Shown: positions 1 to 64,000 of the stretch, one piece after another
How positions within the stretch are numbered: position 1 is the stretch's first letter
Layout: every line of letters begins with the position of its first letter
Source: Mustelus asterias
Lineage: Eukaryota
Assembly: GCF_964213995.1 (NCBI RefSeq)
Contig: NC_135825.1
Location: 12,524,001-12,588,000 of the forward strand
Reading direction: 5' to 3'
DNA: 64,000 nt
The notes under the pieces: generated by a model
Seen by the model: the letters and a program-made list of their open reading frames with translations, nothing else
The model's database searches: none
What the model was told of the DNA's origin: nothing
Made by a program: the position numbers and the translations under genes

Positions 1-500
1 TACTCTTCAAGGGATCCACTTGATTCCAGCTGCCTGTGTATGTCATATGCCTCCTTCTTCTTCTTGACCAGGGCCTCATCCAGGGTTCCCTAATTCTACC
101 AGCCTTGTCCTTCACTCTAAGAAGAATGTGCTTACCCTGAATTCTGGTTAACACACTCTTGAAAGCTTCCCACTTACCAGGCATCCCTTTGCCTGCCTAC
201 AGACTCCCCCAATTAACTTCTGAAAGTTCCTGCCTGATACCATCATAATTGGCTTTGTCCCAATTTAGAATTTTAACTTTTGGGCTCGATCTATCATTCT
301 CCATAGCTATCTTATAACTAATGGAATTATGGTCACTGGTCCCAAAGTGATCCCCCAATAACACTTCTGTCACCTGTCCTTCCTTATTTCCCAAGAGGAG
401 TTCGGGTTTTGCCACCTCTCTAGTCAGGCCATCCACATACTGAATGAGAAATTCCTCCTGAATACACTCAATAAATTTATCTCCATCCAAGCTTATATCC
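1..500 (-). mobile_element. CR1 LINE fragment (endonuclease C-terminus/linker)
   Basis: FIECIQEEFLIQYV...GDHFGTSDHNSI...NWDKANYDGIRQELSEVNW. Confidence 0.85.
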
Positions 501-542
501 AAGGCTATGGCTGACACTCAACTTTATCCATATATATTCAGA

Positions 543-850
543 TGGCATGGTGGCACAGTGGTTAGTACTGCTGCCGCACAGTGCCAGAGACGTGGATTCA
601 ATCCCCGACTTGAGTCACTGTCTGTGTGTAGCCAGCACATTCTCCTCGTGTCTGCGTGGGTTTCCCTCAGGTGCTCCAGTTTCCTCCCACAGTCCGAAAG
701 ACGTGCTGGTTAGGTGCATTGGCCATGCTAAATTCTCCCTCCGTGTACCCGAACAGGTGCCGGAGTATGGAGACTAAGGGATTTTCACAGTAACTTCATT
801 GCAGTGTTAATGTAGCCTACTTATGACACTAATAAATAAACTTTAAACTT
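543..850 (+). mobile_element. tRNA-derived V-SINE/HE1-like SINE, tail type B (further copies: 7226-7525+, 9195-9480-, 10800-11107-, 17663-17965+, 21900-22186-, 29080-29225+, 39356-39665+, 50145-50283+, 57678-58330-)
   Basis: A box tggcacagtgg, B box gg(a/t)ttc(a/g)at.cc, core gtctgcgtgggtttcctccgggtgctccggtttcctcccacagtcc, tail cacagtaacttcattgcagtgttaatgtaagcctacttgtgac...aataaa(taaactt)n. Confidence 0.88.
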
Positions 851-2645
851 TTATTATCTTTTTCCATGTCAACTTTCTACATTTACTGCAACATGTCAGA
901 CACAGAACATCGGGAATTACAGATACAGGAGGGAATCTCATTCAAATAACTGTTCCATCTCCTGAATATGAAGAAAGTTGCAAAGAGTGTCTCCAATCCC
1001 AGTGTCATCGATATTAAACAGAACGTGATCTAATCACAGCTCCATTCAAAGAACAGGAAGCTGTTGAGAGAGAGTGAAGCAAGAATTCAAATTTCTCAGA
1101 TCCATTGAGGATCTGGGACAATTAAAGACACCAACAGATTCAGTTCCAGCCGGACACTGCAGAATGAGCGAGGAGAAATGGTAAGACCAATGGTTCCAGT
1201 GAATCAGGGTCAAGAAACAAATACAGAATCCGGGTTTGAATTCCAAACTCTATTGCTGACACTCGGACTCTGTTGACCTGACTGCAGAGGGTTCAGGTGC
1301 TTGTTGACAGAGCCAAGGGCAATGGATCCCCAAATGTGTCCAAGTGCTCCAGTGGAGTTTATCCAGCGTGTCAGGGACATTTCCCAGTACGGATCACTGC
1401 GATAATTCTCGCTGGTTCAGACTCCAGGTAATGTCTCCAGTGCCTCGATCTCCTCCCATGTCACAGAGTTGCTCTTCAGCCAGGAACTGGGGAAGCTACC
1501 TTCAGCAGAGTGGGTGGAGATACACAGGGCCAATGGCAGGGTATCAGCATGGCTGATACTCTCAATGCTCATAGAAATCATAGAAATCATAGAAACCCTA
1601 CAGTGCAGAAAGAGGCCATTCGGCCCATCGGGTCTGCACCAACCACAATCCCACCCAGGCCCTACCCCCATATCTCTACATATTTACCCGCTAATCCCTC
1701 TAACCTTCACATCTCAGGACACTGGGGGACAATTTTAATGTGGCCAATCAACCTAACCCGCACATCTTTGGACTGTGGGAGGAAACAGGAGCACCCGGAG
1801 GAAACCCACGCAGACACGAGGAGAATGTGGAAACTCCACACAGTGACCCAAGCTGGGAATCGAACCCAGGTCCCTGGAGCTGCGAAGCAGCAGTGCGAAC
1901 CACTGTGCTACCGTGCCGCTCTGAATTTTAGGCTTGACGTGGAAGTGTGATTAGCGGCCTGGAGGCGGGTGTGGTATCCACTGCAGTCCCTGTTCAACCC
2001 CCTGACCCCCATTCCATTCTGGCCGGCCAGTGGGAAACGTGTGGGGAATGTCTCACTATCACCTTGCACAGGTGGCAGCAGGGCATGTGCCAGGTCCAAT
2101 GGGGTTTCTGGGGGAGGGGGGATTTGAGAGTGGACAGGGAGCTCGCTGAGGGCTGCCAAGATGTGGTCAGAAGCCTCAGGGACCTGTACAGAGTCTGTCC
2201 ATGCCTGGAAGGATATTATCTATTGGAGCAGCAATGATGGCTTCAGGAGCTGCATCCCATGCCAGGCAGGGATACAATGCCCGTGGGCACTCTGCTCCCC
2301 AATTTACCAATCAATGCCAACGTGTTCTTATCGAGCCTGTTCTCCATTGTGAGAAGCAGCCAGAGTACATGCACTGTGACTTTGTAATGATGGTTGCAAC
2401 TCACATTTACTCTTCCTCCCTCAGAAGTGCCACCTTCACAACACCAGAGAGACTACAGGGTCCCTCCCTTGATGCCCGGGAAGGAGCTGCTCACAGATGC
2501 ATCTATGTCACATTCTCCCTCTGCACCAATCACCAGCGCAGTCACAGGCATGTCGCTGTGCATTCGTGGATGAGATCAGCTGGTGTTGCACAGTGGTGAG
2601 GGCACATCACACTCACCTGATGAGCTGGCAGAGGCAGAGAGAGAG

Positions 2646-2682
2646 GCACCTGAAGAAGGAGCGACACTCCGAAAGCTTGTGC
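2646..2682 (+). ncRNA. Minimal type I hammerhead ribozyme motif (Penelope terminal-repeat fragment)
   Basis: gcac-CTGAAGA-a-ggag(cgaca)ctcc-GAAA-gc-TT-gtgc. Confidence 0.6.
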
Positions 2683-4838
2683 GACCAAATAAACCTGTTG
2701 GACGTTAACCAGGTGTTGTGAGACTGCTTGCAGAGGCAGAGGGTCCAGTGGCAGCCCAAGGATTGCTGGAGACCAGGAAGTTGTTGAGTCCGAGGCAGAT
2801 GAGGAGCCTTTGAAGTCGTCCATCAGGTGGCAGCTGCTGGATTTCCAACAGGATGCACAAGAAGATCTGGAAAAGGTCCCTGAACATCTGTGTGCCATTG
2901 GGTGCGGCATGCGGAGTGTGAGCACTGCATTGACCCAGCACTCTGAACACAGCCGCTTCCATAGAGAGAGTGGCGACAGTCATGGACAGATATCTCCAGG
3001 AAGTTACTCAGAGGCTTGTGGTATTGTGTTCAGACCTGCAAGCCAGCACACTGGCCGTGACCTCAGCAGCTCACTGCGAATGAGAGCGATGCGTGAAAAA
3101 AAAGCTGTTGTTTTTAATACTTAGGGGGTTTTTGTATTGTTCTGTGAACTGGGCTTGTGGCTGTGTATCTCTATAAGTGACTGATTCACTTAAACTGGGA
3201 CTAGTAACCTGCAGGAAAAAGGATATCAAAGAAATCTGGGTGTGCAAGGAATGCACTTGGAGTAAATCTGGCCAAGCTGAATTTTCAGAAAGTAAATAAG
3301 ACATGGGTAGAAATTTGCATCAGGAGATAAAGAAGTTTTCTTGTGTTCAGTTGCCAAATTTCAAAGGGAAGTAAAAGGTTTTGCAATTTGGGAAATGTTC
3401 CTAATAAATAATGCAAAGTTATTCCATTTCATTTAACCCAAAAGTGATGTCATATGTGCTGAGAAATAGAGATTTTGAAGAAGTATAAGGGGAAATGTAA
3501 GCAGATAAAAGAGAAAACACGGGGGGGGGGGGGGGTGATTCTCCCATCTCGCTGCACTGCTCTGTAGTGCCCAGTGGGGAGGCCATTTTGGGGGCTTCTT
3601 GCTGGACACTACGGCCTCCGGGAGTCTCCATGCGCCAGATTTCCGGCACCGTCAGCTCTGCGCGATCTCTGGGGCGGAGCTGCATAATTTATTCAAATCA
3701 CCATTGAAATCCTATTTAAATATCATTAGTGGGATCGGGACTGAAGTCTCCGGGCCTGTTAGCCTCTTCCCCACCCACCAGCAGTGTTTCACCCCAACGG
3801 GGTTTATTATGCCCCCCCCCCCCCACCCCGCCACACCCCCTCCCACACACACTTGCGGGGATTTGGTGGCCCAACCTTTCTGGAATGAAGAGCGGTGGGG
3901 GGGGGGGTGTGGGGGTAATCAAGGCCCCCCAGAATGTGACAGTGGAATCTCCCACTCAGTCAAAGCCTGCACCAACTACACCGGCCAGAGCAAGGCTGCC
4001 AAGGTAATCAAGGTAGACAGGGCATCAGAGTCAGCCAGCTGCCTCCAACCCAGCTGCCAGCGATGGGGAACCACTGAGACATCGAGCTCACAAATGGAAA
4101 TGTAAGTCACTATGATCACCGTCACTACCCCTGGGTATGCCCTGTCCCACCAGCGGGCAGATCCAGCAGAGGCGGCAGTGGCACATTGGTACGCTTTTGG
4201 GAGGGAGTTTCCCTGGGAGTCCTCAACATCGGCTCCGCACCCCTTTAATTGTGACGATACTTTTCCACATTCTGCATCCACCAGCTGAACAAAATATTGC
4301 GAGATGGCGCGATTATGTCACCCTTCTCATGCCATTTCCGGGGTGATCAGGAGCGCCACACCCCCAACTCCAGAACGTAAAATTCAGGTCAATGTTTAAG
4401 CAATGTGTCATTCACCAGGATCACTCATCGCCATCGATGTCATGGGAAATACACGGCCCCATGTCACAGGACGTTGAGTCGTTGTATCCTCAATTTGGAA
4501 TTGAGTCCTCCTCCCAGTTACTCAATCACAGTTTCCTTTCACCCAGAGCCTTCTCTCTGTGCATTGAGATCCTTTCCTGACTGAATTCTGCCTCAGAACG
4601 TGTGTGTGGATAAATGGAGCAGGGGGTGTTCTTCTGCTGCACATCAAGGAGCTCAGATCTCCTCACCCTGACAGGATTGTTACTCTGTACGAATAACAAG
4701 ATTCACATTCAGCAAATCAAAACAAAATATTCATAAATCTCCATGTTCCATTAGTGAAATAACTCACATCAGGAAAAGAAATACTTGTTTCACTGAGGGC
4801 TTCATGATAATAACAATGGAGGAGGGCGTGTTCTCTCT

Positions 4839-5945
4839 CATAGAAACATAGAGACTAGAAGCAGGAGGAGGCCATTCAACCATTCGAGCTGACTCCCCCA
4901 TTCATTTTGATGATGGCTGATCATCAAATCCAATATCCTGATCCCCTCTTTCTCCCATATCCCTTGATCCCTTTCGCCCCAAGAGCTATATCTAATTTCT
5001 TCTTGAAATCAGACCACATTTTGGCCTCAACTACTTTCTATGGCAGTGAAGTCCACACATTCACCACCCTCCGGGTGAAGAAATTTCTCCTCACCTCAGT
5101 TCAAAAATGTTTACCTCTTAAACTCTGACCCCCGAATTCAGGTCTCCCCCACCATTGGGAACATTCTTGGTAAATCTATCCTTTCTAACCCTGTTAGAAA
5201 TTTTATAAATTTCTATGAGATCCTCTCTCACTCTTCCAAACTCCATTGAATATAATCCTAACCGACTGAGTCTCTCCTCATATGACAGAACTGCCATCTC
5301 AGGAATCAGCCGGGTAAACCTTCGCTGTACTCCCTCTATAGCAAGGACATCCTTCCTCAGAGAAGGACACCAAAACTGCGCACAATACTCCAGGTGCGGC
5401 CACACCAATACTCTGTAGAATTGCAGCAAAATATCCCTATCCCGATACTCAAATTCTCTGGCTATGAAGGTCAACATACCATTTATCTTCTTTCGTGCGT
5501 GCTGTAACTGTGTGCTTACTTTCAGTGACTGACACATGAGGTCTTGTTGCATATCCACATCTCTCAATTTACACCCATTCATCTGTCTTCATATTGCTAC
5601 CAATTGGATAACCTCACATTTATCCACATCATACTGCATCTGCCATGCAGATGCCCACACACTCATCTTGTCCAAATCACGCTGGAGCATCTCTCCATCC
5701 TCCTCACAGCTCACCCTCCCACCCAACTTTGTATCATCTGCACATTTGGAGATAATACATTCAGTTCCCTCTTCCAAATCATTAATATATAACGTGAACA
5801 GTTGGGGTCCCAGCACAGACCCCTGTGGAACCCCACTAGTCACTGACTGCCAATCAGAAAAAGGCCCATTCATGCCAACTCTTTGCTTCCTGTCTGTTAA
5901 CCAGCTTTCGATCCATCTCAGTACATTACCTGCAATCCCATGTGT
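4839..5945 (-). mobile_element. CR1 LINE 3' fragment
   Basis: SGVPQGSVLGPQLF, ADDTKLGG, PHLEYCAQFW. Short-repeat 3' tail near 4839. Confidence 0.92.
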
Positions 5946-6278
5946 TTAACATCGTAAAAATTGCGGAGATTGTCATCTCCACACACAGTCAATTATAAAA
6001 CGTGGCTTGGGTCAGTATTATTCATAGGCTCTGACTTTTTAACATATTTTTTCCAAATTTTACATTCTTTCAACAATAATTACTTTTGTTCTTCTGCTGT
6101 TCTTCAGGTTCTGAGGAGCCAGATTTTGTGAAGTGTCTGACTGCGGTTTCATGACCCGATTTCCTGCACTCTTCTTCCTCATTTAATTTTCTGATACAAT
6201 TCATTTTTGACACTCATTTCAGCGTGAGACACAGGAGCTGGGGGACTGACGACAAGCACTGATCTGATCTCCAACAAA

Positions 6279-6318
6279 ATGATGTGGATTTTGATTCTCC
6301 TCATTTGCTCTCTGCCCG
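6279..6318 (+). CDS. Gene 1 exon 1, signal peptide MMWILILLICSLP
   Basis: ATG, hydrophobic leader, phase-1 donor G|GTGAGT. Nearly identical to 40444-40480. Confidence 0.88.
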
Positions 6319-9300
6319 GTGAGTAACAGCCAGAGCTGGATAGTCAGATAATCAGTGTTAGTTTAACTCTCGTCCGCAGGTTATACAAATATATGAGAGA
6401 GAGAGAGAGAGATGTTTAAATATTTGGAGACCTGTAAAAGCACAAAAGGAAATTTTGTGTTGAGGTGGGTAGAGTCTCCGGGGAAGAGTCTCCGGGGCAG
6501 ATTCTCCGACCTCGCTCACAGCTGGGATTTTCCCATCCCACTGCAGCGAACGGAGATTTGTCTGAGCTTCTGATTCCCCGTCCTCTCTGGCAGCGGCGGT
6601 GGGACATGAACAGCCTGAGGATTCTGGCCTTCCGGCTCCTGCTGTTGATGGGAATGGAAGATGGGATGTCGCGATGCCAAACAGGTTAATGATCAACCTG
6701 CAATTTCTTCCAATACAGTGAAGGCAAGAGGGAGAGATACTCAAGCAGCCATGTCTTGATGTGGAGTGGTGTCCCTCATGCTGTAGTCTCTGGCTTCAGG
6801 CTATTGACCAGTTCTTGGAAGAACACGCTATTGGGAACAGACACACACATTTGCTGTGTCTGCTTCATCTTTCTGTAGATTTGGAAAGTCGTCTGCATTT
6901 AAAGGAGCAAATACTCAGCAAATATAAATTGCTAATATGTGTGAGATTTTGTGCAGTAACTCCTTGTGATTATATTATTGCACCATGGAAATAATTAGCA
7001 AATAAGCAAAACAGCAACATTCATTGTGAATGGGAATTTGAGGACAATTTAATTTTTCAAAATTTAGATGAGCCACATTTTTAAAATGAAAGGCCTTTTT
7101 TATTTTGTATTTATTTTTAATTTTTTAGAATTTTTAAAAATGTAATCTGATGTCCAATTTATACTGAAGGCTGCAGTATTAATAACCCCACAAATATGTC
7201 TCAGCTTTGTGAAAGTTTAAAATAGGGGCAGCACGATGGCACAGTGGTTCGCACAGCTGCCTCCCAGTACCAGGGACCCGGGTTTGATTCCGGGCTTGGG
7301 TGGCTGTGCGGAGTCCGTACGTTCTCCCCGTGTCTGCGTGGGTTTCCTCCGGGTGCTCCGATTTTCTCCCACAGTCCAAAAGACGTGCTGGTTAGGCGCA
7401 TTGGCCGCACTAAATTCTCCCTCAGTGTACCTGACCAGGCGTCAGAGTATCACGCCGAGGGGATTTTCATAGTAACTTCATTGCAGTGCTAATGTAAGCC
7501 TACTTGTGCCGAATAAGTAAACTTCAGAGTTGATGAGATATTATTTTACGAATCTCTGTCAGTGTCACTGTTCCTCACTGGTGGATGGTTGATCTATATT
7601 ACTTTTCCCATAAGAAACATTTTTTTTCTAATTGTTTAACTTTAAGTAACTGGATTTTGGTTAATCGTGCTGTCCATTTTAACATTCCAAGATTACGCTG
7701 CAGTGAGGTTTTGGTTAATGACCTCGGTGCCATTAATGATGAATATAATTTCAAACAAACACTGTTACACTCCCAGTCCCAGCTACACTCAGCCTCTCTG
7801 TTAACTCATCTCTAATCTTTCCCGTATCTTTTTTCTCATATTCTCATATTTTCCCTCGAGTACTTTAATTATTTTGGAACCTCCGTCCTGTCATTTATTG
7901 TAAACTCTTTCCTCGTGAGTTCCTCTCCCAGCAAGGCCATTGGTTTCATAACTCTTCAAGCCAAGACCCCCCATTACTTGGGGTGATCCTCTTCTACACC
8001 TGGGTCCAATGTGCCAGGAATCTGAACACTTTTCTCCATGAAGCATCCCTCCAGAAAATGATTCCTTTTGTTATCTAATTTTTTTCTTATCCAGGTGACA
8101 CTGGGAATAATCATGTGTTTATTCCCCTCCAGTTTAAAATTCAGCAAAGGAGGGCCAAGGGATTGATTCAGAAGGGGAAAATAGAATCATAAAATCCCTA
8201 CAGCGCAGGAGGAGGCCATTCGGCCCATTGAATCTGCAACGACCACAATCCCACCCAGGCACTCTTCCCGTAACCCCACATATTTACCCTGCTAATCCCC
8301 CTGACACGAGGGGCAATTTTGCATGGCCAATCAACCTAACCCGCATCTTTGGACTGTGGGAGGAAACTGGAGCATGCGGAGGAAACCCACGCAGGCATGG
8401 CAAGAATGTGCAAACTCCACACAGACATTGACCTGAAGCCGGAATTGAACCCGGGTCCCTGGCGCTGTGAGGCAGCAGTGCTAACCACTGTGCCACCGTG
8501 CTACCCCAAAGGCATTTTTTTTTTAACTCATTCGTGGGTCATGGGTGTCATTGTCCATCCCTTGTTGCCCTTGGAGGGCAGTTGAGAGTCAACCACATTG
8601 CTGTGGATCTGGAGTCACATATAGGCCAGACCGGGTAAGGAGGGCAGATTCCCTTCCCTTAAGGACATTAGTGAATCAGATGGGTTTGTCCGACAATCGA
8701 CAATGGTTTCATGGTCATCAGTAGATTCTTCATTCCAGATATTTTTTTTTATTGAATTTAAATTCCAACATCTGCCGTGGCAGGATTTGAACCGGGTCTC
8801 CAGATCATTGGCTGAGTTTCTGGATTAATTGTCTAGCGATAATACCACTGGGCCATCACCTGCCCTTAAGTATGAGTATGAAACTAAGCTGGCAGCGAAC
8901 ATAACTGACTGTAAAAGTTTCTATAAATATGTAAAGAGAAAAAGATTGAGAAAAACAAATGTAGGCCTCCAACACTCAGAAATGGGAAAGTTCATAACGG
9001 GGAACAAAGAAACGGCTGATGAATTAAATTTGTACTTTGCTTCAGTCTTCATAAAGGAAGATATGAATAAGGTAGCAGAAATACAGAGAGAAACATGCTT
9101 AAGTGAGGAGCTGAAGGAAATCAGCATTCATGTCTAACCCCCAACGCACCCCCTGGCAACACCCCTAAATTCTCAGGTCTAAACAAGGGTCTAAAAGTTA
9201 AAGTTTATTTATTAGTCACAAGTAAGACTTACATTAACACTGCAATGAAGTTACTGTGAAAGTCCCCTAATCGCCACACACCGGCACCTGTTCGGGTCAA

Positions 9301-12300
9301 TGCACCTAGCCAGCACGACTTTCAGAATGTGGGAGGAAACCAGAGCACCCGGAGGAAACCCACGCAGACACGGGGAGAACGTGCAAACTCCACACAGACA
9401 GTGACCCAAGCCAGGAATCGAACCCAGGTCCCTGGCGCTGTGAGGCAGCAATGCTAACCACTGTGCTACCGTGCCGCCCCATGTCTATTTCTGTGTGCAA
9501 AACCTTTTGATGAGTGAAACCCCACAGTGTGAGGCAGAACCCCAATTTCCAGCTCCCCTACACTCTCCCAGCTCCTACCTGTGAGTCAAGAAAATACCCC
9601 AAATGTTTCAAAAGTAAACCGTTAACTGTGAAACACTTTGGGACACTCTGAGATTGTGAAAAGTTTCTATTTAAATGATTACGTTAATCACAAACTGCAT
9701 GGAATTTAACTCATTGGAATGTCTGTGTTTGAATGAAGCAGTCATTTCCTGTTCAATTCCTGAAATGTTGTCTCCTCAGTTTCAGATGCATTGTGGGCAG
9801 AAACGAAAGGACCAGGAATTGTGGGAAGATCGATCACAGTAAATTGTCACTATGATGCATGGTGGTACAAGGCACATTTTAAATATTGGTGTCACGGCAC
9901 AACTCGCCAGTGTAAAGTTGTAGCAAAGACAAATTGGCAAAATGGAAGAATTTCAATCACAGATGACAAGTCACGAGGAGTATTTGTTGTCACTGTGAAG
10001 GATCTTCGCTCAGGAGATGCAGGATGGTACAGCTGTGGTATTGAAAAAGCTGGTTTGGATCCAATGTGTCCTGTCGAGCTTCAAGTATCTGACGGTACAT
10101 TTCTCAGTCATTATCTTTATTCATCTCGACTGAAATGTTTGATCCATGTTTTATCCGTGGGGAAACAGAGACAGCTCTTATATCCCGAGCAGTGCAGAGT
10201 CTGGCAGCTAGAGGGCAGCGGTCGGGGAAACTGACTTATGTTCCATAAATCCAATGTCGGGAGCTCGCATTCAGAAAAAAAGTAAAATTCAGACAAAACA
10301 ACAGTTTCATGGTCATCAGTAGATTCTATATCCCAGTTACTTTTTATTGAATTTGAATTCTGCCATCTGCCATGGCAGGATTCAAACCCAGGTCCCCAGA
10401 ACATTCACTGAGTTTCCAAATAGTCTCGCAATAATACCATTAGGCCATCTCCTCCCCTCCAAAGAATTTAACAAGATCCACAGGCTTCCTGATATAATGG
10501 GTGACTCAGGATATTGAGGTCAAACGAACAGAGTTCAACTTTACAAGTGAATTAACCTGGAGTTGTCATGTTGTTTGGATGGTAAAAGCAGCCTCTTTAT
10601 TAACTGTTGAGACATTGGCCTCGATTTTCATTCCGGAGGCAGGTCCGGAGAATTTGGAAAATTCCCAACTCAACCTGCCCGCCTCGGGAGAAACTGCCCA
10701 CAAATGACGGGATCATCATTGCTGCGGGGGCAGGGGTGGGGGGTGTTGGTTGTGGACTGGATACAGGCCAGCTGGCAGAGGAAGATATGCACAGAGAGTC
10801 AAAGTTTAAAGAAAGTTTATTTATCAGTCACAAGTAGGCTTACATTAACATTGCAATGAAGTTACTGTGAAAATCCCCTAGATGGCTACACTCCAGCACC
10901 TGTTCGGGTACACTGAGGGAGAATTTAGCATGGCCAATGCACGTAACCAGCATGTCTTTCAGACTATGGGAGGAAACCAGAGCACTCGGAGGAAATTCAT
11001 GCAGACACAGGGAGAACGTGCAAATTCCAGACAAACATTGACCCAAGCCGGGAATCGAACCCAGGTCCCTGGCACTGTGAGGCAGCAGTGCTAACCACTG
11101 TGCCACTCAGTCTGATGAAAGGCTGTTTAAAATGTCCGCCTCATGTCATAGGACTTTGTCCCAGGAAAAACCAAGGGCCCTCCAGCCATCATCCCTCATA
11201 GCCCACAAAAGATGTGGATGGACGGAAAGGGCTTGGCTGGAAGGGGTAGTGGGGGCATAGGGGTTGGGTGGAAGGGCAGAGCAGAGCTCTGACTGGGTGT
11301 GGGTAAAGGGGCATTTGCTTCATGAGATCACATGGAGGGTGGCAGAGCGGACGAGGAGGACCTTTGTTTTTAACTTCGCTTAACTTAAAACGACTTGGTA
11401 AAAATTCTGCTCATTATCCCGAGCAAACCTCCAGATCAGAGTCAAAATCATCGCTATTTCCACAGGGGTTTCTTGAGATTTGTTCATGGGTAATGTTTTG
11501 ATTTTAGGAGCCTCTATTTTGATTTTTGGGTGTTCATTTTTCATTCTCATTTACTCCTTTACTCAGTGATGGAATTGTCAGATTAGATTCTGTATTCACA
11601 TTCATTTTTAGGGTTTCTTCCTTGCGCGTGTGTTTGTCGACATAATTGAAACTTTCAATTTTAACTCTAAAGAAAAGATAATACCTGTTCATTTATTGTA
11701 AATAAATTTCCCATACTTGATTTCCAAACTGAAGATTCAAGATACTCGCCAGAGGTAACTGATTAGGAATGATTCTCAGATGTGCAGCTCCTGGACAGCG
11801 GGAAGGGAGGAGGTGAAAGTCATCATAAATCCTCATAAAATCCCTACAGTACAGAAGGAGGCCATTCAGCCCATCGAGTCTGTACCGACCACAATCCCGC
11901 CTCCTATCCCCTTAACCCATACATTTACCCTGCGAATCCCCCTGACACTCAGGTCAATTTAGCATGGCCAGTTAACCTAACCTGCGCATCTTTGGACCGT
12001 GGGAGGAAAACGTAGCACCCGGAGGAAACCCACGCAGATGCGGGGAGAATGTGCAAATTCCACACAGACAGTGGCCCAAGGCCAGAATCGAACCTGGGTC
12101 CCTGGCGCTGTGGGGCAGCAGTGCTAACCTGTGCAGGTGTTGTAACTCCTGCTCCTGAATGGGAAGGTGTTTCCTCCACATTGCTAAAATTAAACTCATT
12201 GTAGAAATATCTGTCTGCTGTGCGGTTTGACAGTGCGACAGACTGACTGACTGACATTCTATTTTCACTGTCCAAGATCAGTTTATGTTTCTGCTGTCTG

Positions 12301-15300
12301 AGAATCTATCTGTGCTGCATCTCTCTTCGGAAAGCTGGTTTCAAAATGTAACATTTGACAGTGTTTTTACCAAACCCCCTGATCGTTGCAAAAACAGAAA
12401 AATGCTGCAAAATCTCAGCAGGTCTGACAGCATGTGGAGAGAGAATAGCGCCAACATTTCGAGTCTAGATGACCCTTGGTCAGAGCTGGCGAAGGGTCAT
12501 CTAGACTCGAAATGTTGGCTTTACTCTTGCTCCACAGGTGCGCTCAGTCCTGCAGAGGTTTTCCAGCATTTTTCTGTTCTTGTTTCAGATTCCAGCATCC
12601 GCAATATTTTGCATTTATCTCCTGATTAGCCCAGCACCAAAGAAACACACTTGCTAATATTCTGTGTCAAATGAAATACTTTCAGATTAAAAAATGGGTC
12701 TGTTGCAATCAGCAAAGTGGATGGAACCCATTCCGCTCTGTCGAAATTAAGTTAACTGGAAGCTGACGGTCTCTGGTTTTGGGTTTTACTAAGTTTATTG
12801 GAAAACTGCCCATTTCAGAAGGTGCTTCGAGATTTGGTAAATAGGTGCAGATTTTTTATTGTACAGCAAGGTGAAGAAGTAAAAACTCACACAATTCTGA
12901 TCATCATTGCCTTACATTCAAAACTCATTGGCTGCCTCATGACACCAGCGGTAATCAGCTCAGACCAGGGGCTCTATATATTGTTCGAGAGCATTAAGCA
13001 GCAAAGAACAATAGTTATTAAGAATAACTATAGTTTAACAATGTAAACCTGGACAAACGTATCTCAAAATCTCATTCAACATATGTGATCAGGACATGAG
13101 TTTGCAACACCTGTTTCCTGTGCTGCACACCAACCTTTTTCCAACCCACAACCTAAAATATCTAGTTCCTCATCAGAATGGAGAGAGCTCCAGACACATA
13201 GGGTGTGATCTTACCACCTGTTCACGCCACGCTCCCACTGCAGCGGGAAGGGAAAATCTTACTGGCATGAGCAGTCGGAAACTTCCGGCCGTAGTTCCGT
13301 TCCAGGACGACACAACTCACGTCTCACATAATGGATTGTAACAGGTTTGGAAATTTAAAAGGCTGAATGTGCCAATTCAGTGTAAGAGCTTTAACTGTTT
13401 ACATGCTGATTGCGAAGAACTCAGTCAGACAGATTTCACTCAGTTTCCACAGGAAACACTTTCCGTTCGGTTGAAATTAAGTTCACTGGAAATTGATGGT
13501 CTTTGGTTTTGAGTTTTAATAATTTTATTGGAAAACTGCCCATTTCAGCAGGTGCTTCGAGATTTGCGAAATAGGCACAAATCTTTTATTATACAGGAAG
13601 CTGCAGCAATAAAAACTCACACAATTCTGATCATCACTGACTTACATTCAAAAGTGAATGCGTGGACACTCGACACGAGGAAGAAATTTCCCAATGGGGC
13701 CTCATAAGGGTCTTGTTGCCATGCCAACTGGGGTTTTCAGTTGGCAATGCAGACAGGCCACATTGCCCGGTCTGGATCAGGGTCAGGCAGCTGTGGGATT
13801 TTCAAGGATAAAGTAAACTCACCCGGGCTTGCCCCTCGCTGTCTCCATTCTCAGATCAGCAACTCCCACCTCAGCCAGGTGAGACCCTCCAGCACCAGGA
13901 CCCCACCCACTCTCCCTGATTGGATGGTGAGCTCAGTCCCTGGCCTTTAATTGGCTGGAGCAGTGGAGATAGCAATGGGCATGCCTAAAGTGTGACGTGC
14001 GGTGTCTGGACCCAGACTGTCTCCCGTGTCCCGTTCCCAAACCCTGATTAAATATTTTTTTTAATTCATTCACGGGAGTTGAGCATCGCTGGCTGGCCAG
14101 TATTCATTGCCCATCCCTAGTTGCCCTTGAGAAGGTGATGGTGAGCTGCCTTCTTGAATCGCTGCAGTCCACATGCTGTGGGTTGATCCACAATGCCATT
14201 CGGGAGGGAATTCCAGGATTTTGACCCAGCGACTGCGAAGGAACGGCGATATATTTCCAAGTCAGGATGGTGAGTGGTTTGCAGATGGTGGTGTTCCCAT
14301 GTATCTGATGCCCTTGTCCTTCTGGATGGAATCAGTCATGGATTTGGAAGGTGCTGCTAAGGATCTTTGGTGAATTGCTGATCTTGTAGATGGTAAACAA
14401 TGCTGCTACTGAGTGTCGGTGGTGGAGGGAATGGATGTTTGTGCATTTGGTGTCAATCAAGCGGGCTGCTTTGTCCTGGATGGTGTCAATTGTGTTGGCA
14501 TCCACCCCATGGAGGGGTAGATGTCAGATTCCAACATGGCTGACCATGCCTGAGATTCTGAAGGGCAGAAAGTGGGAGAGTGTTTGATTTTTAGATGTTC
14601 GGTCAGTATCTAAATGTTTGTTTCTCCCCCACAGAACCCGTGTCTGTTCCTGCACTTAAATTTCTATCACCATCAAATGCCTCATGTTCTGGGGGCTCAG
14701 TGTCCGTCTCCTGTGAGTCTGTCCAGGGATCACTTCCCATTCGGTACACATGGTATGAAAAGACCCCGTCTGAAGATTCAAAGATCTCTGACGCCAATAA
14801 ACTGGATCTACATTGTCAATCCTTCACACAGCAACATCATCAATATTACTGCACAGCCTCAAATAACCAGGGAGAAAAATCCAGTGAAATGGTGAATGAG
14901 TCAGTGATCAACAGACCAGGGGAGAATTGCAGTTATGTGATACAAATAAACAGCATTGGTAAGTGTGACTGTAAATAAACCATTTGGTGATTGAATTTTT
15001 GAAGAAATGTTTCTCTCATAAGAGTTTCCGGCCAGAACGGGATTTGCACCCACAGTGGACAGGCCCAAATAATCACCCGTCCCCCACCCCTACCCCCACC
15101 TCCACAATGTCTAACTCTTGTGTCTGGATGGTGAATGATGTCAGAGACAAAAGAACAAAGGGAGGAATTAGGAGCATGTAACTAACGCAAATCGATATGG
15201 GACGTGTGTAATGCCCAACTCAAATAAGATGACAAACAAGTTCAATAATCCTTTATGAAAGAAGAGTGAAGAAAGCAAATTAATGAGGGTATGAGGAAAG

Positions 15301-18300
15301 GACAATGAAATGAGGTTAACTGGGGAGATCTTCCAGTGAACCAGCATTAAAGTGATGGCAGAATCTCCTCCCTCTGGGCTAGAAAATTCCATCATTCCAG
15401 AAAATTACCTTGTCCTAAAAATTAAATGTTTCAAATTCCACCCCCCCCCCCCCACCCCCCGCCCCCACCCCCGCAAAAAATATCCCTGCTTACAAAGAAC
15501 AAATAAAAGTACAGCACAGGAACAGGCCCTTCGGACATTCATCCCCTGCCAATCATGATGCCCCAACTAAATTTTTTTTAAAACCTTCTGTCCTTACTCA
15601 GTCCATATCCCTCCATTTGGTCCCTATTCATGCACCTATCCAGATGCCTCTTAAATGTTGTTAATGTGCCTGCTTCCACCATCTCCTCTGGCAGCGCGTT
15701 CCAGGCACCCACCACTCTGCATGAAAAACTTCCCCCAAACATCTCCCTTAAACTTTCTCCCCCTCACCGTGAATCTGTGCCCCCTTGTAATTGACACTTC
15801 CGCCTTGCAAAAAAGCCTCTGACTATCCACCCTGTCTATGCCACTCATAATTTTGCAGACCTCTATCAGGTCTCCCCTCAGCCTCCGTCTTTCCAGTGAA
15901 AACAATGCTAGTTTATTCAATCTCTCCTCATGGCCAACACCCTCGAGACCAGGCAACATCCTGGTGAACCTTCTTTGCACTCTCTCCAAAGCTTCCATGT
16001 ACATCTGGTAGTGTGGCGACCAGAACTGCACGCAATACTCCAAATGCGGCCTAACCAAGGTTTTATATAGCTGCAACATGATTTCCCAACTCTTGTACTC
16101 AGTGCCCCGGCCGATGAAGGCAAGCATGCCATATGCCTTCTTAATCACCTTGGCCACCTGTGTTGCCACTTTTAGCGAACTGTGGACCTGCACGTCCAGG
16201 TCTCTTTGTATGTTAATGTTCCTGAGGGCTCTACCATTGACAGTGCCATTCATGCCTGAATTTGATCCTCCAAAATGCATCACCTCGCATTTGTCCGGAT
16301 TAAACTCCATCTGCCATTTCTGTGTGCAAGTCTCCAGTCTATCTATATCTTGTTGTATCCTCTGACAATCCCCGGCACTATCAGCAACTCCACCAACCTT
16401 TGTGTCATCCATAAATTTACAAATCAGACCACCCACATTTTCCTCCAGATCATTTATATATACTACAAACAGCAGAGGTCCCAGCGCTGATCCCTGTGGA
16501 ATACCACGAGCTACAGATCTCCATTCTGAAAAACACCCTTCCACTTTAGTCTATGTGAATGTTGCAGTTTTGTTTTCTGCAGAGTGGGAGGAACACGTTT
16601 CCCAGTGGTTGTTCTGGTTAAAAACAAGCGCAAAATGGCCAGAAAGCGAAGAGAATTCCATTTGCCACTGGAGATTGTAAGAACTGCAAAAGCAAAGCTA
16701 TTTCTTTCTTACATTTTGGAACAAATGATTTACTAAAATGCTCTAAGATAATCAATGCCGACTGGAGGGTGGTTGGAGGAAGGGTGGATAGGAGAGGGTC
16801 TCCCACCGGCAACGTGGACCATTATAATTAAACTGGTTTGTGGTGTTCACGGCCAGTGAGTGAAGATTCCCTGCGTGACTGCAAGCTCAGAATACTGACC
16901 CCAAGTGACAGGAAATGACCGTTCTCAATGATGGCAAGTGACGGTTTAATGTCTTGATGAGAAATTGATGACAAAAAGGGGAATCTCTGGATTGAAATTC
17001 ACCAATCTGAGCTCATTACCTGACCCATGAGTAACTGTCTACCACCAACTCTCAGATATGGGAAATAAAATGAAATTTCCAGTAAAAATTGGCCAGATAT
17101 CAGCCGCTTCTCTATTGCGACCAGACGGGGGGATAATTACACAGAAATCAGACCTTTCCTCAAGCACTGAAGTTCCATTTCACAATGACGCTCTCTCAGT
17201 TGACTACAAGTGAAAATGAGGTGAATCTGAATGTTATTCTTATGTTTCAACAGAACCTAAATATTCATGTGAAGTTTCTACAACAGAATCACCAACTACA
17301 ACACATTCCACAAGTACAAATATCATTTCCACTGGTAGCTACAGCGAATCTTCAGAGTTGGAAAATGATGAAAGGTACAATGTTCTCATTGGGGGTGTAC
17401 TGATTAGCACGGATTTCTATGTAACGGATGAAATGTTCTTTAACACATTTGGCCTAAAGGAGACAACGTTGTTTATTGTTTTGTAATGTGGCTGATCAGA
17501 ATGGAAATGGTGGCCGGGCTCACATCGTGCTGTTGTGTCAGCATTCTAATGAAGGTCCAATTCTTTGTCATTGGAAATTACAAATAAGGGGCAGAATTGT
17601 CTTGCCCAGTGTTTCCCACTGCACAGCTCAATGGGAAGCCAGGCCTTATCTTCCATCCAATAGGGTGGCATGGTGGCACAGTGGTTAAAACTGCTGCCTC
17701 ACAGCGCCAGGGACCCAGGTTTGATTCCCGGCTTGGGTCACTGCCTGTGCGGAGTCTGCACACTCTCCCCATGTCTGCATGGGTTTCCTCTGGGTGCTCC
17801 GGTTTCCTCCCACAGTCCAAAAGACGTGCTGGTTAGGTGCATTTGCCATGCTAAATTCTCCCTCAGTGCACTCAAACAGGCGCCAGAGTGTCGCAACTAG
17901 GGGATTTTCACAGTAACTTCATTGCAGTGTTAATATAAGTTTCCCTATGACTAATAAATAAACTTTAATTTTTTTTTACTGTGCAATTAATTTTGTATCT
18001 GGGGGTTTTGCACCATCTTCCCTGGCAGGGTGGGCTTGAGGGCATGTGTCCCACTATCATATCCGGGTGACATATTGTAAGGGCATCAGGTATCACTGAG
18101 TTATCATTGAAGAAAGAGGATGGATCTCTTGAAGAAAGAAAATGGACCTCCAGAAACACTCTGAGGCTGGAAGATGGACAGTGTCACTGATGCTGGAAGA
18201 CCCACCTGATAGATGCTTCGCCCACCCATTGATATGGTGTTCCAGGAGCCAGGGTCACGAGCGGACTCCATCACAACCTCTGAAGGCAGCCCCAGGCCTT

Positions 18301-21300
18301 GTTCAGGTCTTGAATTTTCATGCCACGCTGGACCAGACGTGTTCTGGACTGGTGTGTGTGTTCCCACTGGCATAGCAGAGAATTGGACATCGGGGGGAGT
18401 TTCCAGTTGGCCTTTCATTTGCATCCCAGCAGCGAGATGCAGCTTAGTTACATGCCTGCCTCCAGTGGGATTCCTGATCTGTTTTGTTGGGCGGGCGTAA
18501 TTGAAAGATCCTGGGTGGGATTCTCCGGCCACACCCGTCCCAAAACTGGAGAATCCCGCCCGAGTTTAATGGACCTTTGTGTGGTCCCCCCCCACCTCTC
18601 ACCCCAACCCCCCACTGCCCGCTACGATTCCCGTGGCGGGCGGGATGGAAGAATTTACCCTCCCTCGCTTTAAATTTACGCTGGGATGAAATTCATTTTT
18701 GCATCTCCCGCCAAATTTTCCCTTCTCCCACCCACCATTGATCCCGCCAGGATGGGGGTGAGCATGGGAGAACTCCACACATAGAGTGAGCGTCTGTATT
18801 GTGTTGGCTTTCAGGTGGTGTTTTTTGCATTTGTTACCTTGGTCAACTCACCGGTAACCTTGGCCGGAATTCTCCAATCTCACCCGCGGCCGGAATTATC
18901 CAGTCCCACTGCTGTGAATGGAGATTTGGCCGAGCGCCAAATTTTCCATTCTCACCGGCAGTGGTTCCAGGGTGCGCGAGACCGGAGAATTTGAGCTCTA
19001 ATCTCACGGTGTGTGATGAGTTGGTATCAAGCTTACATTGCCGCGATCTACACTGACAGAGTAGTTGCTTTTCTGCTGGTGACAGGGAGGAATTAGGGTG
19101 ATTTATCCAAACAATCACTGGAATCGCTGGTATGTGGGAAGCATCTTGCAGCATTGGGGTCTTATTCCCATTTTATTAACTCAAGCTGTCTGCAATCATC
19201 AGCACAATTGTGCTCTGATATGAACATTGAGGAATTGGGTCTTTGAAGTTACCATGGTGATAAAGAATAAACACCAACTAAATGTCCAGCGGAGACTGTT
19301 GGAAACAGACAGCCGGTAAATCCGCACCTGAGGAGATAATAGACACATTTATCATTTGGGTGTGGACACTTCACGCCCGAACCTAAACAAATCCATTCAC
19401 CCCACAGATGCCGACTGACCAGGTGAGATATCCCAGAAACTTCTGTTTTTCATTCACATCTCTGGCACATGCAGTGTATTTATTTTGAACCAGATTAGCA
19501 TTAATAATGTGAGAAGGGAACTTTACAGGAATAGGGCCTGGGTGGGACTGTGGTCGGTGCAGACCCAATGGGCCAAATGGCCTCCTTCTGCACTGTAGGA
19601 TTCCATGATATGTTTTCTATGCAGTATTGAATGATTATGGATTTTACTTGATGACATTTCTCTGTGTCTGTTCTGTTGTATAAATTTAACAATGATGGTC
19701 ATCTGAATATAAGATCTATATCGTGTATGAAAGTGTTGTTGCTTCTATTTTTTCACAGATGATAAGGTGAAATTTCCTGAGTGTATTAAGCAGAGCTCAG
19801 TACTGCACTGTCACTGACTGTGTCAGAGGTTGTGGCTTCACTTCCCCTGCAGAGGATGAGCACATTAACTCAGGTGGACGTAACAGATCCCATGGTGTCA
19901 TTCAGAGAAGAGAAGGCCAGTTCTCCCTGAGCAATATTCAGCCCTAAAAGAGTCATCCTGACTCGAAAGGTTAACTCTGCTCTTCTCTCCACAGATGCTG
20001 CCGGACCTGCTGAGAATTTCCAGCATTTTCTGTTTTTAAAACAATGTATTTGCCCATTTATCTAATTGTTGTTTGTGGGAGCAGGCTGTGTGCAAATAAA
20101 ATTGCCAGGTTTGTCACGTTACAACAGTTCCTGTGCACCAAAATGATTTCATTGTCTGTAAAGTGCTTTGGGATGTCCTGAGGGAATTAAAACAACTTTA
20201 TGAATGCCACCCTTGAAATATTTCTTTAACCGAATGGCCATGAATCAATTGTGAACCTGCACTGACCCTTTCCTATTCTCTGTATCACAGTCTGATTCAC
20301 ATTGTGGTCGCAGTGCTGGGGGCCATTCTTATCGTGTTGGTTGTTTCTCTCCTGTTGTACCTGAGGCAAAACAACAAGGGTGAGATTTTATTTCTCTTTA
20401 ATCATTTCATTATATGTCAGTAACTTGTCACAGAAAATAAAGAATATATAAGTTGTTATATGAATCAATAAACAGCTATGATTGTGGTATTCTCATCCTA
20501 GTCAAAACAAATTGAACATGGAAGAATAATTCAGTTGCATATCTTTTGATTTGATTTGATTCATTATTGTCATATCTGTTGGGATATAGTGAAAGTATTG
20601 TTTCTTGCATGCTATACAGACAAAGCATACCCAAAGCACACGCACTCTCTCGTTTCCTTCTCTTTAAACAGTATGTTTTGTCCGTATAGCGCGCAAGAAA
20701 CAATGCTTTTCACTATATGCTAATACACGTGACAATAATAAATCAAATTAAATCAAATCAAATCAAGATCATAGAGTACATTGGGGAGAAGGAAAGGAGA
20801 GAGTGCAGAATATAATGTTACAGTCATAACTAGAGTGCAGAAAAAGATCAACATAATATATGGTAAGTCCATTCAAAAGCAGAGAAGAAGCCGTTCTTGA
20901 GTTGGATGGTCCGTGATATCAAACGGTTGGTACATGAATATTAAGAACTTAAGAACATAAGAACTAGGAGCAGGAGTAGGTCATCTGGCCCCTCGAGCCT
21001 GCTCCGCCATTCAATAAGATCATGGCTTCACGGACTCAGCTCCACTTACCCTCCCGCTCACCATAACCCTTAATTCCTTTACTGTTCAAAAATGTATCTA
21101 TCCTTGCCTTAAAAACATTTAATGAGGTAGCCTCAACTGCTTCACTGGGCAGGGAATTCCACAGATTCACAACCCTTTGTGTGAAGAAATTCCTCCTCAG
21201 CTCAGCCCTAAATCTGTTCCACCTTATTTTGAGACCATGCCCCCTAGTTCTAGTTTCACCGCCAGTGGAAACAACTTCCCTGCTTCTATCTTATCTACTC

Positions 21301-24300
21301 CCTTCATAATCTTATGTGTTTCTAAAAGATCTCCCCTCATTCTTCTGAATTCTAATGAGTATATATTGTTATATATTTGTATTAATTCTCCCAATCACAT
21401 CAATTACAATAAGGTGCAGTCAAATCCAGGACAGATATTTCCTCTTCAAGGGCATTAGTTTGTGAGTCAGGTGAACAATATCGGAACATTTGTTTGTTGA
21501 GTCAAGCTGTTTCTCGGTTCGTTCCAGAGGCGAGTGTCGTTACAGAGCCCGGTTTAAACAGGTTCCGCTGAGTTGTTTGCTCTGCTGTTTGCTGAACAAA
21601 TAGATGACTTTGCTGTCCAATAAACTAGGCCAGCCCACCTCCAACTCCCACTGTGGTGTCAGCAGACACTCTGGACTGAGGGTCCAACTGCAACTCTGTC
21701 TTCATGGGATTTGAGTGAGTGAGAATTGGGCCTCTCACTTCTCCATGTGATGTCTTATTTGCCTTTCCAACGATGACACAACATAACAGAACTCATTCGT
21801 AGGATTGAGTGGATCAATCTATGTGTCATTAAATCCTAAACATACAAGAGTTAATTTTCACATTCACATCCTGGTTGTTAATCTGACAGAATGCAGCTTT
21901 ATTTATTTATTTATTAGTCACAAGAAGGCTGACATTCGCACTGCAATGAAGTTACTGTGAAAGTCCCCTAGTCACCACACTCCGGCGCCTGTTTGGGTAC
22001 ACTGAGAGAGAATTTATCATGGTCAATGCACCGACCCAGCACATCTTTCAGACTGTGGGAGGAAACTGGAGCACCCGGTGGAAACCCATGCAGACACGGG
22101 GAGAACGTGCAAACCCCACACAGACAGTGACCTGAGCCGGGAATCGAAGATGGGTCCCTGGCGTTGTGAGGCAGCAGTGCTAACCATGAATGGTGGAGCA
22201 GGCTTTGCACTGACCTATGTGGCAAACAGCTCTTGCTCAAGAATAGAATCTCTCCAGTGCAGAAGGAGGCCACTTGGCCTATCAAGTCTGCACCAACCCT
22301 CCGACAGAGTATCTTCCCCAGGCTCTAACATTACGTATTTACTCTGCTAATCCCCCTGAACTACACATCTTTGGATACTAATGGCAATTTAGCATAACCA
22401 ATCCACCTAACCCACACATCTTTGAAATGTGGGAGGAAACTGGAGCACCCGGAGGAAACCCATGCAGACATGGGGAGAATGTGCAGACTCCACACAGACA
22501 GTGACCCAAGCCGGGAATCAAACCCGGGTCCCTGGCGCTGTGAAGCAGCAGTGCTAACCACTGTGCCAGCGTGCCACCCAAATCAATGTGATGAAATTTG
22601 GGTGCCTTCTTCACAGACGGTCTGTTTTGTCAGACAGTGAGGGTGAAATCTATCTCTAATTGTCATGAATATTATGCATAATTATCAGTCCAATTCTTGA
22701 CTCCATGTTGGGGAACATGGGCGCGATGTAGGTGATTTACATCAACATAGATTTTATGTTTTTAGGGTGAATTTTACTGTCCCGCCCACGCAGACACGGG
22801 GAGAACGCGCAGACTCCTCACAGACAGTGACCCAAGCCGGGAATCGAACCCGGATCCCTGGCGCTATGAGACAGCAGTGCTAACCCACTGTGCCACCGGA
22901 AGATTATGCACATTTGCAGCTCATGTTCAATTTAGAGGTTTTAAACATTAACCATTCCTGCTGCAGCTCTTTCAACAGTTATATTATAATTTTTCAGGCT
23001 CAAGTGGCATTCTATATTGCCGAAGAGACAAAGCTCCTCGTGATAATCTGGTAAGGATAATAAGTATGAATATGAATAATTGGAAATTTCCAAAGCTGGA
23101 TGATACAGAATTTGCTGAGAATTTACAGCAGGAATGGGCCATTCAGCCCACCTGCTCGATGCTGGTCTTTTACTCCATTTGAGCCTCCTCCCACCCCTCT
23201 CCATCTCACACTATCTGCATATCCTTCTGTCTCTTTCTCCTTTGAGTGATTATCTGGCCTTCCCTGTCATGCAGTAATGCTAAATGACTCAATTGACAGG
23301 GATGGGATAAGGAATTCAGGAGAAACATCTTTACCGAGAGAGTGTCACTCTCTGAGATTCATTACCTTAAAAGGTTAGTTGAAGTAAATAGCATAAATAC
23401 ATTCAGGGGGAAGCTGAATAAATAGTTGAGGGGGAAAAGAAATGGAAAGGGTTAGACAAAGAGGGGAAGGCTTTGAGGATGACGCAAAGCTGGGTTGGAA
23501 GGTGAGCAGTGAGGAGGATGCAGAGATGCGTCATTGTGTCTTGGACAAATTGAGTGAGTGAGCAAATGCATGCAGACACAGTATAATTTGGATAAATGTG
23601 AGGTTATCCACTTTGGTAGCAAATACAGGAAGGTAGATTATTATCTGAATGGCTATAGATTGGGAGAGGAGATTGTGCAACAAGACCTGGGTGTCCTTGT
23701 ACACCAGTCGCTGAAAGTAAGCAAGCAGGTGCAGCAAGCTGTGAAAATGGCAAATGGTATGTTGGCCTTCATAGCAAGGTATGGAGATGCCAGCGTTGGA
23801 CTGGGGTGGGCACAATAAGAAGTCTCACAATACCAGGTTGAAGTCCAACAGGTTTATTTGGAAACATTAACTTTCGCAGCGCTGCTCCTTCCTCATGTGA
23901 GTCCACCTGATGAAGGAGCAGCGTTCCGAAAGCTCGTGATTCCACATAAACCTGTTGGACTTTAACCTGGTGTTGTGAGACTTCTTACTATTCATAGCAA
24001 GAGGGTTTGAATACAAGTGCAGGAATGTCTTGCTGCATTTATACGGGGCCTTGGTGAGACCACACCTGGAATATTGTGTGTTGTTTGAGTCACCTTATCT
24101 GAGGAAGGATGTTCTTGCTATGGAGGGAGTGTAGTGAAGGTTAACCAGACTGATTCCTGAGATGGTGGGACTGACAGATGAAGAGAGATTGAATTGCTTA
24201 GGATTCTGGAGTTTAGAGGAATGAGGGGGGAATCTCATAAAAACCTATTAAAATTCTAACAGGACTAGGCAAGGTAGATGCTTGAAGGAATTCCCCAATG

Positions 24301-25098
24301 GTGGGGGTGTCAAGAACCAGGGGTCAGAGTTTCAGGAAATGGGGTAAATCACTTAGGGCTGAGATGAGGAGAAATATCATCATGCAGAGAGTGGTCAGCC
24401 TGTGGAATTCTCTACCACAGAAAGCATTTGAGGACAACACATTGTATGTTTTCAAGAAGAAGTTAGATATAGCTCTTGGGGCTCATGGGATCAAAGGATA
24501 TGAGGGGAGAACAGGTTACTGAGTTGGAGAATCAACCATGAATGATGGAGCAGACTCGAAGGGCTGAATGGCCTACTCCTCCTATTTTCGGTGTTTTTAT
24601 GTTTAGGATCAGAAGTGAATAATAATGGGAAGATACATTGGGCTGAATTGATTGTAAATAATTTACGATAACTTGCAATACTTTATAACCTGATACATAA
24701 TAATTGATAAATAGCTTCCATCTCATAACAGCGCAAACCACCACTCAGGTTAATCAGAAATAAATGTGATCTTTTTGTTATTTTAGCAGTTGGCAGCATT
24801 GGAAGAGAGCATTGTGTATGCAAAGATAAACCACGTTGGCAGGAACGCAGCAGGAACGCACAGAGAGGGAAACGCCCCGTTGGATAATGATGAAATCACA
24901 TATGCAGCAGTGCAGTTTCAGAACAACACGTCTACACGGAGAGGTGAAGTGTCACGTCACTCAATTAACAACCCAGACAGTGTCATCTACAGCGCTGTCA
25001 GCATTCCGAGCCAGCCAGCACAGAGAAACCCAGAGACTCCAAGACTGGACACTCCACAGGAATCCGAAATGACAATTTATGCTAACTTCACTCATTAG
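6279..25098 (+). CDS. Receptor gene 1 (spliced, 7 exons: 6279-6318, 9780-10094, 14635-14958, 17254-17374, 20291-20379, 22998-23050, 24787-25098): CD300/pIgR-like (CMRF35-like/MDIR-like) inhibitory Ig-superfamily receptor, ~417 aa
   Basis: All introns GT-AG with compatible phases (1,1,1,2,1,0). Exon lengths sum to 1254 nt with no internal stop. Every exon has a counterpart in gene 2. Domains: signal peptide, V-Ig, C2-Ig, S/T stalk, TM, ITIM tail. Confidence 0.9.
8866..9128 (+). mobile_element. CR1 LINE internal fragment
   Basis: YETKLAANI..CKSFYKYVKRKR...ADELNLYFASVF. Confidence 0.8.
9780..10094 (+). CDS. Gene 1 exon 2, CD300/pIgR-type V-set Ig domain
   Basis: Acceptor tctcctcag|. Motifs ITVNCHY, KYWC..C (C-C' cysteine pair), RISITD, DLRSGDAGWYSCG. 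Donor G|GTACAT. Confidence 0.92.
12388..12612. mobile_element. Palindromic Penelope-type terminal-repeat remnant (second family)
   Basis: Inverted arms around gacccttggtcagagctggcgaagggtc. Absent at the paralogous site in gene 2 (~48067). Confidence 0.65.
14058..14490 (-). mobile_element. LINE (CR1/L2 group) 3' fragment; related copies at ~8520-8860, ~10305-10455, ~57797-58158, ~62035-62390
   Basis: Minus-strand DTIQDKAARLI peptide. Shared end cattcgtggg...gcatttattgcccatccctagttgccc across copies. Confidence 0.6.
14635..14958 (+). CDS. Gene 1 exon 3, C2-type (FCRL-like) Ig domain
   Basis: Acceptor tctcccccacag|. Motifs PVSVP, VSCES.QGSLPIRYTWY, YYCTASN..G..SSE.V. Donor G|GTAAGT. Confidence 0.9.
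15490..16544 (-). mobile_element. CR1 LINE 3' fragment (RT)
   Basis: 297-aa ORF with GIPQGSALGPLLF, DDTKVGG, VRPHLEYCVQFWSP. Confidence 0.93.
17254..17374 (+). CDS. Gene 1 exon 4, Ser/Thr-rich (mucin-like) stalk EPKYSCEVSTTESPTTTHSTSTNIISTGSYSESSELENDE
   Basis: Acceptor gtttcaacag|, donor AG|GTACAA, phase 1 to 2. This frame is not in the ORF track. Paralogous to 52194-52308. Confidence 0.85.
18513..18660. mobile_element. Short GC-rich MITE (same family at ~52658-52783 and, inverted, ~59073-59200)
   Basis: Imperfect TIRs gggtgggattctcc / ggaagaatttaccc and shared interior among copies. Confidence 0.6.
19860..20210 (+). mobile_element. Old SacSINE1/Deu-SINE-like element (paralogous copy ~54025-55790, others ~25910-26130 and ~27365-27650)
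   Basis: tcaggtggacgtaa..gatcccatgg, ttgtttgtgggagc...tgtgtgcaaat, aaagtgctttgggatgtcctgagg. Family recognised from memory. Confidence 0.55.
20291..20379 (+). CDS. Gene 1 exon 5, transmembrane SLIHIVVAVLGAILIVLVVSLLLYLRQNNK
   Basis: Pyrimidine tract then cacag|. Hydrophobic run of about 22 aa followed by a basic residue. Donor G|GTGAGA, phase 2 to 1. Confidence 0.88.
20945..21360 (-). mobile_element. CR1 LINE 3' end
   Basis: (aagaacat)n tail and the CR1 3' region seen in other copies. Confidence 0.8.
22998..23050 (+). CDS. Gene 1 exon 6, juxtamembrane GSSGILYCRRDKAPRDNL
   Basis: Acceptor atttttcag|, donor |GTAAGG. A 53-nt phase 1 to 0 exon is needed to link the TM and last exons. Same-length copy at 60957-61009. 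Confidence 0.83.
23779..23990. mobile_element. Palindromic Penelope-derived mini-element inserted in a CR1 fragment
   Basis: Inverted arms. 11-bp TSD ttcatagcaag (23768-23778, 23991-24001). Confidence 0.82.
23904..23938 (+). ncRNA. Minimal type I hammerhead ribozyme motif
   Basis: cac-CTGATGA-a-ggagc(agc)gttcc-GAAA-gc-TC-gtg. Confidence 0.62.
24787..25098 (+). CDS. Gene 1 exon 7, cytoplasmic tail with ITIMs IVYAKI, ITYAAV, VIYSAV and terminal TIYANF
   Basis: Acceptor ttttag|cag| (24787 or 24790). ORF 24790-25098 ends in TAG. Confidence 0.9.
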   Translation, partial: QLAALEESIVYAKINHVGRNAAGTHREGNAPLDNDEITYAAVQFQNNTSTRRGEVSRHSINNPDSVIYSAVSIPSQPAQRNPETPRLDTPQESEMTIYANFTH

Positions 25099-25554
25099 GA
25101 AAACCATTCCTGTTCCACACGTGCTGCCTATTGCTCCTTTCTTTGTGTTTCAGTTCCATTCAATTCCTTCTGCCGTGAGCTGCCCACATATTTACTTTTG
25201 TCCAATTCCTTCTGAAACTTTGGAGTTGTTCCCGGCATTCCCACTCCTCCTCCCAGTTTGATATCATCAGCAAATGTAATGAATTCACCTGGAGAATCTG
25301 AGTCCAGGTTAATCAATTCAGAGAGAGTGGTCCCATGGTTTGTCGCACCCCACTCAGTACCCATCACCTCCCCACCTCACTCCAAACTCCCCTACCCCCC
25401 CCACCTCACCTCACCCCCTCCGTCCCCAGCATACAACAATTTAACCGTTTTTAACCATTGAGTTTCAGTTGTGACTCACTTCTTGCCTTCTTGCCTCTGA
25501 TTCATAGATCCCAGGTTCAAGTCTCAAGCCAGGGCTTGGGTACAAAATGAAATG

Positions 25555-25905
25555 TCTACAAGATTATGAGGGGCAATGACAGAGTGGATAGTCAGAAGCT
25601 TTTTCCCAGGGTGGAAGAGTCAATTACTAGGGGGCATGGGTTTAAGGTGCCAGGGGCAAGGGTTAAAGGAGATGTCCAAGGCAAGTTTTTACACAGAGGG
25701 TGTCTGCAATTCGCTGCTGGTGGAGGAGGTGGAAGCAGATATGGTAGTGACTTTTAAGGAGCGTCTTGACAAATGCATGAATCGGATGGGGATAGAGGGA
25801 TATGTTCCCTGGAAGGGTAGGGGGTTTTAGTTCAGTTGGGCAGCATGGTCGGTGCAGGCTTGGACGGCCAAAGGGCCTGTTCCTGTGCTGTACTTTTCTT
25901 TGTTC
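25555..25905 (+). mobile_element. CR1 LINE 3' end
   Basis: DRVDSQKLFPRVEESITRGHGFKV followed by the CR1 3' UTR. Confidence 0.82.
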
Positions 25906-26139
25906 TTTGACTCTCGCAGTGATAGTGAAGGAGTGCTGAACAGTTCTAAGTGCCATCTTTTGGATTAGATTAAACCAAGACCCCCATCTGTGTGCCTTGG
26001 AGAATGTAAATGATCTCGTGACACTATTTTGAAGAAGAGTAGGGGATTATCCCTGGTGTCCTGACTATCATTTATCCCTCAATTAACACATTTTCTGGTC
26101 ATTATCACATTGCTGTTTGTGATATTTTGCTGTCTGTAT

Positions 26140-26562
26140 TTGGGTCTGTATTCCTTGGAGTTTAGAAGAGTGAGGGGTGACCTTATTCAAACATATCAGA
26201 TCCTGAGGGAGTTTTGACAGGGCAGATGGTGAGATGGTTTCACAAGTGGGAGAGTCTCGAACAAGGGAACATCGCGACAAGACAAAGGACAGTTCATTTA
26301 AAACTGAGGTGTGTAGAAATTTCTTCTTGCCGAGGGTGGTGAATCTCTGGAATTTTTTCCCCAATGTGTAATGGAGGCTGGATTGTAAGAAGTATTTAAA
26401 GTGGAGGTGGATAAATATTTGATAGTTTGAGGAACAGAGGGCTATGGGGAAATGGCACAGAAAAGGACTTGAGACCGGCATAGATCAGCCATGATCGTAT
26501 TGAATGGTGGGACGGGCTTGAGGGGCCTGGTGGCCACGATGGCTTCTATTTCTTGTGTCCTT
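26140..26562 (+). mobile_element. CR1 LINE 3' end
   Basis: GLYSLEFRRVRGDLIQTY-type sequence and 3' UTR. Confidence 0.78.
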
Positions 26563-26597
26563 GTGTCTGCGTGTTGGCTGCTGTGTCTTCTACTTTC

Positions 26598-27154
26598 ATG
26601 ATGTGGAGATGCCGGCGTTGGACTGGGGTGAACACAGTAAGAGTTTTAACAACACCAGGTTAAAGCCCAACAGGTTTATTTGGTAGCAAATACCATTAGC
26701 TTTCAGAGCGCTGCTCCTTCGTCAGATGGAGTGGAAATGTGCTCTCAAACAGGGCACAGAGACACAAAAATCAAGTTACAGAATACTGCTGCTTTCTTGC
26801 ATGTTTGTAGAAACTTGTCTGTGTCGATATGCGCGACCTTCTTGGAGATCCTCTCCACTTGGAGCCGGCAGTTTGCGGTGTCAGCTCCACATTATGACTA
26901 CCATCGACTCCGCAAACTGCCGGCTCCAAGTGGAGAGGATCTCCAAGAAGGTCGCGCATATCGACACAGACATCAAGTTTCTACAAACATGCAAGAAAGC
27001 AGCAGTATTCTGTCACTTGATTTTTGTGTCTCTGTGCCCTGTTTGAGAGCACATTTCCACTCCATCTGACGAAGGAGCAGCGCTCCGAAAGCGAATGGTA
27101 TTTGCTACCAAATAAACCTGTTGGACTTTAACCTGGTGTTGTTAAAACTCTGAC
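26598..27154. mobile_element. Palindromic Penelope-derived mini-element
   Basis: Arms of about 150 bp are reverse complements. 14-bp TSD tgtcttctactttc (26584-26597, 27155-27168). Hammerhead-like core in each arm. Confidence 0.85.
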
Positions 27155-29489
27155 TGTCTTCTACTTTCCAGCAGTGACTACACTTCAAAAGTATTACATT
27201 GACAAATGATGTCTGGTGATCATAAAAAGCACAATATAAATGCACAACTTCCTTTCCTTTGACACAAAAGGACTAAGGGAACAAATTTGGCTTCACATCT
27301 AACTCTTGTCTCCAAAACAGAGATTCATGCTTGAACTCCGAGATTGATCGTACAATTCAGACTGAACTTTCATTGCAGTACTGAGGGAATGCTGCATTGT
27401 TGGAACTGTCATTTTCTTTGGATGGGACATTAACCCCTTCTGCTATCTCAGGGTCAATAAAAAAATCCAGTGGCATTATTCAAATAGTTCTCCCAGTGAG
27501 AATAATTATTCTGTAAGCAACATCAATGAAATAGATAATCTGCTTTTTCATCTAATTTGGGGTTCTTCACTGTGTGGTGCATCTAAGCTCCATCTCTCTG
27601 TTTCAAAAATACTTCACTGGCCATGAAAGGCATTGTGTGAATTGCAAGTTCCTCTTTTCTCATGAATTTCATTTTTTCATTGTGACAGTTTCTTATCAAT
27701 TCCTCGTGTTTACTCTGAACTTTGGGTCTGATTATTACTTCAGGGACTTTGGCAAATGCATTTTGAAAGTTGTAAGACTAACCAGAGTCAATGAGGGAGA
27801 TGTTATTACTCAGAGAAGTCATGAAGGTTGCTTAGGCAATAGCTTCTGATATCAGTCGATGTTACTCTTTATTTTGTTATATCTATATTTTGAAATACAG
27901 ATATTTCTCAAGTTTACTCTATACGATAACTTCTATTATTTGTCATGAGTGGGAGTGAAACTAATGCTTTTGTAAGCCAATGAAGTCGTTTCTGAAAAGA
28001 TTCCAGAGTCTTCAGGGGTCACACATGGGAACAGCCATGAATCCAGTAACCGCCGGCACCATAGCACCATGGTTAGCAGTGATGCCTCACAGCACCCGGG
28101 ACCCGGGTTCAATTCCAGCCTTGGGCAATTGTCTGCATGGAATTAGCAAGTTCTCTCCGTGTCTGTGTGGGCCTCCCTTGGGTTCTCCAGTTTCCTCCCT
28201 CAGTCCAAAGATGTGCGAGTTAGTTTGATTGACCACGCTAAAATTGCCACTTAGTGTCAGGGGGATTAATAGGGTAAATATGTTGGGTTAAGGGGATAGG
28301 CCTAGGTGGGATTGATGTCAGTGCAGGCTTGATGGGCTGAATGGCCTCCTTCTGCACTGTAGGGATTGAAACAACAGGATTATTGAATATCTATCTCATC
28401 GGCTATCACAAACGTCTTCACTTGAGGTTGAGCCTAAAAATAGTGTTCATACGGTTGGGATAGATCAGGAGAAAATCACCGACAAAGTAGCAAAATGGGG
28501 GATGGGATGATCCCAATCGTGGGCAAGGCACCCACTAGGGTTACCAACCCTCCAGGATTGGCCTGGAGTCTCCAAGAATTGAAGCTCAATCTCCAGGACA
28601 CTGCCATGTGGGTCCCTGAAGAAAAATCATCGGGACATTTAATAGCATCTTTTTGGGTCATTTTCTTTGAATATTTCTCTTTACCAGGTCTCAAAGTGTT
28701 GAAAACAGGCTGTTTGACTAACAGCCAAGCATCGTCCAATTGGGTACTGTGGGTGGGATTCTCTGCCCTCCCAGCTGCGTGTTTCTCGGTGACGGGAGGT
28801 GGTGAAATTCGCGGGCGACGGGATCTTCTGGTTCTGTCGCTGGCAATGGGAATTCCCGTTGAAACCATCCCACACCGCCGGGAAGGGGCCGTGCCACAGA
28901 CAGGACCAGAGAATCCTGCCGGCTTGAACAGCCTGCAGATTCCAGCCTGAGTATTTTATCTTTCCAATTTCCGTAGGAAGGCAGCACATCTCAAGTGTGG
29001 ATATGTTGGCCAAATGATGGCCTGGAGCAGGTCATGGCAGGTCATGTGATGACACATCCTGGAATACACCTAATCATGATGGTTAGGTGCATTAGCCATG
29101 CTAAATTCTCCCTCAGTGTACCCAAACAGGTGCCAGAGTGTGGCGACTAGGGGATTGTCACAGTAACTTCATTGCTGTGTTAATGTAAGCCTACTTGTGA
29201 CACTTATAGATAATAACGAATAAATAAACCACAGTTGACAACACAAGTACTCACTGAGACCCAAGCCTGGCTGCCAGACCTTTGCCAATGGCTAGCCTGA
29301 GGCATCCATGAGATCATAGAATCAAAGAATCACAACAGTGCAGAAGGAGGCCATTCGGCCCATCAAGTCTTTACTGACCACAATCCAATCCGGTCCTATT
29401 CCTGTAACCCCACATATTTACCCTTTAATCCGCTGACACTATGGTCAATTTAGCATGGCCAATCAACCTAACCCGCACATCTTTGAAGG

Positions 29490-30320
29490 TCTCCAGTGCT
29501 AACTCCCTCCTGGAGTCACAGCCATGGGTGGGCCAGAATGTGGCCGCCAGCCATTCAGGTAGAGGGTTCCCCCTCTGCAGGAGTTGCCTTGGAACTGTGG
29601 CTGCCGTGTGTTTTATCAGATACTCTGGCTTGTTGGGTGATGCCAATCTCGCCTTCTGCACAGGAACGGTTCCTGTCCTCTCCAAAGAAATCTGCCACTT
29701 GCTTCTCGTAGAGGGTGAATGGCCTCAATTGCCGCATCCCAGGGATTGGGTTTCTCCCCCTTGTTGTGGGTGACATTGTCCTGTATCAAGATAGATGGAT
29801 GACACCATGGATGAAAGAGCAGGTTATAAGCCTGGATATCTGCTGTGTGTGTTGAATGCCCCTCAGTAAGGGCGGAAGATGCCACTTGTACAGGATGTTA
29901 CATGAGATAGTGATGTTCGTGTCAGACAATCAGTGCTGTTGTCCCATCTGCTGGTAATGTGTGAGACCCTTGAGGATTGCAACCCATTGAACGCCTGTGG
30001 CCCTTATGAGAGTGTGAGTTTGGAGTGAGGAGATGGTTGACTGACTCTAGCAGGACAGATGTGGTCATTCATTCTCTTCCAGCACTGTCGGGTGGTCCTT
30101 TTCTCTGTCCCACATGTGCCCACCTCCCCGATGACCACATCCCTGGTGACCACGTCCCAAACGGCATGGCCAGGCTGGTGAACCTCTTGCAACCTTCCCT
30201 GGGATAGGGCACCTCCTGCCGGTTCTGGACTATCTGGAGGAGACTTTCCAGGGATGTGTAACTATAGCTTGTAGCGGAGGGTTTGGTTCTTGTGGGCGCC
30301 ATGGGTAATGAATTCCCAAC
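29490..30320 (-). mobile_element. Decayed PIF/Harbinger-type Myb/SANT-like ORF remnant
   Basis: Frameshifted peptides LESLLQIVQNRQEVPYP...W...KRTTRQCWKRMND resemble the Myb/SANT-like DNA-binding protein of Harbinger elements. Confidence 0.5.
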
Positions 30321-30840
30321 ACAGCTGGGCTTCAGTGAATGAGTGAGTGCGTGGGTGCAGTTTCAATATGGCACCCAGGCCTTCGAGCCAATGAGGAAAG
30401 AGCCTGCTGGGCCAATCGCTGCCTTCCCAGCTGCAAGATTCGATGAGCTCCTCGCTGATTGGCAAACAATGAGCTGAAAAGCAGACCATGTGGTGTGAGA
30501 ACCCACCCTGCTGTCCAGTGGGATTCGCGCTGACTTTCCTGTCCGGCACCAGACATTGTGTGAGATTTTCTTTCCCCGCCCACTGCCAGGATCACCCGGA
30601 CCCACTAAGTTAATGGACCTTAGGCTAGGCCGCCAAATCTTCCCCAATTCTCACCATGATAGTGCCGGAAATTTCCGGCCTTAGTCTACGGAAGGGAGAA
30701 CTCCACCCATTGTAACCCCCTTCTGGCAGCAACTGTCAACAGGTCAGCAAGGAGACAGATAGAGAGCTGTGCCACCTGTTGCAAGGGTAACTGGATTCCA
30801 ATGAGGGCAATATTCAACTGACACCTCCATTGTAGAGGAA

Positions 30841-32389
30841 TGATGTGGAGATGCTAGCGTTGGACTGGGGTGGACACAGTAAGAAGCCTCACAACACCAG
30901 GTTAAAGTCCAACAGGTTTATTTGGTATTATGAGCTTTCGGAGTGCTGCTCCTTCATCAGTTGAACGGAGAAGTAGGTTTCACAAACATGGCATGTATCG
31001 ACAAAGACCAATTAGAAGATCATGGTTGGAATGCGAGTCTTTTCAGGTAATCAAGTCTTTACAGGTAAAAACAATATGAGTGGAGAGAGGGATAATCACA
31101 GGTTAAAGAAGTGCGAATTGTCTCAAGCCAGGACAGTTAGTAAGATTTTCCAAGCCCAGGCTAATGATGGGGATTACATGTAGTGTGACATGAACCCAAG
31201 ATCCTGGTGGAAGCCATCCTCATGCGTGCTATCAGTTTCTGCTCGTTGTTTCTGCGTTGTCATGTGTCTTGAAGGCCGCCTTGGAGAACACTTATGCAAA
31301 GAGCGGAGGCTGAATGCCCTTGACTGCTGAAGTGTTCCCCGAGTGGAAGGAAATGCTCCTGCCTGGTGATTGTCAAGTGCTGTCCATTCATCCATTGTCG
31401 TAGCGTCTGCATGCTCTCGCCGATGTACCGTATCTCAGGACATCCTTTCCTGCAGCGTATCAGGTAGACAATGTTAGCCGAGTTGCATGAGTATGTATTG
31501 TGTACCTGGTGGATGGTGTTCTCACGTGTGATGGTGGTATCCGTGTCGATGATCCGGCACGTCTTGCAGAGGTCACTGTGGCAGGGTTGTGTAGTGTGGT
31601 CACTGTTCTCCTGAAGGCTGGGTAGTTTGCTGCAGACAATGGTCTGTTTGAGGTTGTGCAGTTGTTTGAAGGCAAGTAGTGGGGGTGTGGCGATGTGTTC
31701 GTCTTCATCAATGACATGTTGAAGGCTCCGAAGAAGATGTTGTAGTTTCTCCACTCCAGGGAAATACTGGACAATGAAGAGTCGGTCATGTCCTGTGTTT
31801 CCTTCTGAGGAGACCGGTGCGGTTTTTCGCTGTGACGCGTCGCAACTGTTGATCTATGAGTTGAGCGCCATATCCCATTTCAAACAAGGGCATCTTTCAG
31901 TGTCTGTAGATGTCTGTTGCATTCCTCCTCATCTGAAAAGATCCTGTGTATACGGAGGGCTTGTCCGTAAGGGCATGGCTTCTTTAACATGTTTAGGGTG
32001 GAAGCTGGAGAAATGGAGCATCGTGAGGTTAGCCATGGGCTTGCGGTAGAGTGAAGTGCTGAGGTGACCGGCCTTGATGGAGGTGCGCGTGTCCAAGAAT
32101 GCAACCGATTCTGGAGAGTAGTCCATGGTGAGTCTGATGGTGGGATGGAACTTGTTGATGTCATTGTGTAGTCGTTTCAGTGACTCTTCATCATGAGTCC
32201 AAAGGAAGAAAATGTCATCGATGTATCTTGCAATTGTGTCTTTGTTTATACATGCCATGTTTGTGAAATCTACCTCTCCGTTCACATGATGAAGGAGCGG
32301 CACTCCAAAAGCTCGTGATTTCAAATAAACCTGGTGTTGTGAGACTTCTAACTGTGCCCATCCCAGTCCAACGCTGGCATCTCCACATG
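30841..32389 (-). mobile_element. 5'-truncated, degenerate Penelope-like element with inverted terminal repeats
   Basis: RT motif RYIDDIFFLW and GIY-YIG region NIVYLIRC..C...YIGES. Frameshifts present. The terminal sequence at 30841 recurs inverted at ~32280-32389. Confidence 0.88.
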
Positions 32390-32917
32390 ATCATTAACCC
32401 CAGCGCCCGTCCATTGAGCACAATTCCTGGGAAGGTAAACCCCTGGGTCAGGCTGATCTACAGATTGTGGGTGGATCACAGAACCATTCCAGATCAAATA
32501 GGATCTACATCCCACTGAGGGAGGAACTCCACAGCAGGACCTTGCCTTGTCATTGTTTGTTTGAGGAACAGACATTTAAAATGGTGTTCAGTTCACAACC
32601 ACCAGAATATGGTTACGACACAGAAAAAGACACTTTTGACATTTTACAGGAACTTGAACTATTTGGTCAGATGTTCATCGCGTTGTTAACAAAAACTGAA
32701 TTAGCTGCTTCAGCTGTGAATCTAATCAACATCCTCAGCACTCTGTCTGAAGGAGAGATCTGAATCTTCAGCTCAACACTTGCACAATGATTTGTCAGTG
32801 CCCGAGATCAGGGGATTACAACCTGAGGGCGCCTGAGAATGTTTCAGGGGATCGACACAAAGGGCCCGATTTTACCATTTTAATTCGAGGTGCTGGGCGG
32901 ATTTGAATCTGGGAGTG

Positions 32918-33190
32918 TGATGCACCTCAATGAGCACCCGGAAACAAGGCTTTAGAACTGAAGGCTTTAATACATTAACAATGAAACTACTAACACAAAT
33001 TCACCCGTTCAGACTGAAGGGGTCCTGCCGGAGCAGGGGGTCTTATACCCTGCCACCGGAGGCGGGACCCCACTGGAGTGTGCCATGATAACACTTGGGA
33101 CAGGTAAACACCCTATCCCAACAACATAGTACAACCCCCATAACAACAACAATAACAACCCCAGTGGTGAACCAACGATGGTTCACCACA
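32918..33190 (-). repeat. 3' LTR of the Gypsy element
   Basis: Identical to 37323-37595. Preceded on the minus strand by PPT AAGGAGGGGTGAA (33191-33203). Confidence 0.97.
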
Positions 33191-33262
33191 TTCACCCCTC
33201 CTTTAGGAACCAAAGGTGGCGGGGTGGATGAAAACAGACAATGACAAAAAAAATAACAGGAT

Positions 33263-36200
33263 TCACAAGTCCAGACGGTCTGGAGGACCACACCGACGCT
33301 GCGATCTTCTCAACACCGGTTGCGAAACCAGAGCAGGTGCTTGCGGTGGCTCTCTCAAAGCAACATCTGGCTGTCCCCTCAAAGACTCCCGGGCCGGCCG
33401 GCCCTGATGAGGCGATGGTGTAGGGGATCCTGGAACGTTTGGTGGTGGTGGTGGTGGTGATGATGGTGGCGCCGATCTCCGAGTCTCAGGCAAGCTGTAC
33501 ATGGGAGTAAAAGTGTTATGCACTGGTCCCGGTGCTGACCGCGCCACGTCTGGGGAAGTAATGAGGAGTAGTGGATCTGTGACTGGGGGAATAGGAGCGA
33601 CAGGAGTTGCTACGTCCCCTGCGGGCGCCAGGTCTCTAATGGAGACAGTGTCCTCTCGCCCGTCAGGATATGCCACATAGGCATACTGAGGGTTGGCGTG
33701 GAGGAGTTGGACCGGTTCGACCAAGGGGTCGGACTTGCGAGCCCTCACATGGCGCCGCAGAAGGACGGGTCCTGGGTACGTCAACCAGGCTGGCAATGAG
33801 GTCCCCGAGGACGACTTCCGAGGGAATGAGAACATCCTCTCGTGGGGAGTAGCATTGGTTGCCGTACACAGGAGGGAGCGGATAGAATGGAGCGCAGTTG
33901 GAAGGACCTCCTGCCACCGGGAGACTGGAAGGCCCTTGGATTTCAGTGCCAGTAGGACAGCCTTCCAGACTGTAGCATTCTCCCTTTCCACCTGTCCGTT
34001 ACCCCTAGGGTTGTAGCTCGTGGTTCTACTGGAGGCAATCCCGAATGAGAGCAGGAATTGCCTCAAGTCGTTGCTCATGAACGACGAGCCCCTGTCGCTA
34101 TGAATATAGCAGGGGTACCCGAACAGGGTAAAAAGCTCACTGAATGCCTTGATGACGGTGGCAGTCGACGTGTCCGCACAGGGGAAAACAAACGGAAACC
34201 GGGAAAATTCGTCTATTATGTTAAGAAAATAGACATTCCGATCCGTTGAGGGAAGGGGGCCCTTAAAATCTACACTCAGCCTCTCAAAAGGGCGAGTGGC
34301 CTTGACCAAATGTGCCCGGTCTGGTCGATAAAAGTGTGGTTTGCATTCTGCGCAAATCCGACAACTTCTAGTAACTGACCTGACCTCCTCCACCGAGTAG
34401 GGTAGGTTGCGGGCTTTTATGAAGTGGTAGAGTCTGGTGACTCCAGGATGACACAGATCATTGTGGAGAGCCTTCAAGCGGTCCTCCTGCATGATGGCGC
34501 ATGTTCCGCGCGAGAGGGCATCCGAGGGCTCATTGAGCTTCCCTGGACGATACATAATATCGTAATTATAGGTGGAGAGCTCAATTCTCCACCGCAAGAT
34601 CTTATCGTTCTTGATCTTGCCCCTCTGCGTGTTACTGAACATAAACGCCACGGATCGTTGACCCGTGATCAGGGTGAACCGCTTACCTGCCAGGTAATGG
34701 CGCCAGTGTCTGACTGCCTCCACAATGGCCTGAGCCTCCTTTTCCACCGCTGAGTGCCGAATCTCTGGGCCTTGAAGGGTGCGGGAAAAAAACGGGACGG
34801 GCCTGCCTGCCTGGTTTAGTGTGGCGGCTAGGGCGAAGTCCGATGCATCACTCTCCACCTGGAAAGGGATGGATTCATCCACCGCGTGCATCGTGGCTTT
34901 CGAGATGTCGCTTTTCAAAACCTTGAAGGCCAATTGGGCCTCCGGCGTAAGTGGGAAGATCGTGGACTTAATGAGCGGACGAGCTTTGTCCGCGTAGTTG
35001 GGGACCCACTGTGCATAATACGAAAAGAACCCGAGGCATCTCCTCAGTGCTTTCGTGCTAGCGGGCAAGGGAAGTTCAGTGAGTGGGCGCATACGGTCTG
35101 GATCAGGGCCAATGACCCCGTTTTCCACCACGTATCCGAGGATGGCTAACCTACGCGTACGGAATACGCACTTCTCCCTGTTATAGGTCAGATTCAGGCG
35201 AGATGCAGTGCGTAGAAAGTGTTGGAGATTCGTGTCGTGGTCCTGCTGGTCATGGCCGCAGATGGTGACGTTATCCAGGTACGGGAAGGTAGCCCGCAAC
35301 CCGTTCTGGTCCACCATTCGGTCCATAGCACGCTGGAAGACCGAGACCCCATTGGTGACACCAAATGGAACCCTGAGGAATTGGTATAGACGACCATCCG
35401 CCTCAAAAGCCGTATATTGTCGGTCCTCTGGGCGGATGGGGAGTTGATGGTAGGCGGACTTAAGGTCTATGGTAGAAAACACTCGGTACTGCGCAATCTG
35501 ATTGACCATATCAGAAATGCGCGGGAGAGGATACGCATCCAGCTGCGTGTATCTATTAATGGTCTGACTATAGTCGATGACCATCCGAGGTTTGTTCCCG
35601 CTTTTGACTACCACGACCTGCGCTCTCCACGGACTAGCACTGGCCTGTATGATCCCTTCCTTGAGGAGCCGCTGAACCTCAGATCTAATAAAGATCCGGT
35701 CCTCAGCGCTGTAACGCCTACTTTTAGTAGCGATGGGCTTGCAGCCAGGTACCAGATTTTTAAAAAGGGATGGTGTCGTGATCTTCAGGGTGGATAGATT
35801 GCACGCGGGGCGTTTTGGGCAATTTGGAGGCTGCGGCTGGCTCCCTACGGCCAGTGAAGGGAGTGGCCCACCGTACTGTAGGATCACACTCTTCATGTGG
35901 ACCATAAAATTTAGTCCGAGGAGAATTGGCGCGCAAAGGTGAGGTAACACAAGGAGCCTGTATTGCTCGTAAACTGTGCCCTGTACCTCAAGAGTTACCA
36001 TACATTGTCCTTGGATCGGTACAGACCGGGACTGTGATGCCATGGAAATGGTCTGCTTGGCAGGGAGAACCCGGAGTCCACACCTTTTAGCAGTTTCAGG
36101 GTGTATGAAACTTTCGGTGCTCCCACTGTCAAACAGACAATTTACAGTTCTGCCACTAACCTTTACCTCCATCATAGAATGTTCCAGTCTGAAATGCCTG

Positions 36201-37300
36201 GTCTGATCCAGAGAGATCGACGCCACCGTTGGCCCCTGGGCGTCACTGCATGCTGCCGATGTGGATGCTGAGGACCCCTGCTGGTCGCTGCTGCATGCTG
36301 CCGATGTGGATGCTGAGGACCCCTGCTGGTCGCTCCTAGTCGTCGTGGACCATGATGGCCGCCCCCATGAATCGCATGTGGCCGAGGGCTCCAAGCGCAG
36401 CGACTCCTGGTGGTCTTCCTCCTCCTCTGTTTGCCACGATGGCGCTGTCCTGAGATCGCACGTGGTCGGACCTCGTGGGTACTGCGACGCCGAAGGAGAT
36501 TGTCTCCGTTCTGGAGGGTTACAAGCTGCACTGCCGTTTTTACGTTTGGACCTGCAGACTTTGCCGTCGTGGCCTTTTTTACCGCACTGGCTGCAGATTG
36601 CCGTTCTTGCTGGACACTGCTGCCGTGGATGCTTAGCCCCACCGCAAAAATAGCATCGCTGGCCCCCTGGAGCTGCCGCCGTCGTCGAATCGATCTGGGA
36701 GCGCGGGTTCGCAGGGCGAGGAGGGAGCAGAGCTTGCTCCAACCACGTTGACTGCACGTGGTCCTCGGGGTACAGCGCCAAGCTCTTCGACGCCGCCTCC
36801 AACCTCACGGCCATCCCCATTGCCTGGGTCAAGTTGAGTTTCCCCTTTTCTAATAATTTAAGTCTGATGTACGAGGACCCTACCCCTGCTACGAACGCGT
36901 CTCGGGCGAGGTCTTGCATGTACTGCTCGGCGGAGACATCCTTACAGTCACAACCCCTGGCAAGCTGCAGGAGTTCATTGGCGTAGTCTTCTATGGTCTC
37001 GCCCGACTGCCGACGTCGTGTAGCGAGGAGATAACGAGCGTGAATCTCGTTGGGTGGCGTAATGTACCTATTCTTTAGGAGCTCGACGGCACCCTGGTAA
37101 GTGGAAGCTGCACGAATGGCTAGGTAAATCGTGTCGCTTACCCTTGCGTGGAGGACCTGGAGTCTATCAGTGTCTGTAGTGATAGCTACCGAGGCTGCCA
37201 GGTAGTCCTCGAAGCACTTCCACCAATGTTCGAACGTGTTAGCTGCACCGACCGCACGTGGGTCCAGTGTCAGACGATCCGGTTTTAGGATCTGTTCCAT
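33263..37300 (-). CDS. Gypsy gag-pol polyprotein, 1345 aa from first ATG (MEQILKPD...)
   Basis: Double CCHC knuckle (CYFCGGAKHPRQQC, CSQCGKKGHDGKVC), protease LFDSGS, RT (IDLKSAYHQL, PFG, YLDN), RNase H (ESDASD, VEKEA), integrase HHCC and D-D-E (SVDFKG, HSDRG, QVERE). Confidence 0.95.
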   Translation of the reverse strand: MEQILKPDRLTLDPRAVGAANTFEHWWKCFEDYLAASVAITTDTDRLQVLHARVSDTIYLAIRAASTYQGAVELLKNRYITPPNEIHARYLLATRRRQSGETIEDYANELLQLARGCDCKDVSAEQYMQDLARDAFVAGVGSSYIRLKLLEKGKLNLTQAMGMAVRLEAASKSLALYPEDHVQSTWLEQALLPPRPANPRSQIDSTTAAAPGGQRCYFCGGAKHPRQQCPARTAICSQCGKKGHDGKVCRSKRKNGSAACNPPERRQSPSASQYPRGPTTCDLRTAPSWQTEEEEDHQESLRLEPSATCDSWGRPSWSTTTRSDQQGSSASTSAACSSDQQGSSASTSAACSDAQGPTVASISLDQTRHFRLEHSMMEVKVSGRTVNCLFDSGSTESFIHPETAKRCGLRVLPAKQTISMASQSRSVPIQGQCMVTLEVQGTVYEQYRLLVLPHLCAPILLGLNFMVHMKSVILQYGGPLPSLAVGSQPQPPNCPKRPACNLSTLKITTPSLFKNLVPGCKPIATKSRRYSAEDRIFIRSEVQRLLKEGIIQASASPWRAQVVVVKSGNKPRMVIDYSQTINRYTQLDAYPLPRISDMVNQIAQYRVFSTIDLKSAYHQLPIRPEDRQYTAFEADGRLYQFLRVPFGVTNGVSVFQRAMDRMVDQNGLRATFPYLDNVTICGHDQQDHDTNLQHFLRTASRLNLTYNREKCVFRTRRLAILGYVVENGVIGPDPDRMRPLTELPLPASTKALRRCLGFFSYYAQWVPNYADKARPLIKSTIFPLTPEAQLAFKVLKSDISKATMHAVDESIPFQVESDASDFALAATLNQAGRPVPFFSRTLQGPEIRHSAVEKEAQAIVEAVRHWRHYLAGKRFTLITGQRSVAFMFSNTQRGKIKNDKILRWRIELSTYNYDIMYRPGKLNEPSDALSRGTCAIMQEDRLKALHNDLCHPGVTRLYHFIKARNLPYSVEEVRSVTRSCRICAECKPHFYRPDRAHLVKATRPFERLSVDFKGPLPSTDRNVYFLNIIDEFSRFPFVFPCADTSTATVIKAFSELFTLFGYPCYIHSDRGSSFMSNDLRQFLLSFGIASSRTTSYNPRGNGQVERENATVWKAVLLALKSKGLPVSRWQEVLPTALHSIRSLLCTATNATPHERMFSFPRKSSSGTSLPAWLTYPGPVLLRRHVRARKSDPLVEPVQLLHANPQYAYVAYPDGREDTVSIRDLAPAGDVATPVAPIPPVTDPLLLITSPDVARSAPGPVHNTFTPMYSLPETRRSAPPSSPPPPPPNVPGSPTPSPHQGRPARESLRGQPDVALREPPQAPALVSQPVLRRSQRRCGPPDRLDL

Positions 37301-37322
37301 ATTCTCAGTTAATGTATTAAAT

Positions 37323-37595
37323 TGATGCACCTCAATGAGCACCCGGAAACAAGGCTTTAGAACTGAAGGCTTTAATACATTAACAATGAAACTACTAACA
37401 CAAATTCACCCGTTCAGACTGAAGGGGTCCTGCCGGAGCAGGGGGTCTTATACCCTGCCACCGGAGGCGGGACCCCACTGGAGTGTGCCATGATAACACT
37501 TGGGACAGGTAAACACCCTATCCCAACAACATAGTACAACCCCCATAACAACAACAATAACAACCCCAGTGGTGAACCAACGATGGTTCACCACA
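37323..37595 (-). repeat. 5' LTR of the Gypsy element
   Basis: Identical to 32918-33190. Minus-strand TATA-like GGGTATAAGA near 37447-37456 and ATTAAA at 37371-37376. Confidence 0.97.
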
Positions 37596-38474
37596 GAGTG
37601 TTTCAGATCCGACTCTGAGACCCATTCTCAGGAATCCCAGTACGCACACTGCCTGAAAAAAACCCAGCAATTCAGAATCGCGCTGCAGAAGCCTGTGGGC
37701 GGGGCTTAACCCGCCCGAAACGCTGCAGCTCCGATCGGCGCCTCCAACTGCGCAGTAAAAAAAAAAGAAAAATTCTCCCCTGTCACATCCCTCCCGGGCC
37801 GGGTAATGCCTCCTCCTGGCCCCCACAGACATTGCCCCACCCCCACAACATAACTGACCTCCTTATCCCCCCACCTCCCTCGCTACCCAGACCGATCACG
37901 GCCCCCCGCCCCCCCCTTCCCCCCCCCCACTAATCACATGCAGAGTGGCAGCAGACCTCCCCCTGGCCCTGTCCCTGCACCCCCCGCTCCCCACTGGAGA
38001 GCCATCTGACCCGCCTCCCTCCCCACCCCCACCCTCCAGAGAACAATCTGACCCGCCTCCCTCCCTCCATCCCTCCCCCTCCACCAATCTGAGTCAGAGA
38101 GCCGTTGGAAGCTCTGAACTCACCTCCTCAGAAGCTGGAGCGCCCAAAGCAGACCTTTGCCGAGCATATCTGTTTCGCGCTGAATCTGGACGGGCGAACG
38201 CGGTGGTGAAGGGGGAAGTGCTGGTAAGTTTGGGCGTGCAGCCCATTAAGTCAATTTAAATGCATGCAAATACATTTAAATTGATATTGCGCCCGTTTCA
38301 GGCGCGATCCCGATCGTGGCCATTTCAGGCCCTTGGTAAAGGGGGAATCTGTGCGGAGGTGGTCGTGGATCGTGCCACTCGCCTTACGCCGGATTTTAGC
38401 AAGTTTTCGTCCCCGAAAATGGGCGCATCTTGATGGTAAAATCAGGTCCAATGGGTCATTTTGACACAGATTGA

Positions 38475-38645
<171 letters not shown>

Positions 38646-40443
38646 TGAGCATCGCTTCAGTCTCTGCCTCATTCACTTTAACAGAGTCCCCGAGTGTTCC
38701 TCACCCTGAACTGGACAAGGCTCGAGAAGCGATTCGGAAACAACTCCCCATCAGCTGGTGAAATATGTGACTGTTGGTGAAAATGGAGAAGCAGCTTAAA
38801 CCGTCACTCCGGTTTAACCATTGATATTCTCTTTCTCCACGTCAGACCTGGACATTTCCAAATTTACTGCAAATTATCTGACAGAGAACATTCAATCTCA
38901 TTCAGACAACTGTTCAAACCCCTGAATAACAAAGACGCTAGAACAGGTCCTCCAATCCCAGTACCTTTGAATCAATATTCAACACAACATGATCTGAGCA
39001 CAGCCACAGAAAGGGACAGGTTCAAGGAGAATAAAACACAAATTCAAGTTTCTCAGACCCTTCTCGGAACTGGGGTAATGAAAGACACCAACAGACTCGT
39101 TTTGAGCCAGAGTAGAATGAGGGAGAGGCAACTGAGAGATCAATGATTCCAATAAATCAGGGTCAAGAAACAAGTACAGGCTCGAGAGAGGCATTCCAAA
39201 CTCTATGCCTGACTCTCACTCTCTTGATGTGACAGCAGAGAGTTCAGGTGCTTGATGACAGAGGCTCAGACTTTGGATCACCAAATGTATCCAAATGTTC
39301 CAGTGGAGTTTACCCAGGGTACCAGACACGTTTCCCAGTAAAGAGCACATCATCAGGTGGCACAGTGGTTAGCACTGCTGCCACACCGTGCCAGGGAGCC
39401 GGGTTTGATTCTTAGTTTTGGTCACTGTCTTTGTGGGGTCAGCACATTCTCCCATGTTTGCATGGGTTTCCTCCGGGTGCTCCGGTTTCCTCCCACAGTC
39501 CGAAAGATGTGCTGGTTAGGTGCATCGGCCATGCTAAATTCTCCCTCAGTGCACCCGAACAGGCGCCAGAGTGTGGCGACTAGGGGATTTTCACAGTAAC
39601 TTCATTGCAGTGTTAATGTAAACCTGCTTGTGACTACTAAATATCAACTTAAACTTTAACTTTAAGTTCTTGCTGAGTCAATCAGACTCAATTTCTTCCC
39701 ATGTCTCGGAGTTTGCCCTTCAGATGGGGGAATTAACTTGGGTATAGTGTGTCAAGATACACAGAGCTGATGGCTGGGGTTTAGCCAGTTTAATATTCTC
39801 ATTGTTTGAAGAAAGTGCCATTCTCCAGCCTCACTCACCGCCAACTACGTATAGGGAAATACACAGCCCCGTGTCAGGGAGTTGAGAACAACTATCATCA
39901 CATTGGAACAGTTAGTCAATCACAATTTACTTACGCCCAGAGTCTTCTCTCTGTGAATTGAGGTCCTTTTCTGCCTGAAATCTGCCTCAGAACGTGTTTG
40001 TGTGTCTGGTAAACGGAACAATAGAGGTTGTTCTACCCGACATCTAGGAGCTCAGATCTCCTCACCCTGACAGAATTGTTCCTCATCACCAACAACAAGG
40101 TTGAGATTAAGCAAATAAAACAAAACATTAATAAAACATGCCTCACAATTCAGTGGAAGTAATTAGCCTGAGTCACCAATAACCACCTTCTTAACGCTGC
40201 TTTATTTTTTACTCTCTCAGTGCAAGCTGGTGTAGCTCTTTTGTTACATGTGACTGACAAAAGTTCAAGACCTTACAAGCTAGATTTCATTCTCTGGCTC
40301 ACTGTGCTTGCATGACATAACTTCCTGCTGTCTCCTTCCCCTTTTTAAATTCCTTCTCCAATTTATATTAAACACTTATTTCAGCATGAGACACAGGAGC
40401 TGGGGGACTGACAACAAACACTGATCTGACCTCCAACAAAACG

Positions 40444-40480
40444 ATGTGGATTTTGATTCTCCTCATTTGCTCTCTGCCCG
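40444..40480 (+). CDS. Gene 2 exon 1, signal peptide MWILILLICSLP
   Basis: ATG at 40444 (the first ATG of gene 1 is ACG here). Donor G|GTGAGT. Confidence 0.88.
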
Positions 40481-43400
40481 GTGAGTAACAGCCAGAGTTG
40501 GATAGTCAGATAATCAGTGTTAGTTTAACTCTAGTCTACAGATTATACGGCAGAGATGTTTAAACATTTGGAGACTTGTAAAGGCACAAAAGGAAGTTTT
40601 GTGTTGCAGTGGGTGGAGGCTCTTTCTCTGAGCAGAAGCTCCAGGTTTGAGTCCTGCTTCTGCTCTTGATGGGAATGGAAGGTGGGTTCTAACAAGGCCA
40701 AACAGTTTGATTATCAACCTGAAAACTGTTCCAACACGCTGAAGGCAGGCGGTAAGAGGGAGAGATAGTCAGTCAGTCATGGTTGAGGCGGAGTGGTGTC
40801 CCTCATGCGTTAATAGTTGTGAATGGGAAATTAAGAACTATTCAATTTTTAAAATCCAGGCAAGTAACATTTTAAAAATGGAAGCTGTTTTTAACTGGTA
40901 ATTGTTTGAAATATTATCTGTTGTGCAATACACACTGAAAACTGCTGTGGTAATAATCCTGAAAACAGAACATGTCCCTAGTTAGCTATTGTTTCTGTTG
41001 TTTAATGTACATTTGTAGAGATATGATTTTATGAGGCTCTGTCAGTAACAATGTTCCTCTATAGGAGATGGTTGGTCGATATTAGAACAAAGAGAACAAA
41101 GAAATGTACAGCCCTCTAAGCCTGTGCCAATCATGATGCCCGAACTAAAAAAAATCCTTCTGCCCCGACTCGATCTGGATACTTCTATTACTCTTCCCAT
41201 TCTTTTTCTTTTACATAAGAACATAAGAAATAGGAGCAGGAGTAGGCCATCTAGCCCCTCAAGCCTGCCCCACCATTCAATAAGATCATGGCTAATCTGA
41301 AGTGGATCAGTTCCACTTACCTGCCTGATCCCCATAACCCCTAATTCCCTTACCGATCAGGAATCCATCTATCCGTGATTTAAACATATTCAACGAGGTA
41401 GCCTCCACCACTTCAGTGGGCAGAGAATTCCAGAGATTCACCACCCTCTGAGAGAAGAAGTTCCTCCTCAACTCTGTCCTAAACTGACCCCCCTTTATTC
41501 TGAGGCTGTGCCCTCTAGTTCTAGCTTCCTTTCTAAGTGGAAAGAATCTCTCCACCTCTACCCTATCCAGCCCCTTCATTATCTTATAGGTCTCTATAAG
41601 ATCCCCCCTCAGCCTTCTAAATTCCAACGAGTACAAACCCAATCTGCTCAGTCTCTCCTCGTAATCAACACCCCTCATCTCTGGTATCAACCTGGTGAAC
41701 CAAAACCTAATTTAGTTCTTTTAATTCTTTAACTTCATTAAACTGAATTTCTCTTTTCATTCCTGTCCATTTTAAGGGCGGCACGGTGGCACAGTGGTTA
41801 GCATCGTTGCCTCACAATGCCAGGGACCCGGGTTCAATTCCGGCCTTGGGTGACTGTTTGCAGTCACCCAAGAGGTTTGCACATTCTCCCTGTGTCTGCG
41901 TGGGTTTCCTCCGGGTGCTCCTTCCACACTCCAAAGATGTGCAGATTAGGTTGATTGGCCATGCTAAATTGCCCCTTAGTGTCAGGGGGATGAGCAAGGT
42001 AAATACGTGGGGTTATGGGGATTGGGACTACGCAGGGTTGTTGTCAGTGCTGGTTCGATGGGCCAAATGGCCTCCTTCTGCACTGTAGGGATTCTATGAT
42101 TCTCTGATTCTATGATTAGCTAATACTACATTGCAATGGAGTTCTTGATCAACATTATCAACCCTCCACCATTTACAATACCTTCTCACAAGCAACGTCA
42201 AACTCTAGTCCCGTCTTCTCGAAGCCTCTATTTTGCTAATTCTACACATCAAACCTCCCCACAATGTGCTGTGCCTTCAGTTTACCGATTTGATGCAGAT
42301 TACTTCATGTACGTGTGGACGGCAACTGAAGTGTGCTTCTGTCTGTTTGACAATCTTTGTTTGTTCAATCCTTCTTCATTCTGACCTGATCTCTTTTCCA
42401 CTACATTTTCATCTTTAATCCTTCCTGCACCTTTTCCCTTTTCTTCCCTTCCCTTGAGTATTTTAATTGTTTGGAATCTCCATCCTGTCATTTACTGTAA
42501 ACTCTTTCCTCAAGAGTTCCTCTCCCAGCAAGCCCATTGGTCTAATAACTCTTCAAGCCCGTTCCTTGGGCTGCTCCTCTTTTACACTTGGGATCAATGT
42601 GGCAGGAATCTCACTTTTCTCACTTTTCTCATGAATCATCTTTCCTGAAAAATTCTTCCTTTTGTTTCCTCACTATTCTTATCCTGACCACCACATGACA
42701 CTGGGGAATGATTCTGTGTTTATTCCCCTCCAGATCCGGCTCAGTGATCAGTCTCCAAGTTTCTGAATCTTCTCAGCTCTCTGCCTTTCTATGTTCTTGG
42801 TTGCCTGAACCTTCCCTTTCCAAATCCTCCTTCAGAACAGGCCGCAGAGAACAAGGACGAGAGGCTGGAAATTCTCTCGACAGTTTACGTTTCGCTGATT
42901 GAATTGGAGAAGACTCTCTGAATTAACTTGTTGCTGCTGTTTGAAAGAAAGAATTGCATTTCCATAGCGTCGTTGTTGTAATGGAGAAAAAACAACTTTT
43001 TCCTTCAAACAGCAACACAATAATGACTGAATAATCTCTTTTTTCAGCAGGATAAATATTGGTGAAGACACACTGGAGAATTCACCTGCTCCTCTTCACA
43101 ATACCACCATGGGGAGGTTTACACCCACCCGGGAGGGCAGATAGTGTCGTGATGGTTACCTGCCCAACTCCCGCTTGCTGCGAAACCATTCACCACCCCA
43201 TTCATTGCAATTTAGCACCCGATCTCCCCATGAAATCTGCATCATTCGCAACAGAACCTGCTTTCAAACTATGCACACTCCCATCTTTCCACTGCCACCC
43301 TTCCAAGGGGTCTCATTTCCCCCCAGGCCACCAATGGCCCAAACCCAGGCCTCTAATTTCCCTGATTCATCCAAGTCTTCCCCAGGTTTCCAGTCTCCTC

Positions 43401-46400
43401 CTCAGCCGGCATCTAAATCCCTACCTAAGACCTCCGGCCATCCTCCAAGGCCACCAATCCCGTGCACCATCACCGAGGTCGGCAATCTTCACCTCCTGAA
43501 ATCCCAAACCTACCCAAGATCTGAGTACCCCCCTCCTGCCAGGATTTAATGTGTGAGTCACATCCCATCCCTACTGCCTACACCACCTCTCAGGTCAGAT
43601 CAAGGACCTCTTTGCTCCTGTCATCTCCTCCGGCTGCTCCCCAACTAACTGCAAGTTGGACCCGTCAATTAGGTTTGTTTCTGGGTCTGAAACCTCTTGA
43701 GGATGTCTCACAATCACACTCTGGAGTGAAGGCCCACAGTGTGAGGCAGAACCCCAATTTTCAGGCCCCCCCGCCCCCCATCCCTGCTCCCCCAGTCCCT
43801 GTCAGTGGGTCAGGAAAATACATCAAATATTTTTTAAAAATAAATCCTTGAGAGAAATGCTTTGGGACACTATGAGACTGTGATAAATGTCTATATTAAT
43901 GTTTATGTTCATCACAAGCTGCATGGAATTTAACTCATTAGAATGTCTGTGTTTGAATGAAGCAATTATTCCCTGTTCAATTCCTGAAATGTTGTCTCCT
44001 CAGTTTCAGGTGCATTGTGGGCAAAAAAGGAAGTGAGAGGAATTGTGGGAAGATCGATCACAATCGATTGTAACTATGGTGCAGAGTACCGGTCACACGT
44101 GAAATATTGGTGTCGTGGCTGGACTCGCCAATGTGCTGTTGTAGCAACAACAAATCAGCAAAATGGAAGAATATCAATCACAGATAACAAGTCACGAAGA
44201 GTATTTGTTGTCACTATGAAGGATCTTCGCTCAGGAGATGCAGAATGGTACAACTGTGGAATTGAAGCATCCGGTCTCGATCCATTGTATAACGTAAAAC
44301 TACAAATATCTAACGGTGCGTTATTCTCAGTGATTATCTTTATTACTTTTGACTGAAATCTCTGATCAATGGCCAGAATTTTATGTATAAAGATCAGGCG
44401 TGTGCCCTACCCGAATGTGGGTAAAATCACACCCTGACGGCAATATGCCTTCTCTCAATATTTCAGTCGCCAGGCACATGCGCAAGTCGGAAGTGCGGCT
44501 GCCAGCCATGCAAAAGTCAATTTAAATTCATTAAAAACCAATTGTCCAGGACTTTAAGTTGCCCGTCTGCCTTTACAGTTGGCGGGTGGGCCAATTGGCC
44601 AGGTGACCTTTACATTTTAGCTGCAACCTCGATCCAGGGCGGAATGAAAGGTCAGGGTTCATATTAAAGTAAGAAATGTGTCTGGGGCCTGAGTTGTGTG
44701 TGTGATCGTGCTGCCCTGACACTCGCGGTATCGTTTTAACATTGATATTTTTCACAGGTCAACAGCTCCCTGAGACAGCTCCACAGTGGCTCTTCCCCCA
44801 TTCATTGGACAGTCAGTGTGGAACTGTGCTTCGGGGCTGAGGTTTCGTACCCGCGTCCAGACTCGCTGAGTGCACACACACACTACGAGCACACACTACG
44901 AGCAAAAGGTTCAGGCCATGCTTTTCTCTGAGAGGAAACATTGACAGCTCCGGTATCCCAAGGGTCCACTGCAGTGCAGACTCTGGCAGCTAGAGGGCAG
45001 AAGTCGGGAAATCTGACTCACACAAAACCCAATTCCTGCTCTTTCCAACTTGTCAAACTGTCAGGTGTTTGCTTTCGGATTAAAACTAAAAGACAAAAAG
45101 CCCCATGTTGGGTGCTTAATTTGTGGGCGGCGCAGTGGTAGGTGCTGCTGTCTCACAGCACCAGGCACCCTGGTTCAATTCCGGCCTTGGACAACTGTGT
45201 GGAGTTTGCACGTTCTCCTCGTGTCTGCATGGGTTTCCTCCGGGTGCTCTGGCTTCCTCCCACAGCCCAAAGATGTGCAGGTTAGTTGGATTGGCCATGC
45301 TAAATTGCCTCTTAGTGCCCCAAGATGTGTAGGTTAGAGGGATTAGTCATGGTTAAAGTGTGGGGTTACAGAGATAGGGCAGGGTGGTGGGCCTGGGTGG
45401 GAAGCTCTTTCGGAGAGTTCGCGCAGACTCGATGGGCCGAATGGCCTCTTTCTGCACTGTAGGGATTCTAAAACACTGAATAGCTCGTCACTCCTGATGG
45501 TGTAAATTCCTTGAATATAATAAAATAGAATAAATACACAGAAATTAACAGGATCCATAGGCCTGAATTATTGGGATAGCGTAGGGTCAGCCACACCATC
45601 CGGAGAATGGCGGAGATTACACCCTGGTCTACTCCAGCTGCTCCACTGCAGATTAACATTGAGCAGTGTTCGCGAGTGCCGCCCATTCGCCTTGAAGGAA
45701 GAGGCGCCACATATTCAGGCGGGGGTGGGCGGGGAGGGGGGGGTAAGTGGTGGTGCCGAGTTGCTCTGTCCCGGCTGCTGACTGTGTGGTGCTGGGGCAG
45801 AAGCTGCCCTATGGGTGGAGCAAGAGGGGTGGGGATTCAGCACGGTCTGATGGCAGTGCACAAGCACATGTGTGAGGTGGGTGGGGGGACAGGGAATCAG
45901 CCCCACTTTGAGGAAAGCTTGCATAAGGTGTGCATTATTCCGCAGCTCAGACAGTTCATCGCAACTCAGTTGACCTGCTTGGAGTCGGGCAAGAACCAGC
46001 TTTCCATGTGAGATCTTTTCTACCCAAGTGTAGAATTGCTGCAAGATCGGGAAGGGTGAGAATTCAGAGGGAATCCTGTCCCTCCAATTTGACTCCCCCT
46101 TACATAAAAAACAGCCAGGGGGGTTAGTGTAAAAATCTGTCCACAGGCTTCCTGATATGATGGGCGACTCACATTTCACCAAGATGCTTAGGTCAGCCGA
46201 ACAGATTTCAGCTTTACAAGAGAACTAAAAAGGAATTGAAAAGTTGTTTTGATGATTAAAAGAAGCCGCTTCATTCATTGTTGAAATGTTGAGATGTTGG
46301 CCTGGTGGAGGGATAGGTCCATGCTGGGGTTTGGCCTGCCAACCCAGGAAGAAATGCAACAGGGGCTGCCAGGGGAAGGGGGAGGGGGGCTGTTGTAAAT

Positions 46401-47533
46401 GCCCAGCTCAGTCATAGAAATCATAGAAATCATAGAAACCCTACAGTACAGAAAGAGGCCATTCGGCCCATCGAGTCTGCACCGACCACAATCCCACCCA
46501 GGCCCTACCCCCATATCCCTACATATTTTACCCACTAATCCCTCTAACCTACGCATCCCAGGACACGAAGGGGCAATTTAAGCATGGCCAATCAACCTAA
46601 CCCGCACATCTTTGGAGTGTCGCGAGATTTTGTCCCAGCTAAAATCAAAACACAAAGGCCCCTCAATCTTTCACCCCTCACAACCCACACTGGGGGTGGG
46701 TGGAAGGGCAGAGCTTGGCAATGAGGAGGCATGAGGAAATATGGAGCTGGATAGAAGGGCACAAGGTTCATGAGGAAACCTAGTGCATGGTTCGGGAGTG
46801 AGATTTGCCAAAGGGGACATGGGGATAACATTTTTATCTTAACTTTTGAAAGGCCCCGTCATGCAGACTGGGGTTAGTGACTCCTCCTGGCAGTCAATAA
46901 ACTAAAGCTCCCTAAAGGTCTGGCCCCGATTGCATGAACATAGCAGCAGAGTCGAAGGGGCCTTGCTCAACAATGAAAGCAGCAGTGGGCTATTGTTAGG
47001 ACCCTTGAAAATAACTCTTAAAATCACACAGACCAGGAATGGAGTCGGGAATCCAGGAATTAGGAGCAACCGGTATTTTTAGAGGGCTCCCAATTCAATG
47101 TGATTTGGTGAAAATCCAGCTCATTATCTTCCCAACCAGACCTGCAGCTCAGGATCAAAATCATTTTCTATTTCCATAGAATCCGACAGTGCAGAAGGAG
47201 GCCATTCGGCCCATCGAGTCTGCACCCACCACAATCCCACCCAGACCCTATCCCCATAACCCTACTTATTTACCCTACTAATCCCCTAACACTAAGGGAC
47301 AATTTAGCATGGCCAATCAAACTAACCCGCACATCTTTGGACTGTGGGAGGAAACTGGTGCATCCAGAGGAAGCCCCACGCAGACACGGGGAGAATGTGC
47401 AAACTTCACACAGACAGTGACCCAAGCTGGGAATTGAACCCAGGTCCCTGGCGCTGTGAGGCAGCAGTGCTAACAACTGTGCCACTGTGCTGCTCCATGC
47501 CACCCTGCTGCCCCATTTATGTGTATGTGTGGG

Positions 47534-47571
<38 letters not shown>

Positions 47572-50500
47572 CTGTGGTCATATGTGTGTGCGTGTGTTTT
47601 TGTGTGTGGTATTTATGTGTGTCCGTCTGTGTGTTTGTGTGTGTTTACCTATGTGATCATATAATTAAATGTTTTAACCTGAAATTTATTTTTTAAAAAT
47701 TACATTTTTAGTTTATTATAAATAAATCTCCAATCATTAATTTCCAAAATGCTTGACACACGGTAACAGAATTGAAATTTTGTGCAGATGTGGAGCCCCT
47801 GGCAATGGGGAGGAAGTGAAAGTGAAGGTGTTGTAATTCCTGCTCCTGAATGGGAAGGTGCTTTCCGCTACATTGCTAAAATTAAACATATTGTAGAAAG
47901 ATCAGTCTGCTGTGTGGTTTGACAGTGCGGCAGACTAACATTCTATTTTCACTGTCCAAGATCAGTTTATGTTTGTGCTGACTGTCTGTCTGTCTGTGCT
48001 GCATCTCTCTTTGGAAAGCTGGTTTGAAAATGTAACATTTGACTGTGTTTATAACAAATCCCCTGATTGTTATATTAGCCCAGCATCAAACAAAAGCACT
48101 TGCTAATATTCTATGTCAAATGAAATATTTCTGGATAAAAAATGGGTCTGTTGCAATCAGCAAAGTGGATGGAACCCATTCCGCTCTGTCGAAATTAAGT
48201 TAAGTGGAAGCTGATGGTATCTGGTTTTGGGTTTTACTAATTTTATTGGAAAACTGCCCATTTCAGAAGGTGCTTCGAGATTTGGTAAATAGGTGCAGAT
48301 TTTTTATTGTACAGCAAGGCGAAGCAGTAAAACTCACACAATTCTGATCATCATTGACTTACATTTAAAACTCATCGTTTGCCTCACTACAGCAGCAGTG
48401 ATCAGCTCAGACCAGGGGCTCTGTATGTTGTCCGAGAGCATTAAGCAGCAAAAAACAATACTTAAGATTGTAAACCTGGACAAATGTATCTCAAAGCCCT
48501 CAATTAGCACATGTATTGAGTAAGCGAGTTCACAATACTCGACAGAGTAAGTTGCTGTGCTGTACACGCCAACACTCTCTCAGCCCACTTCCTGAAATAC
48601 AGAATGGAGACGGTTCTATTCTTCTCCCGGGGTTGTGTCACTCTTAATGAGGCTCACACTGCTATGAAAATCTCTATTTTTTAATTCTAAACAGGGCCAT
48701 CAGTTCCATTCCAGGAAGCCACAACTCCTGTCTCATCAGAGTGTGAGACAAATATTAATGGCATTGTGTTGTTACAACCACGTGAATAAGGGTGGAAGCA
48801 CTGCCCTCTTTTACCCAATACTCGGTTGATGGTAACAGGTTTTGAAATTTAAAAGAATGAATGTGCCAATACAGTGTCGGAGCTTTAACTGTTTACATGC
48901 TGATTTCACACACACACACATGTACATGCACACACATGCACACACACACATGCACACACATGTATGTGCACACACACACATGTACACGCACACANNNNNN
49001 NNNNNNNNNNNNNNNNNNNNNNNNNNNNNNNNNNNNNNNNNNNNNNNNNNNNNNNNNNNNNNNNNNNNNNNNNNNNNNNNNNNNNNNNNNNNNNNNNNNN
49101 NNNNNNNNNNNNNNNNNNNNNNNNNNNNNNNNNNNNNNNNNNNNNNNNNNNNGACAAGTGTCCGCTGATGCACAATGGAAGGCACTGAACAGTCCAATTA
49201 TGGAATGACGAAGATCCCATCAGACAGACAAATACCGTCTTTGCGCAAATGTGGTGAAAATTTGGAACTCCTTCCCCAAAAGTATTGTTGAGATATATTG
49301 AAAATGTTAAAACTGAGATTGACAGATTTGCTTCAGTCGCCAAAGTGGGATAACAGGGATAAGAGACAGGTCAAGATACAGACAAGATACAGGCTTTGAC
49401 AAAGGGTCATCGGGACTCGAAACGTCAGCTCTTTTCTCTCCTTGCAGATGCGGCCAGACCTGCTGAGATTTTCCAGCATTTTCTCTTTTACTATAAGATA
49501 TAGGTCACTTGTGATTTAATTGAAGTGTGGAACAGCCTCGAGGGGCTGAATGGCCAAATCGTTGCTCCATGTTCTGGATCAAGTGTTAATTTTACAGTGT
49601 GTCTGGGTGTGTGAGTGAGTGTGTGTGAGGCAAGCTCACAGCCAGCAACATTTCAAAAATACACTCTTCAGTCACCAGGCGAACTTTGGCCTGTTTGATT
49701 CAGAGTACAGTTCATGGCCCTGGCAGCAATGAAGACTCACCAGCCCTCATTTTAAATGTTGGTGAAAACGGTCACTTTTGGCTACTCCTTTTGGCCAAAT
49801 GGGAATTTTAACTCCCCTCCTCCATCCTGCATCAGGTTGAAGGGCGGTGGGATCGATTGGATCCAGCAGCTTTTCCAGGACGGATTGTGGACCCGGAGGC
49901 ACAGGAGTGCTTCACCCCAGCCCCCGGGGAAATATGTTGTACAGTCTGTCCCTCCCCATGATTGGCTAACAAGCAATAAAGCCTCCCTGATTCCCTCCTC
50001 GCGACTGTCCCCCGAGCTCACCCCCCCACCAATTTCAAATCTTACACGACAGACTTTTCTGCTCAAACCCCTGCCAGACTCTCAATTCTGGAAGAGTTCT
50101 GATCAGATTTTGCTGTTAAATTCAGCACAAACTTTACTTTTGTGAAGACGCGCTGATTAGGTGCATTGACCCGAACAGGCGCTGGACTGTGGTGACTCGG
50201 GGAATTTCACAATAACTTCATTGCAGTGTTAATGTAAGCCTTACTTGTGACTAATAAATAAGCTTTAACTTTTAACTTTAACTTTCCTGGTGTTTCTAAC
50301 TTTCTGGACAACACAAACACACTTCCCACATACAAACCCCAGTTAAGCATTCGCCCCCGTGGAGACGTGGATGTGCTGGTGAGATTCCAACATGGCCGCC
50401 CCTGGCTGAGATGCTGAAGGGGTGAAAATCACAGAGTGTTTGATTCTTAGATGTTCACTCAGTTTCTGAATGTTTGTTTCTTCCCCACAGAACCTGTGTC

Positions 50501-53500
50501 TGTTCCTGAACTTAGATTTCTATCACCACCAAATGCCTCATGTTCTGGGGGCTCAGTGCCCGTCTCCTGTGAGTCTGTCCAGGGATCACTTCCCATTCAG
50601 TACACATGGTATGAAAAGACCCCGTCTGAAGATTCAAAGATCTCTGACATCAATAAACTGGATCTACATTGTCAATTCTTCACACAGCAACATCATCAAT
50701 ATTACTGCACAGCCTCAAATAACCAGGGAGAAAAATCCAGTGAAATGGTTAATGTGTCAGTGATCAACAGATCAGGGGAGAATTGCAGTTATGTGACACA
50801 GATCAACATTGGTAAGTGTTACTTTAAACTAACATTGAGGTTCATGATTTTTATAATTAATGTCCATCCATGCTGGTTACCAGTTAAGTAAATTGCAACT
50901 GACCAAATTCACTCTGTTTCATTTCTCACCCGTTCCAAACAAAGTCACTGAGTTGCATTTTTCATGAAAAATGACATAAAATATCCCCAGAATATGAATA
51001 AATATTGTGGAAACTCGATGATCCCATGAAATGAAAATAGCTTTTAATTGCGGAGCTTGCAGAAACCTAAATGCCCATTTGGGAAATAGTGTAAAGGCAA
51101 AGTCGCCATCGTCCCAGATGACCATCGGCTGCTCTCCCCTTTGACGGGGAGAGCTGACTGGTGGCGATTCAACCTGGGGGTCACCGCATCTCAGGCAAAT
51201 GGTTCGGGATGCATATGGAATAGGCTTTTCTGTTCCATTTTATCCAGCGGCATGCGGTACCGCCCCAATCCCGTAGGGGAAAGTATCGCGTGTCAAAATG
51301 AGTTCTATCAGGTCGCCCCTCAACTTTCGTCGTTCAAGTGAGAACAAACTAAGTTTCTCTAATTTCTCCTCATAGCTAATGCCCTCCATACCAGGCAACC
51401 TCCTGGTAAATCTTTTCTGTACCCTCTCCAAAGCCTCCACATCCTTCTGGTAGTGTGGCAACCAGAATTGAACACTATGTTCCAAGTGCAGCCTAAATCA
51501 TGTCCTATAAAGCTGCAACATGACTTGCCAATTTTTAAACTCAATGCCCCCAGCCGATGAAGGCAAGCATGCTGTGTGCCTTCTTGACTACCTTCTCTGC
51601 TTGCGTTACCACTTTCAGTGACCCATGTACCTGTACACTCAGATCCCTCTGCCTATCAACACTCTTAAGGGTTCTGCCATTTACTGTATATTTACCAACT
51701 GTATTCGACCTTCCAAAATGCATTACCTCACATTTGTCCGGATTCAACTCCATCTGCCATCTCTCCGCCCAAGTCGGAAACTGATCTATATCCTGCTGTA
51801 TCCTCTGACGGTCCTCGTTACTGCAATCTCAGAAAACTGACCCCAAGTGACAGGAAATGACCATTCCCAATGTTAGCAAGTGACGGTTTAATGTCTTCAT
51901 GCGAACATCTGGATTGAAGTGCACCAAACTAAGCTCGTTCACTGGTCCATGAGTACCTGTGTACCACCAACTCTCAGATATGGGAAATAAAGTGAAATCT
52001 CCAATAAAAATGGGCCACTGACAGATATCAGCCACCTCTCTACTGTGACCAGAGAGGGGAAAGTTACACAGTGATTAATTATACCAACCATGCTTTTCCT
52101 CAAGCACTGAAGTTCCATTTTACAATGACGCTCTCTAAGTTGACTACAAGTGAAAATGAGGTGAATCTGTATGTTATTCTTATGTTTCAACAGAACCTAC
52201 ATATTCATGTGGAGTTTCTACAACAGAATCACCAACTACGACACATTCCACAAGTACAAATATAAATTCCGCTGGCAGCGAATCTTCAGAGTTGGAAAAT
52301 GATGAAAGGTACAAGGTTCTCACTGAGGGTGTAATGATTGGCACAGTTTCAATGTGAGGAATGAAATGTTCTTTAAACAGTTGGACAAGTAATGTTTGAG
52401 CATCTGCATTGTGTTGGCTGTGAGATGGTGTTTGTTTCATTATTCACCTTGATTACCTCAATCTAACCTCGTGATGTAGAAACAAAGAAACATAGAAAAT
52501 AGGAGCAGGAGGAGGCCACTTGGCCCTGCGAGACTGCTCCGCCATTCATTATGATCATTGCTGATCATCCAACTCAATAACCTGATCCCGCCTCCCTCCC
52601 ATATTGTTGACCCCCTTCCCCTCAAGTGCAACATCTAATTGCTTCTTGAAAACACTCAGGGTGGGATTTTCCGGCCACGCTCACTCCGAAACCGGAAAAT
52701 CCCGCCGGAGGTCAACGGACCTTTGCATGGTCCGTACTCTGCCTGCTACAATTCCCATGGTGGCGAGATGGGAAAATTCAACCCTCAATGTTTTGGCCTC
52801 ATCTACTTTCTGTGCTCGCAAATTCCATAGGCTGCCCACTTTCTGGGTGAAGATAATTCTCCTCATCTCAGTCCGAATGGTCTACCCTGTATCCTCAGAT
52901 TGAGAGCCCCACACCATTGGGAACATCCTTCTTGGATCTACTCTGTGTAGCCCTGTTAGAATTTTACAGGTTTCTATGTGATGATGAGTTGCACTTGCCA
53001 AACTTACCTTGCCGCTATTTGCACCGACAGAATAGTTGCTCGTGACAGGGAGGAATTAGAGTGATTTATCCACGCAGCCCTCGGAATCACTGCTCCATCT
53101 TGCAGCACTGGGGTCTTATTCCCATTTTATTAACTCAAGCTGTCTACAATCATTAGTACAATTGTACTCTGATATAAACACTGAGGAGTTGGTTCTTTGA
53201 AGTTACCATGGTGATAAAGCGTAAACACCAACTAAATGTCCAACAGAGACTATTGGAAACAGACAGCCGGTAAATCCGCACCTGTGGAGATAATGGACGC
53301 ATTTATCATTTGGGTGTGGACACTTCACGCCCGAACCTAAACAGATCCATTCACCCCACAGATGCCGACTGACCTGATGAATGTTTCCAGAAACTTCTGT
53401 TTTTCATTCACATCTCCAGCACATGCAGTGTATTTACTTTTTACTAGATCAGCATTGATGATGTGAGAAGAATTGAACGTTTATGGATTTTACTTGATGA

Positions 53501-56500
53501 TACTGGCCAGAATTCGCCCCCAAAAATTCTAACTGTCGAATTCAGGTCAAAACTGGAGTAATTAACGTTGGTTTATTCAGTGGGAGTTCAGAGAAGAATC
53601 TCCCACGCTCTGTACACTGCAGAGGCCACCGGTGTGAATATCCTTAAAAACTAGGGGGCAGGGCCTACCCCCGCTGGAGAGGTTGAGACCAGCACGCTGA
53701 GTGGGCCACTGCGCATGCGCCGACCTGTCAGTGCTGAGATTGCCGGCCTCCCAACTGCTGGCCAGCTCAATTGCTGGCAACCTCCACAATCCCCGCAGTG
53801 CCGGCTCCCTGCAGCCCCCCATGGCCTGATCGCTGGCCCCCTGACCGTTCCCGGACGCAGCCCTGACCCCCCCCCTTTCTGGCCCGCCCCGATCTCCAGC
53901 CCCCACCCCCTGCAGTGAAATTTCCTGAATGTATTAAGCAGAGCGCAGTGTTGCACTGTCACCTGCTGCGTCAGAGATTGTGACTTCACTTCCCTTCCAA
54001 AGAATGAGCGCATTAACTCGGCTAACACTCCAGTGCCATACTGAGGGAGTGCTGTGCTGTTAGAGTGTCCTCCTTTCAAATGTGATAAACCCAGGGCCCC
54101 ATCCGCTCTATCAGGTGGACTTAACAGATCCCATGGTGACATTCATAAAACAGGGCAATTTTCCCTGGAGCCCGGGACAATATCATTAAACGAAACAATT
54201 TATCTGTCCATTTATCTAATTGTTGCTTGTGGGAGCAGGCTATGTGTAAATTAACTGTGATGTAGAGATGCTGGCATTGGACTGGGGTAAACACAGTAAG
54301 AAGTTTAACAACACCAGGTTAAAGTCCAACAGGTTTATTTGGTAGCAAAAGCTACAAGCTTTCGGAGCCTTAAGCTCCTTCTTCAGGTGAGTGGCAATTC
54401 TGTTCACAAACAGGGCATATAAAGACACAAACTCAATTTACAGAATAATGGTTGGAATGCGAATACTTACAGCTAATCAAGTCTTAAAGGTACAAACAAT
54501 GTGAGTGGAGAGAGTGTTAAAGAAGCCATCCGCTACGGACAAGCCCTCCGTATACACAGGATCTGCTCGGATGAGGAGGATCGCATCAGACACCTCCAGA
54601 CGCTGAAAGATGCCCTCATAAGAACAGGATATGGCGCTCGACTCATCGATTGACAGTTCCGACGCGCCACAGCGAAAAACCGCACCGACCTCCTCAGAAG
54701 ACAAACACGGGACACGGTGGACAGAGTACCCTTCGTCGTCCAGTACTTCCCCGGAGCGGAGAAGCTACAGCATCTCCTCCGGAGCCTTCAACATGTCATT
54801 GATGAAGACGAACATCTCGCCAAGGCCATCCCCACACCCCTACTTCTTGCCTTCAAACAACCGCACAACCGCAAACAGACCATTGTCCGCAGCAAACTAC
54901 CCAGCCTTTAGGAGAACAGTGACCACGACACCACACAACCCTGCCACAGCAACCTCTGCAAGACATGCCAGATCATCGACACGGATGCCATCATCTCACG
55001 TGAGAACACCATCCACCAGGTACACGGTACATACTCTTGCAACTCGACCAATGTTGTCTACCTGATACGCTGCAGGAAAGGATGTCCCCGAGGCATGGTA
55101 CATTGGGGAAACTATGCAGACGCTGAGACAACAGATGAATGAACACCGCTCGACAATCACCAGGCAAGACCGTTCTCTTCCTGTTGGGGAGCACTTCAGC
55201 GGTCACGGGCATTCGGCCTCTGATATTGGGGTAAGCGTTCTCCAAGGCGGCCTTCATGACACACGATGGCACAAGAGTCGCTGAGCAGAAACTGATAGCC
55301 AAGTTCTGCACACATGAGGACGGCCTCAACCGGGATATTGGGTTCATGTCACACCATCTGCAATTCCCACAGCTTGCCTGGACTTGCAGACTCTCACTGG
55401 CTGTCCTGTCTGGAGACAATACACATCTCTTTAACCAGTCTTAATGCTCTCTCCACTCACATTGCTTGTACCTTAAAGACTTGATTAGCTGTGAGTATTC
55501 GCATTCCAACCATTATTCTGTAAATTGATTTTGTGTCTTTATATGCCCTTTTTGTGAACAGAATTCCCACTCACCTGAAGAAGGAGCTTAAGGCTCCGAA
55601 AGCTTGTGGCTTTTGCTACCAAATAAACCTGTTGGACTTTAACCTGGTGTTGTCAAACTTCTTACTGTGTAAATTAATTGCCAGGTTTGTCATGCTACAA
55701 CAGTTCCTGTGCCCCAAAATGATTTAATTGTCTGCAAAGTGCTTTGAGATGTCCTGAGGAATTAAGACAACTTTATAAATGCCTTCCTTGAAATATATTT
55801 TTAATCGAATAGCCATGAATCAATTGTGAACCTGCACTGACCCTTTCCTATTCTCTGTATCACAGTCTGGTTTTCATTGTGGTCGGAGTTCTGGGGGGCA
55901 TTTTTGCCGTGTTCGCTGTTTCTCTACTGTTGTACCTGAAGATCAACAAGGGTGAGTTTCTATATCTCTTTAATCATTTCATTTTATATCAGTAACTTGT
56001 CGCAGAATATAAAGAATATATAGTTTGTTGCATTAATCAACAATCACCTCTGATCATCGTATTCTCATTCGAGTCGACACATATTGAATATGGAAGAATA
56101 ATTAAGTTGAGTCTTGCTGAAAAAAGAGACATGAGGCAGAATTCTCCCATCTGGGACTGAGGCTGGAATTCTCCAGCCATTCACGCCCTGTTGCCGCTGC
56201 CAGCAAGAAGGGGGAATTTGGAGAATCCCAGCAGTGGGCGAGGTCGGAGAATTCGACCCTAAGCCTGGTGGTGGGACGGGAACAGGGAGTGATTCCCACT
56301 GAGGATGACAACAGGAAACTACGCCGTATCTTCAGGCTCTGAATACATTAATTATGCAACCAGTGATTTAGCCCCGTATTCTGTGGTGAGGGGTGGGAGG
56401 GTTGGGTATGATAGTGCACCTCCTTCATCACATCTGGCTGCCATAGTTAAAAGGTGCCCCACATCACTGACCCACTGTGGAAGAAATAAGGTAGACCTCC

Positions 56501-59500
56501 TGAAGAAAGAGGCTGAAACTGGAAATGATGGATCTCCAGGAAGTTAGATCCAAAGGTAGTGGAGTCTAAAACGAGAGGGCATAGGTTTGAGGTGGGAGGG
56601 GAGAGATACAAAAGGGCCCAGAGGGGCAATGTTTTCACAAAGAGGGTGGTGAGTGTCTGGAACAAGCTGCCAGAGGTAGTAGTAGAGGCGGGTACAGTTT
56701 TGTCTTTTAAAAAGCATTTACACAGTTACATGGGTAAGATGGGTATAGAGGGATATGGGCCAAACGTGGGCAATTGGGACTAGATTGGTAAAGAAGGCCG
56801 GCATGGAAAAGTTGGGCCGAAGGGCCTGTTTCCATACTGTAAACGTCTATGACTCTGTCACTCTGAGGCTGGAAGATGGACCTTTTCAATGATACTAAAG
56901 CTCCTCGTGAGAGATATCCCGGCTTCTCACTGCCCAGATGTGTTCTGGACTAGCGTGTTTTCCCACTGGCTTTGCAGAGAATCGGGTGTTAGGGTGGAGA
57001 TTCTATTCAAGTTTTCACCTGCATCCAATCAGCAGGATGCAGTTCAGTTTCACACCGGCCTCCAATGGGATCCCGGATACGCCATGGCCGGCACTCGCAG
57101 GAGATCCTACGGGGAATTCACACAGCTGTGATACCGATTATTGAGTCACCTGCAGACTTCTCCTCCTCCTCTTCCTCCACTGATGAACCCTCATGGGAGA
57201 ATTCATGCTGTCAAAGCAATTAATACTCTCTTCTCAAACAGTATAAATTGTTGTTCCATTTACTGTTGGTATCCTTGTGGACGATCCTGACAAGAGCAAG
57301 ATGAAAAGAATCAACAACGTGTCTCTTTTTTCAGCATTTCGCAACTTCTGTCCCACCAAATAACATCCTGTTTTTGGGTGACAATTAATATTGAATTTTG
57401 TATTAATAAAACTCTACATGGGTTTAGAATGATGGAGGTGTACAGCAGGAAACGATTTGGTCAAAATGTGATAGATCGGCTTTGGTCTTTCAACTGTAAG
57501 ACTGAATTTCTGAGATGCAGCCATTGTAATTAGAAGTTGAGGATTTAATGTGCCAAACTTCTCCCATTTGATCCAATTATTATAATCCACAATCAAATCA
57601 AGGACAGATACTTTTTTCAAGGGTATTAGTTTGCAAGTCAGATTATCAACATTGAAACGTTTACTGTTTACTCAAGTAAAGTTAAAGTTTATTTCTTAGA
57701 CACAAGTAGACTTATATTCACATAGCAACGAAGTTACTGTGAAAATCCCCTCATCGCCACACTCTTGTACCTGTTCGGGTTCACTGAGGGAGAATTTTTT
57801 TTTTAGTCATTCGTGGGAAATGTGCGTCATTAGCTGGCCAGTATTTATTGCCCATCCCTAGTTGCCCGAGGGCAGTTGAGAGTCAACCGCATTGCTGTGG
57901 GTCTGGAGTCACATGTAGGCCAGACCAGGTAAGGACGGCAGATTTCCTTCCCTAAAGGACATTAGTGAAGCAGATGGGTTTTTCTGACAATTGACAATGG
58001 TTTCATGGTCATCAGTAGATTCTTAATTCCAGATTTTTTTTAAAAAAATTCAAATTCCACCAGCTGCCGTGGCGGGATTCGAACCTGGGTTCCCCAGAAC
58101 ATTAGCTGGTTTCTGGATTAATAGTCTAGCGATAATACCACTAGGCCATTGTCTCCCCTAAAGCATGGCCAATTCACCTAACCTGCACATCTTTGGATTG
58201 TGGGAGGAAATCGGAGCACCCGGAGGAAACCCATGCAGGCACAGAGAGAACGTGCAAACTCCACGCAGACAGTGACCCAAGCCGGGATCGAACCCTGGTT
58301 CCTGGTGCTGTGAGGCAGCAGTACTAACCACTGTGTCACTGTGCCACCCTCTAGTAGTTTCTAGGTTCTCTCTAGAATTGAATGGTGTTGCAGTTTTCTG
58401 TTTAAATCGGCATTTTTGAGTTGCTTGCTTTGCTATTTGCTGAGTAAATGGATTTTCTTGCTCGCAAATGAATTAGAACTGCCCCACCTTCAACTCCCAC
58501 TGTGGTGTCAACAGACACTCTAAACTGAGGGCCCAATTTTAACTCCATCTTAGAGGGATTTTAGTGAGTAAATATTGAGCCTCTAATTTCTGGGACAAAT
58601 TGTTAGACCTCCAACAATGGCGTGCATAATAGGAACCAAAAGAGAAAATGCTGGAAAATCTCAGCAGGTCTGGCAGCACCCGTAAGGAGAGAAAAGTCTG
58701 GTGTTTCAAGTCCAGATGACCCTTTGTCAAAGCCTTTGACCCGTTATCAAAGTTGAGCTTTGACAAAGGGTCATCTGGACTTGAAACGTCAGCTCTTTTC
58801 TCTCCTTACAGATGCTGCCAGACCTGCTGAGATTTTCCAGCATTTTCTCTTTTGGTTTCAGATTCCAGCATCTGCAGTAATTTGCTGTTATATGTAACAG
58901 GAACTTGTTTTCTGGATTGATTTGTTCATTCTTGGTGTCATTAAATCCTAACCACACAGGAGTTGATGTTCACATTCACATCCTGTGCATTAAGCTGAAA
59001 GAGAGCTATGTAGAAATGAATAGGATGAATATCGGGTGTCCTTTCTGAGAGAATCAGCTCTGTCAGAGGGAATAGGGCGAATTTTTCTGTTCCGCCCGCC
59101 ACAGGAATCGCAGTGGGCGAGGGGTGGACCATGGAAAGGTCTGTTGACCTTGGGCGGGATATTCCGGTTTCAGGGCAAGCACGGTGGGAAAATCCCACCC
59201 AATGTCACATGCTGGTGGCATGGTTGCTAGGGTCTCGTATACATGGCCTATTTTATCTCGGAAGACTGTAGTCTTACTCTGGCACTTGCTTTTGTCAGAA
59301 AATGGGAATAAAATGAAGATTAAAGAATTGGATAAAAGGAAACTGATAGAAATTCAGTTGCACTGAGGACATTTGATGTGCAGATTAGCCTCATAGCAAG
59401 GTGAAAAGATATTTATTTAAGTAAAGTGGTGAACAATAGGGCATAGATTTATAGAGTTAACGATAAAGAGGGTAGGAGTTCAAAAGGAGAAATAAGAATT

Positions 59501-62500
59501 AATGTCATATTTACATGCTACAAGTGTGACTGACAGGGCTACTTGTTCAGATAAGAGAAGATCAAAGGGACAAACCATACATAAGTGACAGGGTTAGTCC
59601 TGCACTGGAGATACCACCTGACAAGTAATCAATACCATAGTCACAACCAACCAGAAACAGAGTTCCCCAAAAATAAGATTTAATCCAGCAGACTGCTGTT
59701 TTAAACTCCAGAGGTTTTACACTGAACTGGAAGAAAGTTTTCCCAAAGGAAAGATACAGATCGTGGTGGTAATTATTGATGGAGTTCATGTTAAAACCTG
59801 ATGTGGAGATGGGGTGGGCACAGTAAGAAGTCTCACAACACCAGGTTAAAGTCCAACAGGTTTATTTGGTAGTACGAGCTTTCGAAACCTTTGAGATGTT
59901 GTTTTGAGGAAGGTATATTCACAGATTTTAAGGAAGGAGGTAGATTTGAAATGGAGCTAATTCAAGTATATTGTTTGTCTGTGGCCCTTATTGCAATTAA
60001 TTATAATCTTCGTTCTGTATTGTTGCCTTTCTTGTTGTGTGTTTTATAGTTTAATAAACTTTTTTTTGTTTGAACGGTTACAAGACTGGACTTTTCCTCA
60101 CTTCATCTCTTTCCTCACATTATACTGAATCGCAAAATGAACAGTTAAGAACCAACGTTCCAAGTTTCCCTTCTAGAATTTCGAGTACCCTTGCATTTAA
60201 CATCATCAGGATTTGTAACAAATTAAACTGGTTTCTTAACACATATATGTAAGATAGGTTACAGAGCTGGCATGTCTCTTCTAACTGTAGACTGTTCCTC
60301 CTCTTTCCTGAAGAAATAGCATGGGACTGCTGACGTCATTGATAAAACATAGTCTAAATCACTCATTAGCATAGCGAGTCGATTAACCTATCGCATTACA
60401 AATACAAACTCCATTTGTCAAGATTATTCGGTATAACAATCAGACCAAATTTGATTTGATTTAATTTGATTTATTATTGCCGCATGTATTAGCATACAGT
60501 GAAAAGTACCGTTTCTAGTGCGCTATAAAGTCAAAGCATACCGTTCATAGAGAAGGAAATGAGAGAGTGCAGAATGTAGTGTTATAGCTAGGGTGTAGAG
60601 AAAGATCAACGTAATGCAAGGTAGGTCCATTCAAAAGTCTGACGGCAGCAAGAAAGAAGCTGTTTTTGAGTCGGTTTGTACGTGACCTCAGACTTTTGTA
60701 CCTTTTTCCCGACGGAAGAAGGTGGAAGAGAGAATATCCGGAGTGCGCGGGGTCCTTAATTATGCTGGCTGCTTTGCCGAGGCAAAGTGTAGACAGAATC
60801 ATTTTGGGAATCATGGGTGCGATGCAGATGAGTGTATCTACATCAATATAGATCAATGGAAGATTATGCACATTTGCAACTCGTGATCAATTGAGAGGTT
60901 TAAACATTAACCATTCCTGTTGCCGCTCTTTCAACAGTTATATTGTCATTTTTCAGGTTCAAGTGGCATTCTATGTCATCGAAGAGACAAGACCCTTCAT
61001 GATAATCAGGTAAGGATAATAAATATGAACATCAATAATGTTAGGGAATGAGCAAAGTTGGATGAATTAATCGAGAATTTACAGCAGGAATAGGCCATTC
61101 GGCTCAACAGCTTGATACTAGTTTTGATGCGCCATATGAGCCTTTATCACCCCGATCAGCACATCCTTCAGTTCCTTTCTCCCTCATATGCTTTTGCTGA
61201 AATGTGGCAAAGCTATTTGACTCAATCCATCCCCAAGGAAGGAATAAGGAAATCAAGAGAAACATCTTAACCCAGAGAGTGTCAGAATCATAGAATCCCT
61301 AGAATGCAGAAGGAGACCATTTGACCCATTAAAGTCTGCACCGGCAACAATCCCACCCAGGCCCAATCCCCATAACCCCACATATTTACCTATCAATACC
61401 CCTGACGCAAAGGGGGAATTTACCATGGTTAATCAACCTAACCCGCACATCTTTGGACTGTGAGAGGAAACCAGATGAATCCCACGCAGACACAGAGAGA
61501 ATGTGCAAACTCCACACAGACAGTCACCCAGAATGTAAAATTTATTACCATAAAAGTTACCATAAATGCATTCAGATGGAAGCTGGATAAGCGAGCAAAG
61601 AATAGAAATATATGTTGAACAGGTTACAATCAAGATCATGGAACCATAGAACCCCTACAGTGCAGAAGGAGGCCATTCAGCCCATTGAGTTGACTCTCTG
61701 AAATAGCATCTTACCCAAGCCCACCCCCCTTGCCCTATCCTCGTAACCCTGTGCATTTACAATGGCCAATCCACCTAATCTACAGACCTTTGGACACTAA
61801 GGGGCAATTTTATCATGACGAATCCACCTGCACATCTTCGGACTGCGGGAGGGAACCGGAGGACCCGGAGGAAACCCATGCAGACACGGGGAGAATGTGC
61901 AAACTCCACGCAGTCACCCAAGACCGGAATTGAACCCCAAGTCCCTGGTGCTGTGAGGCAACAGTGCTAACCACTGTGCCACCGTGCCGCCCAGTATTGA
62001 GAAGAACAACAATGAAAGTCACTTTGACATGATTTTTAAAAATTCATTCACAGGATGTGAGCGTCACTGGCTGGTCCAGCATTTATTGCCCAACCCTAAT
62101 TGACTTTAACTGAGTGGTTCACTAGGTTATTGCAGAGGACATTTAAGAAACAACCAATTGCTGTGGCTCTGGAGTCAGATAAGGATGGTAGATTTCCCTC
62201 CCTAAAGGGCATTTGTGAACCAGATGTTAGTTTTAAATGACAATTGATTCAAGGTCATCATAAGAATTTTAATTCCAGATTTTTGCTCAAATCACCATCT
62301 GCTGTGGTGAGATTCGAACGAGAATCCCCAGCGAATTACGTTCAGTCACTGGATTACTAGCCCAGCGACAATACCACTACGCCACTGCAATTGCTTGTTG
62401 CTGTGCTGTAAATATCTTTAAACATTTTGCAATACTTCATAACCTGATTTGTAATAATTGATAAATAATTTCCTTCTCAAGCCATCACTCAGGTTAATCA

Positions 62501-62848
62501 GAAATAAATAAATGTGATTTTTCTTTGTTATTTTAGCAGTTGGCAGCATTGGAAGAGAGCATTGTGTATGCAAAGATAAACCACACTCAAAGGAACGCAG
62601 CAGGAATGCACAGAGAGGGAAACGCCCCGTTGGATAATGATGAAATCACATATGCAGCAGTGCAGTTTCAGAACAACACGTCTACACGGAGAGGTGAAGT
62701 GTCACGTCACTCAATTAACAACCCAGACAGTGTCATCTACAGCGCCGTCAGCATTCCGAGCCAGCCAGCACAGAGAAACCCAGAGACTCCAAGACTGGAC
62801 ACTCCACAGGAATCCGAAATGACAATTTATGCTAACTTCACTCATTAG
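40444..62848 (+). CDS. Receptor gene 2 (spliced, 7 exons: 40444-40480, 44004-44315, 50491-50811, 52194-52308, 55866-55951, 60957-61009, 62537-62848): paralog of gene 1, ~411 aa
   Basis: Same exon architecture and phases as gene 1. Exons sum to 1236 nt with an open frame. The assembly gap at 48995-49152 is intronic. Confidence 0.9.
41085..41700 (-). mobile_element. CR1 LINE 3' end(s) in gene 2 intron 1
   Basis: ORF 41307-41690: YEERLSRLGLYSLEFRRLRGDLIETYKI...QRVVNLWNSLP. Confidence 0.9.
41777..42117 (+). mobile_element. tRNA-derived V-SINE/HE1-like SINE, tail type A, CR1-like (further copies: 1570-1919-, 8180-8505-, 11835-12128-, 22243-22578-, 28050-28365+, 29315-29485-, 45125-45470+, 46412-46616-, 47175-47495-, 61285-61530-, 61645-61992-, 63118-63285+)
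   Basis: Same head and core as type B. Tail gggccaaatggcctccttctgcactgtaggg(attctatg)n resembles the 3' ends of the CR1 copies. Confidence 0.88.
44004..44315 (+). CDS. Gene 2 exon 2, CD300/pIgR-type V-set Ig domain
   Basis: Acceptor tctcctcag|. Motifs ITIDCNY, KYWCRGWTRQC, DLRSGDAEWYNCG. Donor G|GTGCGT. Confidence 0.92.
47520..47645. repeat. (GT)n microsatellite
   Basis: Direct reading. Confidence 0.9.
48907..48994. repeat. (CA)n microsatellite abutting the gap
   Basis: Direct reading. Confidence 0.9.
48995..49152. other. Assembly gap (158 N)
   Basis: Run of N. Confidence 1.
50491..50811 (+). CDS. Gene 2 exon 3, C2-type (FCRL-like) Ig domain
   Basis: Acceptor ttccccacag|. About 90% aa identical to gene 1 exon 3. 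Donor G|GTAAGT. Confidence 0.9.
51300..51825 (-). mobile_element. CR1 LINE RT fragment
   Basis: NPDKCEVMHFG, ALERVQKRFTR. Confidence 0.87.
52194..52308 (+). CDS. Gene 2 exon 4, Ser/Thr-rich stalk EPTYSCGVSTTESPTTTHSTSTNINSAGSESSELENDE
   Basis: Same splice sites as 17254-17374, with a frame-preserving 6-nt deletion. Confidence 0.85.
52480..52978 (-). mobile_element. CR1 LINE 3' end with a ~125-bp MITE inserted at ~52658-52783
   Basis: Similar to 4839-5220. The insert has gggtgggattttcc...gggaaaattcaaccc termini. Confidence 0.72.
54258..55665 (+). mobile_element. 5'-truncated Penelope-like element with ~230-bp inverted terminal repeats, in gene 2 intron 4
   Basis: RT C-terminus (PYGQALRIHRICS) and GIY-YIG region (NVVYLIRCRKGC). 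About 54293-54520 is inverted against about 55440-55668. Flanking direct repeat tgtgtaaattaa. Confidence 0.9.
55572..55608 (+). ncRNA. Minimal type I hammerhead ribozyme motif (inverted copy at 54353-54389)
   Basis: cac-CTGAAGA-a-ggagc(ttaag)gctcc-GAAA-gc-TT-gtg. Confidence 0.62.
55866..55951 (+). CDS. Gene 2 exon 5, transmembrane SLVFIVVGVLGGIFAVFAVSLLLYLKINK
   Basis: cacag| acceptor and G|GTGAGT donor. Frame-preserving 3-nt difference from gene 1. Confidence 0.88.
56555..56855 (+). mobile_element. CR1 LINE 3' end
   Basis: SKTRGHRFEV...FTKRVVSVWNKLP. Confidence 0.82.
58633..58885. mobile_element. Palindromic Penelope-type terminal-repeat remnant (second family)
   Basis: aaccaaaagagaaaatgctggaaaatctcagcagg inverted against cctgctgagattttccagcattttctcttttggtt. 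Same family as 12388-12612, 19945-20036 and 49395-49490. Confidence 0.65.
59503..60220 (+). mobile_element. Probable solo LTR in gene 2 intron 5 (contains a ~90-bp Penelope fragment at ~59800-59885)
   Basis: TG...CA termini flanked by direct repeat AATTAA (59497-59502, 60221-60226). AATAAA at 60053. No counterpart in gene 1. Confidence 0.6.
60452..60793 (-). mobile_element. Rex1/Babar-type LINE 3' end (related degenerate copy at ~20548-20930)
   Basis: KAASIIKDPAHSGYSLFHLLPSGKRYKSLRSRTNRLKNSFF. (tttga)n tail. Confidence 0.75.
60957..61009 (+). CDS. Gene 2 exon 6, juxtamembrane GSSGILCHRRDKTLHDNQ
   Basis: tttttcag| acceptor, |GTAAGG donor, 53 nt. Confidence 0.83.
62537..62848 (+). CDS. Gene 2 exon 7, cytoplasmic tail with three ITIMs and terminal TIYANF
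   Basis: ORF 62540-62848. Three aa differences from gene 1 exon 7. Confidence 0.9.
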   Translation, partial: QLAALEESIVYAKINHTQRNAAGMHREGNAPLDNDEITYAAVQFQNNTSTRRGEVSRHSINNPDSVIYSAVSIPSQPAQRNPETPRLDTPQESEMTIYANFTH

Positions 62849-63699
62849 GAAAACCATTCCTGTTCCACACGTGCTGCCTATTGCTCCTTTCTTTGTGTTT
62901 CAGTTCCATTCAATTCCTTCTGCCGTGAGCTGCCCGCATATTTACTTTTGTCCAATTCCTTCTGAAACTTTGGAGTTGTTCCCGGCATTCCCACTCCTCC
63001 TCCCAGTTTGGTATCATCAGCAAATGTAATCAATTCACCTGGAGTTTCTGAGTCCAGGTTAATCAATTCCGTGAGAGTGGTCCCATAACCAAGGCTTGTT
63101 GCACCCCACTCAATAAATCCAAAGATGTGCGGGTTAGGTTGATTGGCAATGCTAAATTGTCCCTTAGACTCAGGAGGATTAGCAGGGTAAATACGTGGGG
63201 TTTGGAGGATAGGGCCTGGGTGGGATAGTTATCGGTGCAAACTTGATAGGCCAAATGGCCTCCTTCTGCACTGTGGGATTCTAGGATCCTATGAATAATC
63301 ACCCCCTCAAAGATCCCTAGCTCCCTTGATAGCACTCTTGCCTCAGATTCATAGGTGCCAAGTTCAAGTTTCATACGAGGGCTTGGTTGCAAAATTTGAA
63401 TGTTGACACTCCACTGCAGTACTCCACTGTTGATGATCCCAGTGGCTGCCTTGCTTTTCACAAAAGTTTTCACTTGAGGGTGAGCTTAAAAATAAAGTTC
63501 ATTCAGTTGGGATAGAATGGGAGAAAAATGGGAGATAGGGTGTTCCCAGTGGTGAGCCAGGCACCCACGAGGGTTACAAATCCTTCAGGATTGGCCTGGA
63601 GTCTCCAGGGATTCAAGATCAATCTCCAGGACACTGTCATCTGCGTCCCTGGAGAAAAATCATTGGGACATTTTCGCTGGAGTTCAGACAAATGAGACA

Positions 63700-64000
63700 G
63701 GGATCTCATAGAGACTTGTAAAATTCTAACAGGACTAGACAGGGTAGATGCAGGGATGATGTTCCTGATGGCGGGGGAGTCCAGAACCAGGGGTCACAGT
63801 CTGAGAATTTGGGGTAGGACATTTAGGACGGAAGTGAGGAGACATTTCTTCACCCAAAGAGTGGTGAGCCTGTGGAATTCATTACCACAGGAAGTAGTAT
63901 GGAGGGTCTTAGCTATGAGGAGACTGGTATGGAGGGTCTTAGCTATGAGGAGACTGGTATGGAGGGTCTTAGCTATGAGGAGAGATTGGGTAAACTGGGG
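63700..64000 (+). mobile_element. CR1 LINE fragments, running off the window
   Basis: DLIETCKILTGLDRVD...QRVVSLWNSLP followed by GMEGLSYEE repeats. Confidence 0.8.
63897..63983 (+). repeat. 30-bp tandem repeat, ~3 copies (gtatggagggtcttagctatgaggagactg), CR1-derived
   Basis: Direct reading. Confidence 0.9.

What the first reader, a model, noticed from the sequence alone, without database searches (positions are those of the whole stretch)
9780..14958. Mosaic ectodomain: CD300-type V domain joined to an Fc-receptor-like C2 domain
Seen: D1 carries the KYWC-x6-C pair typical of CD300/pIgR/FCMR V domains. D2 reads PVSVP.L...G.SV.VSCES.QGSLPI.Y.WY...YYC.ASN..G..SSE.V..SV. Known: mammalian CD300s have one V domain and pIgR has only V domains, while PVS.P.L / CE...GS.PI.Y / SE.V.L.V is the pattern of FCRL membrane-proximal C2 domains (recalled). 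Inference: exon shuffling of phase 1-1 Ig exons combined two lineages that are separate in mammals. This could bear on Ig-binding receptors in cartilaginous fish.
Basis: partly seen in the sequence, partly recalled or inferred. Interest (0 to 1): 0.7.

Follow-up and report, generated by a model that had tools for sequence, protein, structure and literature searches.

The report
Shark inhibitory MDIR paired receptor
These two exons encode the outer part of a shark immune receptor of a family already known from skates (MDIR); its two-domain unit also occurs from bichir to crocodiles, and it likely works as a brake on immune cells that senses membrane lipids rather than antibodies.

Summary
The two phase 1-1 exons encode a CD300-like V domain and a C2-type domain of a 7-exon, 417-aa receptor with four cytoplasmic tyrosine motifs. 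D2 is 77% and 73% identical to skate MDIR3 and MDIR5, which are built of the same V-C2 unit; an elephant-shark 'MDIR2' has this gene's exact layout. The genome holds 55 such C2 exons in one 0.7-Mb cluster, 53 directly after a V exon. D2's best solved-structure match is FCRL5, but in trees it forms its own clade, not nested in FCRL. Added here: the same V-C2 unit occurs in bichir, gar, teleosts, coelacanth, amphibians and crocodilians, so the join is ancestral to jawed vertebrates; a neighbouring gene shares a 97% identical V domain but has an activating-type anchor; D1 keeps CD300lf's calcium/lipid loop and lacks pIgR's Ig-binding loop. The scan noted this family before in another genome (e1-9598217).

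The parts
6279..6318 (+). Gene 1 exon 1, signal peptide
   Evidence: ATG to GT donor, phase 0-1; near-identical leaders precede each neighbouring gene
9780..10094 (+). Gene 1 exon 2, CD300-like V domain (D1)
   Evidence: Pfam V-set; CD300f best by sequence and fold, Z 17.7, rmsd 1.7, 104 aligned; 56% identical to an MDIR3 V domain
14635..14958 (+). Gene 1 exon 3, MDIR-type C2 domain (D2) with three extra cysteines and an extra C-terminal strand
   Evidence: 77%/73% to MDIR3/MDIR5; extra Cys conserved 98%, 96% and 58% in 250 domains; extra strand in the model
17254..17374 (+). Gene 1 exon 4, Cys-bearing Ser/Thr-rich stalk
   Evidence: stalk Cys co-occurs with the third extra C2 Cys in 60 of 65 domains
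20291..20379 (+). Gene 1 exon 5, uncharged transmembrane segment
22998..23050 (+). Gene 1 exon 6, short cytoplasmic exon
24787..25098 (+). Gene 1 exon 7, tail with three ITIM-consensus motifs and one ITSM-like motif, then stop
   Evidence: aligns with the MDIR3 tail, 30% over 101 aa
40444..62848 (+). Gene 2, intact paralogue of the same layout (411 aa; V 44004-44315, C2 50491-50811, TM 55866-55951, tail 62537-62848)

Best explanation
The exons encode the V and C2 domains of a modular domain immune-type receptor (MDIR) with an uncharged anchor and four tyrosine motifs, which likely acts as the inhibitory half of a paired receptor on shark leukocytes. Shown: gene structure, family membership, and a neighbour with a 97% identical V domain, an Asn-x-x-Arg anchor and a short tail. 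Inferred: D1 binds a calcium-bridged membrane phospholipid head group (or a microbial mimic) through its CD300-type FG/CC' pocket; the disulfide-stiffened C2 plus stalk is a spacer; the phosphorylated tail recruits SHP-1/2 and dampens activation, while the neighbour signals through an FcR-gamma-type adaptor. The V-C2 pair is the unit of duplication, and exons are exchanged between neighbours.
For: Membership: MDIR3 = VVCVC-TM, MDIR5 = VCVC, 253 V-to-C2 junctions in 120 proteins; MDIR3 accession ABC86797.1 matches the one cited in PMC3031540; elephant-shark MDIR2 AFK11143.1 is V-C2-TM-tyrosine tail. Pairing: upstream gene V 101/104 aa identical (dS 0.015) but C2 88/107 (dS 0.16), while C2 and tail are closer to gene 2 (dS 0.06, 0.02); the NxxR anchor was shown to associate with FcR-gamma in Xenopus receptors (PMC2413239 passages). 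Ligand: D1 aligns without gaps to CD300lf Lys94, Gly96, Asp98, Met100, the residues that hold Ca2+ and phosphocholine (PMC6166816 passages); the C-C' disulfide pair is present. SHP1 recruitment is reported for comparable fish ITIM receptors (PMC8662705 passages).
Against: No binding, expression or signalling data. CD300lf Trp89 is Ser in D1. The Asp98 equivalent is kept in only 57% of 249 family V domains and the loops around it are among the most variable positions, so many members may bind other ligands. Two of the three CD300lf metal contacts are backbone carbonyls, so Lys and Gly identity is weak evidence. Only one of five structure models was confident (pLDDT 86.9 against about 60). An FcR-gamma adaptor was reported as not found in shark genomes in 2014 (PMC4016189); I did not search for it.
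Confidence: 0.7

Rival explanations
1. The receptor is a shark Fc or polymeric-Ig receptor: D1 or D2 binds IgM, IgW or IgNAR and the tail gives inhibitory feedback, as FCRL5 does.
For: D2's best structure hit is FCRL5 (profile 44.1 bits, E 1.8e-10 for one domain). D1 belongs to the CD300/pIgR/FCMR V group. The cluster lies on the contig that also holds markers of the human PIGR region (human order recalled). A 2026 review calls shark Fc receptors an open question (PMC13337447 passage).
Against: pIgR binds through CDR1 Asn30/Arg31/His32 (PMC7707832 passages); 0 of 249 MDIR V domains have that motif. D1 fits CD300lf better than pIgR D1 (Z 17.7, 39% against 14.9, 25%). The cluster is about 7 Mb from the PIGR slot. 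The genome has separate FCRL-like genes on another contig, and those, not D2, group with FCRL/MILR1 domains (93/83, unstarred). Dozens of diverging V domains fit a variable ligand better than a constant Fc.
Confidence: 0.12
2. The V domains recognise pathogen surface proteins or polymorphic self proteins, and the lipid-loop likeness is a relic.
For: Large, young, reshuffled cluster with activating and inhibitory twins; highest variability in CDR1, CC' and FG loops; CD300lf itself is used as a virus receptor through this pocket.
Against: dN is not above dS for the gene 1/gene 2 V pair (0.19 against 0.30). The Asp-Ile/Pro-Met loop is kept from sharks to crocodilians.
Confidence: 0.3
3. The two exons belong to one long six-domain receptor, as in the RefSeq model P0012, not to a separate 417-aa gene.
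For: P0012 joins three V-C2 units to gene 2's tail; all Ig exons are phase 1-1, so skipping keeps the frame; true multi-cassette genes exist in the cluster.
Against: Each of the three units has its own leader, anchor and tail exons with intact frames; a horn-shark protein has the single-unit layout (P0088).
Confidence: 0.1

Closest known systems
Modular domain immune-type receptors (skate MDIR3 ABC86797.1, MDIR5 ABC86800.1; elephant-shark MDIR2 AFK11143.1)
   Same: Same leader, V and C2 domains (56% and 77% to MDIR3), V-C2 module, ITIM tail, activating and inhibitory forms, multigene cluster.
   Different: Single V-C2 unit against 2-3 V and 2 C2 in MDIR3/5; four tyrosine motifs; the genome also has a gene with 11 tandem units.
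Mammalian CD300f/CD300a (CLM-1, IRp60)
   Same: V fold with extra C-C' disulfide, FG-loop Lys/Gly/Asp/Met, stalk, ITIM/ITSM tail, paired receptors.
   Different: CD300s have no C2 domain (recalled); D1 lacks Trp89; markers that flank human CD300 (Tweety, EBP50_C; order recalled) are not on this contig.
FCRL5/FCRL4 membrane-proximal domains, MILR1/PECAM-type and CD22-type C2 domains
   Same: Shared N-terminal, B-C and G-strand motifs; FCRL5 is the top PDB hit.
   Different: D2 has three extra cysteines and an extra strand not seen in the FCRL alignments, and forms its own clade (99/96).
pIgR / FCMR / FCAMR
   Same: Same V-domain superfamily; same ancestral chromosome by marker genes.
   Different: No CDR1 Asn-Arg-His motif; alternating V and C2 instead of V only; inhibitory tail.

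Membership tests
MDIR | Domains orthologous to named MDIR proteins | tested here: met
   D2 77%/73% to MDIR3/5; D1 56% to MDIR3 V; C2 tree clade 95/85 with MDIR3
MDIR | Modular ectodomain of V and C2 units | tested here: met
MDIR | Multigene family with activating and inhibitory members | tested here: met
   55 C2 and 53 close V exons in 0.7 Mb; Arg-anchor and ITIM genes side by side; description in PMC3031540 passages
MDIR | Definition as in Cannon et al. 2006 | not testable with these tools
   paper not held; its content is recalled only
CD300 | V domain with second C-C' disulfide and FG-loop metal site | tested here: met
   Trp89 not kept
CD300 | Single V ectodomain | tested here: not met
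   V plus C2
CD300 | Locus beside TTYH2 and NHERF1 (recalled) | tested here: not met
   no Tweety or EBP50_C match on this contig; one EBP50_C hit is on an unplaced contig
CD300 | Phospholipid binding | not testable with these tools
   needs an assay
FCRL | D2 nested in or sister to FCRL domains | tested here: inconclusive
   own clade 99/96; FCRL grouping p-AU 0.32 and 0.28; CD22 grouping 93/75
FCRL | Ectodomain of C2-type domains only (recalled) | tested here: not met
   N-terminal V domain
pIgR/FCMR/FCAMR | CDR1 Asn-Arg-His Ig/J-chain-binding loop | tested here: not met
   0 of 249 V domains; motif role from PMC7707832
pIgR/FCMR/FCAMR | Position between EIF2D and C1orf116/PFKFB2 (recalled) | tested here: not met
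   markers at 19.48, 20.66, 20.73 Mb; cluster at 11.87-12.58 Mb of the same contig

The most novel reading that the evidence does not exclude
The V-C2 unit is the ancestral jawed-vertebrate form of the CD300/TREM/pIgR lipid-sensing receptors: it expanded to dozens of copies in cartilaginous fish, survives as an overlooked, conserved Arg-anchored activating receptor from bichir to crocodilians, and was lost or cut down to one V domain in mammals.
Probability: 0.35. Interest if true: 0.55.

Novelty: new member of a known kind. Interest (0 to 1): 0.27.

Why it matters
As filed, it is one more MDIR gene. The useful additions are a testable ligand (calcium-bridged phospholipid), a near-identical activating twin next door, and evidence that the V-C2 unit predates the shark/bony-fish split and persists in unnamed genes of amphibians and crocodilians. 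If the rival Ig-binding reading held, it would answer how sharks handle antibody Fc, which a 2026 review lists as open.

Tried and rejected
RNA support: no RNA holder listed for this DNA and no reads could be laid, so splicing in this species is open. Single-sequence fold of P0088 was unusable (pLDDT 39.6). The fold search was filled by D1 and says little about D2. IL10 family search found nothing, also in controls. Homolog search for the lone V exon at 20.02 Mb found none. Atlas search of D2 tied C17orf99-type, FCRL2, and generic C2 clusters at 0.93-0.94. Scan of 19.89-20.66 Mb of C25 found only one V exon, so no multi-V pIgR there; 19.48-19.89 Mb was not scanned. Cannon 2006 and one review were not held. 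Ten paper searches found only PMC3031540 describing MDIRs; this does not show that the bony-vertebrate relatives are undescribed. No complex prediction was run. No supplements were read.

Full report
Observation. The two coordinates bound real exons. With five more exons found by hand they give an intact 417-aa type I receptor: leader, V, C2, Ser/Thr stalk, uncharged anchor, and a tail with three ITIM-consensus motifs and one ITSM-like motif; all introns are GT-AG. A second intact gene of the same layout lies at 40444-62848. D1 is V-set and closest to CD300f by sequence and by fold of a V-C2 model (pLDDT 86.9 for the best of five models; Z 17.7, rmsd 1.7, 104 aligned, against 14.9 for pIgR D1). 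D2's best PDB match is FCRL5.

Family. A search with D2 gave 142 proteins, 120 listed; all named ones are from sharks, rays, skates or chimaera, and they include skate MDIR3 (77%) and MDIR5 (73%). With profiles built from these hits, MDIR3 reads V-V-C2-V-C2-TM and MDIR5 V-C2-V-C2; 115 of 120 have a V directly before a C2, with 253 such junctions against 19 V-V and 8 C2-C2 (the set was chosen by the C2, and some models fuse neighbouring genes). An elephant-shark record named MDIR2 has V-C2-TM-tyrosine tail like gene 1. [quoted passage not shown] The original paper was not held; that it noted likeness to FcR homologues is my recall.

Locus. The window is at 12.52-12.59 Mb of contig C25. All 55 C2 matches and 53 of 63 V matches lie in 11.87-12.58 Mb; nine diverged V exons follow to 12.98 Mb and one lies at 20.02 Mb (counts are lower bounds). 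53 of 55 C2 exons follow a V exon on the same strand. One gene has 11 tandem V-C2 units before a single anchor and tail, one V carrying stops. The RefSeq model P0012 contains both exons letter for letter but fuses three genes that each have their own leader and tail.

Paired receptor. The gene just upstream of the window has a V domain 101/104 identical to D1, an Asn-x-x-Arg anchor and a short tail without tyrosine motifs. Gene 1's C2 and tail are instead closest to gene 2. So gene 1 is itself a recent patchwork, which fits exon exchange between neighbours (inference). In Xenopus the NxxR anchor associates with FcR-gamma (PMC2413239 passages).

Ligand. D1 aligns gap-free to CD300lf Lys94, Gly96, Asp98 and Met100, which hold Ca2+ and phosphocholine (PMC6166816 passages); Trp89 is not kept, and Asp98 is kept in 57% of 249 family V domains. 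pIgR binds through CDR1 Asn30, Arg31, His32 (PMC7707832 passages); none of 249 V domains has that motif. Lipid sensing is therefore the better-supported guess, but it is untested.

What D2 is. It carries two extra cysteines kept in 98% and 96% of 250 domains and a third kept in 58%; the third goes with a stalk cysteine in 60 of 65 terminal domains against 44 of 109 internal ones (sequences are related, 49 terminal domains without a stalk cysteine left out of that test). Extra disulfides and an added strand are inferred. A profile search (477 hits, 150 listed) found the same cysteine pattern in 24 diverged proteins, 16 with a V just before it. Of 13 looked up, one is elephant shark and 12 are bichir, paddlefish, gar, arapaima, halosaur, a percomorph, coelacanth, caecilian, newt, two frogs and crocodilians; none is a bird or mammal. 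Several keep the Arg anchor and an Asp-x-Met FG loop. In a 49-row tree (15 rows of the first 56-row tree dropped, 8 I-set outgroup rows added) these and the shark domains form one clade (99/96), outside FCRL; its sister is unresolved (CD22-like 93/75; FCRL/MILR1 not rejected, p-AU 0.32). The alignment has only 99 columns, and most reference rows were grouped by likeness to the few that were named. The V tree has no mammalian rows and does not resolve whether the bony and shark V domains are sisters.

Synteny. C25 carries a FOXP gene (1.9 Mb), NFYA (9.78 Mb), an EIF2D-like gene (19.48 Mb), C1orf116 (20.66 Mb) and a PFKFB gene (20.73 Mb), which flank the human TREM and PIGR loci (recalled). Tweety and EBP50_C genes, which flank human CD300 (recalled), are on other contigs. 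The cluster thus shares a chromosome with both loci but sits in neither slot. FCRL-like and MILR1/C17orf99-like exons exist separately on C5 and C12.

Verdict. A new member of the known MDIR family, most likely an inhibitory paired receptor. The domain join is real but ancient and ordinary for the family. Interest 0.27; the ancestral-cassette reading would merit more if synteny and a wider search confirm it.

Noticed in passing
G000:C25:20024542-20024925 (L024:4542-4925, minus strand): A lone V exon of the pIgR/CD300 type lies between EIF2D-like and C1orf116/PFKFB markers, the slot of human FCMR/PIGR/FCAMR (order recalled). It lacks the B-strand cysteine; a possible Lys-bearing anchor exon lies 8 kb downstream. 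No other V exon in 19.89-20.66 Mb.
   Followed up: partly
G000:C5:146.56 Mb (L040; P0121, P0122): FCRL-like genes with four to six Ig domains, one with a tyrosine-motif tail, 0.4 Mb from a Tweety gene; reviews say cartilaginous fish lack FCRL genes.
   Followed up: partly
G000:C12:102.91-102.93 Mb (L019, L020): Three Ig exons that group with turtle MILR1/Allergin-1 domains (98/99).
   Followed up: partly
G000:C25:12025404-12081461: One gene with 11 tandem V-C2 units and an ITIM-type tail; one V exon has two stops.
   Followed up: partly
window 6279-62848 and upstream: RefSeq model XP_078098257.1 fuses three adjacent genes into a six-domain 'pIgR-like' protein; many long database relatives show internal leaders or anchors and may be similar fusions.
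   Followed up: partly
G000:C25:12443155-12541000: A roughly 58-60 kb duplication: a copy of gene 1's leader, V and a 100% identical C2 lies upstream, followed by a partial C2 and another V-C2 with an Arg anchor instead of the ITIM tail.
   Followed up: partly
window about 10067-10069: D1 has an extra, probably unpaired cysteine in the G strand where 82% of the family has Phe.
   Followed up: no
G000:C25:12.63-12.98 Mb (L011-L018): Nine diverged CD300/pIgR-type V exons without an MDIR-type C2 within the 10-kb stretches read.
   Followed up: no

Follow-up and report, generated by a model that had tools for sequence, protein, structure and literature searches.

A leader paired with the poly(A)-signal segment of its own LTR suggests self-priming in a Gypsy retrotransposon of Mustelus asterias

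How does an LTR retrotransposon begin reverse transcription when its leader offers no site for a tRNA? The question is raised by a complete Gypsy LTR retrotransposon on the minus strand of a 64,000-nt stretch of Mustelus asterias DNA, which was analyzed at its full length and is referred to here as the window. The preliminary description of this locus had reported that only 22 nt without a TGG-type tRNA site separate the 5′ LTR from the gag ATG, and that the leader is a perfect 14-nt complement of an LTR segment containing ATTAAA, across a 49-nt loop. Both observations were borne out. The features of the element are as follows, with copy counts referring to the own-genome alignment described below.

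37596..37600, second copy 32917-32913 (minus strand): target site duplication (TSD), CACTC
37323..37595 (minus strand): 5′ LTR, 273 nt, TG...CA, identical to the 3′ LTR
37447..37452 (minus strand): TATA box of the predicted promoter
37417..37422 (minus strand): initiator-like TCAGTC, with a predicted transcription start at ~37420
37371..37384 (minus strand): LTR arm, the proposed self-primer, which ends in the poly(A)-signal variant ATTAAA (37376-37371)
37368..37370 (minus strand): GCC adjoining the LTR arm, GCC in 142/144 copies, where GCC was part of the search anchor
37322 (minus strand): spacer base between the CA of the LTR and the paired leader, A in 142/144 copies
37322-37301 (minus strand): leader, 22 nt, without TGG; gag ATG at 37300
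37308..37321 (minus strand): leader arm, located where a primer-binding site is expected and exactly complementary to 37384-37371
33263..37300 (minus strand): single gag-pol ORF, 1345 aa, with protease at aa 378-466, RT at 566-724, RNase H at 785-911, and integrase at 938-1098
33191..33204 (minus strand): polypurine tract, then TGAA, abutting the 3′ LTR
32918..33190 (minus strand): 3′ LTR, 273 nt, TG...CA, identical to the 5′ LTR
32971-32966 (minus strand): copy of the hexamer in the 3′ LTR, without a downstream leader partner

The domain order PR-RT-RH-IN, the TG...CA LTRs, the TSD, and the polypurine tract place the element in Ty3/Gypsy, and its best solved-structure match was Ty3 Gag-Pol (E value, 2e-62). 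Two CX2CX4HX4C motifs were read from the translation, where Pfam made no call for them. Pfam matched no chromodomain in the whole ORF (E ≤ 0.001) or in its last 198 aa (E ≤ 1). An inverted repeat of ~11 bp opens each LTR (37595-37569 and 33190-33164, minus strand), where U3 might begin with a hairpin; the LTR of a sister family starts 277–338 nt before the LTR end, so the region of the U3 start is variable in length. The gag–protease linker carries an in-frame 45-nt tandem duplication, 91% alike (36236-36325), and the last bases of the polypurine tract, next to the TG of the LTR, are GAA (33194-33191), as they also are in L157, L158, L159, and L160, which are distant relatives described below. 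Two C-rich 42-nt copies, 79% alike, lie just outside the 5′ LTR (37980-38063). Elsewhere in the window, ORFs at 5118-5582 and 15651-16412 (minus strand) resemble what we take to be the ends of CR1-type LINE reverse transcriptases, and dispersed repeats that are 60–92% alike (28054-28367, 39350-39634, 41779-42093, 26598-26685, and 30840-30927) are presumably SINE or LINE fragments. A long array of near-identical tRNA genes with ~1.8-kb spacing was also observed in the genome (G000 C16, 97.2–98.7 Mb; L395-L424).

The leader from 37321 to 37308 complements the LTR from 37384 to 37371 at 14 of 14 positions, with the arms 49 nt apart. Pairing starts 1 nt past the final CA of the LTR, which is the position of a primer-binding site. 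Folding from the predicted start gave all 14 pairs at a probability of 0.95–1.0, and the fold had a z-score of -3.53, with 1 of 200 shuffles equally good. A match of this kind might have arisen by chance or as a side effect of hairpin mutagenesis or of assembly. The arms are A/T-rich, and under a loose null drawn from window DNA (any 25-mer against the preceding 273 nt) 44 of 9,031 places reached at least 14 nt, a count that may include repeats. However, when leader and LTR were shuffled 20,000 times with dinucleotide content preserved, no 14-nt match arose (best 13, once). Genome-wide, 1,038 junctions matched the ATTAAA-type pattern and 922 matched one AATAAA-type pattern, compared with 0 in the reversed-pattern controls, which also argues against chance.

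The family is young and abundant in its host: 14 of 40 scored LTR–leader matches were 100% identical (1,864 candidates). For its clade, which is very abundant, a first look at the host genome gave 14,781 gag candidates. A search of this genome with the gag starts of three distant relatives yielded 89 loci, which together with the window formed nine clusters with 55–76% gag DNA identity to the window. With 60 more copies of the window's type added, 144 of 150 rows could be anchored, and L086, L109, L118, L122, L125, and L127 were dropped. Pairs 1–13, counted from the junction, were Watson–Crick in 134–143 of these 144 own-genome copies. The rows are non-independent, since ~60 of them closely resemble the window's type, and 30 were drawn with a pattern fixing pairs 1–6. 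Pair 1, in which the last A of the arm meets base +2 past the CA of the LTR, holds this register in the 144 anchored copies and in the five distant relatives described below. Pairing then dropped sharply, from 136 copies at pair 13 to 100 at pair 14 and 39 at pair 15, and this limit of 13–15 nt appears primer-like in length. The arm contained AATAAA or ATTAAA in 141 of the 144 copies. Most families pair AATAAAA with TTTTATT; in the window's type, pairs 4 and 7 are altered on both sides and the variant hexamer ATTAAA is retained. Three copies belonging to a close sister of the window show differences at four arm positions, all of which are compensated.

Compensatory changes, for which the preliminary description had proposed a test, were found at 11 of the 14 pairs among 24 representatives, where 79 double-changed cells were counted against one wobble-type change. 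In this set, 96.1% of cells were paired compared with 70.5% after shuffling (0 of 500 shuffles), although the representatives were picked by hand with a bias to well-paired copies and kinship inflates the shuffle test. Slid-partner controls were 36–51% paired, and an unguided consensus fold recovered 13 of the pairs and only that stem. At pairs 7–13, compensated changes occupied 8 of 42 site-by-family cells, compared with single changes in 42 of 298 cells in the loop and 42 of 240 in the upstream R; double changes are thus about as frequent as neighbouring single-site changes. One-sided shared changes equaled the compensated ones in number (8/42), and several compensated polymorphisms were double transversions. 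The covariation already refutes chance, hairpin mutagenesis, or assembly as the origin of the match, and we regard this origin as extremely improbable.

A lack of the complementarity in related elements would, according to the preliminary description, have refuted its proposal; instead, the complementarity recurred well outside the host. Protein relatives in the RT-RH region were 74–83% identical in rays and catsharks and 58–64% identical in nematodes, a sea anemone, a tunicate, and a damselfly, and of 6,558 candidates, 1,030 counted as relatives at E ≤ 1e-80. When genome_contigs was scanned with 32 aligned relatives, 14 loci emerged; these seem to be animal DNA in bacterial bins and are probably host contamination. 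The stem was kept in the same register in all five relatives with an LTR–leader–gag junction (45–64% identity in the best pol segment), and its recurrence in independent assemblies is a further argument against chance. The stem and loop measured 13 bp and 50 nt in L157, 14 bp and 51 nt in L158, 10 bp and 39 nt in L159, 14 bp and 39 nt in L161, and 15 bp and 31 nt in L160; for L157, L158, and L160, each a circular contig carrying a single LTR, the LTR end was inferred. The spacer after the CA of the LTR was 1 nt in all five, and GC or GCC followed the arm in four of the five. Three loci from the same scan with IN before RT had TGG leaders, and the stem was absent from them. The unscored loci were L162-L164, L166, and L170, in which the gag start or LTR is missing, and L169, in which the LTR end is undefined. 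The proteins P0017 and P0042 of L157/L158 carry bacterial-integrase labels.

The RT-RH tree, built without a Tf1 or sushi reference, united the window with its sister families and with the five relatives as one clade (100/100), separate from the other sequences included, on a stem branch of 2.2 changes per column. P0004 and P0005, which we take to be Mag-like, fell outside this clade, as did seven distant loci (24–32%) from metagenome_contigs, and a search of viral_contigs returned no relatives. A search of the own genome with PF16297 gave no match, and none of its PF24626 matches yielded a usable chromovirus element. Taken together, these results show that the LTR/leader pairing is a real and conserved feature.

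What, then, does the pairing serve? To our knowledge, no mature tRNA 3′ end can pair with a leader that lacks TGG. The absence of a tRNA partner claimed in the preliminary description held for the tRNAs compared: the best match between the leaders and host tRNA 3′ ends was 1 nt among 36 sequences (10 anticodons, 7 amino acids), and the best internal match of the window leader was 7 nt, in an incomplete tRNA set that does not contain the primers of the TGG control elements either (6 nt). A stronger argument comes from the leaders themselves, which vary between families in one host, each following its own LTR. Since the leader tracks the LTR family by family, a fixed host tRNA could not have followed it. 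Some form of self-priming is very probable on the sequences compared, because the register is fixed at the primer-site position and masking of the poly(A) signal alone would not need this.

As to the route, we consider it reasonably probable that the leader is the primer-binding site and that the LTR arm, released by an internal cut, is the minus-strand primer that replaces a tRNA. Transcription would start ~50 nt before the 3′ end of the arm, and the LTR arm would anneal to the leader. A cut at or beside the AAA/GCC boundary (37371/37370), made by the element's own RNase H if the analogy with Tf1 applies, would expose a 3′-OH. RT would then copy the 49-nt loop, and the strong-stop DNA would jump to the 3′ R through the few bases that separate the hexamer from the poly(A) site. 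In the final step, plus-strand synthesis would copy the primer and rewrite the leader, so that both arms would change together.

This route departs from Tf1 in where the RNA is predicted to begin. A TATA box lies 82–89 nt before the 3′ end of the arm in eight of nine gag clusters and 106–108 nt before it in the ninth. The A of a T(C/T)AGT motif follows the TATA by 32–34 nt in eight of the nine clusters and stands 50–55 nt before the junction (74–75 nt in one cluster). The arm is accordingly predicted to lie ~36 nt downstream of the start, inside R, unlike the primer of Tf1. Four sequence runs that contain the element (X1-X4) consist of contigs and yielded no RNA starts, RNA ends, or poly(A) junctions. 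With such a start, the primer left by one cut would be ~50 nt long, which exceeds the 13–15 paired nucleotides. The sharp limit of pairing would suit a short primer in the exact geometry of Tf1, in which the RNA starts at or just before the arm and its first 13–17 nt are the primer; several families have an initiator-like CA motif a short way upstream of the arm, and alternative starts occur in Tf2 (PMC5341516). We nevertheless consider this geometry unlikely, as the TATA/TCAGT-type spacing indicates the upstream start and no TATA lies 30 nt ahead of the window's arm.

The internal-cut route uses the 5′ arm, and the same arm exists in the 3′ LTR, where it is predicted to be mostly unpaired. 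Priming might instead use this 3′ R arm, shortened to the hexamer by trimming or cutting, or else a fragment from a second packaged RNA, and sequence alone cannot distinguish the copies. Priming in trans would give copies with a T arm and the leader allele of another subfamily. Mismatches were analyzed at pair 8, for which the first 100 of the 922 junctions, read by eye, gave arm/leader combinations of T/A in 58, G/C in 35, and others in 7. Mismatched copies carried the leader base of the other subfamily in 40 of 50 cases with a T arm (C 40, G 5, T 5), well above what random changes would give, and in 41 of 43 cases with a G arm, of which ~11 are segmental duplicates, and they were often flanked by sequence of their own type. 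For 21 G/A copies both LTRs were available, and the 3′ LTR matched the leader in 15 of them; among 46 concordant copies there was 1 such case (with a CpG-type change excluded). The TSDs were intact in 13 of the 15. Of 14 G-arm copies with a T-type U5, read by eye, seven combined a T-type gag with leader A, and no copy combined it with leader C. At first sight, such copies resembled the two strands of a single intermediate.

Other polymorphic LTR sites, however, were equally mosaic between the two LTRs (0–3 of ~34 and 0–7 of 14 concordant copies), so the pattern of arm/leader mismatch is not specific to the stem, and general mosaicism of subfamilies accounts equally well for the discordant copies. 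In addition, the 5′ arm is only 49 nt from the leader and pairs at the high probability given above, and should win over a 3′ copy. Priming from the 3′ copy is, for these reasons, an improbable variant, and the 5′ arm is preferred as the source of the primer. Paired LTRs at L261-L380, with the TSD mostly intact, often differ at subfamily-diagnostic sites (up to 7/14 copies at one site), which exceeds what point mutation would give. One mismatched copy recurs ~11 times (L256-L260 and the small contigs C136, C271, and C326-C339) and probably sits in a segmental or tandem duplication.

The preliminary description proposed that one stem both primes minus-strand synthesis and masks the 5′ poly(A) signal. 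For priming, the compensated pairing across the clade and the fixed register argue in its favor; for masking, the argument comes from folding, in which the hexamer was predicted to be 0–4% unpaired at the 5′ end and 30–92% unpaired in the 3′ LTR. Masking is attractive because R would carry the hexamer at both ends, and hiding of the 5′ signal by the stem would likely be a side benefit of priming. The near-constant presence of a hexamer in the arm, together with this folding contrast, would also suit a stem that merely hides the 5′ signal, and perhaps tunes translation, while a host RNA or some other route supplies the primer. That explanation leaves the one-base register to the LTR end unaccounted for and finds no other primer site in the 22-nt leader. 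Moreover, the loops of L159 and L161 contain a further AATAAA beyond the cover of the stem, the arm of L160 has AGTAAA, and the 3′ LTR requires the hexamer regardless. It is therefore unlikely that the stem serves masking without priming. The poly(A) hairpin of HIV-1 and the U5–leader stems of retroviruses are known cases in which pairing hides AAUAAA or joins U5 with the leader. Both arms of the HIV-1 hairpin are within R and a tRNA still primes, whereas the second arm of the window element is outside the LTR, at the primer-site position.

Self-priming from the element's own RNA, which the preliminary description gave as known for Tf1/sushi-type elements, agrees with the literature, in which the primer-binding site of these elements is complementary to their own 5′ LTR and a tRNA site is absent (PMC7175516; PMC4600332; PMC10085805). 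Tf1, whose 11-nt primer comes from the start of its RNA and is released by RNase H (PMC7175516), shows that such chemistry exists. The window element resembles Tf1/Tf2 of Schizosaccharomyces pombe, Tj1, and Tosmo1-3 as a Ty3/Gypsy element with an LTR-complementary primer site and no tRNA site, and its clade has a similar paired length (13–15 nt compared with 11 nt in Tf1). It differs from the Tf1/sushi chromoviruses in that no chromodomain was detected. Its two CCHC motifs have no counterpart in the fission-yeast members as they are described, and it has a single ORF, whereas the other members are mostly described with a -1 frameshift. In the window clade, the arm overlaps the poly(A) hexamer and its predicted place is inside R, whereas the RNA of Tf1 opens with its primer. 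Loops were more folded than shuffles in 3 of 24 cases (z < -1.64), with the first loop base paired in 20 of 24 minimum-energy folds. As the loops show no excess of structure over shuffled sequence, the three-duplex "pretzel" of Tf1 is unsupported here.

Other named groups were compared as well. The primer site of CsRn1 corresponds to tRNA-Trp, unlike the window leader, which lacks TGG. The window element is similar in size to fish "CsRN1" (4.3–4.6 kb, with LTRs of 174–302 nt; PMC11117352), and its LTR start TGTGGTG fits the CsRN1 5′ motif TGTGGYG, but its LTR end TGCATCA does not fit the 3′ motif MSYYAMA (PMC3601003). Self-priming has also been predicted for the Gypsy element Tcn1 and the Copia lineage TAR, by a criterion of at least 10 nt of LTR complementary to a stretch 0–5 nt past the 5′ LTR (PMC6317226), and the window element has such a stretch. 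Unlike the window clade, Tcn1 and TAR are plant or fungal, Tcn1 being a chromovirus and TAR a Copia lineage, and an overlap with the poly(A) signal goes unmentioned in the part of PMC6317226 that was consulted. "Selgy," which the preliminary description named as a self-priming invertebrate Gypsy group, proved to be a plant clade specific to Selaginella moellendorffii (PMC6317226). It likewise comprises short non-chromovirus Gypsy elements with an ORF filling the internal region, but it is not called self-priming in the same part of that source. Membership in Selgy was rejected for the window element, whose named relatives, listed above, are animals.

No motifs matching the clade were found in the searched supplements of PMC6238403, PMC2836005, and PMC11117352, and the clade names "Smaug" and "Self" were not found in the literature searched. 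In the open full-text literature, which leaves Repbase, GyDB, and subscription journals outside the scope, we found no description of an animal non-chromovirus Gypsy clade with a primer site that pairs with the poly(A) signal. The clade was compared with CsRn1, Cigr-1, and MolGy by description only and could already bear such a name, and it may already be recorded, or noted as self-primed, in repeat databases.

The broadest reading of these results, which we offer tentatively, is that a large chromodomain-less Gypsy clade of cartilaginous fishes, cnidarians, tunicates, nematodes, and insects acquired self-priming independently of Tf1/sushi. In these elements, the poly(A) signal would be the 3′ end of an internal primer, one 14-bp stem would both block early 5′ polyadenylation and start reverse transcription, and the leader would be rewritten from the LTR in each cycle. 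The young families with natural stem variants allow a direct test of this reading through RNA and cDNA ends. If it is true, annotation tools that require a tRNA site would overlook or misclassify such elements, and the elements would presumably lack the site that is targeted by LTR-silencing tRNA fragments. tRNA-free priming would then extend past the Tf1/sushi chromoviruses and the predicted plant TAR to a very abundant animal Gypsy clade, and an internal primer ending in the poly(A) hexamer would represent a new route of primer making that couples 3′-end processing to reverse transcription.
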